DNA from: Eledone cirrhosa
Taxonomy: Eukaryota
NCBI GenBank assembly: GCA_964016885.1
Contig: OZ024743.1
Location: 64,604,001 to 64,668,000, forward strand
Direction of reading: 5' to 3'
DNA length: 64,000 bases
Part shown: piece after piece, positions 1 to 64,000 of the stretch
Position numbering within the stretch: the first letter of the stretch is position 1
How the letters are laid out: each line of letters opens with the position of its first letter
The notes under the pieces: generated by a model
What the model was told of the DNA's origin: nothing
The model's database searches: none
Seen by the model: the letters and a program-made list of their open reading frames with translations, nothing else
Position numbers and translations under genes: made by a program

Positions 1-32582: not shown

Positions 32583-32652
<70 letters not shown>

Positions 32653-32774
32653 AGAAATACTGTATATATTTTATCAAATGATTCTATGGACTTACTTTCT
32701 TATATATTGCTCTGATTGTTGATTATTTAATTAATTAATTCGTCATTGAGCCACACCGTGAATGGTTGCCAAAA

Positions 32775-32818
<44 letters not shown>

Positions 32819-34214
32819 ATGGCTCTGTCTAGTTTATGTATATGTAAACCTATATATTTTATATACTCCCGTATGGTTGAGTAAACATTTAGGCAGTATT
32901 CGGCTGCGCTTTCTAGCAACAGAGCCTACTCGCCGTTAGGCACCAATCACAAGCTTTCTGACTTGACCACTGGCCATGTGACAATTTTTAGCCATTTTGA
33001 ATTCGTTTCTGGCGGGGATCATTTAAGAAAAATCTTTGTCCAATTGAGTTTGTTTCCTGATAATTTCGAAACTTGTGAATTTATCCATGATCTGATATTT
33101 CCAAAAAGCGAATGACACCTCATGGGTAGAAACATAATTTTGGTATGTACATTTTTTCTTCTAACTTTGATTTTGTACCTAATTGTGTATGGTTGGGTAT
33201 ATCTCTAATCAATTTCTACGGGCTATTAGAAATACTAGGTAAATCTTCTGTGGCTGTTGATCGTGGATAAATAGCTATCATTTATTTATCTATTGTTTCT
33301 TCATAGGTATATTTTAAACTTATTGCCTCGTTTAATTGATTTTTTGTGTGGTTAATTATGCTGATTGGGAGGAGAAATACTGTATATATTTTATCAAATG
33401 ATTCTGTGGACTTACTTTCTTATATATATATATATATATATATTAAAATAACATTAAAGTTTAAGCAAAGAATCGCTGCCTTCACTCTTAACGGGATCTT
33501 CTGAAACTAAAAAAAATCAATCTGTGAACGCAGAAGTAAATATTTCGAAAAACGTTGCAACCGAAGTAAGACAGGAAGACGATACTTTGGTTCGTGGAAA
33601 CGTTCCCTGGCAAAGAAGGGAAAAAAACGAAGATAATACGTCATTATTTGGAGCGGTGAGTTCAAATCCCGCCGAGGTTAACTTTGTCTTTCATCCTCAC
33701 GGGGTCGATAAAATAAAGTACCAGTAATGCACTGGGTAATTGCTGGCCTTGTGCCAAAAGTAGAAACAATTATTTGGAACGGTGAAAACAATTACACGCA
33801 AAGACAAAATCACGTTTATGGTATAACTGAAGTCGTAGACTAAAATTCTATTTAGGAAACCGAATGATTCTCGGCTTCAGAGTTAAGAAATATGTAAATA
33901 AAATTACAGTGGTTATTGAAATCAACAATAATTAAAATATATAGATGCACGATCCATATACGTACATACACATGCATACGCGGAAACACCCACCATAGGT
34001 ATGCAAATACAGGCACGTACACAAAACCACGCGCACACATACAAAAACCCACGCAACGCTTGTACCTGCACACATACGAATGAATACACCAAATACACAA
34101 AAAACATATATTTGCTCTACGGTACTTTTATATTTGATATATATTTATCCTTAGTCTTTAGTCTTCAAATATATATATTTATCTTTAGTCTTTAGTCTTC
34201 AAATTTATTATTAT

Positions 34215-34264
<50 letters not shown>

Positions 34265-34781
34265 AAAAAAAAAATTCTTTCTTCCTAATAACCGTCTTTC
34301 TCCCTGTTTTCATATATATATATATAATATATGTTCATGTGTGTATCTGTGTGTGCGTGTGTGTGTACGTGTGAGTGTACGTGTGTGTGTACGTGTGTGT
34401 ATGTGTGTATACATGTGTGAGTACGTGTGTGTGTGTACGTATGAGTGTATGTGTGCTCACATATATGAATAATTTACGTAGCAACATATATTAAACATTA
34501 GGTTACATATCAACATATCCGCTCAATGTTCATTTGAAGATACTTTAATGGACACGCCTTCCGTATAAGACGTCATAACAATCTCGACCAATAAAATCTT
34601 GTGAAAATTCCCATGCCTTATTTGAGGTGGTGGAAACTAATATAGTGGTGGTGATAGCTGTAATGTGTTTACGATGGTGTTCCGATAACTGGGCGGAGTC
34701 AACAGAAGGACCTACCTTATGCTTAATATTCATTTTTCAATGATGGAATAGTTACGAATTACGTGTGTAGACGTGTGGACC

Positions 34782-34927
<146 letters not shown>

Positions 34928-36213
34928 ATTTGTAAAAATACAAGCAAAACACGCACAAACACACGTACACTCATATATACACATATACACACGAATGCAT
35001 ACGTAGACACATACATACAATGTACACATGCCCTCTCTATATTTTTACCCTTTTTATTCTCAGCATAAACACATCCCCACCCAACAATCTCCACCCACAC
35101 GCCTCACCAATTGCTGGCCTTGTGCCTATATTGCAACCGTTGACCCTCAAGACTGTGTAGCAGATATTTCGTATTTCCATAATTCATTTTGTATATTCTC
35201 GTATATAAGCGGGGTTTGGAATAAACGGAGGTGGAATAAGTGGGGGCGGGGATTGGAATAAACGGGGGTGGGGTTAGAATAAACGGCGGGGGTGAAAAAT
35301 CGAATTTTTCTAGGTTGTTCGGTTGAATTTATTTTTTAAACAAAAATTGGTCATTTACGTAGTTTACATCTTGAGATCCAAACCCATCCTATTTATTTTA
35401 TAATGTATGGGATTTGTAGTAATGTTCTTTTTTCTCATGTGTAATGAATTTTAATGTCTAAACAAAATTAATCGTCACAGGAATGCTACCCATTAAAATA
35501 AAATTTCACCAGAGATAGATTAACAAAATTTAATAAGCTGTGAGGGGGAGTGAAAAAAAAATCTGAAAAATTAATAAGCGGGGGTGGGCGATTATTCGAG
35601 ACCCGAGAGTACTTTGTCTGAAATAGCAGCGTTCCTAAATCTATATGTGTATTAATGTTTCAAGGTCTTTTTGCTCCATCTTCAGAATCTGACAGTGATC
35701 AGTATACACTAGAAAAACATCGAAAATTAAAGAAGTTTCTCATCAACACAAAAATACAGATTAGTAAACCACAGAACGTACTGCAGATACTTGGCATGTA
35801 TGGTCCTGTAACTCCTGATGGTGTCGCAGGGTGCCGTATTAGCATACGATGTTTCTTGGGCCTTTTTAAGCCTGGCGGAGCCCATCTCCTCTCCAGGTCT
35901 GAACAGCAGATTTCTTCCAGAGAAGGATAGAGAGAGTGACAGAGTGGAAGTGAGAAAGATATATAGAGGAAGAGTTAACCCCAGTACTAGACTGGTACTT
36001 TTTTATCGACCTGGAATGGTTGAAAAGCAAAGTTGATCTCAGCGGGATTTGAATTCAGAGAGCAGAGAGCCGAAACAAATACCCCAAAGCACTTTATCCG
36101 ACGTTCGTTAGACTCTGCCAATTCGCCGACTTGTACTGCAGATAACCAATGTGATATAAAATAAAATACAGCATACAGAAAGTCACATTTTTCAATTCAT
36201 TCAACGCTAGTGA

Positions 36214-36460
36214 AGGTGTATGGCTTAGTGGTTAGAGCATTGGGCCTGAAATCGAAAGGTTGTGAGTTCAATTCTCGGACCGAGTGTTGTATTGTTTCCT
36301 TGAGCAACACACTTTATTTCACGTTGCTCCAGTTTACTCAGCTGTAGAAATGAGATGATAGGACTGGGGTCCCTATCATTAAATTACCCAAGACACCTCC
36401 AACGAGATATACCTTGGAGGAGGCCAGCTAAACCTGCGTAGGTGTGAGCTGTCCCACACA
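36214..36460 (+). mobile_element. Second tRNA-derived SINE family; copies at ~6000-6137(-), 7430-7650(-), 46822-47050(+), 52485-52710(-)
   Basis: tggcttagtggttagagc...gagttcaattc head followed by the conserved ccttgagcaacacactttatttcacgttgctccag block. Confidence 0.8.
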
Positions 36461-36539
36461 CAGTGTGTTGCACATTTTACATGCTAAGTCCATTGTCTAT
36501 CTATTTCTAATGTTCATATATAATTGTAAAGTGCGTAGA

Positions 36540-37184
36540 AACTACAAGCTAATCTATCAATGGCCTAACTGTTTCACAGATATCTGACCAGGACTGCTAC
36601 AGATACCTGGGGATAGATGAGAATATAATATTAAAGATTAGCGAAAAGGAGAATATCTATGCAGAACTAATGAGAAATCTACAGATACTCCACCCTGACT
36701 ATACCTTTAGATTTATACCTGTGATTACTGGTGGTCAGGGATATGTTAGTAACTGCGCTGGGCTTCAACCAGAAAGAGCATGGCTAGTTAGGATGTTTCA
36801 AGTACAGTCCATTAATTGGAATGTAAAACTTTTCAGAAATTCTGCTTGCAATAACAGCATATACACATTTATAGATACAGAAACATATGCACATGTACTC
36901 ATAAAACTCAAAACATACACCTCTACACATACAATAACATCCATACCTGCACACACACATACACACACAAGCGCGCGCGCATGCAGACACACTCACACAC
37001 ACATATATACACACACACGCGCGCGCATGCAGACACACTCACACACACACACACATACACACACACACACGCATACGCATGCAGACACACACACACACAC
37101 AGACATACGCATGCAGACATGTATACATATTTACCTAACCTATATCTAAATTCCAATGAGACTTGTCTCTATGTTAGAAACCGA

Positions 37185-37228
<44 letters not shown>

Positions 37229-37249
37229 CGCTCTTTCTTCTCTCTCTCG

Positions 37250-37309
<60 letters not shown>

Positions 37310-37493
37310 CCCTCTCTATCTCTATTGGCTTCTACTTTTGGCACAAAGCCCGCAATTATCCCAGTGCATTACTGGTACTTTATGTTATCGACCTCGTAAT
37401 GATGAAAGGCAAAGTTAACCTCGGCAGGATTTGAACTCAGAAATTAAAGGGCCATAACTCTATGCTGCAAAGCCCGAATAATGAAACCAGAAC
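36540..37493 (+). mobile_element. Internally deleted derivative of the R4/Dong-like LINE, with a SINE in its 3'UTR
   Basis: An RT piece (matching 41340-41410) is fused to an RLE piece (MRNLQILHPDYTFRF). It has the same 3' terminus aaaccagaa+(cata)n. Confidence 0.8.
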
Positions 37494-37544
37494 ATACATA
37501 CATACATACATACACACACACGCATACATACATACATACATACA

Positions 37545-37576
<32 letters not shown>

Positions 37577-38710
37577 CATGCATACATACATACATACATA
37601 CATACATTCATACATACATACATACATAAATACACACACATACACACATACATACACACATAATGGCTGCCCCCTCGTTATCGAGTATGGCTATTGCACG
37701 ATATAACATTATTAATATTAATATTGATATTAATTAATTGTTTCTACTTTAGGCACAAGGCCAGCAATTACCCAGTTCATTACTGGTACTTTATTTTATC
37801 GACCCGTAAGGATGAAAGGCAAAGTCAAGCCGTGCAATGCCTGTATGTGAAGATCCTTTTTTAAGTGAGAGAGACTGTGCACTGAGCCAATCCCACTCTC
37901 TGAGCGACAGTAGCTATAACCCGAAAAGAAGAAAAGATCAACATCATCGGTAACTGCTGAGCCGCAGATTTTATGTCGGAGTTAACCCAGTTCCCTGAGC
38001 TCCCTTCTCCTAGAAGAATGCCCTGACAAAGGCTAAGGGTCCTTCACTCCCAGTGGTTTAACCGCGCGATCAGGTATCCAGCCCAATTATTTCTGTCCCC
38101 GCGCATATACTTACATATACATTTGCATACAAGTATACACATATATATATATATATATATATACAAATGTATATATGAATATACATATTTACACATTTTG
38201 GGATGGCCGTTGACTCTTATGAGTTCTTCCGCCCTTTGTCAGGTTTTGTTTTTTGTCCTGCAGGGTGTCCAAAATCACCCTCCTCACCAAGTAAACTTGG
38301 TGGGGTTGCCGGTTTAGTCACCGAGACCCGACCCTGCGACAGGTTGTACTGGGTTACATGTTACTAGTAGCACTCAAGAGTGACCTGACATACACACACA
38401 CACACACACACACGTACACACATACATACATACATGCATACATACATACATACATACATACATACATACATACATACATACATACATACATACATACATA
38501 CATACATACATACATACATACATACATACATACATACATACATACATACATACATACATACATACATACATACATACATACATACATACATACATACATA
38601 CATACATACATACATACATACATACATACATACATACATACATACAGTCAGTCAGTCAGTCAGTCAGTCAGTCAGTCAGTCAGTCAGTCAGTCAGTCAGT
38701 CAGTCAGTCA

Positions 38711-41700
38711 ACGCGATCAGTCGCATATTTTGGCGTGAGAGACTATTTATTAAATTTAAGATGAATACTATCTCCGACAGTAATGCCACAACTACAGTCG
38801 GGTTGAATAACTGGTTATTCTTCTAACTATCCCTTCTGAAGACACCTTTTATTCGAATTCGTAGAGATATCCGACTAAATACATAATTCATTTTACAAGG
38901 ATTTGCTACAAACAGCATGGCTGAACACAACATCAACAAGAAAATTAAGGAAGTATCGAAGACAAATAACAAAGAAGGTAATCAAACTTTATTCAGTTGT
39001 AGCTACAGAAGAAACCGAAATTATAAATCGCATTTCTCTTGGAGTTGCGAACTTAATAATTGTTTCTACTTTAGGCACAAGGCCAGCAATTACCCAGTGC
39101 ATTACTGGTACTTCATTTTATCGACCCCGTAAGGATGAAAGGCAAAGTCAACCTCGGCGGGATTTGAACTCAGATCGTAAAGGGACGTAACTATGCTGGA
39201 AAGCATGGCGTCCGACCCTCTACCGATACTGCCAATCCAAATAATGATTTATTTAATTGTTATAAAATGGCAAAAAACAATCCCTCCATTGGCTATATGA
39301 ATATAATGAAGCTACACTGGGACGAAATGCACCCAGAGCTAAATTATTTCACAGCGAAACAATTACGCCAACAAGCGACATTTGTTGAACGTAAAAATAA
39401 GATAAATATTATTAATTGTAAGTCCCCCACAACAAACATGGAATCAACAACACGTGCTACAGATCGCCATGCTACTAGACTTCCTAGCAGCCAGGTCGAA
39501 CAGCGCCTTGAAACAACTGTGCCTGTACCATCTAAGTCTACCTCGAATGCTGGGGAAAACACTATCGATAATAATAATAATCGAAGAAATAATAATAATA
39601 ATCGAATAAATGTGACACCACGTGTACCATCCGAGTCTACCTCGACTGTTGTGGAAAATACTATCGATAATGATAATCAAAAGTATAAACAATTGAAAAT
39701 TTCCCTCAACGAAATCTTCCAGAGAGAAATTAACTCATGTATAAATATCTCTCTGGCTGAACGTGTTAAAATGACAATGGTGAATAAAAAACCAAATAAT
39801 GAAATACTACGTGTTATTGACGAAATAGGGGATGAATATTTACGACGGATAAAAACCCCAACATTTTGGCAAATCAACGCCTGTTTATATGCCTTAGCAA
39901 TGACAGTGAAGCATTATCTTGGTGATTGCAGAGATATTAACAAGAACAAAACACCACCAAACATACCATCATATATAACTAAAATAGAAAAAAAGAGTGC
40001 TGACCTACGAAAAAACATAGGTCATGTGATAATGCTCCTTACATGCAAACAAACACAAAAAAAACTCACTCCTCACCAACAAAGAGTGAAAAATAAAATA
40101 GAGACGATGTTTGGTAACAGTAGAACCAGAACTCTCCAATATAAGCTGATCACCCTCAAACAAGAATTGAGAGCTGTTAGCGAAAAACACCGATACCTGA
40201 AGAAGGTAGATGAGAGAAAAATGCTTAATAAAAGATTCAGACATCAGTCTATAGAGATATGAAGGGCAAAATAATAAGTGTCACTGAGGCCCCATCCCAG
40301 AAATGGAGAAAAATATGGGGTGAAAAGAAGAAGTTCAACCAAGATGCAGTGTGGCTAAGAGAAATTCGAAAGAACTATTGCTCCTACACTACAACAAAAA
40401 CATACGAAATAAGTGAGGGTACCCTTGAGACTGTGATAGGAAAACTCCAAGATAAGAAAACACCAGGAAGAGACATGATTGTCGGCTACTGGTACAAAAA
40501 ACTAATATTCTATCGGAGGTATCTTACTGACCTCTACCAACAAGTTCTTAAGGGAGATACACTTATACCAGAATGGTTGACATTAGCACAAACGTTACTG
40601 GTCCCCAAGAACAAAGACACCCACTTGGCAAAAGACTACCGACCCATTGCATACCAGAACCTAATGTATAAGATGTATACAGCCTGCCTCAACCTATTCC
40701 TCCAAGATCACTGTGAAAATAATAACATCATCAGAGATGAACAAGCAGCTGAAAAGAAAAGGGTTTGGGGATGTGCTGAACAACTCCTAATCAACAAAAC
40801 TGCGATGTCGGATGCGACAACTTAGGAGGAATATAACTACAGTCTGGCTGGATTACAAGAAAGGTTTCGATTCTGTTCCCCGCTCTTGAATGATAGAGGC
40901 CCTCCAACTTTCTAAAGTCCCAGACATTATTGTCAGAGCCATAGAGAGGCTGTCTTCTTCTTGGGCTACTATCCTAAGGTTAAAGACAGAGAGGGAGGAC
41001 TCTATTTTCACTGATAAAATAAAATATTGCAGGGGTATATTTCAGGGGGACAGTCTCTCTGTGATATTGTTCATCTTGTCATTAAACCCCTTGTCCTTTC
41101 TGCTCAAGAAATGTGAGGGATACATCATTGGCTCACAGGAGGACAGAAATACGAACCTAACCCATAACTTCTTTGTGGACGATCTGAAACTCTATGCCAA
41201 GAACATGGATGGGATGAAGAAAAATCTTGACCTGGTTACAACGTTCTCAAAGGATATAGGAATGGAGTTTGGCCAAGATAATTGCTCATACATGACTGTA
41301 AAGCGGGGAAAAACAACAACCCAATCTAGCAACATTGTCATCAATGGTCTAACTGTTTCACCGATATCTGATGAGGACTGCTACAGATACCTGGGGATAG
41401 ATGAGAACATATCCTATAATGGTATCTGTAATAAAGAACGCGTAACCAGGGAATACTACACCCGATTAAGAAAGATCTGGTCATCGGAACTCTCTGCACA
41501 AAACAAAACAGTGGCTCACAATGTGTTTGCTGTGCCTGTCCTAACACCAACGTTTGGAATACTCGATTGGACGAGAGACGAAATCCGAGCAGTTGATGTT
41601 GGAACTCGAAAAATACTGAACAACACCGGAAACTTCCACATCAACAGTGACATAGACCGCCTTTACTTGAAACGTAGGCAGGGAGGCAGAGGCCTAACAT

Positions 41701-42963
41701 CAGTCCAGACAACATTTGAATGTCGCATCATATCTCTCCGACAACATCTACGAACCTCGAAGCGTAGGAGCCCGCTTCTCGAGCAAGTCTATCTGCATGA
41801 AACAGATAAGATCATGAGAGTTGGGAAGGAACTCCTTGAGAGATATTCCCTGTGTGATAATCAAAAACTCACACCCAGGGATGTCGCTCAGCAGTATCGC
41901 AGTGAATCCATGGATGAAAAACTGCATGCCTATCAGCAAAAAATCATGCATGGATATGTTGCCAGGAAGCTCCAGAGTGAGAGTAATATAGATAAGGAAA
42001 GTAGTCTATCTTGGACCAACAACCGCTATATTGGCTCCCACTTTGAAGGATACGCTTTTGCAATCCAAGAACAGGAGATTAGCACGAAATACCTGATTCA
42101 CAAAAGAGATAGGGATGCAGGCAAAACACCTAGATGTGATAACAAGTGCAGACTCTGCAGAACTAACATCGAGGATATCACCCATGTCATCAGCAGCTGC
42201 CCAAAGATGTCATCGCGGTACTATCTACCTATGAGGCATGATGTAGTGGCCAAAACACTGTACAATGCAGTTCGTAAAAAAGATAGCCCCGATGATAAAC
42301 ACATTAAAAGCTACAACAATGTGGAAGACATCCATGTACACAATATGAAAGAGTACTGGTGGGATGTTCCAGTAAAGACCCCAATAAAATGCAGGCATAA
42401 CAGACCAGATATTATGATATGGGACAGGGAGAAGAAAACATGCACAGTAGTGGAAATTAGCTGCCCAGCAGATGCCAATATAATATCAAAGATTAGTGAA
42501 AAGGAGAATATTTATGCAGAACTGATGAGAAATCTGCAGATACTCCACCCTGATTACACCTTCAGATTTATGCCTGTGATTATTGGGGCACTGGGATATG
42601 TTAGTAACTGCCTCAATACAAATCTTGAGAAGCTAGGCTTCACAGGAACAGAAAGAACACAACTAGTTAGGAAATTACAAGTACAATCCATTAATGGAAC
42701 AGTAAAAATATGTAAAACATTCCAAAAATTTTGCATCTAATAACTGCATATACACATGTACAGATACAAAGCATATACACATGCACACATACAACTCAAA
42801 ACATACACATCCACACATACAATAACATCCATATCTACACATGCATGCATGCAGACATACATACATATGATGTTGTGTAAATTGTAATGAGAGAGTCTTG
42901 TGTCTATGTTAGAAACCGACTCTCTCTCTATTGGTAAAACTTTGTGAAATTATAAAACCAGAA
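38711..42963 (+). mobile_element. R4/Dong-clade non-LTR retrotransposon (RT, CCHC finger, restriction-like endonuclease), disrupted
   Basis: ORF pieces 39267-40262, 40259-40825 and 40890-42740 contain TPGRD, YRPI, GIFQGDSLS, FFVDD, CRLC..HVISSC, RHD and RPD...VVEIS. Frameshift and stops lie at ~40260-40890. A SINE is inserted at 39057-39238. The 5' boundary is approximate. Confidence 0.9.
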
Positions 42964-45199
42964 CATACATACATACATTCATACACACATATACATACAT
43001 ACATACATGGTGGCTGCCAACTCGTTTGCGAGTACGGCCACTACTTTATATCCATGTAGGAGAACCCCTACCGATGCGCTGAACGAGTGTGACTTTTTAG
43101 TCCAGCCAGCGACTTGAAAACTCTGGTACAAACACTACACTTGTGACAATCATTGACACATAGTGCTGGGCCCATGGTACCATGTGACAACAAGTGCAGA
43201 GAGATCTCCAGATACAAAGCAATGCCTGTGCCGTGAAGCTTTTATAGTGAGCAAAGGCACTGCACAAAGCCAGTCCCACTCTCTTAACCAAGATGATATT
43301 TACCAAAAAGAAGAACACGTCAACATCATTGGATACCATCAGGGTTGCAGGTGTTATATCAGAGTTTTCCTTCTCCTAGAATTCTGCCTTGACAAAGGCT
43401 AAGGGGTCATCCCTCCCGGTGATTTTGGATGGCCATTGACTCTTAAGAGCTCCTTTGCCCTTTGACAGGTTTTGTTTTTAGTCCTGCAGGATGTCCAAAG
43501 TCACCCTCCTCACCAAGAAACCTTGGTGGGGTTGCCAGTTTAGTCGCCAACGACCCGACCATGAGACAGGTTGTACTGGGATACATGTTACCAGTAGCAC
43601 CAACTGGTGACCTGACATAACATACATACATACATACATACATACATACATACATACATACATACATACATACATACATACATAGGCATTGTAAAACATT
43701 CAGACCGTTGCTCTACCGACTCTGTTAATCCACCACCCACAGTGATTGAAATATAATGCTTAATACGCCTCCTTACCATTCTCTTTCTAGTTTGTTAACA
43801 AGAGGACGTAATAGAGTTAGCTTTTGTTGTTTTGTTTTAATAAAAAAAAGAAATGCCATTCCCATCTAATTGAGCCTCGTTTTTCACAACACTTATTTCC
43901 ACTGATAAAATATCTCACGTGCAGTCAGCCAGAAATCCACATTAATCTGCTTCTAAATTCTGCTTCCTTCCTCTCTTCCTTTCTTCCTTCCTTCCCTTCC
44001 TCTCTTCTTCTCTTCCTTCTTCCCTTCCTCTTTTCCTTTCTTCCTTCCTTTCTTCCTTCCTTCCCTTCCTCTCGTCTTCCCTCCCCTCTCTCATTCCCCT
44101 TCTTTCCTTCTTCCCTTCCCTTCTTCCTTCCCTCCCTTCTTTTCTTCCTTCTTTCTTCTCTTCCTTCTCTTCCTTCCTCTCTTCTGTCCTTCCCTCTCCC
44201 TCTTTCTTTCCCTCTTCTTCCCTCTTCCCTTCTTCCCTTCTTCTCTTCCTTCATTCCATCCTTTCTTCCTTTCTCTCTTCTTTCCTTCCTCCTCCCCTCT
44301 TTCTTTCCCCCTTCCCTTCTTCCCTTCTTCCTTCCTTCCTTCCTTCCTCCCTTCTTCCCTTCTTCCTTCCTCCCTTGCTTCTCTTTTCCCCTTTCTTTCT
44401 TTCCTTCCTTTTCTTTATACTATATTTTTTATACTTATCTATTATAGTTTTTTTTCCTTTTTAGCTGGTTCTTATTTTTTCTTTTGGTTTTTGTTGTTTT
44501 TGTTTTTTGTTTTTTCCCTACCTTTTTTTTCTCCTGTTTTCTTCTGCTCATCTCCATCATCATCATCACCATCATCATCATAATCATAATCATTATCATC
44601 ACTATCATCATCACCACCACTACCACCAACACCACCACCACCACCACCGCCACCATCCCTACCACCATCACCATCACCACAACCACCATCCCCACAACCA
44701 TCATCACCACCAACACCACACCACCACTACCATCACCACCATTAACACCACCACCACCAATACCACCATCACCACCACCACCATCCCCACCACCATCATC
44801 ACCACCAACACCACACCACCACTACCACCACCACCAACACCACCATCACCACCACAACAACCACCACCACCTCCACCACCTCCACCACCTCCAACACCAC
44901 CATCACCACCACAACCACCACCACGACCACCATCACCACCAACAGGTCATTCCACTCTGTTACCCTTTCTTTCCTCATATATCTTATTTATATATTTATA
45001 TATATATTCGGGGTTTTCAGGGGTTGTCACAGGGGTCACTGCAAATAGGTGATATTTCCACAAGAATACTGGCAAGAAGGACGCAATAGTGATGAGTACT
45101 CTTGAGGTAACGGGAGCCAAAATATCCTCCATCTTTCTTTTATTTTTTTTATTTTCGTTATTGTGGTGGTTTTGTTGTTGTTGCGGTTGTTGTTGTTGC

Positions 45200-45243
<44 letters not shown>

Positions 45244-47899
45244 TGTTGTTGCGGTTGCTGTTGTTGTTGTTGTTGGTGTTGTTGTTGTTGTTGCGGTTGC
45301 TGTTGTTATTGTTGCTGTTGTTGCGGTTGTTGTTGTTAGTGTTGTTGTTGTTGCGGTTGCTGTTGTTGCGGTTGTTGTTGCTGATGTTGATGTTGTTAAT
45401 GTTGAGTTGTTGATGTTGTTGTTGATGTTGGTGCTGCTGTTGTTCTTATAGTTGTTGATGTTGCTGTTGTTGATGGTGTTGTTGTTGGTGCTGTTGTAGA
45501 TGAGATTGTTGTTGTTACTGTTGGTGCTGTTTTTGTTTTTGTTGTTATTGATATTGTTGTTGTTGTTGTTTATGTTCTGCTATAGACGTGAGAAGTAATG
45601 CAAGATCTACTAAATAATTTTCTTATCAGCCGTAGATGTTGGCACAGAAGATAAGACGCAGGATGGCAAGTCTTTTTACGGCTATCTAGTTCACTAGCTT
45701 AGATACCTCACCCCCCCCCCCCTCTCGCTCTCTTTCTCTCTCTCTCTTTCTCTCTCTCTCTCTCCTTCTCACTCACTCTCTGAGTTCAAATCTCACTCGT
45801 GCTCGACCCTGCTTTTCGTTGCTTGTTGGTCGATAAGATAAACATGTGCAATTTACTGAAACCAAATCAATCCCTTATAACCTAGTGAATGTTCTGGGAG
45901 CTCAACCAACTATTTTGTTTCTATTTCATATCAGGCCTTTTTTTTTTCAAATTTTAGTTCTAGTAACCTATATTATCGCTACCTCGATTATACAAGCCCG
46001 GACGGTAAAGGAAAACGCTCTCCCAAAGCGCAGTACCCCTGGCACATATCGCTTCGTGGTCTCAGTGGACAGAGTCGAGAACCTGTTACTACTGAGGATG
46101 GCAAAGGAGACCATTCCAACTCGCGAGGCTCACTCCGTCCTTATAACAGTGAGTAAAGAGGTGTTTCGGGGACTAAAAACACAAAAAGAAAACACTTTTC
46201 AACGTGCAGAACCACAGGCACATGTCACCTCAGGGCCCTAGTGGACAGAGTCAAGAACTTTTTACCACTGAAGATGGCCAATTTCAACTCACGAGGCTTA
46301 CTCCTGTGGGTGGCCAACTCCGTCCCTATAGCAGTGAGTAAAGAAGTTTTTCGAGGACTAAGAACGCCAAAAGACTCCACCATAGCAGGTTTGACAAGAA
46401 GTCAGTTTACTTCATGGGTCTCACTCATGCAGACGGCCAACTCCGCCTCGATAGCAGTGAGGACCAAAAACCCTACAGGTTTCCACCTGTAACTCCCTCT
46501 TTATTTTTCAAAATAAATAAATATATAAAACTTGGAAGTATAAACCCCGAGGACAAATGGAATTCACAAACAGGTCTCGATCGGCATTGGAACTAATGAA
46601 TTTAAATTCCTGTTGTACGAAGTTTGCAAAACCATTTTTTACTAGCCAAATATATAGATTAAGGGCACATAGCTCCTAATGAAGTCGAAAGGGCGCCGCC
46701 ATGATACACGGCTTGTCTTGAGCATTTTAAACCTGGCGGAACCCATCAGTCTCCTGGTCGGAATGCCACCGATGGTCTTACATTAGAAATATGGAAATGA
46801 AAGGGTTAAATTTATTCGGAAAGCGCGTGAACTTGTGGTGGGGTTATTGGACTTACGATCGTAGGTTCGATTCCTGGGCTGGGTTGTGTGTTGTGTTCTT
46901 GAATAAAACATTTCATTTCACCTTGCTCCAGTATACTCAGCGGAAAATGAGTATCAGCAGGAGCTTTAACCCTGCGATAAACTGGCGTCCTGTCCAGGGG
47001 GTTAGTTTTACACTCTCAGTCTTTTAATGCCGAGGAAACTGATGAGCTAGATTTTAATTTAACTTTAACTTAGCTTTTTGAGAGAAGAAAAATATGTTTA
47101 CTAACAGTTTTACTCTTAAACTGTTAATCGTTTATTCTTTAAACTGATTTTTGTAATGCCTAGAGTGAAGGTATGAGCAACCTTTTCCGAGCAGTGGGCC
47201 GCATAGGATATAGGGTCATCGCAATCATATGAGGGTTATTTTTTTTTTTTTTGCCTTATTACTTGGCTGATAAAATGTTATAATTAACAGGGAGGCAAGT
47301 TCACATTGTTGATATTACAAATGATGTTTCACTGTTATTTCATGCTCTGTGTACGTCTCTCAAAATATCATAATTAAATATTGTTTGCGTTAATCTCATT
47401 TTGAAATCCTTATTCCCACTTTTAAGTCGTAAAGTTTCATTTTAAACCCTTTAATCTCACTTCTCATTTTGAATTAACAAGAGCTCACTTAGAACTGGTA
47501 TGTCTTCAATTAAAATTACAAACACTGTAGTTTGGTCTCACTGATTTTCAACTATAATCTCGCCAAAGCTGCCGTTTTATTTCGTATATAAAGGTATGTT
47601 GGCTCAAAGATTCCTTGTTGCTATTTGTTCAATTACTCTAATAGCGCAGGAATTTGTTCCTAATTAAATTGTAGGATTCCTTCATTGGAATTTTAATTGA
47701 ATCAACCATATTGCCTCACATGCTGAACTTTAGAAATGTCTCACATATTTATATTCTTCCACTAACAGATTGGATTTACAAACAATCGTTAGATAATCTT
47801 TGCAGGCTTTTTTTTCCTTTTAGAACAGCCAAATTTTAATGACTAATTTTTGGGGGACAATTACATAATATATGTTTTATTTATAATATGAAAAATACC

Positions 47900-48255
47900 G
47901 AGGATTGTCCGTCCTTTTTCTCTTAATACCGGTCGTTGTCGAGACCTCACTGCCGAGCTGATCCACAAGATCGGAACGTCAGCAGCCCGTCTGAGGAAGG
48001 AGCGTCGCGAGGTGGGGTGACTATTGCAGTAGGTGTTGCTGGCCATTGTCCGCGGTAATGCTTTTGCGGTCTTATCCGCGTGGCGCACCCCCAACACCGC
48101 CGCGCCCTAGGCCTAGAGCCCATCACCCCCTTCCCCCTCCCATTCTTCTCTGACCCTAGAACCCTTGTATTTCCCTTCCTTTTCCGTTTTTAAATATTTG
48201 TACTGTTGTTATTTGAAATAGATTTGCTTATGATTTTTTAATGACTAATTAAACA
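47900..48255 (+). mobile_element. CRE-like RLE LINE 3' fragment
   Basis: ...LLAIVRGNAFAVL resembles the C-terminal S.A..RGNA motif of CRE-type elements. Confidence 0.45.
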
Positions 48256-49131
48256 TTTCGATATTGTAGTTTAACCCTATGTCATCCCTAATCAAGCAGG
48301 TCCATGATTGAGGGCGTTACAACCATGATTATTCCGCCATTTTGTGTATGTATATCTTGGACTACATTGTCCAATGTTCTTCCTTCTCTAAAGTGGCTTG
48401 CGTAATTTGGAGGGAAATTTATTTTTTCTTATCAGCCGTAGATGTTAGCACAGAAGATAAGAAGAGGGATGGAAAAAAATGTTCATGGTATCTAATTCTC
48501 TGGCTTAGATACTCTCTATCTCTCTCTCTCTATCTCTCTCTCTATTTATTTTTCTCTCTTTCTTTATTTCTCATTCTTTCTTTCTCTTTCTTTCTATTTC
48601 TTTCTTTCTTTCTCACACCCTCTCCATCACTCTCTCATTCACACACTTTCTCTTTTTCACACATTATCTCTCTCTCTACTTCCCTCTCTCTCCCTCTCTC
48701 TCTCGCTCTCTCTCTCTCTCTACCTCCCCCTCTCTCTCTCTATTTCTATCTATCTATCTATCTATCACACACACACATACACAAACGCTCACTCTCTCTC
48801 TCTCATAATTCAAATCTCAGTCGTGGTTGGCCTTGTCGTTTGTTGCTTATTAATCAATAAGATAAGCCTGTGTAATTTACTGAAACCTGCTATTTCTAGC
48901 AGATCCATTGACCGTGAAGAAGCTCCATGTTCGGCTCATTAAATATTTGTTGACTTAATTAGGTGTTTACTGGTAATTATAGTTTCAAATGTCAGCCTGC
49001 AATCTATGAAAGCAGCTTTAGGTTTGGAAGCAGCAATCCAAAGATATTTCTTCTATTTGTGTTTGGAAACATTCGCCTCAGCTAAGTAGCAGGCACTTAT
49101 AATGATATAATACTTGATGTTTGTATTGATC

Positions 49132-49448
49132 TAGAGCGTGCAACGGGTGGCCCGCGAGCCACAATCCGACCCGCCAGACCAGTCTGGGGGGGCCGCGATG
49201 ACCGTTTTTAATTTTTACCTTTAGGCTTATTTAGAATATTTTTCGTAACCGTAATACAATTTTCTGTTAGTTGACCTATACTAAAATTCCTCACTGATAG
49301 GGTCATGTGTGTTATAATTTCCCAGTTCGATGTTATTGAAAGAAGTTGTGGTGAATCTTTGGAATAGTGCTTAATAAATATTAATGGCCCTAATAGTTGT
49401 TCAAATGTTCAAAAGTGGCCCGCCAATGGAATATGCTGCACACCCCTG
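49132..49448. mobile_element. hAT/Charlie-like MITE
   Basis: Subterminal tggcccgc motifs at both ends and terminus tgcacacccctg. Confidence 0.5.
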
Positions 49449-50092
49449 GTATAGATGTAAGTAAGGTGGCGAGTTGGCAGAGTCGTTAGAACGTCGGATA
49501 GAATGCTTTGCGGTATTCGGTTCGCTTCTCTGCTCTCTGAGTTCAAATCCCACCGAGGTCAACTTTGCCTTTCACCCTTTCGAGGTCGATTCTTCCTCTA
49601 TGTCTCTTTCTCATTTCCTCTCTCTCACTTTCTATGTTTCTCTGGAAGAAATCGGCTGTACTGAGGCCTAGAGAGGGATGGGCTCTGCCAGGTTTAATAG
49701 TGACCTAGAAAGGTCGTATATTAATACGGCGCCCCTAAGACTCTATTATAAGTTAGGGGACCATACATACATAGATGTAAGTAGGGTGGCGAATTGGTAG
49801 AGTCTTTAGAACGTCAGATAGAATGCTTTATGGTATTCGTTTCGACTCACTGCTATCTAAGTTCAAATCCCGCTGAGGTCAACTTTGCCTTTCATCTCGA
49901 GGGTACCAAAATCGGCACTCTATGCTATTGCAAAGTGCATATATTAAGAACAAAACAAGGTTTCACATTAAGGTCTTTATTGATTATGCATAGTTACGAC
50001 TATTTCACTGATGGCTGGCTCAGGATCCATGTTAATTCAACAGACCCGACTCAGCCCGATCTGGTCTTCTGCCTAAATCAGAAATCAACATA

Positions 50093-51175
50093 CAGGGTGT
50101 TTCAAAAAGAATGACCCAATTTTAAACAGTTATATTTATTGCAAAAAACGTTTTACAGTAATGGAACAAAGTTCAGCATGTGACACGCTGGCAAAGACAT
50201 TGATTATAACCTCAGTATAAGTTGTTGTCAGTCAGTTTTAAATTTATGTCCGCGCAACGGAAGGCGTTTTGTGTTCTGCAGTTCAGTAAGACTGAATCCG
50301 TGATCAGAGTTCAACGTAGATTTCGTCTGCGATTTGGGGTTGATCCTCCACTGTCAAAGAACATTCGACGTTGGTATCGGCAATTTGAAGAAACAGGATG
50401 CTTGTGTAAGGGGAATAGTCCAGGTCAGCCACACACGTCTGATGAAAATGTGCAAAGAATTCAAAAGGCGTTTGAACGAATCCTGCGCAAGTCTACAAGT
50501 CGTGCCAGCCTTGAACTTGCTATACCTCATACAACTGTATGGCGTATGTTAAGGCGACGTTTGAGCATGAAGCCATACCGATTACAACTTGTGAAAACTC
50601 TTCGTGTTGATGACAAAAGGAAACGTGTGGAATTCTGCAATGACCTTTTAGAGGACATGGTAGACGACAGTTTTTTGCCGAGGTTGATTTTTAGTGACGA
50701 AGCTACGTTTCATCTCAGCGGTAAAGTTAATCGTCATAACGTGCACATATGGAGACTCCAGCATCCTCATGAAACCGTCGAGCATGAACGAGATTTCCCA
50801 AACGTGAACGTTTTTTGCGCAATTTCACAAACCAAGATTTATGGCCCATTCTATTTTTAGGAAGACACAGTGACTGGACGAACCTATCTTGAAATGCTGC
50901 AGGGCTGGCTTTTTCCACAAATTCATGTAGACTCAGACAATTTCATATTCCAGCAAGACGGAACACCGTCACACTGGCACAAGGAAGTGCGGGGTTTCCT
51001 CAATGACATAATTCCACAACGCTGGAGAGGACGTGCGGGATTTCGAATCAAGGCCTTACAGTCTTGTCCTCCAAAATCTGCAGACATGACACCCTGCAAC
51101 TTCTTCTTGTGGGGATACGTTAAGGAATGTGTTTTTGTTCCACCATTAGCTAGTAACCTCGATGAGCTTAAAGGC
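50093..51175 (+). pseudogene. Tc1/mariner (rosa/DD41D-related) transposon, 3'-truncated, transposase disrupted
   Basis: TA+CAGGGTG left TIR. ATG at 50246, N-terminal HTH, FSDEATF, FQQDG and PPKSADMTPCNFFLWGYVK motifs. In-frame TAG at 50858-50860. No right TIR seen. Confidence 0.88.
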
Positions 51176-51280
51176 AGTGGAAGGAGCAAAAGGTAAACGG
51201 AAACAACAAAGCGAACAACACAATACAATGAAGAAATATATTAGTTTAATAGTTGATGTATTGATATAGTAGGAAAAGAG

Positions 51281-51316
51281 TCTTAACGTTTCAGACACTA
51301 ATTCCTCATCAGAAGA
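51281..51316 (-). ncRNA. Minimal type-I hammerhead (single copy)
   Basis: Reverse complement reads tctt-CTGATGA-gga attagtg tct-GAAA-cg-TT|aaga. The aacgtt palindrome is typical of Penelope minimal hammerheads; stems are short. Confidence 0.55.
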
Positions 51317-51408
51317 TAGAATGAGAAATAAAAGATGAAATTGAAAGATAAAGAGTGAGATGGGTATGAAACAAAAAATTTGAGAAAAAGCATGTGTGTA
51401 TTCAGTTG

Positions 51409-51489
<81 letters not shown>

Positions 51490-51889
51490 TTGTGTGTGTG
51501 TATGTATGTGTGCGTGTGTGTGTGTATCTGCGTGTATGTATATATCTGTGTGTATATATATGTATGTATATATGTGTGTATGTGTGTCCATATATTATGT
51601 TGGGGGTATCTCTACCCAGTATTTTTAACTTTGTTTTTCTTTCTTTCCCTATATTTTCTTAAATCTCCGTTGAAACATGATAAATACACTTGACCACAAT
51701 TTTATCATTCCTGCCATATATGGTAATTTATGGCATCTTTCTAATCTACAATTGCTGCCATTTTGTCGTCTAAAAGACCACCACTTCGCCATTTCTTCCG
51801 CTGTTCGTTGTTGAGTTGTTTTGTTTGTTTTTTTTGTTTTTGTTATCATTTTTTACGTTTATTCTATTTGTTATATTTCTCTGTCTCTC

Positions 51890-51926
<37 letters not shown>

Positions 51927-51945
51927 CTCTCTCTGTCTATGTGTG

Positions 51946-52015
<70 letters not shown>

Positions 52016-52398
52016 CACCCCTTCTCTATAGATTGAATATATAATAATAACTGATTTAACAAGGTCAGCAATTTGGAGGAAGGGAAAAGTCGATCATATC
52101 AACCTCAGTTCTTTAAGGGTCCTTTATTTTATCTACCTCGGAACGACGTGAAGCAAAGTTGACCTCGGCGGGATTTGAACTCAGAAAATAAAGGGCTGTA
52201 ACTAACTGCTGCAAAGCATTTATTTGTGCCCTCAGCTGGGCTTTTTAGTTTTAGGATTGGTGAGAATTTTTGAATTTAATACCTGGGTGTAACTTTTCAA
52301 TTCTTTTCAATTACTTTTCAATTACTTGCGCCAAGCTAACTTTGATATGTAAAATTGGGAGGGGTGCTGTGTATACTAATTTGTGTGTGCGTGTGTGT

Positions 52399-52484
<86 letters not shown>

Positions 52485-53699
52485 CAGCTCACACCTATGC
52501 AGGTTTAGCTGGCCTCCTCCAATGTATATCTCGTTGGATGATTTAATTATAGGGACCCCAGTCCTATCATCTCATTTCTACAGCTGAGTAAACTGGAGCA
52601 ACGTGAAATAAAGTGTCTTACTCAAGGAAAGAAGAAAACCCGGTCCGAGAATTGAACTCACAACTTTTCGATTGTAAGCTCAATCCTCTAACCATTAAGC
52701 CATGCACCTTCATTTTTTGTGTATTAGGAGCCCCCCAAACCTGAAGTGCCCCGGGCCCTCCAAGGTCTAAATCCAACCCCGACCGTGAGACCTTATGATG
52801 GCAAAGCTGACTTCTTAACTATTTGGCCTTACTGAGTATATTCTCCTACATAATGAACTAAACAACTAATTACTATTAACCGTCAGCTATTGACTTTCCA
52901 CTTCAATAATAATAATTGTTTCTACTTTTGGCACAAGGCCAGCAATTACCCCAGTGCATTACTGGTACTTTATTTTATCGACCCCGTAAGGATGAAAGGC
53001 AAAGTTAACCGCGGCAGGATTTGAACTCAAACCATAAAGGGCTGTAACTCTTTGCTGCAAAGCATGGCGTCCGACCTTCTTCCGATACTGCCAATCCACC
53101 GCCACTTCAATCCACCGCCACATCAATACAAATAATTATTTCTACTTTTGGCACAAGGCCAGCAAATACCCAGTACATTACTGGTACTTTATTTTATCGA
53201 CCCCGTAAGGATGAAAACCAAAGTTAACCTCGGCGGGATTTGAACTCAGGCCGTAAAGGGACGTAACTATACTGGAAAGCATGGCGTCCGACTCTCTACC
53301 GATACTGCCAATTCACCATACTAATAATTGTTTCTACTATTGGCACAAGGCCAGCAATTACCCAGTACATTACTGGTACTTTATTTTATCGACCCCGTAA
53401 GGATGAAAGCAAAGTTAACCTCGGTGGGATTTGAACTCAGTCCGTAAAGGGACGTAACTCTGTGCTGCAAAGCATAGCGTCTGACGCTCTATCGATACTG
53501 CCAATCACCATACTAATAATGTTGAGTATCTGGGGAGCAACAGAAATACGATATAGTTGATATCTTCAGAGTATTGACCCTTAGGGAGGAAATAATAGCT
53601 AGCTATATTGTAGTATATTTGGGAATTAGGGAGTTATCGGAAACTAAATTATTATAGATCTTCATAATAATTATTTCTAATTTAGGCACCAGTAATGTG

Positions 53700-53940
53700 G
53701 GGGGGGGAGTAGATAGAGAGGGGAAGGGAGGGAGAGATAGAGAGGGAAAGTCAGGAAGAGATAGAGAGGGGGAGTGAGGAAGAGATAGAGAAAGGAAGGG
53801 AGAAAGAGATAGAGAGGGGAAGTAAGAAAGAGATAGAGAGGGGAAGTGAGGAAGAGATAGAGAGAGGAAGTGAGGAAGAGATAGAGAGGAGAAGGGAGAA
53901 AGAGATAGAGAGGGGAAGTAAGAAAGAGATAGAGAGGAGG
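53700..53940. repeat. 24-bp purine-rich minisatellite, ~10 units
   Basis: gagatagagaggggaagtgaggaa repeated with variation. Confidence 0.85.
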
Positions 53941-53999
53941 AATCAATCCCGGTCTTACTAAAGACTGCCAATTGGCCGCCTTATAATCTAAAGTATAAA

Positions 54000-54608
54000 T
54001 CTAAACTATAATAAAGGAAGGTCTGCGGGACTGCGTACGGTTTATTTATTTTTTATCCCGTTAGTAAAATAAGTTGGATTACTTTGAATAAATAATTGTT
54101 TCTACTTTTGGCACAAGGCCAGCAATTATCCCAGTGTATTACTGATACTTTATTTTATCGACCCCGTAAGGATGAAAGGCAAAGTTAACCTCGGCGGGAT
54201 TTGAACTCAGATAATGAATGAATATTACATAATTTATCTACTAAATTTCGTAAACAAAAATAATTTCGTAAAAATAAATAATTTAAAATTGACTTCTTTT
54301 CAAAGTTGCACGTCCGGTATATCGTTACCACCACCACCACTTCAACCACCATATATATAGAAAGAGAGAGTGTGTGATGTCAACACTTCCGGTGGCGATC
54401 ACTTAAATAAACATACTAAATTTCTCCTAATGCAGTTTATATATAATATCGTCTTTTTTTAATGTATCATGGATTACGTTACTGATTACATAAGACAGTG
54501 TAACAACGTCTTCGTTCAATTTCTGTTTGTATTGTCAATTACGATTTTATTTGATGTATCATATCTACTTGCGTATAATATCCACCGAAGGGTGGTTTTT
54601 CTGTTAGT
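54000..54608 (+). mobile_element. Non-autonomous Helitron-like element (SINE inserted at ~54092-54210)
   Basis: 5' TCTAAACTATAATAAAG; 3' hairpin ccaccgaagggtgg followed by ctgttag. Confidence 0.6.
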
Positions 54609-54681
54609 TTCAATAATTTCTCTTAATTCTTCCTCGTTGTATGATCTCATGTAAACATCAACAATACGTTTTATTATTGTT

Positions 54682-55151
54682 ACTAGCAAAAAAACCACCC
54701 TTCGGGTGGTTTTCTGCTAGCGTGTGTAGTGTGAATATTGATATTATACGCAAGTATATATGAATGTAGATATGATACATCAAATAACATCGTAATTGAC
54801 AATATACACAGAAATTGAACGAAGACTGTGTTACACTCTCTTATGTAATCAGTAACGTGATACATTAAAAAAAGACGATATTATATATAAACTGCATTAG
54901 GAGAAAATTAGTGACGGAAATATATGAATTATTATTTAAGCGGTCGTTAACCGGAAGTGTTGACATTTGAAAATTTTAAAGTGAACCTTAAAATAAACAA
55001 TAAAATATATTTAATCAACAGCCACGAAATTTAGTAGATAAATTATGTAATATTCATTATTTATTCAAAGTAATCCAACTTATTTTACTAATGGGATAAA
55101 AAATTATTAACCATACGCAGTCCTGCGTTCCTTACTTTATTATAGTTTAGA
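54682..55151 (-). mobile_element. Second copy of the same Helitron-like element, tail-to-tail with the first
   Basis: Reverse complement begins tctaaactataataaag and ends with the aaaaccacccgaagggtggtttt hairpin followed by CTAG. Confidence 0.62.
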
Positions 55152-55482
55152 CTAACAGAGTGGCCCGGCGGTGCTCGGGATTTGCTCTAGGGTTCTTATA
55201 TATTCGATATATATTTATCCTTATCGAGCCTCGTGAAATAAATACGTTTGTTTATATTTTGTTATTGTGTATGCAAAAATATCTGTACACGAATATATAA
55301 TTATATATATAAATATATATAACAGTACAGAGAAGTACGTAATACCTCGGCCTCGGGATGGTGTCTACATTTTGTGATTATAAAATAAATTCGTCGTAGA
55401 TTGCCAAGGGTTTTTTCCGTGCGAAGAAAATCAATACTTTATCGCCAAATAAATACTTTTGTTTATATTTTGTTATTGTGTA

Positions 55483-55553
<71 letters not shown>

Positions 55554-55555
55554 GT

Positions 55556-55645
<90 letters not shown>

Positions 55646-55646
55646 T

Positions 55647-55735
<89 letters not shown>

Positions 55736-55737
55736 GT

Positions 55738-55838
<101 letters not shown>

Positions 55839-55859
55839 CATGTATATATATATATATAT

Positions 55860-57390
55860 ATACAATGATATTAAATAAATGGAAACTATATTTATAAAAC
55901 CATATTTATTTTATTATATATAGTTCAAGGGTACCAAGATGCATTGGTATGCTTTCCTCAGATAAAATACAAAGTTTGTTTTATAAATAGAGACATACCC
56001 ATGAAAATCATACCTTATCATTTGGATATTCACTGGATAGTGGAAATATATTAGGGATTTTTCAAACTTATGTGTGAATATGCAAAGGAATATGTAAATA
56101 ATTGAAAAACAACCGTTTATTTAAACGAGTATGGAGAGAAAGAGAAGAGATAGGAGGAGAAAGATAAAAAAAGTACGAGAGAGAGAGAAGAAAGAAACAA
56201 GAGAAGATGAATAAAAACTCATATAACGTTAATTTGAGGGAAATATATTCTAAGTATATATCTTAATAGTACGTGTATTTACGATTATTAGTTGTTTAAA
56301 ATTTGTTTATAATATAATATTTTTCTTCTGTTATAAGTAGATAAATAAATAAATAAATACATAAATAAATAAATAAATAACTAAATAAATAAATAAATAG
56401 ATGGGTATATCATGTTATAGATAATTGTTCTAATGAGTTATGAGGGATATTGGTTTTGTATTTAATGTAAATAAATATTAAGTTAAATTAAATTAAATTA
56501 AGAAGAATATTTATATTTATATGATTTAAAATGGGAAGATACGGAAAAAACTCCGGTTTAATTTATTTATTCGTTAGTGTGAGTCTATTTAGTCAAAATA
56601 AGTATAGATGTTGAAAGATACATTTAGCCGGAATCAGTTAGTGAAATAATATTGAAAATATATTGAAAAAATATTGAAAAAATATTGAAAAAATATTGAT
56701 AGAGTAATGAAAAAATATTGAAAAAGTATTGAAAAAATATTGAAAAATTTAAGAAAATTTTTTTTTAAATAATTTATAAGAGATAAGTAATTTTTAAAGA
56801 AGTAAAAATTAAAGAAATAAAAATTAAAGAAATAAAAATTATTAAAATTAAAATTTTAAAAAATTAGAATTATATACGTATATATTTTATGAAACTTTAA
56901 GAAGTCGAATTACAGCAAATGTTATAGATATTATGATTTAGAGATATGAATATATTAAAACCAAGTGGATGAGATTGTTATGGAAATAAGTAGAAATATA
57001 AGTTATATATAGTTCTGAATGCTGAATTCTGGCGATGTCTACAAGAATTAAATAAATTCGTTCTTAGATTAATAGAGTTTTTACATTTAAGTATGAAAAA
57101 AATTTCCTCAATGCACAATTTGCAGATAAAGCTGTGTTTCAGTACGCAGGTGCTTTTGAAGCTATTTCCCAAGCTAATGAATAGTCCATATTCTTGCATT
57201 TTAAGTTCCATATCAGGTTTGAAAGAGAAGTTGAAGATTTTTTATCAAATCTTCAGAAAGAATAATTGTGGTTATTCCAGCGACTTTTAAATTCTGTAGA
57301 AGTTGAACCGACATAGTTAAATATATTATCACTAGTTTTAACTGTGCATTTATAGACTTCCAACAAATTAAATAACCTTTCTACTTATAT
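55860..57390 (-). mobile_element. Truncated Penelope-like element: GIY-YIG remnant, AT-rich UTR and hammerhead, inserted in (TA)n
   Basis: Manual minus-strand translation of ~57362-57010 gives EVYKCTVKTSDNIFNYVGSTSTEFKSRWNNHNYSF*RFDKKSSTSLSNLIWNLKCKNMDYSLAWEIASKAPAY*, then a frameshift to CKLCIEEIFFILK...INLRTNLFNSCRHRQN. A same-strand hammerhead lies at 55907-55969. Confidence 0.82.
55907..55969 (-). ncRNA. Hammerhead family A1, degenerate (GAAA>GAAC)
   Basis: Reverse complement reads tattttat-CTGAGGA-aagc atacca...tggtac cctt-GAAC-tatata-TA|ataaaata. Confidence 0.7.
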
Positions 57391-58607
57391 ATATATATTA
57401 AAATAACAGATTAAAGTTTAAGCAAAGAATTGCTGTTTTCACCCTTAACGGGATCTTCTGAAACTAAAAACATCAATCTGTGAAGGCAGAAGTAAATATT
57501 TCGAAAAACGTTACACACTATATATATATACACACACTATATATACGTATACATACACACATATAGCGTCATAATGTCGTAATGCAGACAGCCAGACATA
57601 CAGACAGATATTATAAGGGCGCAACGTTATATCTATGTATCTATCTAAAAAGAGAAAGACTAACAATTATAGAGAGAGATCGCTAAATCGCCTAATGCGG
57701 CTCCTAGGGCATTGAAAATTTGAAATATTTTTTTTCTCAAAACACTCACAGGACCATAAGTATTACATGTGTAAAGTTTGAAAACAATCGGTTGGGTGGT
57801 TCTCGAGTTTTAGTGAGCTGACAGACAGACAGACAGACATACAGACAGACAGACATTCTCTGTTGTAGATATATAGATTAGGTGCGGTGGGTTGGCAGTA
57901 TCGGTAGAGGGTTGGACGCCATGCATTCTAGCATAGTTACGTCCCTTTACGGTCTGAGTTCAAATCCCGTCAAGGTTAACTTTGCCTTTCATCCTTACGG
58001 GGTCGATAAAATAAAGTACCAGTAATGCACTGGGATAATTGCCGGCCTTGTGCCAAAAGTAAAAATAATTATTGTTATTAAGGGCGATGTATTGGCAGGT
58101 CGATAAAATAAAGTACCAGTCATGCACTGGGGTCGATTTAAACGACTTTCTCCTCCAAAAAATTTGCGTCGAGTGAAATGCTTTGAGGCATTTAGTTACG
58201 GCCCTTTGCCTTTTATCCTTACGGCGTCGATAAAATGAAGCACCAGTAATGCACTGGATCAATTTAATCGATTTTCCCTCCCTTACCTGGAAATTGTTGG
58301 CCCTGTACCAAATGTAGAAATAATTATTATTAATGCGGTTGATATATTAAAGTACCAGTTAAATAATGGGGTTGAGAAAATAAAGTGCCAGTCATGTACT
58401 GGGGTCGATATGATCATCTATTCCCTCTGGCCCCCAAAATTACTGGACCTGTCCCTAAAGTAGAAATTATTATTTTCATCAAGAATGAGTTATCAAAACC
58501 CAAAAGGGATTTCCGTTTCTAGATAATTATCTTCATAACAAATTCATTGATTGGTGTGATGGTGTGTTGGTGGAGACGAAGTCCATAAATTTAGTATGAT
58601 GATGATA

Positions 58608-58672
<65 letters not shown>

Positions 58673-58696
58673 ATTTGTTGCTGATGACGATGATCG

Positions 58697-58751
<55 letters not shown>

Positions 58752-59435
58752 AGTGATGATGGTGATGATGCTGTTGTTGTTACCAATAAACCATTCTATG
58801 ATTGGTATTCTGTTGTTTACAACTGAGAAAAATAAAACATTTTATGTTTTAATTCTAGGCAAAAAAAAAACCAGCCGGCAGGAGATCCAGGAGTAGACTC
58901 CGAGGAAGATGGTTGGATAACATCCATGAGCTTGGCTGGTCTCGCTTGGGGATCCAGTCCAATCAGTTGGAAACGGTTGCTTTTGGAACCCGCTGGAAGG
59001 AGTGTTTGAGGACAAAGTTGACCTCGGCGGGATTTGAACTCAGATAGAAAAGAATCGAAAGGAATACTGCAAAGTATTCTGTACAACATTCTAACAACTC
59101 TGTCAATTCGCCGCCTTAATGGCAAACCAATACTGGATTCCTAAAATTAAATATGTTCTACACTATTGCCAAAAATAATTGATTTCTAACGAGGGCAAAA
59201 GGGCATCAAATTTTATGAAGAAAAAAATTGATTACATCAACCCCCAGTACTTGACTGGTACTTTGTTTTATCGACCCCGGAAGGATGAAAGCCAAAGTTG
59301 ATTAAATCAACCACAGTACTTGATTGGTACTTTATTTTGATGGCCTCGGCAAGATTAGAATTCAGAATGTAAAGGTGTGTAACTAAACACTGCAAATCCA
59401 CTGCGCTTCATTGTTGCTAAAATTATTAAAATAAA

Positions 59436-62400
59436 ATTGTAGGGTTGTGGATTGGCAGAATTGGTGGTAGTATTGTAGGTTGTGGATTGGCAGAATTGGT
59501 GGTAGTATTATGGGTTGTGGGTTGGCAGAATTGGTGGTAGTATTGTGGGTTGTGGATTGGCAGAATTGGTGGTAGTATTGTAGGTTGTGGATTGGCAGAA
59601 TTGGTGGTAGTATTGTCGGTTGTGGATTGGCAGAATTGGTGGTAGTATTATGGGTTGTGGATTGGCAGATTTGGTGGTAGTATTGTGGGTTGTGGATTGG
59701 CAGAATTGGTGCTAGTATTATGGGTTGTGGATTGGCAGATTTGGTGGTAGTATTGTGGGTTGTGGATTGGCAGAATTGGTGCTAGTATTATGGGTTGTGG
59801 ATTGGCAGATTTGGTGGTAGTATTGTGGATTGTGGATTGGCAGAATTGGTGGTAGTATTATGGGTTGTGGATTGGCAGAATTGGTGGTAGTATTGTAGGG
59901 TTGTGGATTGGCAGAATTGGTGGTAGTATTATGGGTTGTGGATTGGCAGATTTGGTGGTAGTATTGTGGGTTGTGGATTGGCAGAATTGGTGGTAGTATT
60001 GTAGGGTTGTGGATTGGCAGAATTGGTGCTAGTATTATGGGTTGTGGATTGGCAGATTTGGTGGTAGTATTGTGGGTTGTGGATTGGCAGAATTGGTGGT
60101 AGTATTATGGGTTGTGGATTGGCAGAATTGGTGGTAGTATTGTAGGGTTGTGGATTGGCAGAATTGGTGCTAGTATTATGGGTTGTGGATTGGCAGATTT
60201 GGTGGTAGTATTGTGGGTTGTGGATTGGCAGAATTGGTGGTAGTATTGTAGGGTTGTGGATTGGCAGAATTGGTGGTAGTATTGTAGGTTGTGGATTGGC
60301 AGAATTGGTGGTAGTATTGTAGGTTGTGGATTGGCAGAATTGGTGGTAGTATTGTCGGTTGTGGATTGGCAGAATTGGTGGTAGTATTATGGGTTGTGGA
60401 TTGGCAGAATTGGTGCTAGCATTATGGGTTGTGGATTGGCAGATTTGGTGGTAGTATTGTGGGTTGTGGATTGGCAGAATTGGTGGTAGTATTGTAGGGT
60501 TGTGGATTGGCAGAATTGGTGGTAGTATTGTCGGTTGTGGATTGGCAGAATTGGTGGTAGTATTGTAGGGTTGTGGATTGGCAGAATTGGTGGTAGTATT
60601 GTCGGTTGTGGATTGGCAGAATTGGTGGTAGTATTGTCGGTTGTGGATTGGCAGAATTGGTGGTAGTATTGTGGGTTGTGGGTTGGCAGAATTGGTGGTA
60701 GTTTTGTGGGTTGTGGGTTGGCAGAATTGGTGGTATTATTGTAGGTTGTGGATTGGCAGAATTGGTGGTAGTATTGTGGGTTGTGGATTGGCAGAGTGGG
60801 TGGTAGTATTATGGGTTGTGGATTGGCAGATTTGGTGGTAGTATTGTGGGTTGGCAGAATTGGTGGTAGTATTGTGGGTTGTGGGTTGGTAGAATTGGTG
60901 GTAGTATTGTGGGTTGTGGATTGGCAAAATTGGTAGTAGTATTATGGGTTGTGGATTGGCAGAATTGGTGGTAGTATTGTGGGTTGTGGGTTGTCAGAAT
61001 TAGTGGTAGTATTGTGGGTTGTGGATTGGCAGAATTGGTGGTGGTATTATGGGTTGTGGATTGGCAGAATTGGTGGTAGTATTGAGGGTTGTGGATTGGC
61101 AGAATTGGTGGTAGTATTGAGGGTTGTGGATTGGTAGAATTGGTGGTAGCATTGAGGGTGGCAGATTGGCAGAATTGGTGGTAGTATTGTGGGTTGTGGG
61201 TTGGCAGATTTGGTGGTAGTATTATGGGTTGTGGATTGGCAGAATTGGTGGTAGTATTGTGGGTTGTGCTTTTGACAGAATTGGTGGTAGTATTATGGGT
61301 TTTGGGTTGGCAGAATTGATGGTAGTATTGCGGGTTGTGGATTGGTAGAATTGGGGGTAGTATTGAGGGTGTGGGTTGGTAGAATTGGTGGTAGTCTTGT
61401 GGGTTGTGGATTAGCAGAATTGGTGGTAGTATTATGGGTTGTGGGTTGGCAGAATTGGTGGTAGTATTGTGGGTTGTGTGTTGGCAGAATTGGTGGTAGT
61501 ATTGTGGGTTGTGGATTGGCAGAATTGGTGGTTGTATTGTGGGTTGTGGATTGGCAGAATTGGTGGTAGTATTATGGGTTGTGGGTTGGCAGAATTTTAT
61601 GGTAGTATTATGGGTTGTGGGTTGGCAGAATTGGTAGTAGTATTATGTGTTGTGGGTTGGCAGAATTGGTAGTAGTATAATGGGTTGTGGATTGGCAGAT
61701 TTGGTAGTAGTATTATGGGTTTTGAGTTGCCAGAAATGGTGATAGTATTATGGGTTGTGGGTTGGCAGAATTGGTGGTAGTATTGTGGGTTGTGGATTGG
61801 CAGAATTAGTGGTAGTATTAAGGGTTGTGGGTTGGCAAAATTGGTGGTAGTATTATGGGCTGTGAGTTGGAAGAATTGGTGGTAGTATTATGGGTTGTGG
61901 GTTGGCAGAATTGGTGGTAGTATTGTGGGTTGTGGATTGGCAGAATTTGCGGTAGTATTGTGGGTTGTGGATTGGCAGAATTGGTAGTAGTATTGTGGGT
62001 TGTGAATTGGCAGAATTGGTGGTAGTATTATAGGTTGTGGGTTGGCAGAATTGGTAGTAGTATAATGGGTTGTGGATTGGCAGAATTGGTGGTAGTATTA
62101 TGGGTTTTGGGTTGGCAGAATTGGTGGTAGTATTGTGGGTTGTGGATTGGCAGAACTGGTGGTAGTATTATGGGTTGTGGGTTGGCAGAATTGGTGGTAG
62201 TATTATGGGTTGTGGATTGGCAGAATTGGTGGTAGTATTATGGGTTGTGGGTTGGCAGAATTGGTGTTAGTATTATGGGTTGTGGGTTGGCAGAATTGAT
62301 AGTAGTATTATGGGTTGTGGATTGGCAGAATTGGTGGTAGTATTATTGGTTGTGGGTTGTCACAATTGGTGGTAGTATTATGGGTTGTGGGTTGGCAGAA

Positions 62401-63733
62401 TTGGTGTTAGTATTATGGGTTGTGGGTTGGCAGAATTGGTGTTAGTATTATGGGTTGTGGGTTGGCAGAATTGGTGTTAGTATTATGGGTTGTTGATTGG
62501 CAGAATTGGTGGTAGTATTGTGGGTTGGCAGAATTGGTGGTAGTATTGTGCGTTGTGGATTGGCAGAATTGGTGGTAGTATTATGGGTTGTGGGTTGGCA
62601 GAATTGGTGGTAGTATTGTGGGTTGTGTGTTGGCAGAATTGGTGGTAGTATTGTGGGTTGTGGATTGGCAGAATTGGTGGTTGTATTGTGGGTTGTGGAT
62701 TGGCAGAATTGGTGGTAGTATTATGGGTTGTGGGTTGGCAGAATTTTATGGTAGTATTATGGGTTGTGGGTTGGCAGAATTGGTAGTAGTATTATGTGTT
62801 GTGGGTTGGCAGAATTGGTAGTAGTATAATGGGTTGTGGATTGGCAGATTTGGTAGTAGTATTATGGGTTTTGAGTTGCCAGAAATGGTGATAGTATTAT
62901 GGGTTGTGGGTTGGCAGAATTGGTGGTAGTATTGTGGGTTGTGGATTGGCAGAATTAGTGGTAGTATTAAGGGTTGTGGGTTGGCAAAATTGGTGGTAGT
63001 ATTATGGGCTGTGAGTTGGAAGAATTGGTGGTAGTATTATGGGTTGTGGGTTGGCAGAATTGGTGGTAGTATTGTGGGTTGTGGATTGGCAGAATTTGCG
63101 GTAGTATTGTGGGTTGTGGATTGGCAGAATTGGTAGTAGTATTGTGGGTTGTGAATTGGCAGAATTGGTGGTAGTATTATAGGTTGTGGGTTGGCAGAAT
63201 TGGTAGTAGTATAATGGGTTGTGGATTGGCAGAATTGGTGGTAGTATTATGGGTTTTGGGTTGGCAGAATTGGTGGTAGTATTGTGGGTTGTGGATTGGC
63301 AGAACTGGTGTTAGTATTATGGGTTGTGGGTTGGCAGAATTGGTGGTAGTATTATGGGTTGTGGATTGGCAGAATTGGTGGTAGTATTATGGGTTGTGGG
63401 TTGGCAGAATTGGTGTTAGTATTATGGGTTGTGGGTTGGCAGAATTGATAGTAGTATTATGGGTTGTGGATTGGCAGAATTGGTGGTAGTATTATTGGTT
63501 GTGGGTTGTCACAATTGGTGGTAGTATTATGGGTTGTGGGTTGGCAGAATTGGTGTTAGTATTATGGGTTGTGGGTTGGCAGAATTGGTGTTAGTATTAT
63601 GGGTTGTGGGTTGGCAGAATTGGTGTTAGTATTATGGGTTGTTGATTGGCAGAATTGGTGGTAGTATTGTGGGTTGGCAGAATTGGTGGTAGTATTGTGC
63701 GTTGTGGATTGGCAGAATTGGTGGTAGTATTTG
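59436..63733. repeat. 35-bp minisatellite, ~120 units, with a 1149-bp higher-order duplication
   Basis: Unit gtggattggcagaattggtggtagtatt(g/a)tgggtt. Identical ORF-track peptides at 61439 and 62588 give the 1149-bp period. Confidence 0.95.
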
Positions 63734-63826
63734 CTTTACATAAATTTGATATCGATAAACAAGCACCAGTCTAGTATTGGGATTAATTCTTCCTCTATAT
63801 CTCTTTCTCATTTGAACACACTCTCT

Positions 63827-63889
<63 letters not shown>

Positions 63890-64000
63890 TAACAGATTAA
63901 AGTTTAAGCAAAGAATGGCTGCTTTCACCCTTAACGGGATCCTTAACAGCGATTCTTTGCTTAAACTTTAATCTGTTATTTCAATAAATACTTGCTCTAC

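Follow-up and report, generated by a model that had tools for sequence, protein, structure and literature searches.

A probable Hydra-clade Penelope-like insertion in the octopus Eledone cirrhosa and a candidate paired hairpin signal in related elements

The window analysed here is a whole stretch of 64,000 nucleotides of Eledone cirrhosa DNA (GCA_964016885.1, contig OZ024743.1, positions 64,604,001 to 64,668,000 of the forward strand). At 55863-57385 it holds a compact block, the parts of which are listed in Table 1 together with the other copies of A1, a small hammerhead repeat found at both ends of the block. Read on the minus strand, the block passes from a decayed GIY-YIG endonuclease through a long spacer to a type I hammerhead, and its opposite end is capped by an inverted piece of A1 tail. 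TA tracts abut both ends, which indicates insertion into (TA)n.

Table 1. Features of the block at 55863-57385 and copies of A1 elsewhere in the window.
Feature	Positions	Strand	Evidence
Left (TA)n tract, long, target	55486-55862		sequence reading
A1-type pLTR, sense arm, ending at site 1 (55863)	55863-56020	-	identity to A1 segments
Type I hammerhead	55907-55969	-	motif scan
Non-coding AT-rich spacer, family membership putative	56021-56977	-	composition, motif scan
Decayed C-terminal GIY-YIG endonuclease, Hydra type (CxxC..E..N..CxH)	56978-57360	-	motifs, Pfam, phmmer, profile alignment
Inverted final 26 nt of A1 tail, ending at site 2	57360-57385	+	match to A1 tails
Right (TA)6 tract	57386-57398		sequence reading
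A1 reference copy with hammerhead, site 1, h1 hairpin (24719-24742) and the complete tail up to site 2	24580-24805	+	alignment, covariance model E 2.9e-4
A1 compound copy, block-like layout: inverted tailed arm and sense arm ending at site 1	5365-5652		alignment, covariance model
A1 compound copy: inverted arm stops at site 1, tailed sense arm has a partial hairpin deletion	25303-25735		alignment
A1 tail-only stub and inverted tailed arm, TA tract between	19985-20301		alignment, covariance model
Chimera: tailed A1 sense arm joined by a fold-back palindrome to the inverted tail of a second family	9527-9885		sequence comparison

The endonuclease peptide extends on the minus strand from 57360 to about 57014 and requires two reading frames. 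A premature in-frame TGA lies at 57253-57255, a frameshift falls within 57125-57141 (a 17-nt gap separating the Tyr that ends at 57142 from the Cys at 57124), and the remnant closes with a stop at about 56978. The domain is 5'-truncated at its first motif, and the reverse transcriptase (RT) and linker are missing from the block. Its motifs read CKLC..E..N..CRH, and CCHH is absent, as judged by eye from the alignment. The Pfam GIY-YIG model matches with an E-value of 4.5e-4, slightly short of the gathering score. Among 1.84 billion representatives, phmmer retrieved 1526 relatives at E<=1e-3 (top E 1.2e-12); identity ranges from 35 to 51% among the 150 matches listed, none of which is closer. 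Alignment to a profile of 19 long Hydra-type proteins with hhalign gave probabilities of 99.0% and 91.8% for the two frames. The domain occupies columns 592-704 of a 717-column profile of RT-bearing proteins, which places it at the C-terminal end, and it is directly followed by a stop and non-coding DNA. A word-based protein search with the first frame, which is weak evidence, found no longer or near-length relative. The motifs, Pfam match, phmmer relatives and profile alignment bear out the original prediction of a decayed minus-strand GIY-YIG domain.

The block hammerhead consists of an 8-bp stem I, the core CUGAGGA, stem II and a minimal palindromic stem III, and its A1 segment is 88-92% identical to five other A1 segments in the window. 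The GAAA of the hammerhead core is invariant. The core is intact in the five other A1 copies; in the block GAAC replaces GAAA through a change at 55923, which the first description of the locus had not recorded. Because this alters an otherwise invariant core, the block hammerhead is probably inactive. It folds no better than shuffled sequence (z -0.27), and an Rfam search at the gathering cut-off gave no match anywhere in the 64-kb window. From the end of the domain to the hammerhead, the spacer measures about 1050 nt, with about 20% GC, an excess of T over A on the sense strand and short simple repeats. It has no other match in the rest of the 64-kb window and includes no second hammerhead, even when two core mismatches are allowed. 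The predicted succession of roughly 1 kb of AT-rich DNA, A1 hammerhead and (TA)n is thus as described. The spacer is twice the length of the longest non-coding spacer among 61 relatives (59-524 nt). A 2.1-kb ORF with a spacer of this length would exceed 3 kb, and Hydra elements are generally short (<3 kb), but the spacer is perhaps not part of the family consensus.

Alignment of the A1 copies defines two 3' ends. Site 1 lies about 45 nt past the hammerhead, and site 2 about 95 nt beyond site 1. The sense arm of the block ends at the same site as the A1 copies at 5652 and 25303. The inverted tail is joined straight to the first endonuclease codon at 57360 with no TA run between them, and none separates the spacer from the hammerhead. 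When the block tail was used as a query, the six best-scoring places in the window were the six A1 tails (42, 29, 27, 27, 27 and 26); the best matches of 30 shuffled tails scored 22-28, such that only two A1 tails on their own beat every shuffle. An A1 tail in inverted orientation had been predicted here, and 57360-57385 does match in the opposite orientation; the closest copy, at 5365, was missing from the copies listed for comparison. Both ends of the block are most similar to the same two A1 copies (5365-5652 and 24600).

The block, 5365-5652 and 25303-25735 are all built of head-to-head arms, one ending at each site. Inversion of a 5'-truncated arm and a tail at one side are published features of Penelope-like elements (PLEs; PMC3846280), and the block has this insertion structure of endonuclease-bearing (EN+) PLEs, with its inverted 5'-truncated arm and a tail at a single end. 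The chimera at 9527-9885 begins with an inverted tail from the family at 18248/21670, broken within its own hairpin, and a 19-bp fold-back connects this tail to the A1 arm with no TA between them. The chimera shows that ends joined in one insertion need not come from one family. The A1 copies are dispersed, truncated or head-to-head, not tandem. They are best read as truncated 3' stubs of a Hydra-type element and not as a family in its own right that had a "parent". The original prediction of an "autonomous parent of A1" is supported as to a Penelope-like origin and was overstated in its wording, as the A1 copies look like the element's own truncated 3' ends.

The Hydra clade of PLEs is defined by a C-terminal endonuclease with CxxC and CxH motifs and no CCHH, a hammerhead, and (TA)n targets, and is further marked by a CxCx5C linker and RWK and DKT motifs, according to PMC8557442. 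The block has the endonuclease motifs, a type I hammerhead near its 3' end (with an altered core) and the (TA)n target. With the clade as described in that source it shares the CxxC/CxH endonuclease around conserved E and N, the hammerhead position and the target; it differs in the missing RT and linker and in a spacer of about 1 kb. The block is a family member of this already described clade, in an already published layout. Long relatives conform to the same pattern. In the 45 stored proteins of at least 620 aa, which include four near-copies of P0073, YRDD is present in 45/45, DKT/S in 44/45, RW[KR] in 37/45, the CxC linker in 44/45 and N..E..CxH in 44/45. At the level of motifs, these proteins match the Hydra definition of Craig 2021. 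The "RT" label of the relatives rests on the motifs in PMC8557442, because the long relatives scanned gave no Pfam RT match, apart from precomputed PF26215/PF28514 labels, and a search of PDB sequences gave no match.

For comparison at the DNA level, 93 foreign Hydra-type loci were collected by profile search; the set comprises the best 77 from metagenomes and 16 from genome bins and includes several copies of one repeat in some families. With P0073 as the sole query, the locus search gave no match. A hammerhead lies downstream in 62 of the 88 loci that have an endonuclease end; the other 26 lack one under the strict scan, and 6 of the 88 had less than 150 nt downstream. The distance from endonuclease to hammerhead is 59-524 nt in 61 loci and 1104 nt in L041. 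The extension in L041 is coding, and this locus was rejected as a precedent for a 1.1-kb spacer. An excess of T over A on the sense strand, as in the block, characterizes 42/57 of the relatives' spacers, and the spacers of L037 (467 nt) and L050 (524 nt) are AT-rich. One insertion in L085 has the layout of the block (an inverted tailed arm and a sense arm ending at the upstream site); the main insertion there has site 1 at both ends, and one end per site is accordingly not a rule.

Some of these loci are of interest in their own right. The Hydra-type ORF of L041 carries, at 3145-4147, a 330-aa C-terminal extension past the endonuclease; a Ulp1-like cysteine protease motif stands at the end of this extension (Pfam Peptidase_C48 E 0.034, below the cut-off). 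L078-L093 are Hydra-type animal retroelements within contigs of bacterial genome bins and symbiont assemblies, and are probably host (animal) contamination. In L012, L030, L041, L059 and L079, TA tracts lie immediately 5' of hairpin 1 or 2 (described below), ahead of complete ORFs; both sites of the element might also serve as 5' junctions or targets.

The foreign loci share a short hairpin. The pattern GCTC-N-GAGC(A/G)CT follows the hammerhead in 34 of the 40 loci with enough sequence. It can also be written GCTC...YY-GAGC-ACT, with a closing stem GCTC/GAGC, a 2-nt 3' bulge and ACT after it. Upstream of ORF starts, at least one hairpin is found in 50/60 loci and two in 35/60, against a background of 1 in 88,369 coding bases. 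The spacing between hairpin 1 (h1) and hairpin 2 (h2) is 53-83 nt, which matches the tail spacing. As a sequence pattern, Hydra-type RNAs have the hairpin in duplicate between the hammerhead and the start codon. Its first inner pair, which the pattern did not demand, is C-G in 64 and T-A in 28 of 95 distinct hairpins when the fixed 2-nt bulge is assumed, and almost never pairs when other bulge sizes are assumed. The loop varies in length, the 3' bulge is fixed and the inner pairs covary. In 15 gapless 24-nt hairpins, 97% of cells are paired, exceeding all 500 shuffles and all slid controls; the control is lenient, as the structure was derived from the same 15 sequences. At three inner positions, G-U pairs are slightly commoner than A-C (12 vs 5). 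The 14 nt preceding the hairpins are strongly AT-rich.

Copy ends lie close to these hairpins, on their upstream side. Ends were mapped against full 5' regions of the same family (26 of 41 references, at least 93% identity over at least 35 nt), and 11 of the 13 mappable 3' ends fall at most 14 nt upstream of h1 or h2, compared with about 12.5% expected by chance. Five lie before h1, six before h2 and two elsewhere; the 13 are few and not all independent, with the identical L022 and L023 both among the six h2 ends. The hairpin can be seen by eye in the published consensus sequences Hydra-2_Amil, Hydra-1_Ajap and Hydra-2_Ajap (PMC8557442). The words "hairpin", "stem-loop" and "palindrom" are absent from the main text of that paper. 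A literature search, judged by titles and the beginnings of abstracts, brought up no description of the paired hairpin.

A1 carries the same hairpin. A covariance model was built from foreign loci only, using 15 of the 95 hairpins; the 24-nt class was picked since the A1 hairpin is 24 nt long. In the window it gave 15 matches at E<=1, of which 12 were below 0.03. It finds five of the six A1 tails, with approximate E-values of 2.9e-4 to 0.015; the one it misses carries a deletion there. Because a foreign-only model recognises its tails, A1 is, judging from this independent evidence, Hydra-derived, which supports the Penelope-like origin that had been proposed. A1 DNA itself has no significant likeness to the 93 foreign loci (best E 0.20). 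In 11 of the window matches the closing pair is A-U instead of G-C, a compensatory change that the A1 tails share. After the weakest match (54974) was dropped, 14/14 retained matches are followed by a TA or CA run 50-91 nt later. As in the foreign relatives, A1 has its site 1 a short way ahead of the hairpin, at a distance of about 7-8 nt. The block itself has no hairpin, as its tail piece is too short to include one. A generalised hairpin scan gave 13 window matches against a mean of 0.2 in 20 shuffles; it was designed after the A1 version had been seen, recovers 47/95 foreign hairpins and is not an independent test.

The window also holds stubs of other families. Tails of other Hydra-type families were recorded at 5694, 8340, 11479, 15398, 18018, 18293, 21714, 21870 and 22515, each consisting of a hairpin and, 50-77 nt later, a TA or CA run; at 15398 and 18018 the tail is all that is present, as a stub between TA tracts. 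Another family has the hammerhead-like core CAGAAGA in every copy keeping the core, inverted arms and a long-loop hairpin in its tail. Its copies are at 57401-57512, 33446, 10432, 6931-7103, 13077-13213 and 63884-63990; a stub of this family sits right beside the block, and 55180-55232 holds a related tail. A separate type I hammerhead family is represented at 10840-11006, 14574 and 17415, with its core intact at 10908, between TA tracts.

Much of this picture has precedent: the element type, the clade, its presence in octopus and the pLTR origin of hammerhead repeats are already in print (PMC4209133 and PMC3846280 among the sources). The clade is known from cephalopods through Hydra-1_Obim of Octopus bimaculoides (PMC8557442), which resembles the block in clade, target and octopus host. 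Identity with Hydra-1_Obim was rejected; by-eye comparison with the supplements of PMC8557442 shows an unlike hammerhead, short 3' region and endonuclease DNA, and sets the block and A1 apart as a different family. The non-LTR retrozymes described in bioRxiv 10.64898/2026.07.22.740005 are, like A1, small hammerhead repeats traced to PLE pLTRs. They are defined there by tandem type I hammerhead units, whereas A1 copies are dispersed or head-to-head, and this assignment was rejected. A Naiad PLE, with an N-terminal endonuclease, CCHH and no canonical hammerhead, was also rejected: the block endonuclease is terminal and a hammerhead follows it. The Adineta elements Pen1 and Pen2a (PMC3846280) share with the block an inverted 5'-truncated pLTR, a one-sided tail and a long spacer before the 3' pLTR; they belong to another clade and make target-site duplications in unique DNA, whereas the block lies in (TA)n.

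A biochemical parallel comes from Poseidon PAc of Anolis. As reported in PMC11167929, both target strands are cut and extended, and there are two internal reverse-transcription starts, the tail being the stretch between them. PAc shares with A1 two copy ends, an optional tail, an AT-rich target and an upstream hammerhead. It belongs to a different clade, its starts lie 111-118 nt within the ORF, inside an AC-rich stem-loop, and its tail measures 30-40 nt (PMC11167929). In contrast, Hydra-type loci have their ends 5' of the ATG, 53-83 nt apart, with a hairpin following each. The A1 tail, at about 95 nt, falls outside the 30-40 nt range, which weakens the likeness to Penelope/Poseidon tails and not PLE membership.

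These observations make it quite probable that 55863-57385 is one dead, 5'-truncated Hydra-clade Penelope-like insertion with A1 as its 3' end, and that the remaining A1 copies belong to the same family group as shorter stubs; the family link of the block endonuclease to A1, taken by itself, is likely. Following the analogy with the other clade, an RT-endonuclease protein would cut both strands of AT-rich DNA, and reverse transcription would start at two internal RNA sites, the stretch between them becoming the tail (PMC11167929). In the sequence pattern of Hydra-clade RNAs, site 1 closely precedes hairpin 1 and site 2 closely precedes hairpin 2, copy ends falling at one or the other, and each hairpin may be a protein-binding mark that sets a start site. 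One cut strand would then have primed at site 1, with copying reaching the start of the endonuclease domain after about 1.5 kb, and the other at site 2, with copying over 26 nt; the two cDNAs would have been joined head to head. The copy has since decayed, as its stop, frameshift and hammerhead core change show. That the whole block is one integration event, as originally proposed, gains support from the fusion of tail and endonuclease without a TA run, the shared site 1 end and the layout, which recurs at 5365-5652 and in the foreign locus L085. Against the one-family reading, no full-length copy of the family was seen in the 64-kb window.

A single event could also have involved two families, in which case reverse transcription began on A1 RNA and then switched to, or captured in trans, the RNA of another Hydra family, with endonuclease and spacer as cargo. 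Such an event would resemble the cross-family chimera at 9527-9885, which has no TA between its parts, and would fit the several Hydra-type families within the window, the unusually long spacer and the published capture of unrelated DNA between the pLTRs of rotifer PLEs, where captured spacers measure 0.9-1.5 kb (PMC3846280). It is nevertheless unlikely, since the endonuclease, spacer and hammerhead are collinear in the expected order, the spacer holds no remnant of another hammerhead with two core mismatches allowed, and both ends are A1 and closest to 5365-5652 and 24600. Somewhat less doubtful is that the endonuclease and the A1 end belong together and most of the spacer is later or captured, as host flank or expanded simple repeats. 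The T>A sense skew also found in 42/57 relatives' spacers and the AT-rich spacers of L037 and L050 speak for an original spacer, whereas its want of any other window match, its simple repeats, its length outside the relatives' range and the Pen1_Av precedent (PMC3846280) favour capture. This reading agrees with the one-insertion explanation on family identity.

Chance nesting, whereby A1 stubs and an endonuclease fragment arrived independently in one TA-rich zone, is very improbable. TA tracts account for 8.8% of the window, many stubs have gathered in them, and another family adjoins the block. However, no TA run lies at the tail/endonuclease or spacer/hammerhead joins, the endonuclease would have no 3' end belonging to it, and 5365-5652 and L085 show the same layout.

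As candidate signals, the hairpins may mark the two reverse-transcription starts from which the tail results. That the duplicated, covarying Hydra-clade hairpin binds the RT-endonuclease and fixes both start sites is about an even call. The variable loop, fixed 3' bulge and covarying inner pairs fit a single-stranded fold, the motif is duplicated at the tail spacing (53-83 nt), and in the anole element the protein requires a region located 3' of the starts (PMC11167929). These points count against the somewhat less favoured reading that the hairpin is real and has another role (a signal to the endonuclease at the DNA or cDNA level, a pause site, or an element of promoter or translation), with ends falling nearby only through the preceding AT-rich sequence. 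The strongly AT-rich 14 nt upstream of the hairpins could anneal to a TA target once it is cut, G-U pairs barely outnumber A-C (12 vs 5 at three inner positions), and in D. virilis, according to PMC11167929, the endonuclease depended on the tail to recognise DNA, all of which suit this other role.

The block is ordinary retroelement debris of a described clade, and its value is that it ties many small hammerhead stubs to a protein-coding element. The hairpin is weightier: it bears on how PLEs choose two internal starts and give inverted, one-side-tailed insertions, a question studied in vitro for one element only (PMC11167929). If the start-site role is true, the hairpin would be the first sequence-level rule for the PLE tail and would mark Hydra-derived stubs like A1 even without coding sequence. 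A short duplicated, covarying motif behind each end offers exact targets for mutation, and intact 700-aa proteins with flanks are available in L001-L093.

The remainder of the window holds several unrelated features. An exon at 1746-2405 (minus strand) encodes a bHLH domain, which we take to be Hand-like from its motif. At 39168-42740 (plus strand) lies a retrotransposon remnant, presumably of the non-LTR class, with an RT and a C-terminal CCHC/restriction-like region in three frames; a piece of it recurs near 36553. A transposase remnant at 50210-51196 (plus strand) is presumably of Tc1/mariner type. A 545-nt inverted repeat pair at 30467-31011 and 43011-43555 is 97% complementary across 12 kb, and 59290-64000 is occupied by a long 35-bp minisatellite array with strong GC skew.
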